Positions 1-64,000 of a stretch of 64,000 bases of DNA are shown one piece after another. Every line of letters begins with the position of its first letter. Position 1 is the stretch's first letter. The stretch covers positions 203,978-267,977 of the forward strand of contig CAYOXC010000001.1 of the NCBI GenBank assembly GCA_964407865.1. Direction: 5' to 3'. Made by a program: the position numbers and the translations under genes. The DNA is from an uncultured Gammaproteobacteria bacterium. GTDB lineage: Bacteria > Patescibacteriota > Patescibacteriia > Magasanikbacterales > GWA2-37-8. The notes beneath the pieces are model-generated. The model saw only the letters and a program-made list of their open reading frames with translations. It did no database searches and was not told the DNA's origin.

Positions 1-114
1 AACAACTGGAGCACCGCTAATGTCGTTTTTATATAATATCTTAAAAACCTCAGAATACGGAGTTCCTTTTTTAATTGCAATAAAATTTTTATCCATTATT
101 TCTCGTACTTTCAT
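1..114 (-). CDS. partial CDS (N-terminus only): CBS-domain-like protein running off the window start
   Basis: ATG at 112-114 on the minus strand. Translation MKVREIMDKNFIAIKKGTPYSEVFKILYKNDISGAPVV resembles a CBS-domain N-terminus. No clear RBS. Confidence 0.3.
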   Translation of the reverse strand, partial: MKVREIMDKNFIAIKKGTPYSEVFKILYKNDISGAPVV

Positions 115-162
115 AATCTAAATTCATATAAATGATAGTAAAATACTATCAAATAAAATAAA

Positions 163-957
163 TTAATTCAATAGAATAAGCCAGAATATTAGAGCGACGA
201 CAATTCTATAAATACCGAACGGAATAAATGTATGATTTTGAACAAATTTCAATAAAAACTTTACGGATATATAGGCCACTACAAATGAAACCAAAAAACC
301 AACCCCGAGCATGAGCCATTGATAAATATTAAAATAATAGCTGGATTTTGTTAAATCTAAAGCAGTTGCTGCTAGCATTGTTGGGACTGCTAATAGAAAA
401 GAAAACTCAACTATTGTCTTTCGTTTTAGACCTACAATCAGACCGCCTAATATAGTGGCTGCAGAGCGCGAAACTCCCGGTACAACGGCAAAGCACTGAA
501 ATATACCAATTGCGACGGCTTGTTTATAGGATATATCCTCTATTTCATGCAATTCTTCTTTTTTTTCTTTATGCATTAATTCAAAAATTATCAATGCTAT
601 TCCACCTAAAAATAAAGCATAAAGAACAATGATGGAACTTGTTAAAAAATATGTTTTAATAACGTTGTATAGCAATAAACCAACTATTGCTGCTGGAACG
701 AAAGCAACTCCCACGGTTAAAAATATTTTTTTGTTATTTAAAACGCGCTTGAAGTATAAAACAATTACAGAACAAATAGCTCCTAGTTGAATAAAAATTT
801 CAAAACTAGATAAAAAATCTGAACTTTTAATACCAAGTAGATCTGATACCAATATTAAATGGCCCGTTGATGAAATCGGTAAAAATTCGCTTATACCTTC
901 AACAAGACCTAAGATTATTGCCTGAAATATACTCATATAAAAAATATTATACCACAA
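163..957 (-). CDS. uppP: undecaprenyl-diphosphatase (BacA/UppP)
   Basis: 264-aa polytopic membrane protein carrying the conserved GVSRSAATI and SEFLPISSTGH motifs typical of UppP. Confidence 0.85.
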   Translation of the reverse strand: MWYNIFYMSIFQAIILGLVEGISEFLPISSTGHLILVSDLLGIKSSDFLSSFEIFIQLGAICSVIVLYFKRVLNNKKIFLTVGVAFVPAAIVGLLLYNVIKTYFLTSSIIVLYALFLGGIALIIFELMHKEKKEELHEIEDISYKQAVAIGIFQCFAVVPGVSRSAATILGGLIVGLKRKTIVEFSFLLAVPTMLAATALDLTKSSYYFNIYQWLMLGVGFLVSFVVAYISVKFLLKFVQNHTFIPFGIYRIVVALIFWLILLN

Positions 958-1160
958 CCATCAACTATCATAATAGACTTAATAACTTGCCAAATTTTAA
1001 TTATTATGATATACTGCCTGAACAATAAATATTAATCATACATTTTATGAATAGCGCCCTTAAGGCAAGGATCAAGCATGCCAAAAAAAATACAAAAATG
1101 GGCAAAAAGTTACGCTCAAAAACCAAGAAGTTAACTGAAAAAAGGAAGATAAAATATTAA

Positions 1161-1192
1161 AAAAACCCCGTCCTTGCGCCGGGGTTTTTTAT
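1161..1192. terminator. GC-rich hairpin (ccccg...cgggg) flanked by an A-run and a T-run; bidirectional terminator
   Basis: Sequence aaaaaaccccgtccttgcgccggggtttttt lies directly downstream of the minus-strand gene ending at 1193. Confidence 0.6.
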
Positions 1193-1720
1193 TTATGGTT
1201 CTACTTGCAGTCTGCCAGATCCCGCATCATCACACACTATATAATTCAAGCCTACTGTTTTCGCGGTTGCTATAACGAAACTATAGGCCCCGATGTTATA
1301 AGTACTGGCTCCTACTTTAATTCTATGTGCTTTATTGTCGCGATTGTCAAGCATAAAGCTAGCACCCTTTTTTATAGTTAATACTCCGGGTGTGGCTCTG
1401 CAATTAACAAATTGAAAACGATAACCCGAAGCGCTGTATTGTTTTAATGCGTCAGCATAGGATTGAGTCACTGCCCCAGGCGCAGTTGTTTTTGTCGGTG
1501 TTGTTTTCTTGACCGTTCCATTTTTATTTTCAGTACTGGTCGTACTTGTTGCTGTAATATCGGTTGATGTGGTTAGAATATTTTCTTCTAAATTCACTAG
1601 GATCTGATCAGGCGCATTTTCTGACGACTTCGGCCGTGCAAATAAAACAAAGCTTAAAAATATAGCAACAAGAATAGCAATCGCACCAACTTCAATAATC
1701 TTATTTCTTTCTATTTTCAT
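1193..1720 (-). CDS. hypothetical secreted or membrane-anchored protein (N-terminal TM segment, Thr-rich linker)
   Basis: ORF 1193..1762 trimmed to the internal start MKIERNK, to avoid a 38-nt overlap with the upstream gene. N-terminal hydrophobic segment followed by a TSTT-rich low-complexity region. Confidence 0.45.
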   Translation of the reverse strand: MKIERNKIIEVGAIAILVAIFLSFVLFARPKSSENAPDQILVNLEENILTTSTDITATSTTSTENKNGTVKKTTPTKTTAPGAVTQSYADALKQYSASGYRFQFVNCRATPGVLTIKKGASFMLDNRDNKAHRIKVGASTYNIGAYSFVIATAKTVGLNYIVCDDAGSGRLQVEP

Positions 1721-1724
1721 ATTT

Positions 1725-3077
1725 TTAAAGAGATATCTGAATTTCATTGGAATACACGCCACAAGTACCGCCTAAGTACTCACAAACTCTTACAAAATAA
1801 ACACCACTGCCGTCAAAAGCACTTACTGATGCCGTGCTTTGCTTAGGGTCAGTAAAATATAAATAAGTATCGCCTGTTCTCAGCGGGTATGTAGGACCTG
1901 TTTTTTTAGACCAGACCAATTTAAATCCCTGAGATGATTCTCCTGTAGTATTCCATTTAACCATACCTTCACCGAGATAAGAAAGCGAAATATTTGAAAC
2001 ACGCTGATCTGTTACTGCTAGTTGAACTTTTATCTCATTAGAGTAAACTCCGCATTTTCCCCCCAAATACTCACAGACTCTTACATAATAACTGCCACTG
2101 CCAGAAAAAGCTTCAAGCGAAGAATTTTTTTGATCAGGATTTGTATAATAAAGATATTTATCACCTGATCTCGTCGGATATGTCGGATGTGCATTTTTTG
2201 ACCAAACCACTTTATAACCCTGCGAAGAATATCCGTTGATAACCCACGAAATACTTGCACCGCCGGTCGATTTAAGACTAATGGAGTTAACTGCACCCGA
2301 AACAACCGGTGTTTTTACGGTTTCCACTGGTTTCGTTGTCTTTACCGATGTTTCAGTTTTATTATCGGTATTATTTTCCTCATCCGTTATTAATGATTTA
2401 TCCAAATTTAAATTCCACTTAACAAAGGCATCATTATTATCACTAGTGGTTATTTTAGCCACTCGATTTTCAGCGTTTTTATCTTCGGCATTAACTGAAT
2501 AATATTTACTACCTGCCTCGACTAATACTTCTTTTTCATCTGATCCAAGCACCTTGACTTTACTGTCATAAACCTCCACACCTTTCTTGTTTTCCGTATT
2601 GACCGTTTTGTAAGCGGTACCGACTGACTGATAACTAATATTTTCAACCATCACTTCAAATGACCTATTATTTAATTCAGCAACTCGTGTGTAAACCTGG
2701 CCTTTATCGTTTAAAATAACAAAATTTGTAGAATTTAAAGATGATAGCGTAATTCCGCTATTAGCATTTAGTCTAATCGCACTACCATCATCGAGATTTA
2801 AAATAGCTCGACCATCACCGACAACTTCCATTGAATCTCCCTCACTCAACGCTAAACCAATATTCGCTCTTTTCCATTCTCCGTCAGCAGATTTATATTC
2901 AACCGCACCCTCAACCAGGGCGATCTGACCGCCAATTTTATTAACAGTTTCCTCTTGATTTTCTGGTTCTACGACAGTGTCTGGCCGACTAAAAAAATAA
3001 AAGGCTGTTAATACCACTGCTAAAAAAACAAAAAATATTACTCTTCCCCAAATACTTGGGTTAGTATTTTTTTCCAT
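1725..3077 (-). CDS. secreted FecR-domain-like protein with two tandem ~65-aa Cys-containing C-terminal repeats
   Basis: N-terminal TM segment. FecR-like segment (GQIALVEGAVEY...GDSMEVVGDGRAILNLDDGSAIRL). C-terminal duplicated module GYKVVWSK...VRVCEYLGGKCGVYSNEIKVQL and GFKLVWSK...VRVCEYLGGTCGVYSNEIQISL. Confidence 0.6.
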   Translation of the reverse strand: MEKNTNPSIWGRVIFFVFLAVVLTAFYFFSRPDTVVEPENQEETVNKIGGQIALVEGAVEYKSADGEWKRANIGLALSEGDSMEVVGDGRAILNLDDGSAIRLNANSGITLSSLNSTNFVILNDKGQVYTRVAELNNRSFEVMVENISYQSVGTAYKTVNTENKKGVEVYDSKVKVLGSDEKEVLVEAGSKYYSVNAEDKNAENRVAKITTSDNNDAFVKWNLNLDKSLITDEENNTDNKTETSVKTTKPVETVKTPVVSGAVNSISLKSTGGASISWVINGYSSQGYKVVWSKNAHPTYPTRSGDKYLYYTNPDQKNSSLEAFSGSGSYYVRVCEYLGGKCGVYSNEIKVQLAVTDQRVSNISLSYLGEGMVKWNTTGESSQGFKLVWSKKTGPTYPLRTGDTYLYFTDPKQSTASVSAFDGSGVYFVRVCEYLGGTCGVYSNEIQISL

Positions 3078-3213
3078 AAAAATAAAGCTTATTTGAATTA
3101 AGCTCTCTCAATTTTACTATATTATGCTACCATATCAGTATTATAAAGTCAAAAATATATTGACATTGGGTTGTATATAGCTGTATAATTTTAACGCTTG
3201 TTTCAAAATATAT

Positions 3214-3285
3214 TCCGGGGTAGCGCAGCGGTAGCGCAGTTGGCTGTTAACCAATTGGTCGTGGGTTCGAATCCCACCCCCGGAG
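3214..3285 (+). tRNA. tRNA-Asn (anticodon GTT), no encoded CCA
   Basis: Cloverleaf parsed by hand: acceptor tccgggg/ccccgga, D-stem gcgc/gcgc, anticodon loop ctGTTaa, T-arm gtggg-ttcgaat-cccac, discriminator g. Confidence 0.85.
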
Positions 3286-3297
3286 CGAATGAAAAAA

Positions 3298-3319
3298 CAA
3301 GCCTGCAAGGCTTGTTTTT
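3298..3319 (+). terminator. rho-independent terminator after tRNA-Asn
   Basis: Hairpin caagcctgcaaggcttg followed by ttttt. Confidence 0.7.
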
Positions 3320-3330
3320 GAGTGAGCGAC

Positions 3331-3499
3331 GGGGAGCGACCAAACTGCTTTGGTCGCGTGTGGGATGAGAACGCCGGAGCGATGTCGCGCCGACTTTGCT
3401 GGGAGGCGCGACCGCGAGGCGGTGGCTAGACAAAATTTTCGGAAGAAAATTTTAGTCGAAGCCGAATCCCTAATAGCGAAGCGCCCACCCCCGGAGCAT
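3331..3499 (+). repeat. structured repeat element C, copy 1; candidate ncRNA embedded in a tRNA-Asn-like frame
   Basis: A ~110-nt core (3370-3470) matches 37490-37590 at roughly 90% identity. It has a conserved 7-8-bp GC stem (gtcgcgc[c]...[g]gcgcgac) and an aaaatttt/aaaatttt hairpin with a c/tGGAAg loop. A compensatory change occurs between copies (gac..gtc versus ggc..gcc). A 9-bp hairpin precedes the core. The 3' end repeats the tRNA-Asn terminus cccacccccggagc. Confidence 0.5.
3484..3499 (+). repeat. partial direct copy of the tRNA-Asn 3' end (att-like scar), copy 2
   Basis: cccacccccggagc is identical to tRNA-Asn 3275-3288. It is followed by its own terminator hairpin. Confidence 0.6.
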
Positions 3500-3505
3500 A
3501 TTAAA

Positions 3506-3535
3506 AACACCACCCTTGCGGTGGTGTTTTTAATA
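3506..3535 (+). terminator. rho-independent terminator after repeat C copy 1
   Basis: Hairpin aaacaccacccttgcggtggtgttttt. Confidence 0.7.
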
Positions 3536-3589
3536 TATTCTGAGGATGCGGGATGAGAAGTTTATACCCCGAGAGCGAAGCGGAGGGGT

Positions 3590-3606
3590 AAATCCCACCC
3601 CCGGAG
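3590..3606 (+). repeat. partial direct copy of the tRNA-Asn 3' end, copy 3 (with a core-deleted C-like flank at 3545-3589)
   Basis: aatcccacccccggagc. Preceded by gggatgagaa...gcgaagcg, which parallels the flanks of C copy 1. Followed by the hairpin at 3614-3647. Confidence 0.55.
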
Positions 3607-3613
3607 CAAATAA

Positions 3614-3647
3614 AATAGCATGGATTTATCCCATGCTATTTTATTTT
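3614..3647 (+). terminator. rho-independent terminator
   Basis: Hairpin tagcatgg-atttat-cccatgcta followed by ttttatttt. Confidence 0.65.
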
Positions 3648-3871
3648 GTTTCGTGGTGATGATTCGAACGGCAAGGAATAAAAACGGGATTTTTCACTTG
3701 TCGAGTAAAGTTCACGAATTAAAATTGTAATAATAATAAATAAGTAATTATAACCGATAAACATTATCTAAAAACATACCAATTATTGAAGCATTTGAAA
3801 TATACGGATTAATGAGTTAATATAAAACAAATTGTTCTTTTACAAAACAAACACCAAAAAAGGATACAAGG

Positions 3872-5695
3872 GTGAAGAATATGGTTATCAAAAGAAAAAA
3901 AACAAAAGTGCTGATGGTTTACCCGTCATTTCCACCATCGTTCTGGAGCTTCAGTGAATCGATGAAACTGCTCGGACTTGGGGCAATAATGCCACCGACT
4001 GGCCTAGTAACAGTTGCTGCCATGCTTCCAAAAGAATATTTCGACATATTGCCGATCGCTGACCTAAATATCAAACCATTATCGGATAGCGACCTTGAAC
4101 AAGTTGATATGGTTATGATATCTGCCATGGTAGCTCAAAGGAAATCGTTTCGTGAAACTATTGAGCGAGCAAAATGTCACGGTAAAACCGTTGTTGTCGG
4201 CGGTCCTTACCCAACTTCTTACAAAGAAGAAGTACTGCAAACGAGAGCCGATCATCTTATTCTGGGCGAAGCAGAATTAACTCTTGAGCCATTTATTACA
4301 GATTGGCTGAATGGTTGCGCTGAACAAATCTACGACGAAAAAAGCGTTCACCCCCGCTCAAATGTAGTATTGACGCGTGAGGGCAAACCGCTAATGTCGT
4401 ATTCGCCTGTCCCCCGCTGGGATTTGGTTGACTTGTCGCAGTACTCATCAATGACAATGCAGTTTTCCAGAGGATGCCCTTTCAACTGTGAATTCTGTGA
4501 TATAACTGCGCTTTTCGGCCACATTTCTCGGACCAAAACACCTGCTCAAATAAATAGCGAACTAGACGAGATCTATAAGGCTGGCTGGCGTGGCTCAATT
4601 TTTATGGAAGATGATAACTTCATCGGAAATAAATTGAAAGTTCGTGAACTTCTGCCATCGATTGCCGAATGGCAAAACCGACACAACTACCCCTTTTCGT
4701 TCTACACAGAGGCCAGTCTCGATCTCGCAAATGAAAATATGCGCGATATCAGGGAAAACATGGTTTACGCCGGTTTTCAGGAGGTATTCGTTGGTATAGA
4801 ATCAGTTAACCCTGATGTGCTGAACCAAATGGGAAAAAAACAAAATAAGGGCGATCTTGGCGAAAAAGTAAAAATTCTCCAGCAGGCTGGGCTTGAAGTT
4901 ACTGGTGGCTTTATTATCGGCAACGACGAGGATAAGCCCTCAGTATTTAACGAGCTCTTCTCCTTCATCCAAAAAAATGGAATCGTTATTGCCATGGCTG
5001 GTCTTTTGACTGCTTTTCGAAATACCTTACTCTACAAGCGCCTTGCTTCTGAAGGAAGAATAAGAGCTGAAACATCAGGCAATAACGTTCATCGGTTTGA
5101 GTTCAATTTTGACCCCAAACTTGATGAGCGGATACTGATTGAAGGCTATGTTGAGCTGCTCCAACAACTCTATTCTTCGCGCAATTATTATGACCGCTGT
5201 CGCACCTTAAGACAGAGGCTGTCTCGCCGCTACCGCAAGATTAACATAAATTACAAAGTTCTAATTGCTGCGGCGAAAATAATAATCCTGAACATCTTCA
5301 AGCGGCCTGATTGGTACTTCATCAAGTATATTGCACGCACTCTTATTAGCGCACCCTTAAAAACAAGTGAAGCGCTCAGACAAGCGATCCAATTCGCCCA
5401 CTTCAAAAAAATCACGCAAGCAGCTGTCGATGCTCATCGCTATCCTGTGCAAGTTGAGTCTCTAATCAAGCGATTTAAAAGACGCGCGTCTGCTCTGCAA
5501 GGTGATGCCAATAAGTGCCTGAAAAAATTGTCGCGTTTGGAGAGGCAGACTATCAAAAAAGCAACTAAAATCTACCACTCTCTCGATCCTGATTTTCGCG
5601 CCGGAGCAAAGGCATACTATGAAAACTGCCGCTTGCGGCTTCATTCCTATGCTGACAGTTATCGGCAAAAATGGCTTGCCCTACCCACCGCTTAA
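3872..5695 (+). CDS. B12-binding-domain radical SAM protein (class B rSAM, DUF4070-like C-terminal extension)
   Basis: N-terminal cobalamin-binding-like region and a CPFNCEFC (CxxxCxxC) radical-SAM cluster motif. GTG start with an upstream aagga; an alternative ATG lies at 3881. Confidence 0.85.
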   Translation: MKNMVIKRKKTKVLMVYPSFPPSFWSFSESMKLLGLGAIMPPTGLVTVAAMLPKEYFDILPIADLNIKPLSDSDLEQVDMVMISAMVAQRKSFRETIERAKCHGKTVVVGGPYPTSYKEEVLQTRADHLILGEAELTLEPFITDWLNGCAEQIYDEKSVHPRSNVVLTREGKPLMSYSPVPRWDLVDLSQYSSMTMQFSRGCPFNCEFCDITALFGHISRTKTPAQINSELDEIYKAGWRGSIFMEDDNFIGNKLKVRELLPSIAEWQNRHNYPFSFYTEASLDLANENMRDIRENMVYAGFQEVFVGIESVNPDVLNQMGKKQNKGDLGEKVKILQQAGLEVTGGFIIGNDEDKPSVFNELFSFIQKNGIVIAMAGLLTAFRNTLLYKRLASEGRIRAETSGNNVHRFEFNFDPKLDERILIEGYVELLQQLYSSRNYYDRCRTLRQRLSRRYRKININYKVLIAAAKIIILNIFKRPDWYFIKYIARTLISAPLKTSEALRQAIQFAHFKKITQAAVDAHRYPVQVESLIKRFKRRASALQGDANKCLKKLSRLERQTIKKATKIYHSLDPDFRAGAKAYYENCRLRLHSYADSYRQKWLALPTA

Positions 5696-5722
5696 TTTGA
5701 CGTGTTTGTTTGCCTACCCCAA

Positions 5723-5749
5723 CCCCGCTATTTCTTAGCGGGGTTTTTT
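5723..5749 (+). terminator. rho-independent terminator of the rSAM gene
   Basis: Hairpin ccccgctatttcttagcgggg followed by tttttt. Confidence 0.75.
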
Positions 5750-5893
5750 ATGTCATTATCTAATTAAAAAAGCGGTTTTATTTAGGCCTATTACTTGACA
5801 AGATATAATGAATATGCTATCTCTAAACAAAATTTTATTGTAAAATATTCCTAAAAAAACGAAGAAGAGGTTCTTTAAAAAAGGAGAGTTACG

Positions 5894-6340
5894 GTGAAAA
5901 ACAAAAAAAAGAGAGAACAACGTGTCGTCAAAAAAGTATTACCGTCCTATCTCTGCCTAGTAACAATCCGGTCGCCAAACAGAAACCTGATTACAAACCC
6001 GGATGTATTAAAGCGTTTTTCCGACAGGCTTATTGACTCAATAAATATGAGACCTGTCGGAATGCCGCGTGTTGATTCTTTACCCTGCGGAATTCCTGGT
6101 ATAAAATCGTACTCGATTAACCAGCCGCTGATTGAATCAATTCTATCTATAGATACTTGGCCTGAGCTAGGACATAACGGATACTTTGTCATTCTTCTGC
6201 ACTCCTGTAGTAAGTTCGACATCCAATCAATTGTTAAAACGATCGATTGTATCTTCCCCGGCTCGGAAGTAATAAAATTAACATATGTCGATCACACGGT
6301 CGACATAAAGGAGGTGTACTATGAAACGGTGCAGGCGTAA
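5894..6340 (+). CDS. AdoMetDC-family (SpeH-like) pyruvoyl-dependent decarboxylase homolog
   Basis: LIESILSIDTWPELGHNGY aligns with the SpeH ESHL(T/S)IH(S/T)(F/W)PE(H/Y)GY self-cleavage and active-site region. The His five residues after the pyruvoyl Ser is Asp here. GTG start with an aaggagag RBS. Confidence 0.55.
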   Translation: MKNKKKREQRVVKKVLPSYLCLVTIRSPNRNLITNPDVLKRFSDRLIDSINMRPVGMPRVDSLPCGIPGIKSYSINQPLIESILSIDTWPELGHNGYFVILLHSCSKFDIQSIVKTIDCIFPGSEVIKLTYVDHTVDIKEVYYETVQA

Positions 6341-6373
6341 GACCGACAACGGAGAGGAACCTTTTTCTAGAAA

Positions 6374-6417
6374 CCCCTGTCTAAAGCTTAACAAGCAAAA
6401 GACAGGGGTATTTTTTT
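6374..6417 (+). terminator. rho-independent terminator
   Basis: Hairpin cccctgtc...gacagggg followed by ttttttt. Confidence 0.7.
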
Positions 6418-6460
6418 ATAAAAATAATAACACCCGCCAAACGGCGAGTGTTTTGTCTTC

Positions 6461-7792
6461 TTAAAACTCTGTCAAAACATCATCTTCATCAGGTTTTTTA
6501 ACTCCACGAAAAACAACGTCACATATATTTTCTACTCCAAATTGACGGCCATCAAGAAAACCGCTCATAGCTGCCTCAGCTAACCAACCGGAAGAGACCC
6601 AGTCATACAACCACTCATTTGTGTGTCGATGATCATCTTGGAATATACCAGCACCGACAGTCTTCAACCATGTTTTATTAAATTTTTCCTGCGAACCGAT
6701 TGGAGGAGCAGTGATAATGGGAAGGCCTAATGCGCTATAAAAAACCAATTCACTCGGTTTTGTCCAAAGAATATCAGTATGCCTCAAACACTCATTAAAC
6801 CGTTTAAAATAATCTTCTTTATGAAATTCAAAAATTATATCTAAATTTCTTTCAAAAGCTTTTTTCATGCCAAGTTCTTTTATTCTCTTATAAAAATAAC
6901 TGTATGCATCATTGCGCGTTCCAGCTACTAATACAAAATTTATTTGATTGTCTAAAATCTTCTTTTTTAAACTCAAAAGAATTCCATCAGCCAAACCTCG
7001 TTGTGCGCCAGCGCCACCAACAGCAAAAGTTACCGTAAACGGATGTTTATGTCGCGCGTCAATTTTAATTTCCTTTAGAAATTGTTTTATCGTTTCAGAA
7101 TATTTTTTTCTATAGTGCTTCTCTGGATCTAAATTTACCAAGCGCTCAGCCAAATCAGAACGCAACCGCTTCAAGTTATGACCACCGAGATTTTCTTCAG
7201 GCAATGGAAATCCAGTTAAAAATATATTCTCACTCTTTACTCCATATAATTTCAACCTCTCAACAACTCTACGACATGGTGCTAAATATTTAATACGACT
7301 ACGCTCCGGATGAAGCGGTACCCAAGCACGACTTATATCTGAATCACAAACAATAGTGTAAATTTCATTCTTGAAGCCGTGCTCTTCCGCAAAGAATGAA
7401 ACGGCAAAAAAAGAGGTGATAAGAGGTATGTCCTCTTGATTTAAAAAATTTATCAAATCTTTTCCCCAACCATTTTTAATAAAACGATACATTTGACTAA
7501 CCTGAAAAATTGGTTTAGATAAATCACGACGCGGATAAAAATCAGGTATCGCCTGAAACTTATCATAAACATTAAAAATCTGCTGGCCAATAATGGGAAT
7601 ATTTGTTAGCCGGGAAACAAACTCATAAAATCTTCTTGAGTTACGCCAAACCCTTAAATCACGGCGCGGTATGCCCTGATAATTATTGGCGTTGATAACT
7701 TTGCCGGTGGGCGATAGTTTGCGCAAAGGATATGTAGCGCGTTGATGGCCATAGCCCATGTCGACTGTTATGATCCAAGCTTTATTTGTCAT
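6461..7792 (-). CDS. glycosyltransferase, MGDG-synthase/UgtP-like (GT28 family)
   Basis: N-terminal IITVDMGYGHQRA motif typical of MGDG synthase / processive diacylglycerol glycosyltransferases. 443 aa. Confidence 0.55.
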   Translation of the reverse strand: MTNKAWIITVDMGYGHQRATYPLRKLSPTGKVINANNYQGIPRRDLRVWRNSRRFYEFVSRLTNIPIIGQQIFNVYDKFQAIPDFYPRRDLSKPIFQVSQMYRFIKNGWGKDLINFLNQEDIPLITSFFAVSFFAEEHGFKNEIYTIVCDSDISRAWVPLHPERSRIKYLAPCRRVVERLKLYGVKSENIFLTGFPLPEENLGGHNLKRLRSDLAERLVNLDPEKHYRKKYSETIKQFLKEIKIDARHKHPFTVTFAVGGAGAQRGLADGILLSLKKKILDNQINFVLVAGTRNDAYSYFYKRIKELGMKKAFERNLDIIFEFHKEDYFKRFNECLRHTDILWTKPSELVFYSALGLPIITAPPIGSQEKFNKTWLKTVGAGIFQDDHRHTNEWLYDWVSSGWLAEAAMSGFLDGRQFGVENICDVVFRGVKKPDEDDVLTEF

Positions 7793-8510
7793 ATATATTC
7801 CTCCTTACTTTTTTATTGATTGCTAAAATGAAACCCATATTTTTATCAAATTTTGAAGGATATGTCTGCACGCTAAAACCGTTTTTACGCATTATCTCTT
7901 CAAGATTTCTGTGTTGATTCTTTTTAAAGTCATGATACTCAAAAATCATTGATGAAATTTTTTTAAATACTTTTTTTGGCCATGCCGATATTATGTGATT
8001 TTCAGCGCCTTCTATGTCCATTTTTAATACATCGATCATATTTTCACTACAATCCTCCAATAAATTCTCCAAGGTAATTGTTTTGACTTTTATAATTTTA
8101 CCAGAATTTTCAGTAAGCGATTTATCAGCGGAAAATATCAATCTATGATTATGACTATCTTTTGATACCAAAAAATTTCCAAAACCATTTTCTAAAGAAA
8201 GTGCACATTTAAGAGTCTTAATGCTAGATATGTTGTTAACCAATAAATTTTCCTTTAAAATTTTGTAATTTTCATTTTCTGGCTCTACTGCAATTATCTT
8301 AACTTTGCTATTTAATGCATTACAATAAAGCGAAAAAAGCCCAATGTGCGCTCCTACATCGATAATTAATCTTTTTGCGTTGATGATATACGGTTCAGCG
8401 GCGCGATACTCTCTGAATTTAAAAATTTCATTTGAAACACTTTCAAAAGCTGTTTTTCCTGGATTAACCTTAAAACGTCGCCCAAATTTAGCGATATTTA
8501 TATATGGCAT
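7782..8510 (-). CDS. FkbM-family methyltransferase
   Basis: IDVGAHIGLFS and LKMDIEGAE motifs. Confidence 0.8.
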   Translation of the reverse strand: MPYINIAKFGRRFKVNPGKTAFESVSNEIFKFREYRAAEPYIINAKRLIIDVGAHIGLFSLYCNALNSKVKIIAVEPENENYKILKENLLVNNISSIKTLKCALSLENGFGNFLVSKDSHNHRLIFSADKSLTENSGKIIKVKTITLENLLEDCSENMIDVLKMDIEGAENHIISAWPKKVFKKISSMIFEYHDFKKNQHRNLEEIMRKNGFSVQTYPSKFDKNMGFILAINKKVRRNIYDK

Positions 8511-8610
8511 ATTTATAACAACTTAATTATATCATCAATTTTATCAATAACAAAACCGGGATAAACCCGGTTATGTATAAATAAGGTGCAGAAGAAACAG
8601 GTCGGGGAGG

Positions 8611-9048
8611 CTACATGTCCACAAGAATAACATCTAACACAGAAAGTCTGCGATTCAGGTGACCGCGGAAAGTTGAGGCCTGGTCTTCTACCCAGATCAA
8701 CTCGGAACTAACATGAGAAAGCTGATCTGGGTCACAGCGGTCGTTTGAACAAAGACTAACATCGTTCAGCTGATCAATCAGCCGATTAATACCGGAATAT
8801 TTTACACGACCCCCCCTCTTAATTCTGGCATCATGAATTTGAACGATGATATTTGCACACTCTGCTCCAATTACATCCAGCAATGCTACCAACTCACTGA
8901 AGCTATTCGCATAACCATTCAGTGAATCCTTGGCTTGACTGGTAAAACGACTTATTTCAGACACTGCTCTTTCCAGCTCAAACAATTTTTCTTTCTTGCC
9001 AATATGTTTCCCCCCTGATTTTTTTATCTTCTTTTTTTCTTTTTTCAT
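8611..9048 (-). CDS. hypothetical protein with a Lys-rich N-terminus; locally elevated GC
   Basis: ORF 8611..9144 trimmed to the start MKKEKKK, because the longer form overlaps tRNA-Gln. No recognisable family. Confidence 0.4.
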   Translation of the reverse strand: MKKEKKKIKKSGGKHIGKKEKLFELERAVSEISRFTSQAKDSLNGYANSFSELVALLDVIGAECANIIVQIHDARIKRGGRVKYSGINRLIDQLNDVSLCSNDRCDPDQLSHVSSELIWVEDQASTFRGHLNRRLSVLDVILVDM

Positions 9049-9105
9049 TTTTTGCCCTCCTTGTGTATTTTTTGTGAAAAAAAGAAAAGCGGCACGTGCC
9101 GCACG

Positions 9106-9176
9106 TTCCGGGGCTTGGAATCGAACCAAGATATAGAGCTTCAAAGGCTCTCGTCCTACCTTTAGACGACCCCGGA
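9106..9176 (-). tRNA. tRNA-Gln (anticodon TTG)
   Basis: Acceptor tccgggg/ccccgga, anticodon loop ctTTGaa, T-arm cttgg-ttcgatt-ccaag. Confidence 0.8.
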
Positions 9177-9179
9177 ATA

Positions 9180-10088
9180 CTAAACTTTTAGCTGTTTTCT
9201 CATGGCTAACAAGCTAGAAATCGTTGTCAGTCCTAAAACAGCCAAAGCTTGCACTCCGAACAGTGTGAGAATATTAGAATTATAATAATTTGTCAAGCTA
9301 AACTGGTTTGGAAATACTATCGCTAAATATGGATCAATCAGGTGCAAACCTAAATATATTATTAAAACAGTAATGCCAATACTTAAAATAGTAAAAATTA
9401 TCGATTCAACTACATAAGGCCCTCTTATAAACCAATTACTAGCGCCAACTAATCTCTTAATGCTTATTTCAATTCGATGGGTATAAATGGCCACTCGAAT
9501 GGTGTTAAAAATAATTAAAAATGAAATAATGGCAAACAACACAGACAAGCCAAAACCAAGTTTTTCAATTCTGTTAGTGATTGCCTGAATTTTTTCGATC
9601 CCCTCCTCGTGTCCTTCAAAACTTTTTGCTTCTATCATGTTTTCGTATTCAGGCACATCCAAAGCTGAAAGTACTTTTTTATAATCTTCCGGCTCTCTAG
9701 TTCTTATTATTAATGTCGGACCAAAAGGGTTGTCTCCAAGTTCATTAAGGGCTGACAAAACATCTTCGCTCAACTTGTGCCTTTCCTCAAATGACACTAA
9801 GACATCCTCGCGTGAAAGCATGTTAATTGAGGTTACTTCCGCAAACTGTCCGATATATTTTTTTAACTCACCAACTTCATTATCGGTGGTCTCAGGCTTA
9901 AAATATAGACTAACATTAATTTGACTTTTTACTAAACCTACTGCTTCCTTGGTAACAACATCAACCAGCCATAAAATATTCACTGACAAAAGCATTAAAA
10001 CTAAAATCAAGACAGTCATAAAAGACAGACCGATATTACGTCCGAGATCCTGAAGAGCGAATTTTAAAACTCTCCAAAAAGAATTCAT
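9180..10088 (-). CDS. ftsX: cell-division ABC transporter permease FtsX
   Basis: Four-TM FtsX-like topology with a periplasmic loop. Start/stop overlap with the upstream ftsE. Confidence 0.85.
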   Translation of the reverse strand: MNSFWRVLKFALQDLGRNIGLSFMTVLILVLMLLSVNILWLVDVVTKEAVGLVKSQINVSLYFKPETTDNEVGELKKYIGQFAEVTSINMLSREDVLVSFEERHKLSEDVLSALNELGDNPFGPTLIIRTREPEDYKKVLSALDVPEYENMIEAKSFEGHEEGIEKIQAITNRIEKLGFGLSVLFAIISFLIIFNTIRVAIYTHRIEISIKRLVGASNWFIRGPYVVESIIFTILSIGITVLIIYLGLHLIDPYLAIVFPNQFSLTNYYNSNILTLFGVQALAVLGLTTISSLLAMRKQLKV

Positions 10089-10765
10089 AAGCGATATTTT
10101 CCTTCTCGCTCATCTGAAACAATTTCACCGTTGCGCAAGGTAACAACACGTCGGCGTAAATCATTTACGATTTCGCGATTGTGAGTAGCTAAAAGCACAG
10201 TTGTCCCAAATTCATTAACCTTTTTTAAAATTTCAATAATTTCTATCGTATTTAAAGAATCTAGGTTACCTGTTGGTTCATCTGCAATCATAATTTTCGG
10301 ACGATGAGCGAGTGATCTGGCAATTGCGACTCGCTGTTGTTCGCCTCCAGACAATTGCAGAGGATATCTATGTACTTTATCTGCCAATCCCACAATATCA
10401 AGCACCTGAGGTACTACTTTTTTTATTCTATTCGACGGCTCACCGGCAACCTCAAGGGCAAATGAAACATTTTCATAAACAGTTTTTTTGTGCAGTAGTT
10501 TAAAATCCTGAAATATAACGCCAATCTGGCGGCGCAAAAACGGAATATCACTCGAACCGATATCGGTAATATCCCAATCACCTATCATAATACTGCCTTT
10601 TGTTGGTCTTTCCTCGGCTATTAATAACTTGACTAAAGTGGATTTACCAGTGCCGCTTTGGCCAACAATAGATAAAAACTCACCCGGCTCAACATACAGG
10701 TTTACATCGCGCAGACCGATTGAATCACGACTATATATTTTACTTACAGCTTCAAGTTTTATCAT
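10085..10765 (-). CDS. ftsE: cell-division ABC transporter ATPase FtsE
   Basis: Walker A GQSGTGKST, signature LSGGEQQRVAIARS, Walker [13 protein letters not shown]. Confidence 0.9.
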   Translation of the reverse strand: MIKLEAVSKIYSRDSIGLRDVNLYVEPGEFLSIVGQSGTGKSTLVKLLIAEERPTKGSIMIGDWDITDIGSSDIPFLRRQIGVIFQDFKLLHKKTVYENVSFALEVAGEPSNRIKKVVPQVLDIVGLADKVHRYPLQLSGGEQQRVAIARSLAHRPKIMIADEPTGNLDSLNTIEIIEILKKVNEFGTTVLLATHNREIVNDLRRRVVTLRNGEIVSDEREGKYRL

Positions 10766-10869
10766 AAAAATCCTGTTGTCATTATAACACTAAATTATAA
10801 TTAAACAAAACATTAAAACAACAAAATTGTGTATAAATTTTTAATAATACAACCAGTTTTTTTTATTTG

Positions 10870-10941
10870 AGCCGACCGCGGGACTTGAACCCGCAACCTA
10901 CGGTTTACGATACCGTTGCTCTACCGTTGAGCTAGGTCGGC
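10870..10941 (-). tRNA. tRNA-Thr (anticodon CGT)
   Basis: Acceptor gccgacc/ggtcggc, anticodon loop atCGTaa, T-arm gcggg-ttcaagt-cccgc. Confidence 0.8.
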
Positions 10942-11079
10942 GTAATACAGCTGAGTTTATCCCCTAACGACCCGCAAAGTCTGCTACTGGGGATATCTCG
11001 GCATGCTGAACAGGATAAGTAAAATATGAATAAGACGTTGCACATCTCTCCAGTGCAGATCGTCTAACCCGTCACCACG

Positions 11080-11150
11080 AGCGGACGATGGGAATCGAAC
11101 CCACGCCTCAACCTTGGGAAGGTCGCATACTACCATTATACTACGCCCGC
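11080..11150 (-). tRNA. tRNA-Gly (anticodon CCC)
   Basis: Acceptor gcgggcg/cgtccgc, anticodon loop ttCCCaa, T-arm gtggg-ttcgatt-cccat. Close to the canonical tRNA-Gly sequence. Confidence 0.8.
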
Positions 11151-11158
11151 TTAAAAAA

Positions 11159-11186
11159 GGCGGGTTGTATAACCCGCCCATTTTAT
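11159..11186. terminator. bidirectional hairpin terminator
   Basis: ggcgggtt-gtat-aacccgcc, flanked by an A-run and a T-run. Confidence 0.7.
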
Positions 11187-11188
11187 TA

Positions 11189-12226
11189 TTACTCTTGGTT
11201 CAGGCTTTGCTCAACCGGATTATTTATTTTATTTACATACCAGCTAATTTTTGCGCCACGAATTACCTTGTCTAAACTTTGCTCTAATGACGGAAATAGA
11301 AAAATGATATGCCGAGCACGAACTTGTTCAGTATCCACTTTTTTGCCTGACTCATCTTCAATTGGCTCAGTGCGCTTATCGTCGACTCTTATTATGTGAT
11401 AACCAAAAGGAGATTCAACAACTTCTTCACTTAGTTCGCCTTTTGCTAAAGCAAAAGCCGCTGTTTCAAACTGAGGCACCATATCCCCTTTTGAAAACCA
11501 ACCTAAATCTCCACCTTTTTCGGCCGTGCTATCCTCCCCGTATTTCTTTGCCATCTCTTCAAAATCCGCTCCATTTTTTATCTCTGTTAATAAAGCTTGA
11601 GCTTTATTTCTAGCCTCTGCTAATAAATCTGGATTTGTATCTAATTTCTCAGCCAAATTCTGCTGTAATAAAAATGGTCTAATTACTTTCTGTTCATAAG
11701 CTCTTAAAGTCCAACCATAACGATCAAGGAGTTCACTTTCGGCTTCTTCAGGAGAAGCAAACTGGTCTAACATCATTTGTTTTGTGGTTTCAATCTGTTC
11801 ATCTGTTACAGTAACACCGTATACTCGAGCTAATTCGTTTATAAATACATTATTTGCCAAACGCCAAACAACCTGGTCTGACATCTGTTCTTCTGTCAAA
11901 CTACCGGCCATCCCTCCCGCTTTTTTATCATATTCACTTAATCTATGAATAGCTTTTAGATCGCTTAAATATTCACTGTATAAAATAGTCTGCCCATCAA
12001 CCTTTGCTAAAGGCAGTCGAAGTACAGTTGAAACAAAACCAGTCACATTGTCTGTCGCTGCTTGAACATAAACACGCACCACGCCAAACACGGCAAAGGC
12101 AATTACAATTACCCCCAAAAATCCAGCTAAACCGATCAAAAACATTTGGGAATTACGCGACTCCTTGTCCCCTGATTTGCGGGATGATGTTTTTTCCTCC
12201 ATAGTGTTAGAATGTATATTTTCCAT
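11189..12226 (-). CDS. parvulin-type peptidyl-prolyl isomerase (PrsA/SurA-like foldase), membrane-anchored
   Basis: PpiC-type PPIase domain (RARHIIF...GGDLGWFSKGDMVPQFE...GYHIIRV). N-terminal TM segment. Confidence 0.75.
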   Translation of the reverse strand: MENIHSNTMEEKTSSRKSGDKESRNSQMFLIGLAGFLGVIVIAFAVFGVVRVYVQAATDNVTGFVSTVLRLPLAKVDGQTILYSEYLSDLKAIHRLSEYDKKAGGMAGSLTEEQMSDQVVWRLANNVFINELARVYGVTVTDEQIETTKQMMLDQFASPEEAESELLDRYGWTLRAYEQKVIRPFLLQQNLAEKLDTNPDLLAEARNKAQALLTEIKNGADFEEMAKKYGEDSTAEKGGDLGWFSKGDMVPQFETAAFALAKGELSEEVVESPFGYHIIRVDDKRTEPIEDESGKKVDTEQVRARHIIFLFPSLEQSLDKVIRGAKISWYVNKINNPVEQSLNQE

Positions 12227-12232
12227 AATAAA

Positions 12233-12634
12233 TTATTTGCCAATAAATAAATTCCACCATTTAATTGGATTGGAAAGCATGTTAGATTCTAGCATTTTAT
12301 CCTCGGGTTGTCCAACGCTTAAAACTTCTGAAGAATCGCCTTTAATGATTACCAGGCGCTCCCCTTCTTTTTGCATATTAAACTCAGTTCGTGCTTTTTC
12401 TTCAACAAATTCAGGAGATTGTACAAATTTTAAAATTTCTAAAGTCTCAATTTTCTTTGCTTCCAGTTCAGAAGCTTCATTTTTTAACCGGTTAACCTCT
12501 TCTCTAATCTGGTATTCTTGAAAATAAGAACGCAGAATTGCAAAACCAATAAAACATATTGCCAAAAAAACTATCATCAAAAACCAGCGCGAGATAAAAA
12601 AAGCGGTCCATTTATTTTCTTCTCTCTGAGCCAT
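12233..12634 (-). CDS. septum formation initiator (FtsB/DivIC-like)
   Basis: Single N-terminal TM segment followed by a coiled-coil (EVNRLKNEASELEAKKIETLE). Confidence 0.55.
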   Translation of the reverse strand: MAQREENKWTAFFISRWFLMIVFLAICFIGFAILRSYFQEYQIREEVNRLKNEASELEAKKIETLEILKFVQSPEFVEEKARTEFNMQKEGERLVIIKGDSSEVLSVGQPEDKMLESNMLSNPIKWWNLFIGK

Positions 12635-12643
12635 ATTAACAAT

Positions 12644-13288
12644 TTAAATATTTTCATCGTCCTTGCCAAGCCTATTATCTAGACGATTTTTTATTTCAAT
12701 GATATCTATTTCAGACAAACGCGGAATTGATTTATAAAAATGCTTCAGTAATATCTTTGTATTTTGAAAATCCCTGCTTTCACCGCTCTCTCGTGAGAGT
12801 TGCATAATCCACTCCAAAATAATTTGAGGATGTCGAACACTAGACAGAGATACGGCGTAATCTTCGCTTTCAGTATCTGCTACTAAATCTCCCAAACCAA
12901 ACAAGCGTGAATTAAAACCTCGACGTCTAATATGAACATCAACAATATTTTCATAATCAATTGAACTGACCGTATCGGAAAAAATACCGTGCCGTTCAAC
13001 ATCAATCAAGCGTTCGTTTGTTAAAATCCAATAATTTGCATTACGACGATTTCTAGCATCTATCAAAAGTGCCAGAGAAGCAACAATACTGGTAGAAGCA
13101 ACAATTAACCCATACAAGCCCTGTCGAATGAGCCAAAAAGAGAAGAAAGAAAGAGTAAACAAGATTAATAACACCAAGACATGATGCCAAAAAAATTTAA
13201 ACATTGACGGCTTAACGATCTCAATAACATTTTCTTTGTCACGCCATTGAATTTTTTTATTTAGCGACATACACACTCCTGTAACCAT
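12644..13288 (-). CDS. membrane protein with a bacterial PH-like (bPH_2/YdbT-like) domain
   Basis: Two TM segments followed by a PH-like domain (YWILTNERLIDVER...). Confidence 0.45.
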   Translation of the reverse strand: MVTGVCMSLNKKIQWRDKENVIEIVKPSMFKFFWHHVLVLLILFTLSFFSFWLIRQGLYGLIVASTSIVASLALLIDARNRRNANYWILTNERLIDVERHGIFSDTVSSIDYENIVDVHIRRRGFNSRLFGLGDLVADTESEDYAVSLSSVRHPQIILEWIMQLSRESGESRDFQNTKILLKHFYKSIPRLSEIDIIEIKNRLDNRLGKDDENI

Positions 13289-14582
13289 TTTTGTTTAAAA
13301 TCTCTCTGGCGACCTGACGATCGTCCCATGGAATCTTTTTTCCCTTAGCGACAATGCACGGTTCTGTTCCTTTGGCTGTTATAGCTGCCACGTCTCCAGC
13401 CTCTAGTAAGCTAATCGCTTTTTCAATACCCTTACGACGATCGACTTCAATAAAGAGATTTTTATTGTCAATCTTGCCGGCTTGCCGCGCCCCAAACGCC
13501 AACATCTCTGCGATTTCAGTCGGATCTTCATCAAAACAATTAACATCAGTGATTATTACAACATCGCATAAACGCCCGGCAATTTCGCCCATTAAACTGC
13601 GCTTACCTTTATCCCGACCGCCTCCATCAGAGCCGATTACTCCTAAAACTTTGTGTTCTTGCCCAACTATCTTACGTAAACTAGAAAATAATTCTTTCAA
13701 ACTCATCGGTTCGTGGGCGTAATCAACAACAACCTTAAATGGTTGTCCTTCATTTATAAATTCCATTCTTCCCTCGATTGATTTAACCGATGATATGCCG
13801 TTAGCTAACATTTCATCCTCTATTCCTTGCGACCGAGCAACGGCTATTGCGGCTAATGCATTGTAGCCGTTAAATGAGCCAGGAATTTTTACAGAAAAAA
13901 TCTTACCGCCAGCCAATTTTATATCAAAACCATTTTCTGTTTCGCCTTCAATCTGTGCTGTTATTAATTTAGTATGCTGTGGCGCAGCGATATTTTTAAA
14001 ACAATATACCCATTTTTCATCTGATTTATTGTTTAAAAAATACTGAAAATTTTCATCATCACCATTAGCAATGATTATCTTTTTTACTTCCTTATTGTCA
14101 ATTATTTTATTTTTTCTTTTGCTTAGGCCGGTAAATATCTTTGCCTTATCACGACGTAAATTTGCGAAACCTCCGTGACGCTCTGAATGTTCTGAACCTA
14201 AATTTGTAAAAACGCATATATCATAATCAATACCAACATGTCTGTGTTGCAAGATTCCTTCTGAAGAAGTTTCAATTACTGCATAACGACAACCAGCTTC
14301 AACCATCTTTTTTAACATTGACTGAATATGACCGCGTCCAAGCATGGTCATTTTTTGTCGATTTAACTCTCGCTTGTCTGCAATTTGAAATTCAACTGTT
14401 GAAAGCAGTCCGACTTTATGACCTCCAGCTTGGAGCGCTGAAGCAACAAACCGGCAGGTCGATGACTTTCCTTTTGTCCCTGTAACACCGACTACAATTA
14501 ATTCTTTTGAGGGACAACCATTTATCCATGCTGAAAAAACAGCAATAAAATAATGGTAAAAACTCTTTAAAATTTTCATCAT
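13257..14582 (-). CDS. Mur ligase family protein (MurE-like)
   Basis: VVGVTGTKGKSST P-loop and VVVDYAHEP (MurE-type DYAHxP) motifs. 441 aa. Confidence 0.65.
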   Translation of the reverse strand: MMKILKSFYHYFIAVFSAWINGCPSKELIVVGVTGTKGKSSTCRFVASALQAGGHKVGLLSTVEFQIADKRELNRQKMTMLGRGHIQSMLKKMVEAGCRYAVIETSSEGILQHRHVGIDYDICVFTNLGSEHSERHGGFANLRRDKAKIFTGLSKRKNKIIDNKEVKKIIIANGDDENFQYFLNNKSDEKWVYCFKNIAAPQHTKLITAQIEGETENGFDIKLAGGKIFSVKIPGSFNGYNALAAIAVARSQGIEDEMLANGISSVKSIEGRMEFINEGQPFKVVVDYAHEPMSLKELFSSLRKIVGQEHKVLGVIGSDGGGRDKGKRSLMGEIAGRLCDVVIITDVNCFDEDPTEIAEMLAFGARQAGKIDNKNLFIEVDRRKGIEKAISLLEAGDVAAITAKGTEPCIVAKGKKIPWDDRQVAREILNKNGYRSVYVAK

Positions 14583-15154
14583 AACCCTTTTAAGCTAACC
14601 TCATAGACAACCTGCTCTAACTTATGGAGAGCTTGCTTTGCCTGGTCAAATTTCTGACGACTATATCCTGTCAAATTCATGTCGACTAATTCAACAATTA
14701 TCATCTCGGCAATATCATGACATTTTTTAACTTTATCAAAATTCTTTTCTGTCGCAGATTTGATTGCATATCTTAAAAGCTCTCCCGGCACATCACACAA
14801 CCCGGTGATATAAATGTCCGCTTCAACCTCCGGGTCTTTAAAACCGCCAACTTTTTCATCCTTTAGACACTGTCTAAAAATAGCAGCCTCAGTATATTCT
14901 TCTAAAGCCGCACGATAAGACCCTTCGTTTTTTAGCTTATTGTCATTCTTGATTATATTGTCCGCTTCTTTAAATCTTTCCACAGCTTCTTGCAACAAAT
15001 TATCGCCTCCTTCAAAATCATCCCGCTGAAAGGCAAAAATAGCCTTTTTTGACTGCTGTTCAATGTCACCCGACAACTTTATCAGTTCTCGCCTATAATT
15101 TGAGTAATTTAATAATTTTTCGCGAATTTTAGAAAAAAATGTCTTATCCAACAT
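14579..15154 (-). CDS. hypothetical protein, translin-like
   Basis: Weak resemblance to the translin fold pattern (AIFAFQRDDFEGG... / GLCDVPGELLRYAI). Confidence 0.35.
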   Translation of the reverse strand: MLDKTFFSKIREKLLNYSNYRRELIKLSGDIEQQSKKAIFAFQRDDFEGGDNLLQEAVERFKEADNIIKNDNKLKNEGSYRAALEEYTEAAIFRQCLKDEKVGGFKDPEVEADIYITGLCDVPGELLRYAIKSATEKNFDKVKKCHDIAEMIIVELVDMNLTGYSRQKFDQAKQALHKLEQVVYEVSLKGL

Positions 15155-15314
15155 ATTTAAAAATGAGCTTTATTATAAGCTTGATACAAATTACTTGATT
15201 TTTTTACAAGAATAGTGTACCATTTGGCAGGTAAAATGTCTATTGACCAATCCATTGACGAAGATATAAAATTTAATACTAGCGTCACAAATTACTAATT
15301 ACAAACTACTAATC

Positions 15315-15387
15315 GGTCCGGTAGCTCAGCTGGTAGAGCAGTTCCCTTTTAAGGAAAAGGTCCTGGGTTCGAATCCCAGCCGGATCA
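15315..15387 (+). tRNA. tRNA-Lys (anticodon TTT)
   Basis: Acceptor ggtccgg/ccggatc, D-arm gctc-agctggta-gagc, anticodon loop ctTTTaa, T-arm ctggg-ttcgaat-cccag. Confidence 0.85.
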
Positions 15388-15449
15388 CAAAATAAAACAC
15401 TCTCGTTTTGCGAGGGTATTTTATTTAGAGAGTCGGTTTGGTGAGAACC
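15371..15449 (+). repeat. 79-bp direct repeat, copy 1 (tRNA-Lys T-loop to 3' end plus downstream terminator)
   Basis: 78 of 79 bases identical to 15550-15628. Confidence 0.85.
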
Positions 15450-15549
15450 CACAAAGGATGTATGTTCAAGAGTTATTTGTCTAAAAGTGATATACGTTGA
15501 TTTGCAGATTTGACCTCGGGAGGTTTTCCTCAAGGGGGCTTGCCCCATC

Positions 15550-15628
15550 GAATCCCAGCCGGATCACAAAATAAAATACTCTCGTTTTGCGAGGGTATTT
15601 TATTTAGAGAGTCGGTTTGGTGAGAACC
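15550..15628 (+). repeat. 79-bp direct repeat, copy 2 (att-like duplication of the tRNA-Lys 3' part)
   Basis: gaatcccagccggatcacaaaataaaatactctcgttttgcgagggtattttatttagagagtcggtttggtgagaacc. Confidence 0.85.
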
Positions 15629-15658
15629 AATAAAGGACTAATTTATTGTCAGAATAAA

Positions 15659-16816
15659 CTAATCGGCTTGTTGCCTTGTTTTTTTATAATAAGTAACAGC
15701 AAGGATAGTCGAAATTGGCATGGCTAATGCTACACCGATACTTCCGACTAAAGTCCGTACGATCTCTGTGGCAATTAACTCGTTGTTTATAACTTGACCG
15801 AAAGAAACAGTACCCGTTGGATTTATGTAAAAAAGCAACAATAAAGGCAGGCTAGCTCCAGTGTAAGTCAAGAAAAGTGTGTTTACTATTGCACCCAAAT
15901 GAGTATTACCAACTTCATAAGCAGATTTAAACACTTCCCTCTTGGACAAATTCGGATTGGCTAAACTAATTTGTTTCACTGATTCAACTTGTCCAACAAT
16001 AATATCGTCCAAAACACCGACTGCACCGATTAATATTCCAGCCAGTAGGAGCCCCTTAAAATCTATCAGACCTCCGCTTGAACCCAACAAAAACACCGCT
16101 TCTTCTTCCGCGAGACCGGTTAACCTGGTCAGATAAGTAAAAATTGAGGATAAACAGAATATTATTATTAATGCTAAAAAAACACTGGCGATAGAAATAT
16201 GAGATTTTTTATTCCATCCTTCAGTTATATATATAATCACCGCCATTATTATCAATGAACCTAAAACACCTGCCACAATCGGACTGCTTCCATTCAATAT
16301 GTTGGGAACAATAAATTTTACAATAACAATAAAACTGACAACAAGACTCAATAACGCCTTAAACCCTTTCTTTTTACCAATAATGACAATAACTAATACA
16401 AAAATCGCAGCCAGCCAAAACAAATATCCTGTACGCACTAAATCAATTATATAATAATCAATTTGTCCATCAATATTTTTTACTTCGCTGACTAAAACAG
16501 TATCGCCGACACGATAATTATTCGCACCAGCCATATCAATATCAGAAATTCCATAAAATGTAACCTCCTTATTGCGCCACTCTTTTTCAAAACCACGTAA
16601 AAGTAAATTTTGCTGTAATGCTGTTGAACCGTCTGCTCGTTCAATATTTTTCTCCTCGAGTACCTTTATCACCCCGGCTTTAAAAATCTTTTCTTCATAA
16701 TTCAAATCATCTACTTCCTCTTGAGCGATCGATGAAGCAGGAAACAGTAAAGCGATGAAAAATATAATGATTATTGTTTTGTTGAGCATTTTAATAATTA
16801 TCCAAACATCAACCAC
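15659..16816 (-). CDS. YibE/F-family membrane protein
   Basis: Signal peptide or TM segment, a periplasmic domain, and a polytopic C-terminal half typical of YibE/F. Confidence 0.7.
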   Translation of the reverse strand: MVDVWIIIKMLNKTIIIIFFIALLFPASSIAQEEVDDLNYEEKIFKAGVIKVLEEKNIERADGSTALQQNLLLRGFEKEWRNKEVTFYGISDIDMAGANNYRVGDTVLVSEVKNIDGQIDYYIIDLVRTGYLFWLAAIFVLVIVIIGKKKGFKALLSLVVSFIVIVKFIVPNILNGSSPIVAGVLGSLIIMAVIIYITEGWNKKSHISIASVFLALIIIFCLSSIFTYLTRLTGLAEEEAVFLLGSSGGLIDFKGLLLAGILIGAVGVLDDIIVGQVESVKQISLANPNLSKREVFKSAYEVGNTHLGAIVNTLFLTYTGASLPLLLLFYINPTGTVSFGQVINNELIATEIVRTLVGSIGVALAMPISTILAVTYYKKTRQQAD

Positions 16817-18006
16817 TCGGGCTTGAAAATTAGAAGCGCGCCTATGATAAGCATTAATAATCCGCCGATAAGCTTGGAGTAACGCGAGTATTTTGTAGAA
16901 ATGCCGGTTATTTGAAGTGTTAGCATGGCTATGATAAATATTATAAGATCGTCAATCATGAAAAACAGAATATACAATAGAATATACAAATAATATTGTA
17001 TGTCGCTTAAATTATTAATTGCTAGTATTTGAGTATATACCGCAGGCAAACCAGCACTACAAACTAACTCAACTAAATTTACGGCGAAAGCCAGTAATAT
17101 AATTCCAAAAAAAGCAATGATTAAACTCTTTTCATGTGACAGTTCCTTTAATTTAGAAAATACTTTCTGTCTTTTTTCTGTATTAGTCACTTCGCAGGTA
17201 TCAGACTTTTTTAAAAAATAATTTTTTAAATTAAAAATACCAGCAAATAATGCCACTGCCCCTATTAATAAACGCACCCAGATTACAAATCCAATAAACA
17301 AGATCAGATTCAACCATGCCGCCATAAAAGTAAAATAAACAAGAGCTGACGCAATAATGAAAGTTGTACCCAAAAACCACATGCGCTTTTTATTTTCCAT
17401 GCCTAACAACAAGCTAATCAAAAATAAAAGCGTCCACATTGCGCACGGATTAAAACCGTCCAATATGCCAATTAAAATAGTAACTAACGGCAATGATACT
17501 GTTAGTGTATCAACCTCACCAATTATGGGTAATTTAATAATTTTTTTTGTCGTCTCATTGCTTTCGTCTGGATCATTTGTTTCATTATCAGATGGTGGCA
17601 CCTCATTCACATTGTTTATAACAGAATTAACACTATCTGGACATGCATTGGTGTGACAATATTCGATTCTTTCTGAAATTTGATTCGGCGTGATTGTTTC
17701 GTTATAACCAATAAAATATTTGTCACCAACCACAGTAAAAGGCACACCATCAACCCGAGCGTTGAGAATTTTGGCGACTTCCCTTAACACTTCACCATTG
17801 GATGAATTTTTATATATTTCAAAATCAATTACATTAATGTACGGATATTTATTTTTGTAAAAATCTAAAAGTTCTTCTTCCTTGGCGCAATGAGGACAAC
17901 CATCGCCCCAAAAAAAATAGACATTGACATCGTCTATGGCAAAAACAAGCTTTGGAAGAAACAAAAAACTTGCGACAAAAAATAAGAATAAAATTCGAAA
18001 TTTCAT
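16798..18006 (-). CDS. thioredoxin/glutaredoxin-like domain fused to a CcdA/DsbD-type transmembrane thiol-disulfide transporter domain
   Basis: N-terminal GCPHCAKEEELL thioredoxin-like motif. C-terminal LGILDGFNPCAMWTL CcdA/DsbD-like TM domain. Confidence 0.7.
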   Translation of the reverse strand: MKFRILFLFFVASFLFLPKLVFAIDDVNVYFFWGDGCPHCAKEEELLDFYKNKYPYINVIDFEIYKNSSNGEVLREVAKILNARVDGVPFTVVGDKYFIGYNETITPNQISERIEYCHTNACPDSVNSVINNVNEVPPSDNETNDPDESNETTKKIIKLPIIGEVDTLTVSLPLVTILIGILDGFNPCAMWTLLFLISLLLGMENKKRMWFLGTTFIIASALVYFTFMAAWLNLILFIGFVIWVRLLIGAVALFAGIFNLKNYFLKKSDTCEVTNTEKRQKVFSKLKELSHEKSLIIAFFGIILLAFAVNLVELVCSAGLPAVYTQILAINNLSDIQYYLYILLYILFFMIDDLIIFIIAMLTLQITGISTKYSRYSKLIGGLLMLIIGALLIFKPEWLMFG

Positions 18007-18177
18007 GAAAATTTATGAGAAAATTTAATTGATGTATAATATATTTTATAATATTAACCTATGATTTGGCAATATGGATATAAAACCGAATCATATTACG
18101 ACTTTGATAGGCAATATATTTCGACAAACAATCTTATACAACCTTGGTGATTTTTATTACACTTTCAAGACCAGCAA

Positions 18178-18210
18178 AAAACCGCTTGAATATTTACAAG
18201 CGGTTTTCAG
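18178..18210 (-). terminator. hairpin terminator downstream of the small acidic ORF
   Basis: aaaaaccgcttg-aatatttac-aagcggtttt. Confidence 0.6.
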
Positions 18211-18225
18211 TAATCAATTTGATTA

Positions 18226-18366
18226 TTAAGCCTGAGAATCTTCTTCAACAGGAGCTTCTTCAACAGGAGCTTCTTCAGCGCCGGTTTCTGGCATAGTAGC
18301 GCCAGTATCTTCTGTAGGAGTGGTAGGGGTTGTATCTTCGTCCCCGTCAAAGTTGTTGTACATCAT
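18226..18366 (-). CDS. small, highly acidic 46-aa ORF (MMYNNFDGDEDTTPTTPTEDTGATMPETGAEEAPVEEAPVEEDSQA)
   Basis: Not in the ORF track because it is under 60 aa. It has its own downstream terminator and an upstream palindrome. Local GC is above the surrounding sequence. Confidence 0.3.
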   Translation of the reverse strand: MMYNNFDGDEDTTPTTPTEDTGATMPETGAEEAPVEEAPVEEDSQA

Positions 18367-18391
18367 AAGATTGCAACACTTTAATAATAAC

Positions 18392-18413
18392 TGTTAGCTA
18401 ATGATAGCTAACA
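18392..18413. promoter_or_regulatory. perfect 9-bp inverted repeat with a 4-bp spacer (TGTTAGCTA-atga-TAGCTAACA); candidate operator in a divergent promoter region
   Basis: Read directly from the sequence. It lies about 26 nt upstream of the small acidic ORF and about 110 nt upstream of the rSAM methylthiotransferase gene. Confidence 0.45.
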
Positions 18414-18523
18414 TTGAATAAAAGTATACATGATAACTTAAATTTTGTCAACCTTTATAAATATTAAAAAAAATTTGAATATAACCTTTTCAAAAATATA
18501 TTCAGTTGCTATAATTAATCACT

Positions 18524-19723
18524 ATGAAAATATCTTTCTATACGCTTGGTTGCAAGCTAAATCAGGCTGAAACAAACGAAATAGCAGACATATTACAAAA
18601 GAATGGTCACTCTATAGTCCCTTTTGCCAAGCCAGCAGATGTGTCTATTATTCGCGCCTGCGCTGTTACTCAAAACGCGAGTCAGACAACAAGGGAAATC
18701 ATTCGCCAAACAAAACGCCGTGGTATTTACGTTATTGCAAGTGGCTGTCTCGAAAATCGCGATCTTCCAGAAATAGATTATATAGCGCAAACTACAGGAG
18801 ATATTATTAAAAAAATTTCAACAATAAAACACGAGGAAAGACGAACGCTGCCGTCAAAAAAAGACGATCTAAAAAATAAAACTAGGAAATTTATCAAAAT
18901 CCAAACAGGCTGCAATTTTAATTGCACTTATTGTGTTATACCTCAATATCGCGGTAAATCAAAAAGCAGACCTTTGAAGCAAATAATTAAAAACATAAAC
19001 GATGCATATAAATCAGGCTTTCATGAAATTGTGTTAACAGGGGTAAACATTTGTCAGTATAAGAATAATAATACTAATTTTGCAGGATTAATTAATAAAA
19101 TTCTGAGCGATACAAAAATTGAAAGAATACGCCTTGGCTCACTAGACCCAAGGTTAATTGACCTGGATTTAATAAATAAGTTTAAAAATACTCGCCTAAT
19201 GCCTCACGCCCATCTGTCGCTTCAATCTGGTTCAGATACGGTGTTAAAAAGAATGAACAGGGGCTATACCATAAAAATATATCTATCTATAGTCAAACGG
19301 CTGAAATCAATAAACCCCCTCTTCTCATTTACCACAGATGTAATTGTCGGTTTTCCCGGAGAATCAGACGCTCAATTTTCTGATAGTATAATTTTTTTAA
19401 AAAAAATAGGATTTTCAAAAATTCATGTTTTTCATTATTCCAAACGTCCAAATACAATTGCTGCAAATTATTCTGATCAAATACAAGACAGTATTAAATC
19501 TAAGCGGGTAAAAAAACTTATTCAAGAATCAAAAAAAATTTCTGATAAATATATCAGAAACTTATATGGTAAAACACGCAATATTCTATTCGAACAAAAG
19601 AAAAATGGATATTGGCTAGGTTATTCACCAGAATATATTCTAATTCGTTATAAATCTTCAAAAAATTTAAAAAATAAAATCGTCAGTTTAAAACTGACGA
19701 AATCAATGCTAAGGGTTGACTAA
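18524..19723 (+). CDS. radical-SAM methylthiotransferase (MiaB/MtaB family)
   Basis: MTTase N-terminal domain, a CNFNCTYC radical-SAM motif, and a TRAM-like C-terminus. Confidence 0.75.
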   Translation: MKISFYTLGCKLNQAETNEIADILQKNGHSIVPFAKPADVSIIRACAVTQNASQTTREIIRQTKRRGIYVIASGCLENRDLPEIDYIAQTTGDIIKKISTIKHEERRTLPSKKDDLKNKTRKFIKIQTGCNFNCTYCVIPQYRGKSKSRPLKQIIKNINDAYKSGFHEIVLTGVNICQYKNNNTNFAGLINKILSDTKIERIRLGSLDPRLIDLDLINKFKNTRLMPHAHLSLQSGSDTVLKRMNRGYTIKIYLSIVKRLKSINPLFSFTTDVIVGFPGESDAQFSDSIIFLKKIGFSKIHVFHYSKRPNTIAANYSDQIQDSIKSKRVKKLIQESKKISDKYIRNLYGKTRNILFEQKKNGYWLGYSPEYILIRYKSSKNLKNKIVSLKLTKSMLRVD

Positions 19724-19735
19724 ACAATAAATTAT

Positions 19736-20812
19736 TTATTTTGTCACCAGTTCATCGATTATGTTACATATGGTATCATCGCTTGGAGTTGGTAATAAAT
19801 CATGAAGTGTCTCGCTCATTGTATTTCTTTTATCTGATTTATGAGCTAACTCTTTTATAACCTCTGCGAGCCTAGCTCCGCTGTCATTAATTTCATCAAT
19901 TTTTATGACAGCATTTTTATCTGCAAAAAATGAAACATTGACTTCCTGGTGCGAAGATGAAATGGGAATTAACACAGCTGCTTTTGAAAGAGCCGCCAGC
20001 TCAGTCAGTGTTCCAAATCCACCGCGCGCAACAACGATATCTGCTACTGCATAGGCATCTGCCATTTCCTCTACAAAAAAATCATAAACAAAATAATTGG
20101 GATATACTTTCTGCAGCTCTAAATATTTATTTTTTGAGTGATTCAAACCTACCAAATGTATAACGTGCCACTCTTTGGGTAAAAACGACAACGCTTCATT
20201 TATCATTGAATTGAGTCGCGAAGCGCCTGTTCCTCCGCCAACAACGAATACCACCGGTTCATTGTCTCGAATATTAAACTTTTCGCAAGACAGTATTTTA
20301 TCGCGTCCGTTTAAATTTCGTACTGGATTGCCAATCCACCGCGTCTTTTTGCGATTAAAATATTTTAAACTTATTTCTAGGGCTACTGTCACTAAATTAG
20401 CGCTTTTTGACATTAATTTATTTGCCAAACCTGCTATAGCATCTTGTTGATGCACCCAAGTTGGAATCCTTAATGCTTTCGCTGCTAAATGCAGAGGTAC
20501 ACTAACAAAACCCCCAGCTGTAATAAGCAAATCTGGCTTTTCTTTTTTGAGCAAATATCGGCATTGCCAGTAAGCAGATATAATCCTAAAAATGTCTATA
20601 AAATTTAGAATTGAAAAATAGCGCCTTAATTTTCCAGATGATATAGCAATAAATTTAAATCCTTCTTTTTCAACCAATATTCGTTCAGGTCCATGCTTCG
20701 TACCAACCCAAAGAAACTCGACAAATGGATGTTTGCGTTTATATGTATTTGCTATTGCAATAAGCGGCGTCACTGGTCCCAATGTACCGCCACCGGATAA
20801 AATTATTTTCAT
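19736..20812 (-). CDS. murG: UDP-N-acetylglucosamine--N-acetylmuramyl-(pentapeptide) pyrophosphoryl-undecaprenol N-acetylglucosamine transferase MurG
   Basis: ORF trimmed to the start MKIILSGGGT. MurG N-terminal G-rich motif and C-terminal GT28 domain. Confidence 0.85.
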   Translation of the reverse strand: MKIILSGGGTLGPVTPLIAIANTYKRKHPFVEFLWVGTKHGPERILVEKEGFKFIAISSGKLRRYFSILNFIDIFRIISAYWQCRYLLKKEKPDLLITAGGFVSVPLHLAAKALRIPTWVHQQDAIAGLANKLMSKSANLVTVALEISLKYFNRKKTRWIGNPVRNLNGRDKILSCEKFNIRDNEPVVFVVGGGTGASRLNSMINEALSFLPKEWHVIHLVGLNHSKNKYLELQKVYPNYFVYDFFVEEMADAYAVADIVVARGGFGTLTELAALSKAAVLIPISSSHQEVNVSFFADKNAVIKIDEINDSGARLAEVIKELAHKSDKRNTMSETLHDLLPTPSDDTICNIIDELVTK

Positions 20813-20952
20813 ATTTACCCTGTTAAATAATCCGATTTTGACCAGCAAAATCGGATTAAAAATTCGTCATAAAATAGACTGACTGTATTTCTCTAGTTTA
20901 ATTATGACAATACCAACTTTCAATATCCGCCTCGAAATTTTGTTTAATGGAA

Positions 20953-22272
20953 TTAATAATCTCTTAACTTTTGGACTATACCCATGTCTTTGATTTTTTC
21001 CAATGCTTTAGCTTCAATCTGCCTGATACGTTCGCGCGTTACGCCAAACTCTTGACCCACTTCCTCCAGCGTATGAGTCACACCGTCAGATAAGCCAAAA
21101 CGCATTTCTAAAATCTTCTGTTCACGAGCAGAAAGATCTCTGATCGCTTCCTTTACATAATCACGCAGTATTTCTAATCCAGCAGCCCTATCCGGAGATA
21201 CGTTTTTGATGTCTTCAATAAAATCCTGCAAAGAAGAATCGTCATCGTCGTCGCCAACTGAAACCTCAAGCGACACAGTATCCTGTGATATTTTTATTAT
21301 ATGATTAATTTTATCAACTTCTTCACCCATTTCCGCTGCCAATTCTTCAGGCGTTGGATCGCGACCCAAATCCTGCAACAGACGTCGTTGCACCTGCTGA
21401 AAACGGTTAATCGTTTCAACCATATGTACTGGAATTCGAATGGTGCGCGATTGGTCAGCCAGCGCCCTGGTGATCGCCTGGCGAATCCACCAAGTGGCGT
21501 AAGTTGAAAATTTATAACCCTTTCGATAATCGAATTTTTTAACTGCTCTAAATAAGCCGATATTGCCTTCTTGTATTAAATCAAGTAGTGATAATGTTTT
21601 ACCAACAAATTTTTTAGCAATTGACACAACCAATCTTAGATTAGCTTCAATTAATTTTCTTTCTGCCGCCCGATCATTTCTTTCCTTTCTTTTAGCTAAA
21701 GATACTTCTTCTTCCCCTGTTAACAGTGGAATTTTACCAATCTCCCTCAAGTACATTTGGATTGAATCTGATGATATTTGTCCCAAATCGAACGGCGAAT
21801 CCATATCAGGCTGCTCACCTTGAAACTCTTTAAGAAGCTCTTTGCGCTCATTGTGAGAACCCAAAAAACCACTCTGACTTTCTACCAAAGTAACTCCATT
21901 TTTTTCTAACAAACCTAAAAAACCCTCATATAAATCTAAATACCTTTCTGGACGTTTGAAGACAGATAGCATTTCGATCTCAGTAATAAAACCTCGTCTC
22001 CTTCCCTTCTCAACTAGGCTCCAAATATCCGTGTCGGTCGGCTCAAGAACTTCTTCAATTTTTATAATCGGCTTTTTTATTTTCTTACGCAGTTTAGTTG
22101 CAGTTGCCGTAGTGCGAGTTTTTTTTGCCTTAACCGAGTTATTCTTTGCCAATATTTTCTTTTTTGACTTTGTCCTAACCGGCTTCTTAACTACCTTACC
22201 CTTCTTCACGGCTGCTTTTTTAACTGCTTTCTTCACCGCTACTTTCTTAGTTGTTCGTTTTGCTTTTGGCAT
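20953..22272 (-). CDS. rpoD: RNA polymerase sigma factor RpoD (sigma70)
   Basis: Regions 2-4 ([14 protein letters not shown], ...[24 protein letters not shown]). Lys-rich N-terminal extension. Directly downstream of dnaG. Confidence 0.9.
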
Positions 22273-22279
22273 AATGGCC

Positions 22280-24061
22280 TTATTTTGTTAACTCCATTAT
22301 TTTTTTTAAAATTTCATTTTCTTTTACTGTATCACCGGCTTCTTGAGCCTTTCCAAGATCAGCTTTTAAAATATTTCTGAGACCTCTTTTCCACCTCTTT
22401 TCTATCTCATTTAGAATGATTTCCGCTTCTCTAAAACGCATATCATAATTCCAATCAGCATAATCTTTCTCCGCCTGCATAAATAGAATTCCAATTAAAT
22501 TTTCGCTTGATGTTCCCTTGATGACATAATCTGAAAAATTAATCGAACCGCTACTATTATATTGCTTTTCAGCAAAATCGTAAAGGGCATTAAAAGGTTC
22601 TTCGCTAAAAAATTCCTGTTTTAAAAACGAATGCATTGAAACAAAAATTCTCGGCTCTTTTACAACTAACGACCAAAATTTGTTTAAGAGCAAATCGATT
22701 TTACTGCTAGAAATCGCGGTTTTTTCAACTTGCTCCACAACCACCTCCTTTTTGATTTGTGGTTTTTGTTTAATTGCTGATTTTTTTACAGACTCCGCCA
22801 GCACAGATGGGTCAACCGTTAATTTTTCTGACAACTTTCTAATCCAAGCGTCTCGCTCAACTGCAAAAGGAATCTTTGCTATCTCATTTAATAAGCTATC
22901 CGCAGCATACTGTTTATTTTTTGGACTATTCAGATCTAGACCTGTCAAAACTTTAGAAAAGTACCAACTCATAATACCTTTAGAATTTTCGACTGCTTCA
23001 AACCAAATTTTAGGATCTATTTTTATACATTCATCAGCGTCTTTTCCTTTTCCTTCTGGAATAATAATCATTCTTACATTTAATCCTGCGATGATGGCAT
23101 TGTCTACTCCGCGCTTTGCGGCATTTTCGCCGGCAACGTCAGCATCAAAAGCTACGGCCAAATTATTTGTGTATCGCTTAATTAATTTTAGCTGCTCATC
23201 TGTTAAAGCAGTCCCTGATGCGGCAATAACATTTTTCATGCCAACTGAATGACAGGCAATCACATCCATCTGACCCTCAACGATAATAGCCAAATCTTTG
23301 CTTTTTATTTCCTGTTTTGCTTTGTTTAATCCATAAAGCAGACGCGATTTGTCAAAAACTGGCGATTGTGGCGTATTAACATACTTTCCGCCAGATCCTT
23401 CTTTTTCATGTAGAAGCCTACCGGTAAAACCGACAACTCCTTCATGAACATCCCAAATCGGAAACATTATTCTGCCACGAAAACGATCATAATGACTGCG
23501 CCGCTCTTCGTTCCTAACTGTCAAACCTGATGCTACAAGATCATCAATACCAAAACCTTTATTGATCATATATTGGGTTAATAAATCCCACTGATCAGGT
23601 ATATAGCCTATCTGCCATTCATTGATATCATTTTCTTTTAATAAACGTTTTTTTTCTAAATAATCTAAGGCTGGTTTTGCTGCCGGCATCTCCATTAAAA
23701 ATCGGTGAAAAAAATTAGCTGCTTTATTGTTTATTTCAAATATCCGATTTTTTTGGCTCTTTAATATTTCATTTTGAAAATTATTTTCTAGTTTAACCCC
23801 TGCTCGATCAGCTAAAATCTTTAAGGATTCAGAAAACTCAAGACCTTCCATCTCCTCTAAAAAACTAAAAATATCACCGCCCTTTCCGCAACCAAAACAA
23901 TGCCAAATCTGCTTTTCCGGATGCACCATAAAGGAGGGTGATTTTTCATGGTGAAACGGACAGTTGGCTTTCCAGTTTGCGCCAGCCTTTTTTAAAGGCA
24001 AGTATTCTTGAATCAACTGGACAATATCTATGCGGTCTTTTATTGCTTGGGTGTCAGCCAT
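22280..24061 (-). CDS. dnaG: DNA primase DnaG
   Basis: Zinc-binding [11 protein letters not shown]...CFGCG motif and a TOPRIM domain (EGQMDV). Confidence 0.9.
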
Positions 24062-24140
24062 AAGGCAAAAATAACCATTAATTTATATGGCATTCTTTAA
24101 TTGATAATAACAGAGACGTGGTTCTATGGCAAGGCGTTCA

Positions 24141-25412
24141 CTATTCCTTTCTTAGGGCTACAATAGGATCATATCGAGAAGCCTTTCTGGCAGGGTAAAT
24201 ACCAAAAATAAGACCGATAATAGCTGAAAAGCTAATAGACAAAATTATTGATGAAATAGGAATTGAATAAATCCAAGCAATGTTATTTTTTATTGCAGCC
24301 CAATAAATTATGAAAGCAAAAAAGGATCCGAGAATAATTCCAGCAATGCTCCCTGCTATGGTCAACATAATGGCTTCACTTAAAAATTGCCACATTATAT
24401 CTTTTTTTGTGGCACCAACAGCTTTGCGTAAACCAATCTCAAATACTCTTTCAGTAACAGACACATACATAATGTTCATAATTCCAACACCTCCTACCAC
24501 CAAGGAAACACAAACCAAAGCCACTAGTAACAAAATAACTCCATCAATAACAGTTTTAACTATCTCAGCTGCCTCCTCCATTGTATTAACGGCAAAATCA
24601 TCCTTATTAGGGTCGGTAATGTCGTGATTTTCACGAACTATTTCTTGTATATCAAGAACTGTATAAGCACTTTGTGAACGCTCTTTCATTTTAGCTAAAA
24701 TGTTCGTGTAGTAATCAACGCCAAGCAATCTTTTTTGTAAAGTTTTTGCCGGCATATAAACAAATTTGTCCATATCCATAAAAGAACTCCCACCTCGCTT
24801 AGCCGCGACACCAATTACCCTAAATGACCTGTTGCGGATTCTGATTATCTTTCCTTCGGCCACATCGTCACCAAAAAATTTTTTCTTCAGACTATTTCCC
24901 AGCACAACTACCTGTGCTATCGATTCTTCCTCTTCTTCCGTATATACACGACCTGACTCAAGTGAAAATTTCTCAACTTCCGCAAACTGATACCCCTCAC
25001 CGGCAATCATTACTTTTTCTGAAGTACCCGCATAAGACATGATTTCTTGGCCAATTATAAATCCATAAGCAGCGCTTATGTTAGGGTGTTTTAAAATATC
25101 ATCACGGTCTTGTTCTTTTAAACTTGTGATCGACAGACCTTGGGCAATACCCATGGCATTTTCGCTTGATGTCTGTTTGGTGCTCGGCACTTTAACTTCA
25201 ATATTCACAGTATTTGGCCCAAACATCTCCATTTCAGCTAAAATCATAGCATTTAAACCTCTTCCCGCGGCCATAATAGCTATTACTACAGCAATTCCAA
25301 TTCCTATTCCAAGAATAGTTAATAAGGAGCGTAATTTTTTAGCTTTTAAAGCGCTGTATGCTAATTGTATGGGCATTTTAAGCATAAAATTATTCGTAGC
25401 GCAAAGCCTCAA
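24141..25412 (-). CDS. ABC transporter permease (MacB/FtsX-like), paralog 2
   Basis: MacB-type periplasmic domain plus an FtsX C-terminal four-helix domain. The true start is probably the internal MPIQ (about 25376), given the upstream gene ends at 25390. Confidence 0.8.
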   Translation of the reverse strand: MRLCATNNFMLKMPIQLAYSALKAKKLRSLLTILGIGIGIAVVIAIMAAGRGLNAMILAEMEMFGPNTVNIEVKVPSTKQTSSENAMGIAQGLSITSLKEQDRDDILKHPNISAAYGFIIGQEIMSYAGTSEKVMIAGEGYQFAEVEKFSLESGRVYTEEEEESIAQVVVLGNSLKKKFFGDDVAEGKIIRIRNRSFRVIGVAAKRGGSSFMDMDKFVYMPAKTLQKRLLGVDYYTNILAKMKERSQSAYTVLDIQEIVRENHDITDPNKDDFAVNTMEEAAEIVKTVIDGVILLLVALVCVSLVVGGVGIMNIMYVSVTERVFEIGLRKAVGATKKDIMWQFLSEAIMLTIAGSIAGIILGSFFAFIIYWAAIKNNIAWIYSIPISSIILSISFSAIIGLIFGIYPARKASRYDPIVALRKE

Positions 25413-26628
25413 TCGGGTCTAATCTGCTTGCCCGTCTAGCCGGCAATAAACCAAACAAAACGCCTAATCCAATTGAGACAAAACAAGCAAGTAAAATTGA
25501 TTGAACAGTAATAATATAATCCCAATTATAGCCCATGCCTTGAGCTATTCTTGCTACAGAATATGAGATAATAACTCCGAGAATGATCCCAATGATACCG
25601 CCAAGCAGTGTAATCATAACGGTTTCAACTAAAAATTGAGAAATGATATGTGAACTCTTAGCACCAACTGCTTTTCTCAAACCAATTTCTCTAGTTCTTT
25701 CTTCAACTGCCGCAAGCATAATGTTCATAATACCGATTCCGCCTACAAGAAGTGCGATAGCAGCCACAAAGGTTAAAAACATTTTTAGGGCATTGGTGAT
25801 ATTTGTTAATACATCAAGACCTTGTGCCATTGAACGAACAGTAAAATCGTCATCTTCCGGCTTATCAATATTATGCCGTTCTCGTAATTTAACTTTTATA
25901 TATTCAACGGCATCATCAACATTATCAGCGTGATCAACTTTTATCCGAGCCATACTCACATAGTCAATGCCCAATAAAATTTTCTGCGCAGTTGAAACAG
26001 GAATATATATCTGATTATCCTGATTTTCAAAGCCACTAGAACCTCTTTTTTTCATTACCCCAATAATATTAAAATTCGTTTTTTTAATTTTAATTTGTCT
26101 GCCTACCGGATCTTCGTCTCCAAAAAGTTCGCGTGATGCCTGGTCACCCAAAATAGCCACACGAGCGGCACCTCTCTCTTCTTCAGAGCCAAAAAATCTT
26201 CCATTAGCAACCGTGGTATTTTCAACATTAGGCAAATCAGCTGATGTCCCGACGAAAGTAATTTCCGCCTTTCTATCACCAGCTGTAACAGTATCAATGC
26301 CGCGTACATAAACTGCTGCCGATACCAAATGAGGATAACTGCCAGACATTACCGCTCTAATATCATCGTACTTTAAAGTGGTAATAACAATTCCATATAC
26401 TGATGCCGGCGGCCCGTCTTCATCTGCTTTTCCCGGCAATATTCCAACTAGATCTGTTCCCATGCTTTTGACCTGATTTATAATAAGACTCTGGGCGCCG
26501 GCTCCAACAGACATGATCACAATCACCGCCATAATTCCAATAATAATGCCAAGCATGGTCAAAAACGACCGCATTTTATTGCGACCGATCAGGTGCCAGA
26601 CAAAATGTGTTGTTTCAACAATATTCAT
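25390..26628 (-). CDS. ABC transporter permease (MacB/FtsX-like), paralog 1
   Basis: Same architecture as the neighbouring permease, with about 35-40% identity to it. Confidence 0.8.
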   Translation of the reverse strand: MNIVETTHFVWHLIGRNKMRSFLTMLGIIIGIMAVIVIMSVGAGAQSLIINQVKSMGTDLVGILPGKADEDGPPASVYGIVITTLKYDDIRAVMSGSYPHLVSAAVYVRGIDTVTAGDRKAEITFVGTSADLPNVENTTVANGRFFGSEEERGAARVAILGDQASRELFGDEDPVGRQIKIKKTNFNIIGVMKKRGSSGFENQDNQIYIPVSTAQKILLGIDYVSMARIKVDHADNVDDAVEYIKVKLRERHNIDKPEDDDFTVRSMAQGLDVLTNITNALKMFLTFVAAIALLVGGIGIMNIMLAAVEERTREIGLRKAVGAKSSHIISQFLVETVMITLLGGIIGIILGVIISYSVARIAQGMGYNWDYIITVQSILLACFVSIGLGVLFGLLPARRASRLDPIEALRYE

Positions 26629-26639
26629 GCTATCTTTCT

Positions 26640-27365
26640 CTATTTAATAAGCTCAGTTGCCCCATTAGCATCGTGACGATTATTTACCGTTTCGTCACCG
26701 GCGATGACCCCGTCCTTAATTCGTAAAATTCTTTTTGCGTGTTCGGCAGTATATCTTTCATGGGTTACCAATATTATCGTATGCCCTTCTTTATTTAAAT
26801 CTTGAAGTATTTTCATTACTTGCAGTCCAGATTTAGAATCTAAATTACCCGTTGGTTCATCGGCAAAAATTACAGATGGTTCGTTAACCAATGCTCGAGC
26901 TATGGCGACTCTCTGTTTTTCACCGCCTGAAAGCTGGTTTGTCATATACTGCAAACGATGTGATAAACCAACGGCGTTAAGCGAGGCTGTGGCTAAACTC
27001 AATCTTTTTTTCTGAGACATTTTTAAATACACCAAAGGAAGCATTACATTTTCGAGAACTGTAGTCCGAGGCAGAAGGTTAAAAGCTTGAAATACAAAAC
27101 CAACCTGATCACTACGCATTGTCGCTAATTGATCATCGGTTAATGTACTTACATCACGGCCTTCAAATAAATACATACCTTCTGATAAGCGGTCAAGAAA
27201 ACCTAAAATATGCATTAGTGTTGATTTTCCAGAACCTGACGGACCCATTATCGCCAAAAACTCTCCCTTATTTATTTTAAAAGAAAGGTTATGTAAAACA
27301 GGTGTAACCACATCTTCATTGACGTATTTTTTACTCAAATTCTTTACCTCAATAATTGGAACCAT
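26640..27365 (-). CDS. ABC transporter ATP-binding protein (MacB/LolD-type)
   Basis: [35 protein letters not shown]. Confidence 0.9.
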
Positions 27366-27366
27366 A

Positions 27367-29163
27367 CTAATTTTGTTCTTTTACACTCAAGATAATTTTA
27401 TCCCCTTCTTCTAGTCCTTCTGTGATTTCAACCTGACCGTCATCTGCTCTAATGCCAAGAGTTATATTTACATCACGAGGATTTCCGTTTTCTAAAACAC
27501 GGACATATTTACCTTCATCACCTGTTCTTACAGCTCTAATCGGGATGTGCAAAACACCCTCTCTTGAAGCGGTAAAGACGGTTACATTAGCAGTCATGCC
27601 CGGTTTAATTTCACGCTCAGCATCATCTAAGGCGACTTTAATTTTATAATAGACCACATCTTGAATTTCGGTAGATGCCGGATCGATAGAAATTACAGTA
27701 CCGTCAAATTTTACATCATCACCATAAGCATCGAGGGTAACTGAAACAATATCTTGCAATTTTAATTTAACGACGTCAGTTTCTGGAACATCAACTTCTA
27801 TCTCAAAATGAGGACTTAAAAGCTCAATGGTATTTTCTGACATTGAAGCAAACTCCCCACGTTTTTTGTAAACCTTGGTTACTACACCGTCAATTGGCGC
27901 TTTAAGAATCGCCTTGTCACGATTTGCTATTGCTTGCGATAGCATTGCCCTAAGCGCTGCCACATCAACTTCTCGAGGCGGATTTAACTTTGAGTTTAGA
28001 CTAGCCACCGCCTGATTATAAGAAGCTTCTCTTATGGCAATGTTGCTCTCAGCGGTTTTTTTAATATTTTCTAAATCCGATTGTGCCTTTTGATATGCTA
28101 TTGAATATGTTGTGTAACTAGTTTTTGCGGTTTCAATATTTTGACGTGCTGAAATTACTGAATTATATTGAGTGTTGGCAGCAGAGCGCGTCGATTCGAT
28201 ATTTGTTTTCTTAGCATCAAGAGTTGATTGAGTAAGTGAACCAGCTGGCACGGTTGCGTTTAAAACATCCCTAACCGAGGCAAGCAGTTCTGAACATTTA
28301 CTCAAGCCCAACTCAGCCTTGTCTAGGGCCAAATCAATAATCGACCGCTCACTCGCTGTGGTTAGGCCAGAAATAGATAATTTTGCCTGATCAACCAACA
28401 ATTTTGTATTATCATATACTATTTTGGCATAAGGCATTTTACTCGCATCAGTAGCTCCTAAATATGATTCGAAATCGTCGTTTGCTACAGTATTGTCAAC
28501 ACCTAAAATATTATCAGCTTGCGTCACACTATTATCCATAGTAGAGACACTTGATTGCAGTGTAACCACGGCACTCTCATAGGCGTTTGATACAATTTCG
28601 CTATTTACCCCTCCCTCAGCCAATTTTAAATTATTATAGGCTGTTTGAACTGCTAGCTCTGCTGTGGCTATAGAATGAATGCCATCTGCCTTAGCTTGTT
28701 CTAACGTTGCTTTAGCCAAATCAACCGCTGACTGATAATAGGCTATATCATCCTTTGTTGCACCAGCCAATCTCTGATTTAAATTCGCACTTGCCTGAGC
28801 TACCGCGGCATCCAAATCAGCTGTATTTAATTTCATTAGAATATCATTTTGTTTAACCTGATCACCCTCCTTAACCCTGACATCGTTAATTTTACCTGAT
28901 AATTCAAATTTTAACTGTAAAGCGTTGGCTGACTGTATTTTACCAGTTGCTTCAACTGTTTGAACCAAATCACCAAGCACAGCATCAACCAATTCATATT
29001 CAATCGGGCGCGTTGCTTTTTTATATTGCCCATAAGCAATCAAGCCAATAAATACGATTATAACGGCGGCTATTATAATCATTTTTTTACTATGCTTATG
29101 CTTAATACCATCAAGCATGCTAATCGCTGGATTACTTTTTTTAATATTTGTATTATCATCCAT
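27367..29163 (-). CDS. HlyD-family periplasmic adaptor (membrane fusion protein) with a long coiled-coil
   Basis: N-terminal TM segment, an extended coiled-coil and a C-terminal beta-barrel domain. Operonic with the ABC ATPase and the two permeases. Confidence 0.8.
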   Translation of the reverse strand: MDDNTNIKKSNPAISMLDGIKHKHSKKMIIIAAVIIVFIGLIAYGQYKKATRPIEYELVDAVLGDLVQTVEATGKIQSANALQLKFELSGKINDVRVKEGDQVKQNDILMKLNTADLDAAVAQASANLNQRLAGATKDDIAYYQSAVDLAKATLEQAKADGIHSIATAELAVQTAYNNLKLAEGGVNSEIVSNAYESAVVTLQSSVSTMDNSVTQADNILGVDNTVANDDFESYLGATDASKMPYAKIVYDNTKLLVDQAKLSISGLTTASERSIIDLALDKAELGLSKCSELLASVRDVLNATVPAGSLTQSTLDAKKTNIESTRSAANTQYNSVISARQNIETAKTSYTTYSIAYQKAQSDLENIKKTAESNIAIREASYNQAVASLNSKLNPPREVDVAALRAMLSQAIANRDKAILKAPIDGVVTKVYKKRGEFASMSENTIELLSPHFEIEVDVPETDVVKLKLQDIVSVTLDAYGDDVKFDGTVISIDPASTEIQDVVYYKIKVALDDAEREIKPGMTANVTVFTASREGVLHIPIRAVRTGDEGKYVRVLENGNPRDVNITLGIRADDGQVEITEGLEEGDKIILSVKEQN

Positions 29164-29177
29164 ATTATATCTAAATA

Positions 29178-30620
29178 TTATTTATTATTTTTTAAATACT
29201 TATTTTTTATTTTATAAAAATATTCTAAGGCTGAATCGTGCTCATTGGGGATAATGCCGTCCAGAATCGCCTCTTCAATGTCTTTTTTAATCATCCCAAC
29301 TACTGGACTAGGTTTAATTTTACACAATTTCATTATCTCTTCTCCTCTAACCGGCGACTGAAAAGCCCTCAACTTATCCTTCTCTATCACTTCAGCGATT
29401 CTTTTTTCTAATCTATCGTAATTTTTTAAACGCTTTTCTTTTTTTAAAGGATTTCCTGTAGTTATGTCAGAACGACCTAAAATTAACAAGTCGTTAAGTT
29501 CATCGCCTAAATTAACTATTAACCTGCGAACAGCTGAATCAGTGATACCTTCGTCCATAAGAGATATTGGCTGCTGGTGCCACCGGACTAATTTTGATAA
29601 ATATAATATCTGATCTCGAGAAAGCCGTAAACGACTACCGATAGATTTAACCATTTTCCTACCTACATGCTCATGCTGATAAAATGTCCAACCGGTTTTT
29701 GGTAAAAATTTCTTTGTTGCTACTTTGCCAATGTCATGAACAAGTCCAGCAAATCGCAAAAAAGTATTATCAGTTTTTTCAGCTATATTATCAACTACTT
29801 TAAAAGTGTGTACTAAATTGTTTTTATGCTGATGGCCATAAACTTCTTCTACCCCATCTAGGGCAGATACCTCAGGTAATACAATGTCTAGTATCCCGGT
29901 CTGAAACAATAAAACTAAACCTATCGACGGCTCATTGCATGAAAGTAGTTTTAACAACTCCTCGGATATTCTTTCTCCTGAAACAATTTTAAGCCGACTA
30001 CAATTTTTATTCATTGCTTTAAGTGACTCTGCTTCAATACCGAAGTTCAGTTGAGCAGCAAATCTAGCTGCGCGCATCATTCTAAGCGGGTCGTCGGTAA
30101 ATGTTTTATCGGGCTCTAGAGGAGTTCTTAAAATCCTATTCTTTATGTCCTGAACCCCTTCACAAGGGTCAATTAATGATTTTTTAATTTGCAGTAATGT
30201 TGGCTTTCTTGTTTTGGTAAATAAATCGATCGGCAATGCCATCGCATTAACAGTAAAATCACGTCGCAATAAATCTTCTTTTAAACTTGCTGTTTTTACC
30301 TTTGGCTTTCGTGACTTTGCTGTATAAGACTCGCTTCTAGCTCCGGCAAACTCAATCACAACTGTATGATCACCCTCGCTTACAATATATCTCGCTGTAT
30401 CAAAATCAGGAAATTCAACTAAACTGCCGGTTATTTTCTTGGACTTATCCAGTTCCTTGGCAAAATCAAGGCCTCCATTTTCAACAACAAAGTCTAAATC
30501 TTTTTTTTGGTCAATACCTAAAATCAAATCGCGCACAAAACCTCCTACAATATAAACCGGCGTTTTGCGCTTTTTCGCAACCGCAGAAATTGCTCTAAAT
30601 ATGTCCGTTGTCTTAACCAT
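29178..30620 (-). CDS. cca: CCA-adding tRNA nucleotidyltransferase (poly(A) polymerase head domain plus HD domain)
   Basis: GGFVRDLILG...DLDFVV nucleotidyltransferase motif. HD domain (HDIGK). Confidence 0.8.
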   Translation of the reverse strand: MVKTTDIFRAISAVAKKRKTPVYIVGGFVRDLILGIDQKKDLDFVVENGGLDFAKELDKSKKITGSLVEFPDFDTARYIVSEGDHTVVIEFAGARSESYTAKSRKPKVKTASLKEDLLRRDFTVNAMALPIDLFTKTRKPTLLQIKKSLIDPCEGVQDIKNRILRTPLEPDKTFTDDPLRMMRAARFAAQLNFGIEAESLKAMNKNCSRLKIVSGERISEELLKLLSCNEPSIGLVLLFQTGILDIVLPEVSALDGVEEVYGHQHKNNLVHTFKVVDNIAEKTDNTFLRFAGLVHDIGKVATKKFLPKTGWTFYQHEHVGRKMVKSIGSRLRLSRDQILYLSKLVRWHQQPISLMDEGITDSAVRRLIVNLGDELNDLLILGRSDITTGNPLKKEKRLKNYDRLEKRIAEVIEKDKLRAFQSPVRGEEIMKLCKIKPSPVVGMIKKDIEEAILDGIIPNEHDSALEYFYKIKNKYLKNNK

Positions 30621-30622
30621 AA

Positions 30623-31657
30623 CTAAACTTTCTTGCTCCGACCAGTTCTTCTTTCGGCCAAACTCTCATCTATTAAACCTTCGGCTACAAGTTCTTTAAT
30701 AGAATTTTCCATTGTTAACATCCCTTCTTTGGCTCCAGTCTGAATGGCTGATTTTATCTGGTTGATATTATTTTCTCTGATCAGATTTGCTACCGCTGAA
30801 TTATTAATTAAAATTTCACGAGCCGGTACTCTACCTCCGTTTTTAGCTGGTAATAAATGTTGAGCTACTACCGCTCTCATGACAGATGAGAGCTGAACAA
30901 GAACCTGTCTTTGTTTTGCTCCCTCAAATACATCGACAATGCGCTCAACTGTTTCTGCGGCGCTTGGGGTATGTAATGTAGAAAATACAAGGTGACCTGT
31001 TTCAGCCGCTGTCAAAACTGTAGATATTGTTTCTGGGTCACGCATTTCTCCAACTAAAATAACGTTTGGATCTTGACGTAGAACATGCTTTAAAGCATTG
31101 GCAAAAGAATTAGTGTCCTTTCCCACCTCTCTTTGTTCAATCAAACTCATTTTATCTTTAAATAAAAATTCAATCGGATCTTCAATAGTTATTATGTGCG
31201 CCTTCCTTTTTTTGTTTATTTCCTCAATCATTGAGGCTAATGTGGTCGATTTGCCGCAACCAGTAGGCCCGGTCACCAATACTAAGCCATCGTACAAATC
31301 AGTTAATTCCACCATTGTTTTATTAAATCTTAAATCATCAGGCGAGGGAATATCCGAGGGAATTAAACGAGCAGCCATGCCAATATTCTCAATTTGAAAA
31401 TGCAAATTTACCCTAAACCTAACGCCGTCAACTTGGTGCGCAAAGTCAAGCTCTTTATCTGTTTCAAACCGCTCCTGCCTTTCCTTGTTAATAAGACTAT
31501 ACAAACTTTCAGTAAGCTCCTTATTATTCAGCGGTTTTTCGGCTAAATTAATCAGATCACCATGAACTCTAATTACTGGTAATTCACCGCCGATAAGATG
31601 TACATCAGAGGCGCCTTGCTTTATTGCCTCCTTAAAATAATGATTGATATCTAGCAT
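30623..31657 (-). CDS. pilT: type IV pilus retraction ATPase PilT
   Basis: GPTGCGKSTTLASMI Walker A, Asp/His boxes, 344 aa. Confidence 0.85.
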   Translation of the reverse strand: MLDINHYFKEAIKQGASDVHLIGGELPVIRVHGDLINLAEKPLNNKELTESLYSLINKERQERFETDKELDFAHQVDGVRFRVNLHFQIENIGMAARLIPSDIPSPDDLRFNKTMVELTDLYDGLVLVTGPTGCGKSTTLASMIEEINKKRKAHIITIEDPIEFLFKDKMSLIEQREVGKDTNSFANALKHVLRQDPNVILVGEMRDPETISTVLTAAETGHLVFSTLHTPSAAETVERIVDVFEGAKQRQVLVQLSSVMRAVVAQHLLPAKNGGRVPAREILINNSAVANLIRENNINQIKSAIQTGAKEGMLTMENSIKELVAEGLIDESLAERRTGRSKKV

Positions 31658-31745
31658 ATTTTATAGTTAATTTGACCTCATTATATCATAATATTTGCGA
31701 TATTGAAAGGAATATAAATTAATGCTAAAATGCCAATTGTTTTCG

Positions 31746-31819
31746 CGGGGTATAGCTCAGTTGGCTAGAGCGCATGCATGGGGTGCATGAGGCCGCAGGT
31801 TCAAGTCCTGTTACCCCGA
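31746..31819 (+). tRNA. tRNA-Pro (anticodon GGG)
   Basis: Acceptor cggggta/taccccg, anticodon loop atGGGgt. Confidence 0.8.
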
Positions 31820-31825
31820 CTAAAA

Positions 31826-31849
31826 AACCGGCCCATGGCCGGTTTTTTG
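31826..31849 (+). terminator. rho-independent terminator
   Basis: aaccggcc-catg-gccggtt followed by tttttt. Confidence 0.75.
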
Positions 31850-31850
31850 A

Positions 31851-32159
31851 TTATTCACCTATTGTTTCTTCATTTTTTATTTTTTCTTCAGCTAATTCTA
31901 TCGCTTCTTTAAAGAGCTTGACTGTCGCGTCTCTGTTTAAATCAAGTGTTCCAAAAGCACTTCTTAGTTCAGGACGAGCAATAATAAAAGCCATGATATC
32001 ATTGTCGTTTTCAACAGAAGGAAACTCCTTATGTTTATTAAAATAAACTACGAAATCGTCTGCCAGTACCTTTTGCATGTTATCTATTTTTGATTGTCTT
32101 TTCTCGACTATTTCAGCTGCAATCCGGCCGGCTGATGTTTCTTTATTAAAATCTGACAT
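31851..32159 (-). CDS. hypothetical 102-aa protein between the two tRNA-Pro genes
   Basis: ORF with acceptable coding composition. No recognisable family. Confidence 0.4.
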   Translation of the reverse strand: MSDFNKETSAGRIAAEIVEKRQSKIDNMQKVLADDFVVYFNKHKEFPSVENDNDIMAFIIARPELRSAFGTLDLNRDATVKLFKEAIELAEEKIKNEETIGE

Positions 32160-32258
32160 ATTAATTAAAATTAATTATAAATTGTATTTTAGAGTATGCT
32201 ATCAAAAATATATAAAATTGACAACGGGCAATATTTATAATACAATATGGCAGATTTT

Positions 32259-32332
32259 CGGGGTATGGCCTAATTGGCTATGGCGCACGCTTCGGGAGTG
32301 TGAGGTTCCGGGTTCGAGTCCCGGTACCCCGA
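32259..32332 (+). tRNA. tRNA-Pro (anticodon CGG)
   Basis: Acceptor cggggta/taccccg, anticodon loop ttCGGga, T-arm ccggg-ttcgagt-cccgg. Confidence 0.8.
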
Positions 32333-32462
32333 CTAAACGGATGTCAAGTGGCAGATGCGGCGGGATTTTGTCACTTCTGTGTATAAGTCACATCGGCAAA
32401 TCGCATTTCTGCCATCTTAGCTACCGTTTGAAATTAAAAAACACCGTTTTTCGGTGTTTTTT
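32333..32462. repeat. repeat B, copy 1 (structured about 130 bp, ends in a bidirectional terminator hairpin)
   Basis: gtcaagtggcagatgcggcgggattttgtcacttctg...aaaaaacaccgtttttcggtgtttttt. About 75-80% identical to 34912-35042. Confidence 0.75.
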
Positions 32463-32493
32463 GAATTTTGTTAAATACTATTGCTTTTTCAAT

Positions 32494-33258
32494 TTACAGT
32501 CGTCTCTCTAATAATTTTTTTTGATCCTTGGCAAAAACCTCCGGATCAGGATTGTTCCAATTGAATTCATTGAATATCTGCATCGTTTTTTCTAAAGATA
32601 GATTAGCGTATTTATCAACCAATTCATCTACACAATATTGGCTTTTTAATACGATAGGGTTGTATTTACATGTATATGCATTAAATAACTCGCGAAAACC
32701 GTGATCCCAAAAACATAAAGTTCGATTTTTAACACCATGCAATTCAATAATAATTTCGATATTACTATTTCTGTCCAGAGATATATTTTCTATCATTTTC
32801 TTAGTAAATAAATATATCTCCGTAACACTATATAGGGCATTTAATACCGATAGATATTTGTTATCAATGGTTTTATCTTTCAATTTTGAAAAAACATAAG
32901 AATTAGCCAACTCTTCTTTTTTTTCCTCGGTCATTCGATAATCCTCGAGCATTGAAAAAAAATGAATAAATTGTCCATCTTGATAGTATTGCCAATATTC
33001 TAAATGCCCCATGTCCGGCCAATTTTCAAGCGACATAACGCTCGAATGAGGCGCCGCTTCAATACCACTTTCACGATTGATGTGCGGATAATCCCAACCT
33101 CTTAGTCTTATATTACTTTTAGTAATAACCTCCTTTAACTCCGGAGTCGTTTTAATTCTTATATCTACACGCTCTACTGGCCGAACGATAATTTTCCAAT
33201 ACCCTTTCTTTTTTATTGTTTCTAATAAATTAATAGACATATATTTAACTAATTTCAT
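32494..33258 (-). CDS. hypothetical protein (cassette 1, gene 3), translationally coupled to the AlbA_2-like gene
   Basis: 254 aa. TAATG stop/start overlap with the upstream gene. No recognisable domain. Confidence 0.55.
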   Translation of the reverse strand: MKLVKYMSINLLETIKKKGYWKIIVRPVERVDIRIKTTPELKEVITKSNIRLRGWDYPHINRESGIEAAPHSSVMSLENWPDMGHLEYWQYYQDGQFIHFFSMLEDYRMTEEKKEELANSYVFSKLKDKTIDNKYLSVLNALYSVTEIYLFTKKMIENISLDRNSNIEIIIELHGVKNRTLCFWDHGFRELFNAYTCKYNPIVLKSQYCVDELVDKYANLSLEKTMQIFNEFNWNNPDPEVFAKDQKKLLERRL

Positions 33259-33980
33259 TATAACAGGCCATCTCTCTTTAGCTCTTTCTCATATTCCTCT
33301 TTAAAGCGAATAGAACTAATTTTTTGAACTGCCTTTTTACTTCGTTTTCCCTGTATTAATCTAGAGCATATAAGATGTAAATCGCTGTTTACTATTTCTT
33401 CTCTGTAACCCAGTAGCCTCGTAACTAGCGCTTTCCACTCTTCGGGTTTTTCAACAGATTTAGACTCGACAGGGTTATTTGCGCGTATATAAACTGACCC
33501 ATGTTTCAAATAATAGGTTTCACGTCGATTCTCTATTATTATTTTATAGTCTTTCTTACATATAACCGGTTCTGAACTATTTGCCTCCAAAATTTGTAAA
33601 ACAATAAATTTCTTTTCCTCGCCCTGCAACTCAACGTTGCCACCGTATAACTTTAATTTGACCGTATCATACAGATATCCATTAATGAATCTGCTAATAT
33701 TATCGATATTATTAAATGAATTGAAATCTTCAACAGTTAAGCCAATTCGTTCAAACTCTTCTGCCTGGCCTTCTCCTCTACCAGGTTGCTTAATTCCTAT
33801 ATAAATATTTCCACCATTAACTGTATTAGCAAAAGCTGTAACAGCTTTAATAACTTCTCCCTTTATACATCTTGAACCTTCGTCTCTGGCACTCCAATTA
33901 AACGGCGGCTTAAATTCAATATTCAAATCTTCACTTCCATATTCAATTGTATTAATCATGTTATCAGTTAACGTCTCCAT
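33258..33980 (-). CDS. AlbA_2 / Schlafen-like putative DNA-binding domain protein (cassette 1, gene 2)
   Basis: N-terminal E..LEFK...AFANT.GG.IYIGI pattern characteristic of the AlbA_2 (Schlafen-like) domain. Confidence 0.55.
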   Translation of the reverse strand: METLTDNMINTIEYGSEDLNIEFKPPFNWSARDEGSRCIKGEVIKAVTAFANTVNGGNIYIGIKQPGRGEGQAEEFERIGLTVEDFNSFNNIDNISRFINGYLYDTVKLKLYGGNVELQGEEKKFIVLQILEANSSEPVICKKDYKIIIENRRETYYLKHGSVYIRANNPVESKSVEKPEEWKALVTRLLGYREEIVNSDLHLICSRLIQGKRSKKAVQKISSIRFKEEYEKELKRDGLL

Positions 33981-34023
33981 ATAAAATGCATTCTTACTTA
34001 ATCAAACATCAATAAAAACTCCT

Positions 34024-34689
34024 TTATAAAATATTACTTTTCCCCAAATTGCATTTTGAACATAATGTCTGTAGATTTTCCAACACAGTTTCACCGTTTC
34101 CGCTCCACGGTTCAATATGGTCAATGTGAAGAACCACACTCTGATCCGTTGCAGGACTTCGACCACATTTTTTGCATGCAAAATTGTCTCTTTTTAAAAC
34201 CTGGTAACGCAAACGCAAAGAAATATCCCGAGGAGTCTTCTTGATCTTTGTAATAGTAGTTTTTTTCTTTAATTTAGATATATCTAGTCCACCGACGTAT
34301 TTGATAAATTCTTTCACCGCCGCGGACCATGAGCCGAATCTTTTTTTATAAGCGCTGGCCTTAATCATCGAAATAGATGAATCCATATCGCCTTGTCTGG
34401 GTTGCTCACCCTTTTTCTGCCAAACCATTAATAGATTGTTAAACAAATCTTCATTTGAATGGCGGCTAATCTTGGCTACACCTAATCCGGCCTGCGCCAA
34501 GGCTGCGTTCCAGGTTCTAAATCGACGTTTTATGCTAGTGGAGCTATATTTGCCGTTTTTATTATAAATCTCCTGGGACAAAGAATCGACTTTTAGTTTT
34601 TTAGCAACCACTTGCAAATCCTTAATTAAGTCTGATGATTTTACAGGTTGATTTGGTGGTGGTATATAAATTATACTATCTGACGACAT
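34024..34689 (-). CDS. HNH endonuclease with two N-terminal homing-endonuclease-associated repeats (cassette 1, gene 1)
   Basis: C-terminal HNH motif CKKCGRS...HIDHIEPWSGNGETVLENLQTLCSKCN. Two KRRFRTWNAALAQAGL / KKRFGSWSAAVKEF repeats. Confidence 0.75.
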   Translation of the reverse strand: MSSDSIIYIPPPNQPVKSSDLIKDLQVVAKKLKVDSLSQEIYNKNGKYSSTSIKRRFRTWNAALAQAGLGVAKISRHSNEDLFNNLLMVWQKKGEQPRQGDMDSSISMIKASAYKKRFGSWSAAVKEFIKYVGGLDISKLKKKTTITKIKKTPRDISLRLRYQVLKRDNFACKKCGRSPATDQSVVLHIDHIEPWSGNGETVLENLQTLCSKCNLGKSNIL

Positions 34690-34706
34690 ATATTTGATGT
34701 TTTGAG

Positions 34707-34911
34707 TATTATGCCACCCGGTCCTAAGAGCGTCAATTACAGCGGTGGTAAGATTCCGGTAGCTGACAATCTGAGATAAACCTCCCGAACACTGTCCAAG
34801 AAATTGAATACGTTAAACAACCCATCTTCGGTGAACAAAGTGGCACCACCTTTTTTGCCCAACATTAGCGGATCTGGTTTTTTCGGTTCGAGAAATACGT
34901 AATCAGGTCGA
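34707..34911. repeat. repeat A, copy 1 (about 200 bp). Carries a minus-strand promoter and ends in a degraded tRNA-Pro 3'-like segment
   Basis: About 95% identical to 37204-37409. The 3' end ggttcgag...gactaaa parallels the tRNA-Pro T-loop to 3' end. Confidence 0.8.
34708..34736 (-). promoter_or_regulatory. sigma70-type promoter (TTGACG, 17-bp spacer, CATAAT) driving cassette 1
   Basis: Minus strand reads ttgacg-ctcttaggaccgggtgg-cataat. The ATG of the HNH gene lies 18 nt downstream of the -10 element. Confidence 0.65.
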
Positions 34912-35042
34912 CTAAAAGGGTGTCAAGTGGCAGAAGCGGCGGGATTTTGTCACTTCTGGGGATAAGTCATATTGAAAAATAAGCATTTCCGCCGTCTAAG
35001 ATACTGTTTGAAATAAAAAACACCGTTTTATGGTGTTTTTTG
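34912..35042. repeat. repeat B, copy 2 (terminator-bearing)
   Basis: gtcaagtggcagaagcggcgggattttgtcacttctg...aaaaaacaccgttttatggtgtttttt. Confidence 0.75.
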
Positions 35043-35975
35043 GTTATTTATAGCTTTTCTTACCTCATCAATTGTTAAAGGTGGATATTTCAAGTGAATT
35101 ACTCTATGACAATTTGAACAAATCAACAAAATATCTTCAACTGAAGTAGTTTCTCCTTCTTTCATAGACGCAACCGGCTTAATATGGTGTCCCTCTATAT
35201 AATTTTGAGCCAATGAACCATATCTGTCCCTAAATGAAAAACCACATATTTCACACCGCAATTCTCCACTTTTTCGCAAAGCAATACTCTTTGCTTCTTT
35301 AACTATCTTTGCATTTCGTTCCCTGGTGTAATGCTTGATTAACTTTCGTTTTCCTTCTTCAACTTGACCGATGGATGTTCTGAAATCAGTGTCACTTGTT
35401 AAGAGATTGCTGTTAGCCAGATACTGATCATAAAATGCTACAACCTTTTTCAAATCATCAACCAACTCTTCATTATCCGGCATATTTGCCAAGCGATATT
35501 CCTTGTAATAAATAATTGGTTCTTCATAATCGGAACCCAGTCCTTTATCCGCAATTTTTGCTTTATCATCGGACTTGAAGCCTGCTAATTGATAATTTGC
35601 TCTAATATTTATTGCCTTAGCCTTTAATTTACTAAATGCGAGTTTTCTACCGTCGTTTTTGATAGGTTTGGTGATTCCTTGCCCAAGACATAAATACAAT
35701 CTCTTGAAATCTGTTGAGTATAGATAAACAACGTAAACACCTTCTTGTGCTCCGTCTGTTTCATTCTTGTTAAAAATACCTATCCAAGGAACTGAGGTCC
35801 AATTACCCATACCAGCAGAACCTTTTATCGTAAAATCTTCTTCCCTTATTATTGGAGAAATAATTTTTTTACTTTCTTCTCTAATAAATTTAGCTAGGGG
35901 GTGATTTGTAAATGGCTCGTTTGATGCAATTGGATATTTTGACCCAATTTCGCTCAATAACTCTCTAAGAGTCAT
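35028..35975 (-). CDS. McrB-N-like (DUF3578) domain fused to an HNH endonuclease; putative type IV (modification-dependent) restriction nuclease (cassette 2, gene 3)
   Basis: N-terminal FTIKGSAGMGNWTSVPWIGIF...GVYVVYLYS (DUF3578 / McrB N-terminal-like). C-terminal HNH motif CEICGFSF...GHHIKPV...CSNCHRVIH. Confidence 0.7.
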   Translation of the reverse strand: MTLRELLSEIGSKYPIASNEPFTNHPLAKFIREESKKIISPIIREEDFTIKGSAGMGNWTSVPWIGIFNKNETDGAQEGVYVVYLYSTDFKRLYLCLGQGITKPIKNDGRKLAFSKLKAKAINIRANYQLAGFKSDDKAKIADKGLGSDYEEPIIYYKEYRLANMPDNEELVDDLKKVVAFYDQYLANSNLLTSDTDFRTSIGQVEEGKRKLIKHYTRERNAKIVKEAKSIALRKSGELRCEICGFSFRDRYGSLAQNYIEGHHIKPVASMKEGETTSVEDILLICSNCHRVIHLKYPPLTIDEVRKAINNQKTP

Positions 35976-36017
35976 ATAAAATATATTTAATAATTTCTTT
36001 TTTTACGCTTTTGTTCA

Positions 36018-36788
36018 CTAATGAGTAGTTGCCTTACACCAATAACACTTTATTTGATGATCTCTTTTTTTCAGATTTTTTAGCCACACCTCATCATGTG
36101 TAGAATCAATCATTAAGTGTTCAATCAACATTTCAATTCTCTCAAGTAATTCTTTTCCAAGAACTGGGCCTTTTTTTAATAAATCTTCATAGTCCCAGCG
36201 ACTTGATAATAGGTGGTGAATAAGATGGTTACGATACTGATAAAATATTAACATCTTCTCAACCAAATTATAGGGTTTCCATATTTTATTACTCGTACAT
36301 TTTGATAGAATATCACTCATAGTTCCAAGAGTTAATCCACATGTATCAACTAAAAAATACGCATTAAAAAGAACATCATCTATTTTTTTAATTTTTGCGG
36401 ATTTTTTTTTATGTTCATAGAACTTATTACGCAAATATGCGTTCGCCTTTCTGATATTCAATTCCCCATCCTTTGTCCATTTTTGATAGCGACAAATATG
36501 GTTCAATATTTTGTCCCTTGATTGTTTTGCATCTAATTTGCCAGTCTCATACAAAGCTTGTAAAAGCGCACAGACTTCATGCTCAAGTAAAATATTGACA
36601 TTAAATAATTGATATTCAAGCCAATATGTAGTCATCTGTTTATCCGCTTTTGTTTTATCTAGGCTCTTTTCTAAACTACCGAAACTTTGTTCCTCTTTAA
36701 TTCTATTCGCCCAATAAAATCGATCAAAACCAGTAATAAATTTTTTATCACTATGCCTTCTTCCTTTAATTTTTTTATTTTTTGGCAT
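36018..36788 (-). CDS. hypothetical protein with a HEPN-like Rx4H motif (Abi-like) (cassette 2, gene 2)
   Basis: 256 aa. A YRNHLIHH segment fits the HEPN R-x(4-6)-H motif. No other recognisable similarity. Confidence 0.45.
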   Translation of the reverse strand: MPKNKKIKGRRHSDKKFITGFDRFYWANRIKEEQSFGSLEKSLDKTKADKQMTTYWLEYQLFNVNILLEHEVCALLQALYETGKLDAKQSRDKILNHICRYQKWTKDGELNIRKANAYLRNKFYEHKKKSAKIKKIDDVLFNAYFLVDTCGLTLGTMSDILSKCTSNKIWKPYNLVEKMLIFYQYRNHLIHHLLSSRWDYEDLLKKGPVLGKELLERIEMLIEHLMIDSTHDEVWLKNLKKRDHQIKCYWCKATTH

Positions 36789-36798
36789 AGAAATACTG

Positions 36799-37173
36799 CT
36801 ACTTATTCAAAATAAATCGTTTAAGTTTCTCTAGCACTCCCAATTCGCTATCTTTGATGTCCTTATGGCGTTTTCGAGCTGCTACAGCTAAAGCATCGGC
36901 GATTTTATCGAGATATTTATCGACTATAATATTAGGGATATGAATCGTGTCGTAATCGTCACGAGTAATTGACCAATAACTTCTATCAAAGTCAGAAATA
37001 ATTTGTTCTGGATCAGTATAATGGTGAATACCATCAACTTCTATATCAATTCTGGCCCAAGGAATAGTTAGGTCTATATGTTTATCTTCATCCCACTTTT
37101 CAAGTTCACAGTATATTTTCCTCTGCCTCAGGGCATTGAAAAGACTCTGGGCCTGCGGGGTCGGATTTGGCAT
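36799..37173 (-). CDS. DUF559 / Vsr-like PD-(D/E)xK endonuclease-domain protein (cassette 2, gene 1)
   Basis: ORF trimmed to the start MPNPTPQ, downstream of promoter A2. IDIEVDG...D motif pattern typical of DUF559 restriction-endonuclease-like domains. Confidence 0.5.
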   Translation of the reverse strand: MPNPTPQAQSLFNALRQRKIYCELEKWDEDKHIDLTIPWARIDIEVDGIHHYTDPEQIISDFDRSYWSITRDDYDTIHIPNIIVDKYLDKIADALAVAARKRHKDIKDSELGVLEKLKRFILNK

Positions 37174-37203
37174 ATTGCTTAAATATTTTGGATTTAATGT
37201 CTT

Positions 37204-37409
37204 TATTATGCCACCCAGACAAATGAGCGTCAATTACAGCGGTGGTAAGATTCCGGCAGCTGATAATCTGAGATAAACCTCCCGAACACTATCTAAGAAA
37301 TTGAATACGTTAAATAACCCATCTTCGGTGAACAAAGTGGTACCCTCTTTTTTGCCCAAGATTAGCGGATCTGGTTTTTTCGGTTCGAGAAATACGTAAT
37401 TAGGTCGAC
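37204..37409. repeat. repeat A, copy 2
   Basis: About 95% identical to 34707-34911. Confidence 0.8.
37205..37233 (-). promoter_or_regulatory. sigma70-type promoter (TTGACG, 17-bp spacer, CATAAT) driving cassette 2
   Basis: Minus strand reads ttgacg-ctcatttgtctgggtgg-cataat. Confidence 0.65.
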
Positions 37410-37446
37410 AATTTAAGAATCGCCGAAAGGCGATTTTTAAATTGGA

Positions 37447-37603
37447 GGGGTATGGCCGAATGAAACTATTCATTCGGCCAAGGGACTCGAACGCCGGAGC
37501 CATGTCGCGCGAGTTTGCTGACGAGCGCGACGGCGAGGCGGTGGCTAGGCAAAATTTTTGGAAGAAAATTTTAGCCGAAGCCGAGTCCTCCCGGTACCCC
37601 GAC
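37447..37603 (+). repeat. structured repeat element C, copy 2, embedded in a tRNA-Pro-like frame (5' ggggtatggcc, 3' tcccggtaccccgac)
   Basis: 5' and 3' ends match tRNA-Pro(CGG). The interior is replaced by a 9-bp hairpin plus the ~110-nt C core shared with 3370-3470. Confidence 0.5.
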
Positions 37604-37606
37604 AAA

Positions 37607-37640
37607 AATAATACCGCCATTTTGTGGCGGTATTATTTTT
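37607..37640. terminator. bidirectional hairpin terminator
   Basis: aataataccgcc-attttgt-ggcggtattatt, flanked by an A-run and a T-run. Confidence 0.7.
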
Positions 37641-37661
37641 TTATTATAAAAATTATTTTGA

Positions 37662-38270
37662 CTAGTCAATTACTTTTAACCCTCCTAGGTCTTCTTTTCG
37701 CACCTCTTTGTAAAGCGGATTCCAAACTAACGCCGGCGATCCATCTTTTTCAACAACATAGTAAGCAAATCCTCTCATCTGTTTAACTAACTCATAATCA
37801 GCATGACCAGGCATACTAACCGGATCGTGTTCTTCAAAATTTACAGGACTATCATCTGCGGTTACAAAATATGTTTCACTGGTATTAACAACTAGATGCC
37901 CCCAGCCTGATTTCATATGAACATTATCACCAGGTTTAACCACAATTGCCTTAAACTCTTCAACAATATCCGGTATGACATTACCATTTTCATCTACCGC
38001 AAGTATCTGCAAAAGTACTACACCCTCGCCAAATAAAATCCAATAATTTTCTTCTAAATCGCCTACATGGTAATGACCGTAGGTTTTTATATATTCTCCA
38101 CCGACAGTTCCGGGTTCCCAAATTGTGATATTCTTTTGCTCCTTACCGCCGCGAATCATGTAGTAGTGAATATCAGGCGCATCCGCATCAGAATTCATTA
38201 ACACCTCTTTCATTTTTTCATTTGTGCGAGCCGCATAATGCTTCCCCACATTTTTGAAATCTATATTCAT
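37662..38270 (-). CDS. cupin-type sugar-phosphate isomerase (cPGI-like)
   Basis: TYGHYHVGDLEENYW and HMKSGWGHLVVN resemble the cupin-type phosphoglucose isomerase metal-binding motifs. Confidence 0.45.
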   Translation of the reverse strand: MNIDFKNVGKHYAARTNEKMKEVLMNSDADAPDIHYYMIRGGKEQKNITIWEPGTVGGEYIKTYGHYHVGDLEENYWILFGEGVVLLQILAVDENGNVIPDIVEEFKAIVVKPGDNVHMKSGWGHLVVNTSETYFVTADDSPVNFEEHDPVSMPGHADYELVKQMRGFAYYVVEKDGSPALVWNPLYKEVRKEDLGGLKVID

Positions 38271-38296
38271 AACTACATATTTAATAAATTAATTAT

Positions 38297-39142
38297 TTAT
38301 GCAAAATACTCTTTAAGTGCTTCCTGCCATGACTGCTGAGGTCTTGTTTTGGTGTTAATTAAAGTTGAATCAATCGGACGAGCGGCCGGATTATTAAATT
38401 CACTCGAAGAAATTGAAATAAGTTTTGGCGACTTGCCAATATGTTTAAAAATCTCTTCTGCCCATTCATACCAACTACATGAGCCACTATTAGCACCGTG
38501 ATATATTCCATAGGGAGTCTTATTTATTATGAGCTCACGCGTAAATCGAGCTAAATCTGGTGCATATGTGGGAGATCCACGTTCGTCACTAACAACTTTC
38601 ACCTCCGTTAAATCTGATTTTTCTAACATAATTTCTACAAAACTTTTTTTACCACCAGACCTGCCTCGACGTCCAAAAATTCTGGACGGTCTTATGATAT
38701 AATATTTTCCACCGATTTTCTCAACATTTGTTTCTCCAAAAAATTTTGACTTTCCATATTCTGAGAGCGGATTTGGCTTATCTGATTCCACATACCCACT
38801 CCCCTTTTTTCCGTCAAAAACATAATCGGTTGAATAATTTACAAAAACAGCATTAATTTGCTTAGCTGATTCAGCCATGATTTTTGGCGCATCTGCGTTT
38901 ATGGTATAAGCCAATTCCCTCTCTTTGGTATCAGTTTCTGCCAAGTCAACACTATTATAACCAGAAGCATTAATAATAATCTGCGGTCTTTCGTTTAAAA
39001 TTTTTAGAGGCAATTCATCAGATGATATATCCAAATCGTCCTTATCAAGTCCGACGACAATATATGTATTTTTTAAAAACTCTCTAACCAATTCCTGGCC
39101 GAGAGTTCCCCTGGCTCCAAAAATTAAAACTTTTTCTTTCAT
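38297..39142 (-). CDS. rfbD: dTDP-4-dehydrorhamnose reductase
   Basis: GARGTLG Rossmann motif. 281 aa RmlD-like. Sits in a dTDP-sugar cluster. Confidence 0.7.
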   Translation of the reverse strand: MKEKVLIFGARGTLGQELVREFLKNTYIVVGLDKDDLDISSDELPLKILNERPQIIINASGYNSVDLAETDTKERELAYTINADAPKIMAESAKQINAVFVNYSTDYVFDGKKGSGYVESDKPNPLSEYGKSKFFGETNVEKIGGKYYIIRPSRIFGRRGRSGGKKSFVEIMLEKSDLTEVKVVSDERGSPTYAPDLARFTRELIINKTPYGIYHGANSGSCSWYEWAEEIFKHIGKSPKLISISSSEFNNPAARPIDSTLINTKTRPQQSWQEALKEYFA

Positions 39143-39144
39143 AT

Positions 39145-39549
39145 TTATGAACCAATAATCTTTCGATACTCTTCATAGTCCTCAACATAATCACTTCTAT
39201 CCTCCCGATAATTATGTGAAGAAACAGCTAAAAGAACCGCATCGTCACTAAAATCCTTAAAACCATGCCAAACATAATTACCGACATAAATAGCGTCACC
39301 AGGTGACTCGAGCGGTACATCCTCTTTGCCGTTTCCCTTATCAATAATGCCGACTGCCCTGCCTTTAGCCATAATAAATAATTCTTTTTCTTCTTTATGG
39401 CAGTGCTGATTGGTGGCTTGCCTGCAATTTTGAATAAAATATATCTTCTCAACTTTAAAATCAATATAATCTTTTAACTCGGCAAAGCTATAAGTTGCTT
39501 TATCGTTAACGACTACTTTTAACGATAATTTTTTAAAAATTAAATCCAT
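39145..39549 (-). CDS. cupin sugar 3,4-ketoisomerase (FdtA/WxcM-like)
   Basis: ORF trimmed to the start MDLIFKK. FdtA-like small cupin located between rmlB and rmlD homologs. Confidence 0.5.
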   Translation of the reverse strand: MDLIFKKLSLKVVVNDKATYSFAELKDYIDFKVEKIYFIQNCRQATNQHCHKEEKELFIMAKGRAVGIIDKGNGKEDVPLESPGDAIYVGNYVWHGFKDFSDDAVLLAVSSHNYREDRSDYVEDYEEYRKIIGS

Positions 39550-39553
39550 ATTA

Positions 39554-40645
39554 TTATATTGTGTTTTCTCCAGAAATAATTTTTTCCTCGTGATTTTTTT
39601 CTCGTTTTTCTCTGGTGGGTGCGTGGTTAATTTTATATGCATCTTCGTGCTTTGACCATAAATTTTCCACCCAATCACGATTGGTCAAATACCAATTAAT
39701 TGTTTCAGACATACCGACATCAAATTGGGCCCTATCGTAAACAGGTTTCCAGCCCAGAGCTTCTAGCTTGGAGGCATCAATGGCGTAGCGCAAATCATTA
39801 CCCGGGCGATCCTCGACAAACTCAATCATGCTCTCAGGCTTGTTCATCGCAGATAGAATTATTTTAGCAATTTCTAAATTATTGCGCTCATTATCAACGC
39901 CAACATTATATATTTCACCTGGCTTTCCCTTGTGAAGCATCAAATCAAGCGCGGTACAGTGGTCACGAACATAAATCCAATCTCTTACATTAACTCCCGA
40001 ACCATGAATTAAGATCGGTTTATTTTTTAACAATCGGAAAATAGAAGAAGGAATTAGCTTTTCAGGATACTGATAAGGACCATAGTTGTTAGAGCAATGT
40101 GTGACAATAACCGGAATTTTATGCGTAACAAAATATGAACGACAAATCATGTCACCCCCAGCTTTGGCGGCAGCATATGGCATATTTGGTTCAACAGGTG
40201 TTTCTTCGGTAAAACGCCTCTCGTCATCTAGGGCTAATGTGCCGTAAACCTCGTCTGTTGATACATTAACAAATTTCTTAATATCATAATTACGCGCTAA
40301 ATTTGCTAACATCAAGACGCCGTAAGTATTTGTCATGACGAACTCTGAGCAATCACCAAAAATAGACCGATCAACATGAGTTTCAGCCGCAAAATTTATT
40401 ATGTGATCAATGTTATATTTTTCGACTACCTCGGCCAATAACTTGTAATCACAAATATCGCCGTGAATAAAAGTATAACGCGTCGAATATTCCAATTTAT
40501 TTTCTATGGCCTTTAAATTTTCCAGATTGCCGGCATAGGTCAACTTATCATAATTCACCACTTCATAATACGGATATTTTTCCAGAATATGATGAATAAA
40601 GTTCGAGCCGATGAACCCAGCGCCTCCACAAACTAATATTTTCAT
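39554..40645 (-). CDS. rfbB: dTDP-glucose 4,6-dehydratase
   Basis: MKILVCGGAGFIGSNF..., extended SDR YxxxK, 363 aa. Confidence 0.9.
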   Translation of the reverse strand: MKILVCGGAGFIGSNFIHHILEKYPYYEVVNYDKLTYAGNLENLKAIENKLEYSTRYTFIHGDICDYKLLAEVVEKYNIDHIINFAAETHVDRSIFGDCSEFVMTNTYGVLMLANLARNYDIKKFVNVSTDEVYGTLALDDERRFTEETPVEPNMPYAAAKAGGDMICRSYFVTHKIPVIVTHCSNNYGPYQYPEKLIPSSIFRLLKNKPILIHGSGVNVRDWIYVRDHCTALDLMLHKGKPGEIYNVGVDNERNNLEIAKIILSAMNKPESMIEFVEDRPGNDLRYAIDASKLEALGWKPVYDRAQFDVGMSETINWYLTNRDWVENLWSKHEDAYKINHAPTREKREKNHEEKIISGENTI

Positions 40646-40661
40646 AGCACACTAAATATTA

Positions 40662-41756
40662 TTACCACCAGATTAATATTTTAAGCAAAAACCAATAAAT
40701 TGTAAAGACTATATTGGCAAAAATACGAACAATAAAAGGTATTTTTAAATCAGCAATGCCGACAGTGGTGTGAGTAGATGCTAATAACTGGCGGTCTGAA
40801 ATCTTTCGTTTTGTTTGAATAATCTTTCTTTTTTTAAGCCAACTACTCCAATTCTTCGGATTACACCAATACGCATATACATTAAATAATTCCCTATGCC
40901 ACCCTTGAATTACCGATACAATAATTAACCCTAGATTAAAAAGGATTTCTAATGGCAAAAGCAAAATAATTGTTGGCCATTTATAAAACAGTAATTTAAG
41001 AGCATGGCGATTGCGTTCAATCCAAAAAAATTTATTTGGTTTATTAGAAAAATCATATTGATGATAAAAGATAGCCTGAGCCGCTAAACTAATTTTGTAA
41101 CCCAACAATTTTAGTCTAATAGAATATTCAGTATCTTCGTGATAAAGAAAAAAATCCTCATCCCAATAACCAAATTCTTTTAATAGATCAGCTCGCATAA
41201 ACGCTGCAGCTCCGCTAGTATAGCCAATTGAATATACTTGTAAATAATCATTAGTTTTACGCTCCCGATAATTTGAGCAATAACCAAAACCCAAATAATG
41301 AAAAGCATTGCCAAAAGAATTGATTAATTCGGTTTCCGGATAAAGACAAATTAATGGTTGGCATTCACCAATTTCTCTGTCTAGCCCCATCACCTCAACC
41401 ATTTTTTGAATGGCGTTGTCCGCCAAATATCCGTCTGCATTATGCAAAAATATGTAATCAGCACCATGCAGAACCGCATATCTGGCTCCAAAATTGTTAC
41501 CAGCTGAAAAACCAATATTGCTGTCAGGTGTTAAAACCACTGTTTCAGGCAACGTGTCTTTTTTGTAATCCACTTCACTTTGTATAAACTTAAGTTCAGA
41601 CAATCCATCCTTTCTTGGCCCATTATAGACAATCACTAACATCAGATTTTCTCTGTTGTATGACTGACTAATCACAGCATCAAGCGCGCGAGCCAAATAT
41701 TTTTTTGGCTCATCGGCCCAACATAAATATATTATCGCCACTTTCGAAGATGCCAT
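40662..41756 (-). CDS. glycosyltransferase family 2 with C-terminal TM helices
   Basis: GT-A fold motifs (DxD-like region). Confidence 0.7.
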   Translation of the reverse strand: MASSKVAIIYLCWADEPKKYLARALDAVISQSYNRENLMLVIVYNGPRKDGLSELKFIQSEVDYKKDTLPETVVLTPDSNIGFSAGNNFGARYAVLHGADYIFLHNADGYLADNAIQKMVEVMGLDREIGECQPLICLYPETELINSFGNAFHYLGFGYCSNYRERKTNDYLQVYSIGYTSGAAAFMRADLLKEFGYWDEDFFLYHEDTEYSIRLKLLGYKISLAAQAIFYHQYDFSNKPNKFFWIERNRHALKLLFYKWPTIILLLPLEILFNLGLIIVSVIQGWHRELFNVYAYWCNPKNWSSWLKKRKIIQTKRKISDRQLLASTHTTVGIADLKIPFIVRIFANIVFTIYWFLLKILIWW

Positions 41757-41759
41757 AGA

Positions 41760-42584
41760 TTAATGAGTATAATAACGGCGATTATTGCGCCACTTCATAA
41801 AATACTTAAGCCAACTCAAAATATGAACTCTGGTAAAACGATTTTTGAGTACTGCACGAATAATACCGGGAACTTTTGCCGATGCTCGTCCGTGAGTATG
41901 CAACAAATATATGTCATGAACATAATAAACTGCCCAACCCGCTTCCCAAAGACGACGGCATAAATCACTGTCTTCAGCGTACATAAAATAGCGCTCATCA
42001 AAACCGCCCACCTGTTTATAAGCATCCCTACGAAAAAGCATCGCTGAACCCATCACCCAATCAACCGGAATAGTACTGTTGTGGTCAAAATCTTTCATTA
42101 AATATTTATCAGTTGATATTTTCCCGATTCTGGTCTGACCCAAGCTGGTTCGAGAAAATACCGGCTGAAAAAATGACGGAAAACGATAACATGAATATTG
42201 AAGAGAGTTGTCAGGATAAAAAATTTTGGGTCCAGCGATACCAACACGAGGATTACTGTCCATAAACTGAATAAATTTCTTCAAAAAATTCTGACCCGGC
42301 GGAAAAGAAGTATCTGGATTAAGTATAAAATAATAACGCGCTTCATTATTTTCCAACGCTCGATTGTGTGAATAGCCAAAACCCTTATTTGTTTTATGTT
42401 TTATGACGGATAAATTTGGATATTTATTTGTCAGCTCTTCAACATTCTCGCCAGAAGCATTGTCGATTATTACAACAGCAAAACTCAAACCAGAGTCATT
42501 TGCATCCAAATAAAAAGAATTAAGAGATTTCTCAATCTCTTCGCGCTCTTTGGTGTTTACAATTGTCACGCAAACATCAAACAT
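41760..42584 (-). CDS. glycosyltransferase family 2
   Basis: VVIIDNASGENVEEL plus the YAEDSDLCRRL motif. Confidence 0.75.
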   Translation of the reverse strand: MFDVCVTIVNTKEREEIEKSLNSFYLDANDSGLSFAVVIIDNASGENVEELTNKYPNLSVIKHKTNKGFGYSHNRALENNEARYYFILNPDTSFPPGQNFLKKFIQFMDSNPRVGIAGPKIFYPDNSLQYSCYRFPSFFQPVFSRTSLGQTRIGKISTDKYLMKDFDHNSTIPVDWVMGSAMLFRRDAYKQVGGFDERYFMYAEDSDLCRRLWEAGWAVYYVHDIYLLHTHGRASAKVPGIIRAVLKNRFTRVHILSWLKYFMKWRNNRRYYTH

Positions 42585-42587
42585 AAA

Positions 42588-43679
42588 CTAAAGCCACCAA
42601 CGTCTCAGGCCCTTCCAATACATACGCCTGGATTTAACAACTACACGGCGTGATTGCCGCAAATATTTACCTTCCTTAAAAATCTGCAACCAACCGAGAA
42701 AAATAATTTTTGGATCGGTTAAAAGAATATATATAAACTTCTTAAATTCGTACCAAATAATTAAAGGAAGATCAATCAGAAAATTTTGCCAGTATTCGTT
42801 TTTATACAATGTTCTCAAATGATTTTTATATGAATGAAAACGAACAAAATATGATTGGGTTGTCTTGTTTCTCAGGGCCGCCCAATCACTCATTTTTTTA
42901 GGTCCAGCACCAGTCCGATTATGATAAACTATGGCATTTAAAATAACATAGGAAACATACCCGGCGTTGCGCAGTCTATAAGCCAAATCAAGATCCTCTT
43001 TATATGAATGATATGTCGGATCAAATATATTTTCGCCCGGTAGAAGAACTTGATCAATAATGTTTTTTCGGTAAACAGCAAAAGCGCCTGAAACACCGAA
43101 CACCTCTAAAGTCTGCTTGTCATAAATTTTTTGAACTTCTAGCGAGGAACTATCATTCGCCCATTCATACCTGGTCAGCCATTCAACTGCCCGCCGATTA
43201 CGAAATAAGCGTATACCGACTGCATCTATTTGCGAGGTAAAACCCTGTCGCGCTGCTCTCAGATAATCAACACCACTTTGGCTAGCTACACGAGATAATT
43301 CAAAATCCCAACGCATTAACCTGGGTGCCACGGCAGTAGTGTTTGAATGCCTATCCATAAAATCAATAATTTTTTCTAAGACATCTGGCATAATAAACGT
43401 ATCTGCGTTTAAAAGAGCAAAGAACGGAGTTCGGCATAATTTATATGCCTGGTTATTGCCAATAGCAAAACCCTGATTAACACTGTTTTCTATCAGGCGA
43501 TACTCAATACCGGATTGATCTAACTCACTTTTTATCAGCTCTTTTGTTTTATCTGTTGAACCGTTATCAACCACAATCATTTCAAAATCTTTGAAAATTT
43601 GATTTTTTAACGAAGCAACTAAATAGCTAATGTATTCCGCTCCATTTCTAACTACTATGCTCAAAGTTAATTTATGCAT
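42588..43679 (-). CDS. glycosyltransferase family 2
   Basis: SIVVRNGAEY..IVVDNGSTD, KEDLDLAYRL. Confidence 0.75.
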   Translation of the reverse strand: MHKLTLSIVVRNGAEYISYLVASLKNQIFKDFEMIVVDNGSTDKTKELIKSELDQSGIEYRLIENSVNQGFAIGNNQAYKLCRTPFFALLNADTFIMPDVLEKIIDFMDRHSNTTAVAPRLMRWDFELSRVASQSGVDYLRAARQGFTSQIDAVGIRLFRNRRAVEWLTRYEWANDSSSLEVQKIYDKQTLEVFGVSGAFAVYRKNIIDQVLLPGENIFDPTYHSYKEDLDLAYRLRNAGYVSYVILNAIVYHNRTGAGPKKMSDWAALRNKTTQSYFVRFHSYKNHLRTLYKNEYWQNFLIDLPLIIWYEFKKFIYILLTDPKIIFLGWLQIFKEGKYLRQSRRVVVKSRRMYWKGLRRWWL

Positions 43680-43693
43680 ACTTAATCAAATTA

Positions 43694-44536
43694 CTATTTT
43701 GAAAAAATAATCACAAGAAAAATTCCAACTGGCCTAAAGATGGCAATCCAAATCCATTTATACCAGGGTTCCCATTTTTTAAAATATTCCAACATGCTCT
43801 TTGTAAAAATTTTCTGTTTCCACAAAGTTTCTTTTTTCTTAAAACTTTGTCCGACAAAATCAACACAGGATATCACAGGCGTATAAACTACCTTCATTCC
43901 TAATTTTTTACACTCCCTACAAATATCGACATCTTCAAACCAAATATAATAACGCGGATCAAAAGCCCAGCCGAGCTTCTGGAAAAGTTCTCTACGCATT
44001 AGCAAGAAAGATCCTCTAACCGAATCTACTTCCCTTTCTTTGTTTGGGTCAAAATCACTATAAAGATACTTACTCAACAATTTTGGAAATAAATGTGATA
44101 GTTTCAACAAAATTGCTATTTGATCAACTAATTTGGGAAATCGACGAGGTTTAGCTTGTTCATTAAAATTTCCTTCTTCATTCAATAATTTACAACTTAC
44201 AATACCGACCTCAGGCCTCGACCTTAACCAATTAACAATTTTATCCAGACTCTTTTCCTCAACCCTCATGTCTGGATTCAAAAAAAGAAAAAAATCTCCC
44301 TTCGCTTTAGCCACCGCCTGATTATTAGCGTGGCCAAACCCTTCATTTTTTAAATTAGTAATAATATTTACGGCGGGAAACTGATTCTTGACCGTTTCTG
44401 GCGTTCCGTCATAGGAACCATTGTCAACAACCCACTGTTCAAACGATAAATTAGAGATACCGTTAATTACTGACTTAATCTGAGACAAAATATATTTTTT
44501 ATCATTGTGAGTTACGGTAATAATCGACAGATCCAT
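43694..44536 (-). CDS. glycosyltransferase family 2
   Basis: SIITVTHNDK...VVDNGSYDGT, FEDVDICRE. Confidence 0.8.
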   Translation of the reverse strand: MDLSIITVTHNDKKYILSQIKSVINGISNLSFEQWVVDNGSYDGTPETVKNQFPAVNIITNLKNEGFGHANNQAVAKAKGDFFLFLNPDMRVEEKSLDKIVNWLRSRPEVGIVSCKLLNEEGNFNEQAKPRRFPKLVDQIAILLKLSHLFPKLLSKYLYSDFDPNKEREVDSVRGSFLLMRRELFQKLGWAFDPRYYIWFEDVDICRECKKLGMKVVYTPVISCVDFVGQSFKKKETLWKQKIFTKSMLEYFKKWEPWYKWIWIAIFRPVGIFLVIIFSK

Positions 44537-44650
44537 ATTTGATAATTAGGCAGTTGCAAAAATACAAAATATAGCTTTATTCAAGCAGTTTTTAGCTTAA
44601 CACAGCAAAACTATCATATCATATGTTTAGTAAATGTCAAAATCAAAAAA

Positions 44651-44675
44651 CCTCCTTAGCAAGGAGGCAAAATTA
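44651..44675 (-). terminator. hairpin terminator downstream of the ftsW-like gene
   Basis: cctcctt-agc-aaggagg, with a T-run on the minus strand. Confidence 0.6.
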
Positions 44676-44696
44676 AGGTAGCAATTTATATAAACG

Positions 44697-45806
44697 TTAC
44701 CTTGAAGCCCTGTTAATGCTTGCGATTATTCCAACAGCCGCCAAACATATCATAAGAGAAGTGCCTCCATGGCTTACAAAAGGTAAAGTTACTCCAGTTA
44801 AGGGCAGAAGCCCTACCATTGCCCCAATATTTATGAATGATTGCCAAAAAAACCATATGATTATTCCTGAAACAACAAGGGAACTATAGTCATCCGGCGC
44901 ATCTTTTGCAATCTTAAACCCTCGCCAGGCAATGACTAAAATTAAAGCAGCTAATCCGATGGAAAATAAAAACCCCATTTCTTCAGCAACAACAGCATAA
45001 ATTGAATCCGAATGCGCCTCGGGTAAATATAAATGTTTCTGTCTTGAGTGGCCAAAGCCAAGACCCCAAAATCCTCCTGAACCGACTGCCAAAAAAGACT
45101 GATTAACATGATAACCAACACCCTGAGGATCTAATTCTGGGTGTAAAAATATCGTTAATCTATTCATTCTGTAAGGTGCGACAACGATCATAACAGCAAC
45201 TAAAGCTACTCCAATAGCGATTAAAACAGCTAAATACGATTTTGGAATTCTGGCCACATACAAAAGGCCGATTGCAATACCGCCCAGAACCACCAGAGTT
45301 CCAATGTCCGGCTGCAAGGCAATTAAAGCTAATAGCGGAGCTATAATACCGAGGACAGGTAAAAGGCCATTTTTCCAATCAGTTAAATCACGCTCAGGAT
45401 CAGTGAGTAAAAGAGATAATATCATTATTAAAGAAAGTTTTGCTAATTCCGCAGGCTGAAAATGAACAAAACCAAAATCGATCCAAGAATTGGCATACTT
45501 ATTAAAATCAGCGCCAATACCTGGTATAAAGACAAGTATTAATAAAGCGAGACAGGCAAAATAAAATACCCAAGTAATTTTTTTCCAAAAATCATGGCGG
45601 AACCTTGCTAAAATTATAAATAATAAAAAGCCAGGCGCTACCCCGTAAAAAATTTGACGCTTAACAAAATAATACGTATCTCCAAAACGAGAATAGCCAT
45701 AAGGGGCGCTGGCAGATATTAAAGCCGCCAAACCGAACAGTGTCAGGATGGCGATGTAAACCAAAAATAAACGGTCTGCTTTTTTTCGAGCCGATTCAAT
45801 AGCCAT
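44697..45806 (-). CDS. SEDS-family peptidoglycan glycosyltransferase (FtsW/RodA)
   Basis: Ten-TM SEDS architecture. Confidence 0.85.
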   Translation of the reverse strand: MAIESARKKADRLFLVYIAILTLFGLAALISASAPYGYSRFGDTYYFVKRQIFYGVAPGFLLFIILARFRHDFWKKITWVFYFACLALLILVFIPGIGADFNKYANSWIDFGFVHFQPAELAKLSLIMILSLLLTDPERDLTDWKNGLLPVLGIIAPLLALIALQPDIGTLVVLGGIAIGLLYVARIPKSYLAVLIAIGVALVAVMIVVAPYRMNRLTIFLHPELDPQGVGYHVNQSFLAVGSGGFWGLGFGHSRQKHLYLPEAHSDSIYAVVAEEMGFLFSIGLAALILVIAWRGFKIAKDAPDDYSSLVVSGIIIWFFWQSFINIGAMVGLLPLTGVTLPFVSHGGTSLMICLAAVGIIASINRASR

Positions 45807-45809
45807 AAT

Positions 45810-46163
45810 TTAGAGATTTATATCTACTGTAAAATATACAGCTACAGCTAAAAAAATTTCAAAAACCGAAACAAAGACTGTTAGAAAACGAGATACGATT
45901 TTATCTTTGTTATAACAATATATCGCCGCTAAATAATTTATGACAAGTATTAATAAGCCAACCAAGGGTAAAAATAAAATACGCCACCATTCACCCACTA
46001 AATCAATGCCAAAAATTACATTATAATGAAGAAATAATATATCAGATTTAAAGCCAAGCTTGGCAAATATGTATATCCACATAAAAAACTCCGCCACAAT
46101 CGAAACGGTAAGCGGTAAATATACCCAAGGATCCTTAATGAAGACTTTAAGTAAATAAAACAT
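45810..46163 (-). CDS. small polytopic membrane protein (about 117 aa)
   Basis: The ATG at 46161-46163 lies 2 nt after the Clp-like stop. The ORF track extends it to a TTG start. Confidence 0.45.
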   Translation of the reverse strand: MFYLLKVFIKDPWVYLPLTVSIVAEFFMWIYIFAKLGFKSDILFLHYNVIFGIDLVGEWWRILFLPLVGLLILVINYLAAIYCYNKDKIVSRFLTVFVSVFEIFLAVAVYFTVDINL

Positions 46164-46165
46164 AA

Positions 46166-48967
46166 TCAAGCTACGGTTAACGAACCTTCACTGCCGATAA
46201 TTACTTTATCACGACGCTTTAACTCACCAGACAAAAGCATTTCAGCTAAATTATTTTCAACTCTTTCTTGCAAAGCTCGGCGCATTGGTCGAGCTCCAAA
46301 TTCCGGATCATAACCGACTGAAGCAAGAAAATCTAATGCAATGTCTTCAACAACCAACTCAATCCCCTTCTCATCCAAATCTTTCGCCACTCGCATCAAC
46401 ATAAGAGAAGCGATCTGTTTAATATTTTCAAGAGTAAGCGCTTTAAATAACACGATACCATCAAAACGATTTAAAAATTCAGGTCTAAAATATTCTTTGA
46501 GCTCTCCGTGCAACAACCTCTCTTTAATAGCTTCGCTTGATAATCCAGCACGCATTTGTTCTTGGACATAAGAAGTGCCCGCATTTGATGTGGCAATAAT
46601 AATAACATTCGTAAAATCAACAACCTTGCCTGTGCTATCTGTCAACCTGCCATCGTCCATTACTTGTAAAAATAAATTTAATATATCTGGATCAGCTTTT
46701 TCAATCTCATCGAGTAGGAGCAGGGCAAACGGCTGTCGACGAATAGCTTCCGTTAAAATACCAGTTCCCTTTTCTCCGGGCGCACCGATTAAACGATATA
46801 TGCCTGTTTTATCTTGATATTCACTCATATCCAAGCGAATCATTCTTTCTTCTCCGCCAAAATATGTAGCGGCAATTGTTTTCGCTAACTCCGTTTTGCC
46901 TACACCAGTCGGACCAAGAAACAAAAAGTTCGCTATCGGTCTTTTCTTTGATCTTATTTCAACACGAGCGCGGCGAAGTGCATTGGCTACTAAATCTACT
47001 GCCTCATCTTGCCCGATCACTCTTAGATGCATTTCTTCCTCTAATTTAAGTAATTTATCTGATTCGGCAGCAGTAACAGTGGTCGCTGGTATACCTGTTT
47101 TATCAGCTACTACTTTTGCCACCTCTTCCCCACTTACCAACGAATCCGAACCTTTTTTATTATGAGTATAAGCGGCGGCCTCACTCGCTACTTCTAATGC
47201 ACTACCTGGCAAATAATTTTCATGCAAAAAGCGCGACGCTAGTTCAACGGATTTCTCTACAGCATCATATGAAAAGAAAACATTGTTCTTATGCTCTAAA
47301 AAACCGACTTTTGATTCTAAAACCTGAATTGATTGATTTTCATCCATTTCATCTACTTCAACCTTTGCAAAAACGTTTCCTAAAGCCGAGTCAGTAATAT
47401 GTTTGGCAAAATTATCGTCAGTTGTTGTGGCTATAGTTAGAAAACGTCCTCCCTTTAAAAAGTCGGCTAAGGTTCCGGCTACATCAAGACTGCTTCCCTC
47501 TCCGGCAGAAACACCGACTAATTCATGGATGTTATGAATAAATAAAATAACATTTCGCGCTCGAGCAATTTCATTCATGATAACAATGAGTCTTTCGATT
47601 GCTCCAGCTGGACTGGTGCCGGAAAGCAAAGAAGCAACATTAAGACGTATCAAACGTTTATCTTGAAGTCTTTGAGGCACGTCACCGGATATCATTCGTT
47701 CCGCTAATCCTTCAACAATAGTTCTTTTACCCACACCATGCGAACCGGTTAAAATAACATTAGCAGAACCACCCTCGATAACCCTAAAAATTTCTTCAAT
47801 TTCTTGATCTCGAGCAACACAAAATTCATAATGTCCAAGCTGGGCCAAGCGCGTCATGTCCTCGCTAAAATTATTAAGGTATGGAGTGGCTAAGGCAGTC
47901 ATGGCTTTGTCCATACCATACTTTGATCGATGGCCGGCTGCTCTGGCTTGTTTAACATACTGACGGTAAAGACGTTCACGAATTCTTGCCCACTCCACTA
48001 CGTTGACTAATTTATCTTTATCAATATTCAAATCAAACATAAGTTCCTGCAAGGGTTCTGATTGCTTTATGCAGGCAATCAGAAGTTCGGTAACACCAAC
48101 ATAATCGAGATGTGCTTCATAAGCTTCTTCGTAGGCTCTAAAAATTATCTGCCAAACGTCAGGAGATATTAAAGGAATGCTATTTTGTGACTGGAGTTGT
48201 CCGGGTGCGCCAAACAAAGGTGCTATGTTATTTTGCAAACCTTTAGCTGGAATACCTAAACGAATAAATATGTTGCTTATTCGATTAAATGAGAGAAGTG
48301 AATAAAACAAATGCGACGGCTCGACTGCTGAATAATTGCGACTATCTGCAAATTTATATGACTCAGCTAAAACCGCCATTGCCTCTTCAGTAAACGCCTT
48401 GTCTATTTTTATTTTTAATCCTGATTTAATTTTTTTAACTTGACTCCAATCAGGCATCAATTCTTCTTTATCGCTTTCTGATTTACGGTCATAGTCAAAC
48501 TTTTCAACCTGACCACGTGTCTTTTTTTCAACTACCAGACGATACCATAAAAAAATTAAAAAAGCAGCGCCAAGCCAGAATAAAAATTTCGGCGCACTAT
48601 CTACCGAGGACATGAGTACTAAAGGATTAAGCGATCCACTTGGCAAATTATCAAAAATTCCTGAACGATATATTAAAAAGGCACTCCAAATCCATGCATT
48701 CAGCCACAGTACTACCAAAGTAATGCGCCTGATTTTATTCCAAATACGCCTTCCGTTTAACAATGCTAAATTATAACGAGTTAAAGCAAACGACCACTCT
48801 TGCCACTTATCTCTTTTTTTCTGACCGATAGAAGACCCACTGCATTCCCCGCAACGTCCAAAACCCCTAAGACCTGTCCCTTTACAAGAAGGACAAGAAA
48901 CTAAATTTAAAGGTGTGACTTTCTCAAAAAGCATATTATAAAATTGAACGGTACATGCCAAAAGCAA
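46166..48967 (-). CDS. membrane-anchored Clp/Hsp100-like AAA+ protein with an N-terminal zinc ribbon, two TM helices, a Clp_N domain, a degenerate D1 and a canonical D2
   Basis: CPSCKGTG...CGECSG zinc ribbon. D1 Walker A reads GSHGVGKRT (Arg replaces the Thr/Ser). D1 Walker B reads FIHNIH (replaces hhhhDE). D2 is canonical (GPTGVGKTELAKT, LLLLDEIEKA). No IGF/LGF ClpP-binding loop detected. Confidence 0.8.
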   Translation of the reverse strand: MLLACTVQFYNMLFEKVTPLNLVSCPSCKGTGLRGFGRCGECSGSSIGQKKRDKWQEWSFALTRYNLALLNGRRIWNKIRRITLVVLWLNAWIWSAFLIYRSGIFDNLPSGSLNPLVLMSSVDSAPKFLFWLGAAFLIFLWYRLVVEKKTRGQVEKFDYDRKSESDKEELMPDWSQVKKIKSGLKIKIDKAFTEEAMAVLAESYKFADSRNYSAVEPSHLFYSLLSFNRISNIFIRLGIPAKGLQNNIAPLFGAPGQLQSQNSIPLISPDVWQIIFRAYEEAYEAHLDYVGVTELLIACIKQSEPLQELMFDLNIDKDKLVNVVEWARIRERLYRQYVKQARAAGHRSKYGMDKAMTALATPYLNNFSEDMTRLAQLGHYEFCVARDQEIEEIFRVIEGGSANVILTGSHGVGKRTIVEGLAERMISGDVPQRLQDKRLIRLNVASLLSGTSPAGAIERLIVIMNEIARARNVILFIHNIHELVGVSAGEGSSLDVAGTLADFLKGGRFLTIATTTDDNFAKHITDSALGNVFAKVEVDEMDENQSIQVLESKVGFLEHKNNVFFSYDAVEKSVELASRFLHENYLPGSALEVASEAAAYTHNKKGSDSLVSGEEVAKVVADKTGIPATTVTAAESDKLLKLEEEMHLRVIGQDEAVDLVANALRRARVEIRSKKRPIANFLFLGPTGVGKTELAKTIAATYFGGEERMIRLDMSEYQDKTGIYRLIGAPGEKGTGILTEAIRRQPFALLLLDEIEKADPDILNLFLQVMDDGRLTDSTGKVVDFTNVIIIATSNAGTSYVQEQMRAGLSSEAIKERLLHGELKEYFRPEFLNRFDGIVLFKALTLENIKQIASLMLMRVAKDLDEKGIELVVEDIALDFLASVGYDPEFGARPMRRALQERVENNLAEMLLSGELKRRDKVIIGSEGSLTVA

Positions 48968-49289
48968 TAATAATTGGCAGTGCTAGCCAGACGCAAAAAA
49001 GAGATAAGCAAACACATAACCAAAATAACAAGGCGATGCTACGAGCTATTACTTGAACAAATCTCATCAAAAAACTAATTATCCTACCCTGAATATCGTA
49101 TTGACCGTACATTGGCACGAAAATATTTTTTAACCACAAACCAGGCATGAGCTGTGAGTTGCCAGCTCTAAAAAAACCAAAACATGCGGTCGCGGCATAT
49201 TTTAGCCCACCTGAATACCACCAAACGGGAAAGTAAAGGGTCTGCAAAATTGTATCAAGAAAAATTTTCTGAAATACTACAAAAAACAT
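48936..49289 (-). CDS. small polytopic membrane protein
   Basis: 117 aa, four predicted helices. Overlaps the Clp-like gene start by 32 nt. Confidence 0.4.
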   Translation of the reverse strand: MFFVVFQKIFLDTILQTLYFPVWWYSGGLKYAATACFGFFRAGNSQLMPGLWLKNIFVPMYGQYDIQGRIISFLMRFVQVIARSIALLFWLCVCLSLFCVWLALPIIIAFGMYRSIL

Positions 49290-49371
49290 AGACTTTTGCT
49301 ATGGCTAAATTATATCACAAATAAAAACACCGGCAAATACACCGGCGCTTTTTTGTAATATGTTTTTCACA

Positions 49372-49743
49372 TTACCTCTTAGCAACTATTGAATCCACGG
49401 CACTCATATATGTAATATTACTAACTCTGGATAACCCTGATGTGGATATTCTTTTTTCTAAATTCGGCAAGGCATTATAAGTTGCAACCTCTACGCTAAT
49501 CTGCCTGATTTCCTGTCTTAAAGTTTCATTATTTCTCTGCAAATCCCTCATCTCATAACCAATGCCGGCCGCCGAACTCACCTGACAAACATAGATCACC
49601 AACAAAACACCGAGCAAGCTAAGATATGACACGCGTGCAGCGTTGCCAACCAGCCATTTCGGCATACCATAACCGCGCCAAATTAATTGAATTTGACGTC
49701 GACTATGTTCTAATTGATATTTTATCCTCCTAGTTAATGTCAT
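49372..49743 (-). CDS. cell-division protein FtsL-like
   Basis: Single TM segment plus a coiled-coil (LRQEIRQISVEV). Positioned immediately after rsmH, as in the dcw cluster. Confidence 0.5.
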   Translation of the reverse strand: MTLTRRIKYQLEHSRRQIQLIWRGYGMPKWLVGNAARVSYLSLLGVLLVIYVCQVSSAAGIGYEMRDLQRNNETLRQEIRQISVEVATYNALPNLEKRISTSGLSRVSNITYMSAVDSIVAKR

Positions 49744-50663
49744 AATTTTTCTAATATACGCAATTTGGCACTGCGTGAACGAGGGTTGCGAACTACCTCG
49801 TCCTCACTTGCTACTATTGGTTTTTTTGTAATAATTGTTGCCACCTCAACTGGCAGCGATTGAAAATATTGTTTTACAATTCTATCTTCTAAAGAATGAA
49901 AAGTTATAACCGCCAGGCGTCCTTTGGTTGACAGCACCTTAAGAGCTTGGGGTAATGCTTGTTTTAATACCTCAAGCTCCTGATTAACAACAATCCTTAA
50001 TGCTTGGAAAACTTTTGTGGCCGGGTGAATATTGCCTCTAAGCCACGGCACCTCTTTTGTTGAATACAGCTTATTCCGATATACACCGAGAATTATTCCT
50101 ACTAACTGTTTAGTCGTTTCAATTGCTTCCTTATTGCGATATAGATCAATAGCCTCTGCTATCTCTTGACTATACTTTTCTTCTCCAAAACGTCTAAAAA
50201 TTTCTTCAATTTCCTTAATTGACCACTGGTTGATAATTTTTGCAGCCGTATCAGTTGTGCCGTTCGCAGGTGTATAGCGCATGTCCAATGGCTCATCTCC
50301 ACCAAGTGGCGGCTCGAAGCTGAAACCCCTATTCCTCTCCTCAAACTGAGGCGAAGACCAACCTAAATCCATAAGCACCGCTTGAATAGGAAAAAAATTA
50401 TGTTCAGCTACAATTTTTTCTAAATTTACAAAATTATCCCGGGCAAATAATGCTTGCTCGCCAAACCGATACAAATATCTTTTAGCTCTTAAAAGAGACT
50501 CTGGATCGGCGTCAATCCCTAGCAATCTACCGTCCGGTTCAATTGCTGAAAGCATTGCTTCCGCATGTCCCCCGTCACCTAAAGTACAATCAACAACATT
50601 GTCGCCTGATTTTAGTGACAATGCTTCTAATACTTCTTTTTGTAATACAGGGATATGCCTCAT
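49740..50663 (-). CDS. rsmH: 16S rRNA (cytosine1402-N4)-methyltransferase RsmH (MraW)
   Basis: HIPVL...DCTLGDGGHAEAML. Confidence 0.9.
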   Translation of the reverse strand: MRHIPVLQKEVLEALSLKSGDNVVDCTLGDGGHAEAMLSAIEPDGRLLGIDADPESLLRAKRYLYRFGEQALFARDNFVNLEKIVAEHNFFPIQAVLMDLGWSSPQFEERNRGFSFEPPLGGDEPLDMRYTPANGTTDTAAKIINQWSIKEIEEIFRRFGEEKYSQEIAEAIDLYRNKEAIETTKQLVGIILGVYRNKLYSTKEVPWLRGNIHPATKVFQALRIVVNQELEVLKQALPQALKVLSTKGRLAVITFHSLEDRIVKQYFQSLPVEVATIITKKPIVASEDEVVRNPRSRSAKLRILEKL

Positions 50664-50720
50664 AAATATAATCTACAGTCCATTGACTGTTATTAAGTTT
50701 GTGATTTTTTAATGTACTAC

Positions 50721-51152
50721 CTATACTCCAAGTTCAGCCATACGCTCGGCAATTTCGCCACTTTCTTTCTCGGTTTGAGATTTATAAGCTTTCCAATTAT
50801 CACTATCCCAAAATTCAAGACGATTTAATAATCCGGCAACTACGATATTTTTTCTAAGCTGGGCAAACTGACGTAAATATTCAGGAATAATTATTCGACC
50901 CTGCTTGTCAAGTTCCACATCCATGGCTCCAGCCAACATTAAACGCGCAAAGGCACGGCTGTTCGCCTGACTAATTGGCAAAGCTGCTAATTTCTCAGCT
51001 AATTTTTGCCACTCATTTTTACTGTAAAGGAAAAGACAATTATCCAACCCTCGCGTTACTACTGCTCCTTTAGCCAATTCACGCCTAAATTTGACCGGAA
51101 TTGCAAGCCGTCCTTTATCATCCAATGAATGTGAATATTCACCTATAAACAT
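50721..51152 (-). CDS. mraZ: transcriptional regulator MraZ
   Basis: Trimmed to the start MFIGEY. Duplicated MraZ motifs (LDDKGRLAIP / LDKQGRIIIP). Confidence 0.9.
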   Translation of the reverse strand: MFIGEYSHSLDDKGRLAIPVKFRRELAKGAVVTRGLDNCLFLYSKNEWQKLAEKLAALPISQANSRAFARLMLAGAMDVELDKQGRIIIPEYLRQFAQLRKNIVVAGLLNRLEFWDSDNWKAYKSQTEKESGEIAERMAELGV

Positions 51153-51293
51153 AGTATATTTACCACTTCTCCCCACTACTATCCATTTTATACCACAACA
51201 CTACATTAGTCAACACAATTAACCATATCTATTTTGGCTAAAATAAAACAAAAAACACCCGTTTTTCAACGGGTGTGGATAACTTATTTTACT

Positions 51294-52661
51294 TTATAAC
51301 TCAATCGTTTTTTTTCGGTTAGCAAGACTAGTTTTTATTCCAAATTCAGTGGTTAATTTTCTGGCTAACGGCTCCCCTTGTTCTGGATCCCCGTGATTCA
51401 AGCAAACTGCATGCGGCGCCGATCCATTGTTTTTTATCCATTCAAGAAGCCTGGCGCTATCAGCGTGCGCTGACATTACATCATGATAAACAATCGAACA
51501 TTTAACAGGCACTTTCTCGCGAAAAATTTTAACATAGCTTTCGCCCTCTAATATGCGCCTACCAAGCGTATGTGGCGCCTGAAAGCCGGTGAAAAAAAGT
51601 GTGGTCTTCGGATCTGACAAATATCGCAGGGCATGATGCAAAATTCTACCGCCATTCATCATTCCAGCGCCAGCAATAATTATCTTCTGTCCACGCACAC
51701 TATTTATTTTTTTTGACTGGTCAGCAGTGTAGCAAACGGTCAATCCTTTAAAATGAAAAAGGTCGTCGCCCGTAAATAAGAATTTTTTCGCTTCCTCGTC
51801 AAAATACTTTGTATGCTGGTTGAATATAGCGGTAGCATTTATCGCCAGTGGACTATCTAAAAAAATAGGTAAATTTGACGGTAATACTTTATCAAAATCA
51901 ATCAACTCATTAAGATCGTATAAAATTTCTTGTGTTCTTTCTACAGAAAAAGCCGGGATTAAAATAGTTCCCCCTCGACTTACTGCGTCTTTAATAACCT
52001 TTTTAATAATATCCTTTCGGTTAAATCTTGTTTCATGAAGCCGGTCACCATAAGTCGACTCACAAATAAGCAGGTCAATACTATCAGGTAGCTTATCTGC
52101 ATCACGCAGAATCGGCACTTTGACATTTCCCACATCGCCGGAAAATACAATCTTTTTTCCTTCCACCATCATTTCAATAAAAGCTGACCCAAAAACATGT
52201 CCTGCTTCATAAAATCTAAAAGATATTCCACTTCCCTTGTCGTCAATACTTGTAGTCTCATAATAATCAACGCTTTTGAGAGAAGCGACCGTTTCATTTA
52301 CATCATCGAGCGAATAAAGAATCGGACTGCCTAATTTCTTATTGTTATATTCCATCACACTGTACGCATCCTCTAATACAATTTTTATTAAATCAACTGT
52401 TGGTGGAGTTGCGTAAACAGGACCCTCATAACCGCCTTTTATAAGCAAAGGCAGTCGGCCAATATGGTCTAAGTGAGCGTGGGTTATAATAACAGCCGTT
52501 AACAAAGATGGGTCAAAAGAAAATGATTCCTCATTTCTGTTTTCGGCAAAATCACCGCCTTGAAACAAGCCGCAATCAACTAAAATTTTAGTACTCTCTG
52601 TTTCAAGTAGGGTGGCTGAACCGGTCACTTCGCCTGCTGCGCCATGAAAACTTATATTCAT
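51294..52661 (-). CDS. MBL-fold beta-CASP ribonuclease (RNA-metabolising metallo-beta-lactamase)
   Basis: HAHLDHIG motif 2, a beta-CASP region and an RMMBL-like C-terminus. 455 aa. Confidence 0.75.
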   Translation of the reverse strand: MNISFHGAAGEVTGSATLLETESTKILVDCGLFQGGDFAENRNEESFSFDPSLLTAVIITHAHLDHIGRLPLLIKGGYEGPVYATPPTVDLIKIVLEDAYSVMEYNNKKLGSPILYSLDDVNETVASLKSVDYYETTSIDDKGSGISFRFYEAGHVFGSAFIEMMVEGKKIVFSGDVGNVKVPILRDADKLPDSIDLLICESTYGDRLHETRFNRKDIIKKVIKDAVSRGGTILIPAFSVERTQEILYDLNELIDFDKVLPSNLPIFLDSPLAINATAIFNQHTKYFDEEAKKFLFTGDDLFHFKGLTVCYTADQSKKINSVRGQKIIIAGAGMMNGGRILHHALRYLSDPKTTLFFTGFQAPHTLGRRILEGESYVKIFREKVPVKCSIVYHDVMSAHADSARLLEWIKNNGSAPHAVCLNHGDPEQGEPLARKLTTEFGIKTSLANRKKTIEL

Positions 52662-52744
52662 ATTTTTTGCGTAAATGCAGGCTTATTATATCATACATTA
52701 TCCCCTACACAAATCTCGATATTTCTGTTAAAATTGCCTCATCT

Positions 52745-53479
52745 ATGAGTTATGAAACAGAAGACTTAATAAACAGCGTTGAGATAGTTGAACCGCCGAT
52801 AAAAGAGCTAAAAAAACGCGGACGCTGGATGACAACAGCCTGCCTTTCTGGCGCAGGCTGTGTAGTTATATTTGTCATTGGAATTATTCTCGGGGTTAAA
52901 ATGTTTATTGGCGCGGGCCCAAAACAAATTAAAAATCTTCCAAATAATTTTCCTGCAGACATCCCGCTTTATGACCAGTATAATATCGATAAAATTACAT
53001 TTATTTCTGGTCGCTACAAAAGCAGGTCGATTGAACTGGCTGCCCTCTTTCCTAAAATTGCCTTATCCCCTTTGATATTTTCTGAACACGATCAAGCGCC
53101 AACCCCACAAAATAAATCAGGAATAATGAAAGAGATATTTCTTCTTTTAGTTAAACCGGTTGGCGATAGTCGTGATATGGTACAAGTTGAATGGTTTAAT
53201 ATTTCGAGCCAGCCCGATGAAATGGTTGACTATTACAAAAACAAATTGAACAGTAATAATTTTACTATTGATTCTGAAACGATCGGCGAAACTTATCGAC
53301 AATTTACATTCAGGCGTGGTGATTCCTTGTCAGGAACGCTTTATGTAGAACCAAGCAAAGGCAATAAAATTGACTATGCCTTTATTATCGTAAATTTACC
53401 TCCGCCAATCAATGATAATGTTACCGATAGCAATGCGACATCTTCGTCAATAAAAAGTACAGAGCATGATACTATCTAA
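52745..53479 (+). CDS. hypothetical single-pass membrane protein
   Basis: Trimmed to the start MSYETED. One TM segment, then a soluble domain of unknown function. Confidence 0.4.
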   Translation: MSYETEDLINSVEIVEPPIKELKKRGRWMTTACLSGAGCVVIFVIGIILGVKMFIGAGPKQIKNLPNNFPADIPLYDQYNIDKITFISGRYKSRSIELAALFPKIALSPLIFSEHDQAPTPQNKSGIMKEIFLLLVKPVGDSRDMVQVEWFNISSQPDEMVDYYKNKLNSNNFTIDSETIGETYRQFTFRRGDSLSGTLYVEPSKGNKIDYAFIIVNLPPPINDNVTDSNATSSSIKSTEHDTI

Positions 53480-55085
53480 CCTCAATAATCAATCAAAAAC
53501 AATCACTGGTGCAGCCATGATCATATCAGCAGCGACTTTGGTCGCTCGTTTTGTTGGTTTGCTTCGTGATAGAATACTAGCTCATTATTTCGGTGCTAGC
53601 CAAATGATGGATGCTTATTATGCTGCATTTAAAATTCCGGATTTGGTTTACACCCTGCTCATCGTCGGTGCGCTTACAGCAGGTTTTATTCCAACATTCA
53701 CTCGCCTTTTTACCCAAACTGAAAAAAAGGCTGAGGCCTGGAAGTTAGCCAACAATGTATTCAACATCGCCGGAATATCGCTGATTGTATTATGTACTAT
53801 TGGTATTTTAATATCCCCATTGTTAATACCATTTATTGCGCCCGGTTTTGATTCAAGTAGCCAGGAGTTAGCCGGTAGCTTTACCAGAGTCATGTTTCTC
53901 TCCCCTCTCTTTTTGGGCTTATCGATGACTTTGGGTGGAATTCTACAGTCGCTTAGGCGTTTTGTCCTCTATTCAATAGCTCCGATTTTTTATAATCTTG
54001 GAATTATTTTTGGTGCCGTAGTATTAGTAAAATTTATTGGTCCAAGCGGCTTGGCCTGGGGTGTCGTTCTCGGTGCTTTTCTTCACTTAACGCTAATGAT
54101 CATTGGCGCAAAAAATTCCGGCTGGCAGTGGAAACCTATCTTTAATCTAAAAGACAAAGAAACAAAACAAGTCGGAAAATTAATGCTACCGCGCACTGTT
54201 GGATCGGCAATTTCTGAAATCAACATCTTAATCACCACAATGCTAGCCTCGCTTTTGCCTATTGGCAGTGTGGCTGTGTATAATTACGCCTCTAATTTAC
54301 AAGCAGTACCAACCGGTATTATTGGCATTCCTTTTGCTTTAGCCGTTTTTCCTGTTCTAGCGGCCGCTGCAGCAAAAAATGATTTAACTGATTTTGCTGT
54401 TAAGTTATCAAGCACGGCTAGAAAAATACTTTTTTTAATTATTCCACTATCAGTGATTGTTATGCTGCTCAGAGCCCAAATTGTACGAGTTGTGCTTGGT
54501 ACCGGACAATTTGATTGGACAGCTACAATATCTACGGCTAATGCTCTAGCTTTTTTTTCATTCGGTCTTTTTGCTCAATCTCTAATACCACTTTTTGCTC
54601 GCGCTTTTTACTCTCTTTCTGATACAAAAACACCTCTAATTACCAGCATCATCGCTGAAATAATAGCCATAGCGGCAGCTGTTATTCTTATGCGTAAAAT
54701 CGGCGTTGCTGGCTTGGCTCTAGCCTCATCAATTGGTGCGGCAATAAACATACTTCTTCTCATTACTTTCATTAGACGCCGCCTGCCAACTATTGAGGGT
54801 TACAAAATCGCATATTCTCTTATTAGAATCTCACTGGCAACAATTCTAATGGCTTTAACAATTCAACTATTGAAATATCCACTGGCTCAAATATTTAACT
54901 TGGACTATTTTTACGGTGTTCTGGGTCAAGGATTGGTGGCGGGCCTTGCCGGACTCCTAATCTACGTGCTAACATGCTCTCTACTCCGCCTTCCGGAATG
55001 GATTGAGCTAAAAGGTGCTCTTGAGCGCCGTTGGTTTAAAGCTAAAAACGTCGAAACGACGGATATTATTGATTCAAGAGAGTAA
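53466..55085 (+). CDS. murJ: lipid II flippase MurJ
   Basis: 14-TM MVF/MurJ architecture. N-terminal RDRILAHYFGAS...DAYYAAFKIPD. Confidence 0.85.
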   Translation: MILSNLNNQSKTITGAAMIISAATLVARFVGLLRDRILAHYFGASQMMDAYYAAFKIPDLVYTLLIVGALTAGFIPTFTRLFTQTEKKAEAWKLANNVFNIAGISLIVLCTIGILISPLLIPFIAPGFDSSSQELAGSFTRVMFLSPLFLGLSMTLGGILQSLRRFVLYSIAPIFYNLGIIFGAVVLVKFIGPSGLAWGVVLGAFLHLTLMIIGAKNSGWQWKPIFNLKDKETKQVGKLMLPRTVGSAISEINILITTMLASLLPIGSVAVYNYASNLQAVPTGIIGIPFALAVFPVLAAAAAKNDLTDFAVKLSSTARKILFLIIPLSVIVMLLRAQIVRVVLGTGQFDWTATISTANALAFFSFGLFAQSLIPLFARAFYSLSDTKTPLITSIIAEIIAIAAAVILMRKIGVAGLALASSIGAAINILLLITFIRRRLPTIEGYKIAYSLIRISLATILMALTIQLLKYPLAQIFNLDYFYGVLGQGLVAGLAGLLIYVLTCSLLRLPEWIELKGALERRWFKAKNVETTDIIDSRE

Positions 55086-55093
55086 AATAATCT

Positions 55094-56878
55094 ATGAATG
55101 AAAAAATTAGAAATTTCTGTATTATTGCCCACATCGACCATGGAAAAAGCACTTTGGCCGATCGTTTTTTAGAGTTAACCAAAACCGTGTCTGAACGAGA
55201 TATGAAAAGCCAACTCTTGGATTCAATGGATCTAGAACGTGAACGTGGAATTACCATTAAACTTGCTCCGGTTCGAATGATATACAACGATACCATATTA
55301 AACATGATTGACACGCCGGGTCATGTGGATTTTAACTATGAGGTTTCTCGCTCTCTAGCCGCTGTTGAAGGGGCAGTTCTTTTGGTTGATGCTACACAAG
55401 GAGTGCAAGCGCAAACAATAGGTAATCTTTATCTGGCCCTTGAACAAAATCTAACAATCATACCGGTTGTTAATAAAATTGACATGCCTCTGGCAAATAT
55501 TACTAAAGCACAAGAGGAGATCATTCATCTAACTGGTTGTTCTGAAGAAGATATTATTTTAGCCTCAGGAAAAACAGGTCAAGGTGTGGAAAAAATTCTT
55601 CAAGCATTAACCCAAAAAATTCCAGCACCAGCTGAAAATTCTTCAAAGCGTCCGCGAGCCCTAATTTTTGATTCAGAATACAATGAATACAAGGGTGTTG
55701 TCGCCTCAGTCCGCATTGTAGATGGTGAGTTTAATAAAAACGACAAAATATTACTGATGACAACTGACACGCCAGCTGAAGTGATTGAACTTGGTTATTA
55801 CACCCCCAACTTTAAGCCAGCAAAAATTTTAAAAAATGGTGAGATCGGATATATTGTTACGGGCTTAAAAGAAGTACAGGACTGTCGAGTTGGAGACACT
55901 ATAACTACATATTCTGGTGCTGCAGAAAACCCTCTGCCTGGTTATAAAGAGGTTAAGCCGATGGTTTATGCCGGTATATTCCCTAAAGAAGGAAATGAAT
56001 ATCAAGATCTCCGCGACGCAATTGAAAAGCTAAAATTAAACGATTCTGCTCTATATTATGAACCTGAGCATTCACAAGCACTCGGATTTGGCTTTCGTTG
56101 TGGATTTTTAGGCATGCTACATTTGGATATTTTTCAAGAACGACTGAAACGAGAACACAATTTAGATATTGTTATCACTGTCCCCAGTGTCGCATACAAG
56201 GTTGTCAAAACAAACAATGAGGAAATAATAGTGCACGGCCCAGAAAACCTGCCCGACCAGTCACATATAAAAAGCATCACTGAACCATGGATGAAACTGG
56301 ACATAATTACACCAAAAGAATATGTCGGCAATGTAATGGGTCTTGTTTCTGAAAAAAAAGGACGCTACACCAACACAGATTATTTATCGTCTGGTTCTGA
56401 TCAACGAGCGGTGATGCATTACGAAATTCCTCTAGCTTCGCTTATAACGGATTTTTATGATAAATTAAAAACAGTAACATCGGGCTATGCCTCGATGAGC
56501 TATGAGTTCTATAAATATGAAGACACAAAGATAGTTAAGCTTGATATCTTAATAGCCGAACAGCCGACAGAAGAACTGGCTACTCTGGTTTGGCAAGAAG
56601 ACGCTTACCGTGTCGGTAAAAAAATCGTCGAGTCTATAAAATCCTCAATCCCCCGCCAGCAGTTTGAATTAAAAATCCAGGCGGCAATCGGCGGTAAAAT
56701 TATCGCATCTGAAAGGCTATCTGCCTACCGCAAAGATGTATTAGCCAAATTATACGGCGGCGATGTTACCAGAAAAATGAAGCTTTTGGCAAAACAAAAA
56801 AAAGGAAAAAAGAAAATGGCAGCCAGAGGCAAAATTGAAATTCCAACAGAAACATATTTAAAAGTTTTAAAAAGATAA
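55094..56878 (+). CDS. lepA: elongation factor 4 (LepA)
   Basis: IRNFCIIAHIDHGKSTLADR G-domain and a LepA C-terminal domain. Confidence 0.95.
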   Translation: MNEKIRNFCIIAHIDHGKSTLADRFLELTKTVSERDMKSQLLDSMDLERERGITIKLAPVRMIYNDTILNMIDTPGHVDFNYEVSRSLAAVEGAVLLVDATQGVQAQTIGNLYLALEQNLTIIPVVNKIDMPLANITKAQEEIIHLTGCSEEDIILASGKTGQGVEKILQALTQKIPAPAENSSKRPRALIFDSEYNEYKGVVASVRIVDGEFNKNDKILLMTTDTPAEVIELGYYTPNFKPAKILKNGEIGYIVTGLKEVQDCRVGDTITTYSGAAENPLPGYKEVKPMVYAGIFPKEGNEYQDLRDAIEKLKLNDSALYYEPEHSQALGFGFRCGFLGMLHLDIFQERLKREHNLDIVITVPSVAYKVVKTNNEEIIVHGPENLPDQSHIKSITEPWMKLDIITPKEYVGNVMGLVSEKKGRYTNTDYLSSGSDQRAVMHYEIPLASLITDFYDKLKTVTSGYASMSYEFYKYEDTKIVKLDILIAEQPTEELATLVWQEDAYRVGKKIVESIKSSIPRQQFELKIQAAIGGKIIASERLSAYRKDVLAKLYGGDVTRKMKLLAKQKKGKKKMAARGKIEIPTETYLKVLKR

Positions 56879-56890
56879 ACGAGAATATTT

Positions 56891-56989
56891 ATGAAGCGTA
56901 AAACAATAAAATCGCTATGGATAATTATTGCCTTGCTGGGCATATTTGCCATGCTTCTTTTCTCAATTTTACCAGCTCTTCAATTTTAA
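56891..56989 (+). CDS. possible 32-aa hydrophobic micropeptide (MKRKTIKSLWIIIALLGIFAMLLFSILPALQF)
   Basis: ORF lies between lepA and recJ and encodes a single predicted TM helix. Not in the ORF track (under 60 aa). Confidence 0.2.
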   Translation: MKRKTIKSLWIIIALLGIFAMLLFSILPALQF

Positions 56990-57004
56990 TTTAATCTGGT
57001 TTTT

Positions 57005-58777
57005 ATGAAAAAATGGCTGGTACAACAAAAACCGCCAGAAAGTTTTTTATCTTCTCACCCTGAACTACCGCCGACTGTGGCACAACTTTTGTGGAATCGC
57101 CAACTTCGCTCTCAAGAGCAAATAGATGAATTTCTAAATCCCGACTACTCAACTGATGTGCACGATCCTTTTTTATTTAGTGGAATGAAAAAAGCAGTTG
57201 AAATAATTTTTTCAGCCATTGTAAATAATGAAAAAATAGTAGTACATGGCGACTATGATGCTGACGGGGTTAGCGCTTCGGCAATACTCATAAAAACATT
57301 AAAAATCCTAGGATCGAAAAATTATTCTGTTTTTATTCCACATCGAGAAGACGACGGATACGGCCTAAACAATAACACGGTTAAAAGTTTTATTGAGCAA
57401 AATATTAATTTGGTTATTACCTGCGATTGCGGCATAACCAATATTGATCAAATCAAGGATCTAAAGGAAGCTGGAATTAAAGTTATCGTAACCGATCATC
57501 ACGCTCCGGCTAAAAATTTGCCAATGGCCGATGCCATAATTCACGCTCTCATTCCCGGAGAAAAATATCCTGATAAAGGTCTAGCTGGCGCTGCTGTTGC
57601 CTTTAAACTAGCCCAGGGATTGATAAAAAAACACAACAAAAACTCTGAGACGCTACCCGACAATCAATCACACGAAGGTTTTGAAAAATGGCTACTTGAT
57701 CTTGTAGCAATCGCCACTATCGGCGACATGGTACCGCTTATTGGTGAATCACGCACCTTGGCTCGCTACGGATTAACTGTCCTAAACAAAACGCGTAATT
57801 TAGGCTTAAAAGAACTACTGTTAGTCTCTTCGATTACAGATGAGACAGGGCAACCAAAAAGAGGCGCTATTAGCGCGGAAAATGTAAGTTTTCAAATTGT
57901 ACCACGCTTAAACGCAGCCGGGCGCATGGATCATGCTAACTCAGCTTTTGGGTTACTTATGGCTGAAGACGAAGCAACCGCTTCTAATCTTGCTAAACAA
58001 CTAAACCAAAACAACATTGAACGACAGAAATTGACTGAACAACTCCTCAATCAAGCGATAAAGCAAATTAAAAAATTAAAGCAGGAAAATAGCCAAGCGC
58101 TATTTGTTTTTGACAAAAAATGGCCAGCCGGGCTTCTTGGTTTAATGGCCGGCAAATTAAAAGATCTTTATTACAAACCGTCTTTTGTGATGACTGAAAT
58201 TGATGGTGAAATTGTTGGATCGGCTAGAAGCATTCCGGAATTCAGCTTGGTTGAATCTTGGAAAGACATGGAAGAATTGTTTTCAAAATTCGGCGGACAT
58301 AAAACAGCTGGTGGCTTTTCATTAAAATCAAAAGAGCTTCTCGAAACCATGAAAGAAAAAACTTTAGCTGCTGTAAAGAAAACTGTGGGTGAAATAGAAC
58401 TAACACCTCAAATTATCATTGACGCTGAAGTTAATCTTGAAGACGTTGATTGGAAACTGTATGATCTGTTACAAAAATTTGAACCATTTGGTCAGGCTAA
58501 TGAAGAGCCGTTATATACAGCTTCCGGGCTTACAGTAATGCAAATTGAGCCAGTTGGTCAAGATGGAAAGCATTTAAAACTAATGGTTAAGCACAATTCA
58601 CATTTAGTTCGCAAAACCATTGCTTTTGGTTTTGGTGACAATAACAAACATCCGTCTGATTGGAAAAAAGCACTTAAACCTGGGGATAAAATTGATTTAG
58701 TTTTTACTGTAGGGGTCAACGAGTGGAATGGTAACCGTGAGCTAGAACTATCTGTAAAAGACATTAAAAAACATTAA
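57005..58777 (+). CDS. recJ: single-stranded-DNA-specific exonuclease RecJ
   Basis: DHH motifs (VHGDYDADGVSA, DHH) plus a DHHA1 domain. Confidence 0.9.
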   Translation: MKKWLVQQKPPESFLSSHPELPPTVAQLLWNRQLRSQEQIDEFLNPDYSTDVHDPFLFSGMKKAVEIIFSAIVNNEKIVVHGDYDADGVSASAILIKTLKILGSKNYSVFIPHREDDGYGLNNNTVKSFIEQNINLVITCDCGITNIDQIKDLKEAGIKVIVTDHHAPAKNLPMADAIIHALIPGEKYPDKGLAGAAVAFKLAQGLIKKHNKNSETLPDNQSHEGFEKWLLDLVAIATIGDMVPLIGESRTLARYGLTVLNKTRNLGLKELLLVSSITDETGQPKRGAISAENVSFQIVPRLNAAGRMDHANSAFGLLMAEDEATASNLAKQLNQNNIERQKLTEQLLNQAIKQIKKLKQENSQALFVFDKKWPAGLLGLMAGKLKDLYYKPSFVMTEIDGEIVGSARSIPEFSLVESWKDMEELFSKFGGHKTAGGFSLKSKELLETMKEKTLAAVKKTVGEIELTPQIIIDAEVNLEDVDWKLYDLLQKFEPFGQANEEPLYTASGLTVMQIEPVGQDGKHLKLMVKHNSHLVRKTIAFGFGDNNKHPSDWKKALKPGDKIDLVFTVGVNEWNGNRELELSVKDIKKH

Positions 58778-58807
58778 AATAATCTTCGTAATATATACAT
58801 AAAAAAA

Positions 58808-58836
58808 TAATAGAACTCCAAATGGAGCTCTATTAT
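58808..58836. terminator. bidirectional hairpin terminator
   Basis: aatagagctcca-tttg-gagttctatt on either strand. Lies between convergent genes. Confidence 0.65.
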
Positions 58837-58856
58837 TTTAATATATCTCACTAATT

Positions 58857-59168
58857 TTATTTTTTTCTGATATCCTTAGCCATCTTATCCCAGCGTTTTT
58901 GTAATTGCCGTATTAAGTTATTTTTCATATCCTGTGCTAATTCTTTTTTAACAGCGTATTCTTCAACTGCTCGCTCAACTAAGGCATCCCACATTTCTTT
59001 GGTCGGTCCTTCAAGTTGTTTAATACTCTCTTTAAGCTCATTGTAAAGAGGCTCGAGATGGGCAGCTATCTTTGCGCGATATTCTTTTCCCTTGGTAGTT
59101 GCGTTTAACCACATCAAGGCTGCGCCCAAAATACCACCTACTACTAATCCTTTTTTGAATCGACCCAT
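58857..59168 (-). CDS. YtxH-like small membrane-anchored protein
   Basis: N-terminal KKGLVVGGILGAALMWL followed by a coiled-coil. Confidence 0.45.
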   Translation of the reverse strand: MGRFKKGLVVGGILGAALMWLNATTKGKEYRAKIAAHLEPLYNELKESIKQLEGPTKEMWDALVERAVEEYAVKKELAQDMKNNLIRQLQKRWDKMAKDIRKK

Positions 59169-59189
59169 ATATTAGAATAGATTAAATAA

Positions 59190-60029
59190 TTAACCGCAAC
59201 TCGCGTCTGTGTTCGCGCCAACAGCTGTTCCAAAACCTGGCCCGGCGCTTTGCGTACTCAAGGTTTCAGAGCACTCAGCTGGTGGATTGTTGAATGCACC
59301 GCAAATTGCTTGTTTAACTGCTTCCGGACTTCTGTTCGAATCAATCTGAACTCCGTTAATCACCAGCGTTGGAGAGCCTGCTACACCATATTCCTCATTA
59401 AGATCCTGATGAACTGGATAAATCGGAAAACGTCCGCTTAACCAACTTTCTTTGTCGTTGTATTTGGCGGTGATACCAAACTGCTTATCAGCGCTCGCTA
59501 CACATGCATTCATTTTACTTTCATTAACACCGGCTTCTTTTAGACAAGATTTATAATCATCTTTCGTGGTAAAACATGTGAGGTACTTTATAAACTTATC
59601 CTGCTGTTCCTTTTGGATACAATACTGCCGTGTGTTTTCATCTATTTCCTGCTTTTCGTGCATCGCATAACTGACGAACTTAATGTCCATTTCTGCCTTG
59701 CCTTTTAATAATTCCATGACTGGTAAAAATGCTTTTTCCATTTGTAATCCGTAAGGACAATAAGACATAACAAACAATTCAGCTTGTGGCTTGTCAGATT
59801 TCGGCGCTTGAGCAACCGGCAAACTGTCATTCTGACCGGCTACTGCTTGCTGCCCAACATTTTTAGTTTTAGAAGCAGCCACACAATTTAATCCTCTGGT
59901 TAAGGCCAAAACTGTGAGAACAATGAAACCAATCGTACAGATAACTAAAAGTCCACTAACAATGCCAAGCACGAGAGCACTTTTAGGCTCCAGTAATTCA
60001 AAAAATCTCCTTTGATCTTTATTTTCCAT
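59190..60029 (-). CDS. membrane-anchored thioredoxin-fold (DsbA-like) protein with a CPYG variant motif
   Basis: N-terminal TM segment. FVMSYCPYGLQMEK lies at the position of the DsbA CxxC. Additional Cys pairs at the C-terminus. Confidence 0.5.
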   Translation of the reverse strand: MENKDQRRFFELLEPKSALVLGIVSGLLVICTIGFIVLTVLALTRGLNCVAASKTKNVGQQAVAGQNDSLPVAQAPKSDKPQAELFVMSYCPYGLQMEKAFLPVMELLKGKAEMDIKFVSYAMHEKQEIDENTRQYCIQKEQQDKFIKYLTCFTTKDDYKSCLKEAGVNESKMNACVASADKQFGITAKYNDKESWLSGRFPIYPVHQDLNEEYGVAGSPTLVINGVQIDSNRSPEAVKQAICGAFNNPPAECSETLSTQSAGPGFGTAVGANTDASCG

Positions 60030-60031
60030 AA

Positions 60032-60667
60032 TTATTTATTAATTAATATGTCATAAATAGATACGCAAGCTAACGCTTCCATATCTTCTTTAGTTAATTT
60101 TATATTATTACCAGTATTAGTCAAGTGGATATTCTTAGATATTATTCGCTGCTTCTCTTCTTCTAAATTGATTATTTTCGATCTGTCGGTCAAACGGCGC
60201 GCAAATCTCGTCTTGTTAAAACTTAAAATATCAAAACAAATTATTGCGTCTGCGATGTCATAAATTTTTTTATCATTTCTGTAATTATACCAACGAACAA
60301 AATATGAAAATAAATCAGATAACATCATCTCTCGCCAATATGTAACAACCAATGGCTGCTTATTGCCAATTTCCTTCCACTTGATAATTTTAGGAATAAG
60401 TCCAAGTGCTGGTAAGTGCAGGTGGATTATATCAAAATCATCAAACGAACTGATCACTGCATCGCTTTTAAATAATCCAACGAATTTTACACCAGGTACA
60501 ACTTGTTTCAGAGATGTTTTTTGCTTTGAACTAACCGCTCCATATTGCAAAGTAAAAGCTTCAACTTCAATACCAAGTTCTTTTTGTTTATTAACTACAG
60601 CCATTGCATTGTTGCGGATATCATCAAAGTACTCAAAGGCGGATGGAATAATATGGAGTACGCGCAT
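60032..60667 (-). CDS. glycosyltransferase-like protein (GT4 N-terminal domain only)
   Basis: Begins MRVLHIIPSAFEYF, like GT4 N-terminal domains. Too short for a full GT-B enzyme. Confidence 0.4.
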   Translation of the reverse strand: MRVLHIIPSAFEYFDDIRNNAMAVVNKQKELGIEVEAFTLQYGAVSSKQKTSLKQVVPGVKFVGLFKSDAVISSFDDFDIIHLHLPALGLIPKIIKWKEIGNKQPLVVTYWREMMLSDLFSYFVRWYNYRNDKKIYDIADAIICFDILSFNKTRFARRLTDRSKIINLEEEKQRIISKNIHLTNTGNNIKLTKEDMEALACVSIYDILINK

Positions 60668-60668
60668 A

Positions 60669-61496
60669 TCACTTTTTTACCGCCCTGATAAAATAATTAG
60701 GCGAAGGCAACCGAGATAATAATATTGATTCTAGTGTAACCAAGCTGTTAACCGTATATTTAAAAAATTTAAAAAACGCACCTTTTCTAACAGATAATTC
60801 TCTAAAATATTTCTCATTGTTTAAATGTTCGCCAGATATTTTTTGCATTCGCTGCATGCCGTAAAAAGCAATCAATCCAATAATCTGACCAAAAAAATGT
60901 TCACTATAAGATTTGTCTATTATATAAAAACCAACTTTGTCTAAAACTTTCTCAACATCCTTGCGTGTAAATATATTAATATGTCCAGCAAAAATCTTTG
61001 TTAAATCGTTCTTTAAACCAAACTTATCGAGTATGTTCCAAGCCGAAAGAAAATCTTTTTCACAGGGAACAAACACAAAAATTTTTCCACTTCTTTTAAG
61101 AACTCGCTTAATCTCAATTAAAAAATTTTCAGGCCACGAAACATGCTCTAAAACATCAAAGAAAAAAACGACATCAAACTCATCTTCTTCATAAGGCAAA
61201 GCACTCTCAGTGCATTGACGGTAGTTAACCCCATCTTTCATGGACTTAGCTTGACCAATCGCTTCACTGCTAATATCCGTCCCAAAACATTCTAGTTCCG
61301 GCCGTGCTGATTTAAGCGCTTTAATAAATGATCCTGCGCCACAACCAACCTCTAATACGCGTGAACCGCTCTTTTCTTTCACAAGCGCTTTTAATAAACG
61401 GCGTAAGCGAATATTGGTTGGATTAGACCAGTTTAAACTTGCATCTGCCTTACCCCAAATTGATTTTTCATAATCAAAAGACACAATTTTTCGCAT
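60669..61496 (-). CDS. class I SAM-dependent methyltransferase
   Basis: VLEVGCGAGSF motif I and DVVFFFDVLEH. Confidence 0.8.
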   Translation of the reverse strand: MRKIVSFDYEKSIWGKADASLNWSNPTNIRLRRLLKALVKEKSGSRVLEVGCGAGSFIKALKSARPELECFGTDISSEAIGQAKSMKDGVNYRQCTESALPYEEDEFDVVFFFDVLEHVSWPENFLIEIKRVLKRSGKIFVFVPCEKDFLSAWNILDKFGLKNDLTKIFAGHINIFTRKDVEKVLDKVGFYIIDKSYSEHFFGQIIGLIAFYGMQRMQKISGEHLNNEKYFRELSVRKGAFFKFFKYTVNSLVTLESILLSRLPSPNYFIRAVKK

Positions 61497-61502
61497 TAGA
61501 TA

Positions 61503-62618
61503 TTAAATATAATCCTGATAAATTTTTTCTAAACTATCAATATGACTATTCCATGAACAATCCATTAATTTAGCTCGAGCGCGCGAGGATATCTCTTGTC
61601 GCTCTACGCCAGATAATGAAAATATCATTTCTGCTTTTTCAACCCAGTCATTCTGATCATCAAGCTTGGCTAAAAAACCATCAACGCCGTCTATTATTCG
61701 ACTCTTGATGCCGGGAATATTATTTGCCAAGACAACTCCACCCGAAGCCATGGCTTCAACTGCAACTAGCGAAAAAGATTCAGAACGCGATGGTACTGCG
61801 ACTAAATCTGCCGCTCTATAAAAGGCTGATAATCTTTTTTCATCATTAACAGACCCGATAAAAATTACTCTTTTCTCATAAACGGTATTTTTTACTAAAG
61901 CCTTGAGTCGTTTTTCATCATAACCTCCTCCAACTATCAAGAGCACTGTCTCGTCTTTAAATCGAGGAAATATTTCAAATAAAAATTCTAAATTTTTAAC
62001 AGCTAAAAAATTGCCTACAAATAAAACCGTTTTTTTTTCTTTTAATTCCGGTAAACCCGTACTACTCCAGTCGCTGTTGTCCGGCTTAAAAATATCTGTG
62101 TCAACACAATTTGGTAGAATCAATAATTTTTTCTTATCAATATATCTGCCACATTTTGATACATTAAAATAATCTTCATCAACGGCAATAACTCGATCGG
62201 CTAAACGAAATAATATTTTTGAATATAGTAAATCGTACAAATTTTGTAAAATTCTTTTTAAACCATTTCCTTGAGGATCCATATGATATGTTACAACAAA
62301 AGGAAAACCAATTAATTTTTTTGCAGTAATTAAGGAACCCGCCGCTCCATAAAAAGGATAGTGCAAATGTACCAAGTCGAAACCGGCAAGCTCTCGACTA
62401 AGATTGACCAGCCAACCGCCATCGCCGATTCGCAATAAGGGCTTAATTCTGCGGACCTTAAAAGGAAATTTTTCATCAGCATACTGACAAGATCCATAAT
62501 CAAGCGTGATAACCGTAACCTGGTGCTTATCTGATAAACGTTTCGCCTCTTCAAAACAGACGCGGCCCATACCGCCGATGTGCGGAGGAAATGTAGAAAC
62601 AAGAAATGCAATTCTCAT
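61503..62618 (-). CDS. glycosyltransferase family 4
   Basis: GT-B fold. C-terminal ESFSLVAVEAMASG motif. Confidence 0.8.
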   Translation of the reverse strand: MRIAFLVSTFPPHIGGMGRVCFEEAKRLSDKHQVTVITLDYGSCQYADEKFPFKVRRIKPLLRIGDGGWLVNLSRELAGFDLVHLHYPFYGAAGSLITAKKLIGFPFVVTYHMDPQGNGLKRILQNLYDLLYSKILFRLADRVIAVDEDYFNVSKCGRYIDKKKLLILPNCVDTDIFKPDNSDWSSTGLPELKEKKTVLFVGNFLAVKNLEFLFEIFPRFKDETVLLIVGGGYDEKRLKALVKNTVYEKRVIFIGSVNDEKRLSAFYRAADLVAVPSRSESFSLVAVEAMASGGVVLANNIPGIKSRIIDGVDGFLAKLDDQNDWVEKAEMIFSLSGVERQEISSRARAKLMDCSWNSHIDSLEKIYQDYI

Positions 62619-62643
62619 AAATATAGCAACTGATTATCGAAAG

Positions 62644-63516
62644 TTATAAAATAACACCCTCCCGATCTTCCTCAAATGTTGAATCATGTAACATATAAAC
62701 ATCCGCACCAAAATCATCAAGACCGACAAGCTCAGCTTCTTGTCTTAGAATCATTTCATAAGGACGACAAAACTGACAACCTGCATCGCCCCCTTGGCAG
62801 CGAAAACGATTAAGCTGTCTAGCCAATTTTATCCGCAATGCAACATCCATCACCTTATTTACACTTTCTTTCAAACTTGGCAAAGACCGCTCTGCCAATC
62901 GATCGCTAATACCAAGATACCAATAGCTCGCTTTGCTGACTGAACGCTTTTGGCAATTAACGACTAAAAGATGATAAATTGGAAGTTGTAATGAATCGTC
63001 GTTTTCCTCAGACTTACCTGTTTTAAAATCAATAATATGCACACTGTCGATATCAGGCAAATATTCAAGCCAATCAATTTTTCCACATAGAATAATTCCC
63101 TCCTCTTCCGATAACCAAAAATATGGCAAATCCATATTAATTTTTACCGATAATTCCGCAATCGGTCCAGGGTGGGCCATCACTCGACGCATCATTTCTT
63201 CTCCTCTTTGTTTATAACGATATTCAACTTCATCGCTTACAAATCCACCTCGCTTACCCGAAACCTTAACCCAAGCGTCATTAAATTTTTTAACCAAAGA
63301 GTCATTTAGACGTTTCTCTCTGGGCAAAATTGACAAAGACTCAAGTACCTCATGAACAATTTGACCCAAAGACAAAGAGGGTGAAACAATTTTAATTTTA
63401 TGAGTCGTTTGAGGGTCTCGATAAATATTTTTAAGATAATACGCTCTTTGACATCGTAAAAAATCGCTTATTGAGCTATGTGAAACCCAGACGGCATTAT
63501 ATTTATCAAGTGCCAT
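62644..63516 (-). CDS. PD-(D/E)xK nuclease-family protein with a C-terminal Cys cluster (RecB/Cas4-like fold)
   Basis: IIDFKTGK and QLPIYHLL core motifs. C-terminal CQGGDAGCQFC. Confidence 0.5.
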   Translation of the reverse strand: MALDKYNAVWVSHSSISDFLRCQRAYYLKNIYRDPQTTHKIKIVSPSLSLGQIVHEVLESLSILPREKRLNDSLVKKFNDAWVKVSGKRGGFVSDEVEYRYKQRGEEMMRRVMAHPGPIAELSVKINMDLPYFWLSEEEGIILCGKIDWLEYLPDIDSVHIIDFKTGKSEENDDSLQLPIYHLLVVNCQKRSVSKASYWYLGISDRLAERSLPSLKESVNKVMDVALRIKLARQLNRFRCQGGDAGCQFCRPYEMILRQEAELVGLDDFGADVYMLHDSTFEEDREGVIL

Positions 63517-63522
63517 ATTATT

Positions 63523-63846
63523 TTATTCCTCCTTTAAAGCAATTTCCCGAGTTAATCGTGTAATTTCCCTTTTCTGTTTTTCCTGATTTATCATCAGTCT
63601 AAATATTAAGAAAAATATAATAACCAATGAAACGTAAACAACCAAATCAGCACCACGTCCGATTCCCAAAATTCTAGCTAAATAAAATGTTGCATCCGGC
63701 CAGATAACAATTACAGCAGCTGCCAACCAAAAAATAATCCAATAAAATAAGTTTCCTAGTGTAATATCACGGTTTAGCCATCTTGCAATTGCCTTAGCTA
63801 TGGCAAAAGCAAAAAATATTAACAGCAAAATTTGAATTAGCATCAT
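63523..63846 (-). CDS. DUF2304-family small membrane protein
   Basis: Three TM helices. Typically found next to GT2 glycosyltransferases. Confidence 0.55.
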   Translation of the reverse strand: MMLIQILLLIFFAFAIAKAIARWLNRDITLGNLFYWIIFWLAAAVIVIWPDATFYLARILGIGRGADLVVYVSLVIIFFLIFRLMINQEKQKREITRLTREIALKEE

Positions 63847-63847
63847 A

Positions 63848-64000
63848 CTATTTAATTATTTTTGAAAATAATAAATCTTTTAATATATACAGACCACTTA
63901 AAAATCCCTGGCCATACTCCCTATAAATAACCCTAATCGAAACCTCGGCAAATTTTAATTTTTTTTCCGCAATAATTTTTACAATTTCAGAATTATGCGC
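63848..64000 (-). CDS. partial CDS: C-terminus of a GT2 (dolichyl-phosphate-sugar synthase-like) glycosyltransferase running off the window end
   Basis: Translation ...AEKKLKFAEVSIRVIYREYGQGFLSGLYILKDLLFSKIIK* matches the C-terminal amphipathic region of GT2 enzymes that precede DUF2304. Confidence 0.45.
   Translation of the reverse strand, partial: AHNSEIVKIIAEKKLKFAEVSIRVIYREYGQGFLSGLYILKDLLFSKIIK

Follow-up and report, generated by a model that had tools for sequence, protein, structure and literature searches.

The window, i.e., the whole stretch of 64,000 nucleotides that was analysed, contains a tRNA-Pro(CGG) gene, an island of two homologous 2.5-kb cassettes that start exactly after C74 of this tRNA, a hairpin with a T-run, a 157-base element designated C2 (37447-37603, + strand), and the GPI gene (Table 1). 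The cassettes carry different defence-type cargo, with genes of the HNH, MrcB-HNH, and Schlafen-like types. An earlier note on this DNA had placed C2 at the distal end of the cassette region, and the positions of the repeat families that bound this region agree with that placement.

Table 1. Features of the C elements and of the tRNA-Pro(CGG) locus, in coordinates of the window.
Feature	Position	Strand	Description
C1, tRNA-Asn-matched member	3330..3497	+	48 nt after tRNA-Asn (3214-3286); 137 bits with model R1
Core-less "mini" derivative	3550..3607	+	P3 5' strand, short hairpin, tRNA-Asn tail AAUCCCACCCCCGGAGC, own terminator
Cognate tRNA-Pro(CGG), ends copied by C2	32259..32333	+	tRNA searches
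Cassette 1	32334..34912	.	B1 (32334-32462), three minus-strand ORFs, A1 (34707-34912)
Cassette 2	34913..37409	.	B2, three minus-strand ORFs, A2 (37204-37409)
Hairpin and T-run just 5' of C2, AAUCGCCGAAAGGCGAUUUUU	37418..37438	+	By eye and homology; not flagged by terminator scan
C2 5' acceptor-like strand, GGGGUAU	37447..37453	+	tRNA-Pro(CGG) positions 2-8; pairs with 37594-37600 (MFE helix)
C2 P2 hairpin, D-arm position	37454..37479	+	11 bp (37454-37464 with 37469-37479), 4-nt loop
C2 P3 5' strand, GGGACUCG	37482..37489	+	Complement of tRNA T-loop/T-stem positions 56-63
C2 conserved three-way-junction core	37490..37581	+	J3/4 GAAC; P4 37492-37540; P5 37543-37582, GGAA tetraloop
C2 3' tail	37582..37603	+	T-loop 3' half, T-stem 3' strand, acceptor 3' strand, discriminator A, C74
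Bidirectional intrinsic terminator 3' of C2	37604..37640	+	Common with convergent GPI gene; terminator scan

Both ends of C2 reproduce tRNA-Pro(CGG), as the earlier note had recognized. At the 5' end (37447-37461, GGGGTATGGCCGAAT), 14 of the 15 nt are the same as in the tRNA (32260-32274, GGGGTATGGCCTAAT), with 11 contiguous, and the 3' end (37582-37603) reads CGAGTCC-TCC-CGGTACCCCGAC, which is C56-C74 of the tRNA with a 3-nt tandem duplication of TCC, corresponding to the insertion of 2-3 nt that had been described between T-loop and acceptor. The exact part of this tail measures 15 nt (TCCCGGTACCCCGAC, E=0.007 within the window), and since the two tRNA matches are collinear and in the correct order, chance would not produce them. 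The hairpin and C core that the note had placed in the interior are both present, although the hairpin comprises 11 bp and not the 9 bp given there. Neither ARAGORN nor the Rfam tRNA model (down to E≤10) calls a tRNA over C2; its predicted fold has no anticodon arm and a 92-nt junction in place of the T loop, and folding of the element (-84.3 kcal/mol, z=-7.9) was equalled by none of 200 shuffles. The family covariance model R1 matches 37454-37589 with 130.4 bits (E ~1e-33, model positions 1-134), which is so by construction because C2 is among its 21 seed sequences; support for membership that is independent of this seed comes from 88.7% identity of the core to C1 (3369-3465) over 97 nt and from 72-88% identity to loci of other genomes. 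C2 is the tRNA-Pro(CGG) member of a structured-RNA family. Its tail is that of the family, the 3-nt duplication being atypical, and its P2 variant (CGAAUGAAnnnnUUCAUUCG) is common only to two more tRNA-Pro(CGG)-linked copies (L138 and L186). The hairpin just upstream of C2 is the counterpart of the terminator that lies between tRNA and C element in other members, and is also found beside GPI in the related locus L213. Scanning of the region revealed no promoter of C2 itself and, given this and the duplication in its tail, C2 may be decaying.

The family has approximately 100 homologs, which occur in several candidate lineages of Patescibacteria (CPR) MAGs and in metagenomes, with several copies per genome; four of the carriers are TPA MAGs labelled "Gammaproteobacteria". 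Alignment to the covariance model (103 matches, 90 distinct) gave 94% paired cells versus 33-42% in slid controls, and double-sided changes were found among the 90 distinct sequences in 38 of the 41 model pairs, including all 8 pairs of P2; RNAalifold on 22 sequences detected compensatory changes in 29 of 43 pairs. Three features assign the strand, namely a conserved U.G pair (65 U.G, 22 U-A), the GGAA tetraloop, and the tandem G.A pairs of P3, a helix that also covaries with the cognate T-stem. From these sequence patterns the members are predicted to be structured RNAs of ~135-175 nt, with a 135-nt core that is conserved across several Patescibacteria lineages and contains the invariant blocks GAACGCCGGAGC, GCGAGGCGGUGGCUAG, GGAAG, and GAAGCC in the family alignments. 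The modelled fold resembles a tRNA that lacks the anticodon arm: P2 takes the place of the D-arm, P3 is a T-stem-like helix, and a P4/P5 three-way junction (with a GNRA loop on P5) is located where a T loop would be. A hammerhead-like CUGAnGAG in C2 and an SRP-like GGAA hairpin were considered as well, and both were dropped as the motifs are not conserved in the alignment. Neither Rfam 15 nor the literature searched contains the family: the window region and 12 other loci gave no Rfam match for C at E≤10 or E≤1, also none to tmRNA, YrlA, or other Rfam tRNA-like models, and no description of the family was found. Most of the at least 119 pattern matches listed in a genome scan (Streptomyces and others) and all nine in viral contigs are GC-rich chance matches, the latter lacking covariance-model support; given the extent of this listing, the family is not necessarily confined to the Patescibacteria. 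Five genomes were compared for their paralogs, which share 66-82% identity within each of four of them and 96% within the remaining one. The copies are almost all intact; partial, tandem, or core-less ones also occur. Clustering of the ORFs within ~6 kb around the ~100 copies revealed no conserved protein neighbour or recombinase, the only recurrent neighbours being syntenic housekeeping genes (RecA, FtsK, EF-Ts, RF2, ABC-F).

The C elements are linked to tRNA genes. A same-strand tRNA lies within 200 nt upstream in 68 of the 94 matches that have upstream sequence, encompassing ~29 anticodons; the usual position is 0-55 nt downstream of the cognate tRNA, while one copy follows tmRNA, some are sandwiched between tRNAs (L083, L089, L111), and some are orphans without a nearby tRNA. 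The spacer measures 0-30 nt and lacks a T-run in 38 of 58 copies, and terminators split tRNA and C element in the other 20. In nearly all loci the tail starts at C56 and spans C56-C74, the last 19 nt of the tRNA, and it equals the cognate tRNA at 19 of 19 positions in 32 of 58 copies and at 17 or more in 44, whereas matches of at least 17 occur in 0.4% of non-cognate comparisons. Hairpins or short insertions interrupt the tail in C1, C2, L032, and L039. In most copies the 5' strand and the 3' tail pair as an acceptor-like stem. In a free-register test on 81 sequences the duplex of 5' flank and tail was more stable for cognate combinations (mean -10.95 versus -6.69 kcal/mol for non-cognate ones, p=1.8e-9, n=43), which makes the helix real for spacers of at least 15 nt, and compensatory examples were found; the fixed-register test was negative, a duplex test on 21 sequences was weak, and 13 copies with a spacer below 15 nt have no 5' strand. 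Orthologous loci, in which the spacers are homologous, show that the element evolves along with its tRNA. At the Lys-CTT (L156/L073/L149) and Lys-TTT (L136/L142) loci, which have intact tails, changes in the tail mirror those in the tRNA exactly and P3 compensates, and at the Asp (L179/L157) and Pro-TGG (L043/L155) loci, where one tail has a small deletion or two mismatches, diagnostic acceptor positions track the tRNA.

The other full copy in the window, C1, has a tail consisting of CGAAUCCC, a 14-nt insert, and CCACCCCCGGAGC. Orthologs of C1 occupy the same tRNA-Asn/FecR locus in L121 and L219, thus in three Magasanikbacteria genomes in all, and the tRNA-Asn promoter was the only + strand promoter found near it.

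In the island, B1 is a structured RNA-like stretch with a terminator, B2 is 85-88% identical to B1, and A2 is 93% identical to A1, which ends in ..GGTCGAC. The minus-strand ORFs encode proteins of 254 aa, 240 aa (Schlafen AlbA_2), and 221 aa (HNH) in cassette 1, and of 315 aa (MrcB_N+HNH), 256 aa, and about 124-144 aa in cassette 2; no integrase was found among them. The A repeat contains a 58-codon truncated ORF without a Pfam match and a promoter, which in A2 lies on the minus strand (37233-37205). It folds no better than shuffles (z=+0.8), and neither A nor B has a match in Rfam 15 at gathering or E-value thresholds. The Logan contig L129 stops in an A repeat adjoining a C element, an instance of short-read assembly breakage. 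The cassettes bear a degenerate tRNA-Pro 3' part of their own, their right ends (...GGTTCGAGAAATACGTAATTAGGTCGAC) are also their own, and their junctions lie at the A-ends (..CGAC/TAAA and ..GGTCGAC/AATTT). As the cassettes sit exactly at the 3' end of tRNA-Pro(CGG), C2 is located 5.1 kb from its tRNA and not within the usual 0-55 nt, a distance that represents a secondary displacement or an orphan state like that of other family members.

The nearest relatives of the source genome are Magasanikbacteria MAGs, and the two closest at the tRNA-Pro locus (L208 and L213) both lack C. The comparison with an empty site that the earlier note had proposed is provided by L208, in which T2SSE, tRNA-Pro(GGG), tRNA-Pro(CGG), the terminator, and GPI follow each other without the entire 5.3 kb that includes C2. 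Relative to this site C2 and the cassettes form a clean indel, as do the element and its 19-nt direct repeat. L208 has no third tRNA-Pro, so the intact and island-free third copy that would have spoken against the earlier note is not seen in this relative. In L213 a cassette end and the same terminator lie directly beside GPI without a C element, and this cassette junction without C2 implies that C2 is a separate unit beside the island and not its att site. Conversely, L032 has tRNA-Pro(GGG), tRNA-Pro(CGG), a terminator, and C without an island, and in L181 tRNA-Pro(CGG), terminator, and C are likewise adjacent. Either C2 or the cassettes may have come first. These loci bear on the two origins suggested in the earlier note. 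That C2 is a one-off, i.e., a degenerate attR-side copy of tRNA-Pro with its interior later overwritten by a mobile C core, would agree with its tRNA-Pro-like ends, its island-distal position, and the empty site in L208, but is contradicted by the family survey and hardly credible any longer: the tRNA ends and the C core are typical of ~100 members at loci with ~29 anticodons and no island, the P2 variant marks C2 as an ortholog of the tRNA-adjacent L138 and L186, and the traits of an attR remnant are lacking, in view of the island ORFs without an identified integrase, the junctions at the A-ends, and the L213 junction. The cassettes' own right ends and that same junction also argue against the suggestion that C2 is part of the cassette unit.

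On balance, C2 is best explained as the Pro(CGG) member of a family of tRNA-end-mimicking small RNAs of Patescibacteria that are transcribed from and processed with the tRNA, an explanation we favour with restrained confidence. Since members lack a promoter of their own, expression would most likely occur from the tRNA promoter, by co-transcription or terminator read-through. The RNA, closed by its acceptor-like stem, might then be excised and finished by the enzymes of tRNA end maturation (RNase P, RNase Z or exonucleases, CCA addition); two signs in the DNA bear on such processing, the acceptor-like helix and the shared C74. The mature RNA could be read by, or compete for, factors that handle the end of the cognate tRNA, while the invariant junction may bind a conserved partner. 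Because the tail and its pairing partners evolve in parallel with the neighbouring tRNA, the task of the RNA probably requires that specific acceptor/T-stem end. Mimicry alone leaves unexplained that the whole T-stem is identical to that of the neighbouring tRNA. Moreover, the patchy distribution, the orphans, the clean indel relative to L208, and the partial, tandem, and core-less copies also fit a mobile or integrative element.

Such an element, miniature and non-autonomous and residing at tRNA and tmRNA genes, is a serious rival, albeit one we consider clearly less than probable. Its unit would comprise spacer/terminator, 5' strand, P2, and core, with the 19-bp C56-C74 repeat as att core or target-site duplication, its conserved fold would be recognized as RNA or single-stranded DNA by a recombinase encoded in trans, and C2 and the two cassettes would be successive insertions at tRNA-Pro(CGG). 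The direct repeat with its fixed C56 start in nearly all loci fits this explanation, as do the tRNA and tmRNA 3' ends, which are classic integration targets and include one observed tmRNA case, the indel and the absences in L208 and L213, the serial units, each with a tRNA 3' copy at its end (window 3330-3607; L071, L140, L186), the lengthening of the repeat to 58-70 nt in L032, L073, and L183, the second units truncated near the P2 loop, and the degenerate tRNA-Pro part in cassettes at the same junction. An HUH nick site at the P2 loop, an idea prompted by the truncated units, was rejected, as it is based on only 4-5 loci and template switching at repeat and hairpin explains these units equally well. 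With regard to MITE-type traits, C is missing from L208 and L213, most paralog identities lie at 66-82% while one pair reaches 96%, and C is stable at the tRNA-Asn locus in three genomes. Mobility is argued against by the absence of integrase, transposase, and RT near the ~100 copies, which have housekeeping neighbours, by the absence of copies from viral contigs, by the age of the paralogs in most genomes and the intactness of nearly all copies, and by copies embedded in tRNA operons; moreover, orthologs persist across genera with tails and 5' strands that track the tRNA, unlike a passive repeat, and the G.U pairs, GNRA loop, and tandem G.A pairs speak for RNA. Target-site duplication alone was discarded as a model, since it cannot create the 5' strand and P3 5' strand, which are also tRNA-specific and co-evolving.

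Two further explanations are based on the identity of the tail to the tRNA. If C were a guide RNA, the core would serve as its scaffold and the 19-nt tail, with the sequence of the tRNA gene sense strand, as its guide, which begins right after the universal G53-T54-T55 as a GTT-type PAM/TAM, and an unlinked RNA-guided protein would be sent to tRNA 3' ends, for instance for cassette homing. This would account for a scaffold followed by a variable 3' segment with a fixed C56 start, for the GAAGC instead of GGTT that precedes the element's own tail copy, for the requirement that the tail stays identical to the tRNA, for the intactness of orphans, and for the insertion of cassettes at C74, the distal end of the matched segment. 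It is nevertheless quite improbable: positions 56-63 of the tail form covarying pairs in P3, and positions 66-72 pair with the 5' strand in most copies, so that the "guide" is not free; several copies (the four with interrupted tails) carry hairpins or short insertions inside it, none of the copies has a linked gene for TnpB, Cas12, IscB, IS110, or another effector, and CRISPR-like repeats are absent. Alternatively, the tail might take the place of the tRNA's own 3' end in closing the acceptor and T stems of the tRNA in a tRNA-C co-transcript, yielding by strand swap a tRNA isoform with the C domain inserted at the elbow, in which case the need for swapping would keep the tail equal to the tRNA. 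This provides the only simple RNA-level reason for the identity of every tail position to the tRNA 3' end, co-transcription would be the rule, and the two pairing schemes necessarily comprise identical base pairs, but the orphans and C2, 5 kb from its tRNA, are intact, most copies have a 5' strand of their own, local folding of the tRNA should win kinetically, and a terminator separates tRNA and C in 20 of 58 loci, so that we regard a swap as very improbable.

The tRNA-end mimics proposed here share features with several known systems. The ends of the tRNA-like domain of tmRNA, of YrlA (Y RNA-like), and of viral and mascRNA structures also imitate the acceptor/T arm of tRNA, part of the tRNA body has given way to another functional domain in these RNAs as in C, and they are handled by tRNA-processing enzymes, as C would be. 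They have one fixed tRNA-like sequence per family, whereas C is present in several copies per genome, each of which lies beside a different tRNA, matches its sequence, and co-evolves with it; in addition, tmRNA and YrlA keep a real T loop where C has a three-way junction. The 3'ETS sRNAs (e.g., E. coli 3'ETS-leuZ) are short, poorly structured, species-specific sponges. C resembles them in being encoded in a tRNA trailer, and would do so in its use of the tRNA promoter and release by processing, but differs in its 135-nt core conserved across several Patescibacteria lineages and its duplicated tRNA 3' end. Integrative elements that target tRNA and tmRNA genes in the T-loop sublocation class flank the inserted DNA with 17-25 bp repeats of the tRNA 3' end. 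Such attL/attR islands, and long target-site duplications of the casposon type, are similar to C with respect to the repeat that starts in the T loop, the tmRNA target, the arrays of successive insertions, and the empty site; in C, however, the "insert" measures only ~150-200 bp, contains no integrase, folds like an RNA and with features specific to one strand, has been vertically maintained at some loci, and includes internal strands that can pair with the repeat and change together with the tRNA. The TnpB omega RNA and the Cas12 crRNA are guide RNAs in which a scaffold precedes a 3' guide, and the type V-K CAST homes to tRNA genes. The conserved scaffold of C is likewise followed by a variable 3' segment of ~19 nt that matches a tRNA gene beside a GTT motif, and cargo is inserted adjacent to the matched site; unlike in guide RNAs, the "guide" is paired internally, there is no linked effector, and housekeeping tRNAs at scattered loci precede the copies.

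If correct, the tRNA-end mimics add a large family of structured RNAs to the Candidate Phyla Radiation, whose non-coding RNA repertoire is almost unexplored, and follow an unusual rule, the fusion of a highly conserved core to an exact and co-evolving copy of the 3' end of the neighbouring tRNA. C elements will confuse the annotation of tRNA pseudogenes and att sites, and break short-read assemblies. The family would offer a handle on the maturation of tRNA ends in CPR bacteria, which have tRNA genes without CCA, on tRNA 3' ends as hot-spots for small elements and defence cassettes, and on whether cells make tRNA-specific mimics. As a bolder and rather unlikely possibility, Patescibacteria may carry, behind many tRNA genes and tmRNA, a parallel set of anticodon-less "shadow tRNAs" that reproduce the acceptor and T stems of their cognates, kept matched to them by selection and with the junction grafted at the T loop. 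In a variant more radical still, the matched tail could programme an unlinked protein to the 3' ends of tRNA genes, thereby creating the hot-spot for defence cassettes. Maturation, CCA tailing, and perhaps even charging or binding of the shadow tRNAs would be as in the cognate tRNA, and they could serve as decoys, sensors, or carriers that are specific to one tRNA, for instance in protection from enzymes or toxins with tRNA 3' ends as their target or in the monitoring of charging.

C2, an element of the plus strand, shares 14 of its first 15 nucleotides with the start of tRNA-Pro(CGG) (32260-32274), and its last 22 nucleotides consist of a copy of C56-C74 of the same tRNA (hereafter the tail) with a TCC tandem duplication, the match being exact over 15 nucleotides. 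The tRNA-Pro-like ends around a C core (the interior conserved in the C family) that an earlier note had recognized are thereby confirmed, and the insertion of 2-3 nucleotides it had noticed in the 3' end is this 3-nt duplication. The interior indeed holds a hairpin and the core, although the hairpin comprises 11 bp rather than the 9 bp noted earlier; the core is 88.7% identical to positions 3369-3465 over 97 nt. C2 was not called as a tRNA by ARAGORN or Rfam, even at E<=10; these tools together place seven normal tRNAs in the window. The predicted RNA fold of C2 has an energy of -84.3 kcal/mol (z=-7.9), and its unusual helix P2 (CGAATGAA....TTCATTCG) is shared only with its orthologs L138 and L186, both linked to Pro(CGG). 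Since no plus-strand promoter for C2 was detected and its tail carries the duplication, C2 may be transcriptionally orphaned.

Coordinates of C elements, cassettes and cassette components in the window
Feature	Position	Strand	Description
C2	37447-37603	+	GGGGTATGGCCGAATGAAACTATTCATTCGGCC AA GGGACTCG AAC ... GAAGC CGAGTCCTCCCGGTACCCCGAC
C1	3330-3497		48 nt after tRNA-Asn; terminates in tRNA-Asn 3' end
Core-less "mini" unit	3550-3607		After C1; P3 5' strand GGGATGAGAAG, short hairpin with AGCGAAGCG, tRNA-Asn tail, own terminator
Cassette 1	32334-34912		B1, three minus-strand ORFs, A1
Cassette 2	34913-37409		B2, three ORFs, A2
Junction tRNA/B1			tRNA ..CCCCGAC / TAAACGG
Junction A1/B2			A1 ..GGTCGAC / TAAAAGG
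Junction right of A2			A2 ..GGTCGAC / AATTTAAG
Schlafen AlbA_2 domain protein	33258-33980		Cassette cargo
HNH endonuclease	34024-34689		Cassette cargo; homing-endonuclease-associated repeats
MrcB_N + HNH protein	35028-35975		Cassette cargo; type IV restriction-like
A repeats	34707-34912, 37204-37409		Truncated 58-codon minus-strand ORF (..YVFLEPKKPDPL..LRLSAAGILPPL*), cut at GTCGAC
B elements	32334-32462, 34913-35041		Structured stretch of ~100 nt (z=-5.6 vs shuffles), then bidirectional terminator

The 5.1 kb separating tRNA-Pro(CGG) from C2 consists of two tandem cassettes with repeated end segments, of which A1 and A2 are 93% identical and B1 and B2 85-88%, with a diverged 3' half. The junction sequences place the insertions exactly after C74 of tRNA-Pro, and each cassette terminates in a degenerate tRNA-Pro 3' part of its own (CGGTTCGAG...GGTCGAC). 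Judging by protein domains, the cargo looks like defence genes; the other three cassette ORFs were assigned to no family, and no integrase was found among the cassette ORFs. In the A repeats, the truncated ORF, which has no Pfam match, is followed by a minus-strand promoter for the cassette genes (TTGACG-17-CATAAT); the Logan contig L129 breaks within an A repeat. The B elements are placed directly 3' of the tRNA-Pro end or of the A1 pseudo-3' end, and have neither an Rfam match nor a homolog among the fetched loci.

Beyond A2, a hairpin with a T-run (37418-37438) precedes C2, which is followed by a bidirectional terminator; this layout of terminator, 5' strand and C is also the arrangement directly 3' of tRNA-Pro(CGG) in loci L032 and L181. 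Two relatives encode the convergent gene GPI at 79% amino acid identity. L208 has the same synteny (T2SSE, tRNA-Pro(GGG), tRNA-Pro(CGG) ... GPI), and a 75-nt terminator alone replaces the 5.3 kb of the window, cassettes and C being absent, while L213 has an A-type cassette end (2414-2646) and the same AATCGCCGAnAGGCGATTTTT hairpin adjoining GPI, and no C. On this comparison, C2 is an indel independent of the cassettes. A 102-aa minus-strand ORF without a Pfam family (31851-32159) lies between the two tRNA-Pro genes, which are 59 nt apart in L208 and 18 nt apart in L032; here too, then, a small insert sits at the 3' end of a tRNA.

Homologs were sought by scanning species-representative genomes and a metagenome collection with a pattern that combined the two best-conserved blocks; the use of exact core patterns biases discovery toward intact copies. 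Among the matches listed, the genomes contained at least about 21 true homologs, in MAGs labelled Magasanikbacteria, Kuenenbacteria, Kerfeldbacteria, Minisyncoccia or "Patescibacteria group" and in four MAGs bearing the label "Gammaproteobacteria", taken as labelled; the closest relatives of the source genome in this list are Magasanikbacteria MAGs. The other genome-scan matches were chance matches of the pattern in GC-rich genomes. The metagenome collection yielded 78 loci, which carry no taxonomic labels, and viral contigs held no true match. A covariance model (R1), the E-values of which are rough, gave 103 matches, 90 of them distinct and most scoring 105-149 bits.

The structure of the family is strongly supported. 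RNAalifold detected compensatory changes at 29 of 43 pairs, and in the large alignment double-sided changes occur at 38 of 41 pairs, with 94% of cells paired versus 33-42% with slid partners, a fraction somewhat inflated by fitting this alignment to the covariance model; an independent MAFFT alignment recovered the same helices. One U.G pair is conserved, the GGAA tetraloop is invariant, and Watson-Crick and tandem G.A pairs alternate in helix P3; these three features fix the strand of the tRNA as the functional one, and speak for RNA rather than duplex DNA. Rfam 15 contains no matching family and no description was found in the literature searched, leaving C a probable tRNA-like or tRNA-linked non-coding RNA undescribed by either.

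A same-strand tRNA, representing about 29 anticodons overall, was present within 200 nt in 68 of the 94 elements for which the upstream sequence extended over 150 nt or more; of the others, most either follow what remains of a degenerate or deleted tRNA or are orphans. One element (L183, 1736-2339, minus strand) directly follows a tmRNA gene (RF00023, 107.7 bits), where a direct repeat of 58 nt takes in the 3' end of the tmRNA as well as the terminator and the strand behind it. Among 58 non-redundant copies, the tail matches the cognate tRNA at 19/19 positions in 32 and at 17 or more in 44, a level reached in 0.4% of comparisons with non-cognate tRNAs. The start of the repeat is fixed at C56 in nearly all loci, and its end is C74 or lies slightly further on, after a few A-rich nucleotides. 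In the window, as in most of the loci fetched, the tRNA genes do not encode CCA, yet almost all have a C74 with A-rich sequence behind it; the tails of C elements also carry this C74.

The spacer between tRNA and element measures 0-30 nt and lacks a T-run in 38 of the 58 copies, whereas in 20 it spans 30-50 nt and contains a terminator-like hairpin. Given these short T-run-free spacers, copies located between two tRNAs (L083, L089, L111), and the tRNA-Asn promoter as the sole plus-strand promoter near C1, the C RNA likely arises by co-transcription with the tRNA. With spacers of at least 15 nt, the nucleotides just 5' of P2 pair specifically with the cognate tail (-10.95 versus -6.69 kcal/mol for non-cognate pairs, p=1.8e-9, n=43), which a fixed-register test failed to detect; the 13 copies with shorter spacers displayed no cognate-specific pairing of this kind. 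Most members have the shape of a tRNA devoid of an anticodon arm: the stem formed with the tail is acceptor-like, P2 takes the place of the D arm, and P3 resembles a T stem in which an invariant three-way junction (P4/P5) replaces the loop.

Orthologous C loci have homologous spacers (65-80% identity), and tail changes track tRNA changes. The tRNA 3' ends of Lys(CTT) (L156, L073, L149) and Lys(TTT) (L136, L142) loci vary at 2-3 positions that the tails mirror exactly. In the Asp pair L179/L157, the L157 tail has a 2-nt deletion, but its acceptor strand tracks its own tRNA (GGTCCGC versus GACCCGC), and in the Pro(TGG) pair L043/L155 the acceptor position distinguishing the two tRNAs is mirrored, the L043 tail mismatching its own tRNA at two T-loop/T-stem positions. 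Compensating changes occur on the 5' side of P3 and also in the 5' strand of the acceptor-like stem. Tail identity is therefore actively maintained, through selection or a recombination process. Three Magasanikbacteria genomes, with FecR only about 50% identical, all carry C1 orthologs at the tRNA-Asn/FecR locus, and within-genome paralogs are mostly 66-82% identical; hence C loci are long-lived, with no recent burst. The genes that recur next to C elements are those for RecA, FtsK, EF-Ts, RF2 and the like.

The tRNA-Asn upstream of C1 orthologs is itself altered in two MAGs. In L219 (Magasanikbacteria; 2249-2573 within 2210-2880, minus strand) its anticodon loop is split by a ~600-nt insertion in which a group I intron (RF00028, 56.8 bits) is accompanied by an HNH-like ORF, and for this reason ARAGORN misses the tRNA. 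In L121 (LacPavin Magasanikiibacteriota; 7330-7350, minus strand) it is deleted from position 19 to ~70 at a CGG/AGCG microhomology, retaining only promoter, first 18 nt and trailer, which may reflect either a genuine deletion or a collapse in the assembly.

Partial units also occur. The AGCGAAGCG(C) mini-hairpin recurs as an insert at 3471-3484, inside the tail of C1, and at two places in L076; in L140 (1840-2000), a degenerate unit resembling a tRNA separates tRNA-Ser from C. Downstream repeats of tail, terminator, 5' strand and first P2 half (33-70 nt) in L032 (5440-5560), L073 (3570-3620), L134 and L168 stop at or near the P2 loop, a recurrent breakpoint that may stem from template switching at a direct repeat plus hairpin, or from a site-specific nick. 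L186, a contig of 1656 nt in whole, carries a tRNA-Pro(CGG) nearly identical to that of the window together with additional pieces of tRNA, namely a 5' half broken off within the anticodon loop and a 3' half whose variable region bears a 34-nt hairpin, which suggests older integrase-type events at the same tRNA.

The main competing explanation, that C is a miniature integrative or mobile element, is possible at a distinctly lower probability than an RNA function. The C56-C74 direct repeat, the tmRNA among the targets, the patchy distribution, the units found in tandem or truncated form and, at the C2 locus, a clean indel all suit mobility, but the copies are old and intact, their internal strands are tRNA-specific, the sequence is under RNA-type constraints, and no recombinase is linked to the copies or found in viral sequence, nor is a transposase, reverse transcriptase or Cas/TnpB-like gene linked. 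A guide RNA, to which the start of the tRNA match after the universal GTT and the cassettes at the distal end of the matched segment could point, is improbable, as the "guide" pairs in cis, several copies have it interrupted, and there is no linked effector. Slightly more improbable still is a strand-swapped tRNA-C hybrid, which would account for tail identity and leaves both the orphan copies and the copies' own 5' strands unexplained. Least credible is the earlier note's reading of C2 as an attR-side pseudo-tRNA later invaded by C, which the family survey contradicts.

The somewhat favoured interpretation is that C is a small RNA mimicking a tRNA end. Its transcription would start at the promoter of the tRNA, and the machinery that matures tRNAs would trim it; the invariant junction would carry its activity, and its acceptor/T-stem end would have to resemble that of the neighbouring tRNA.
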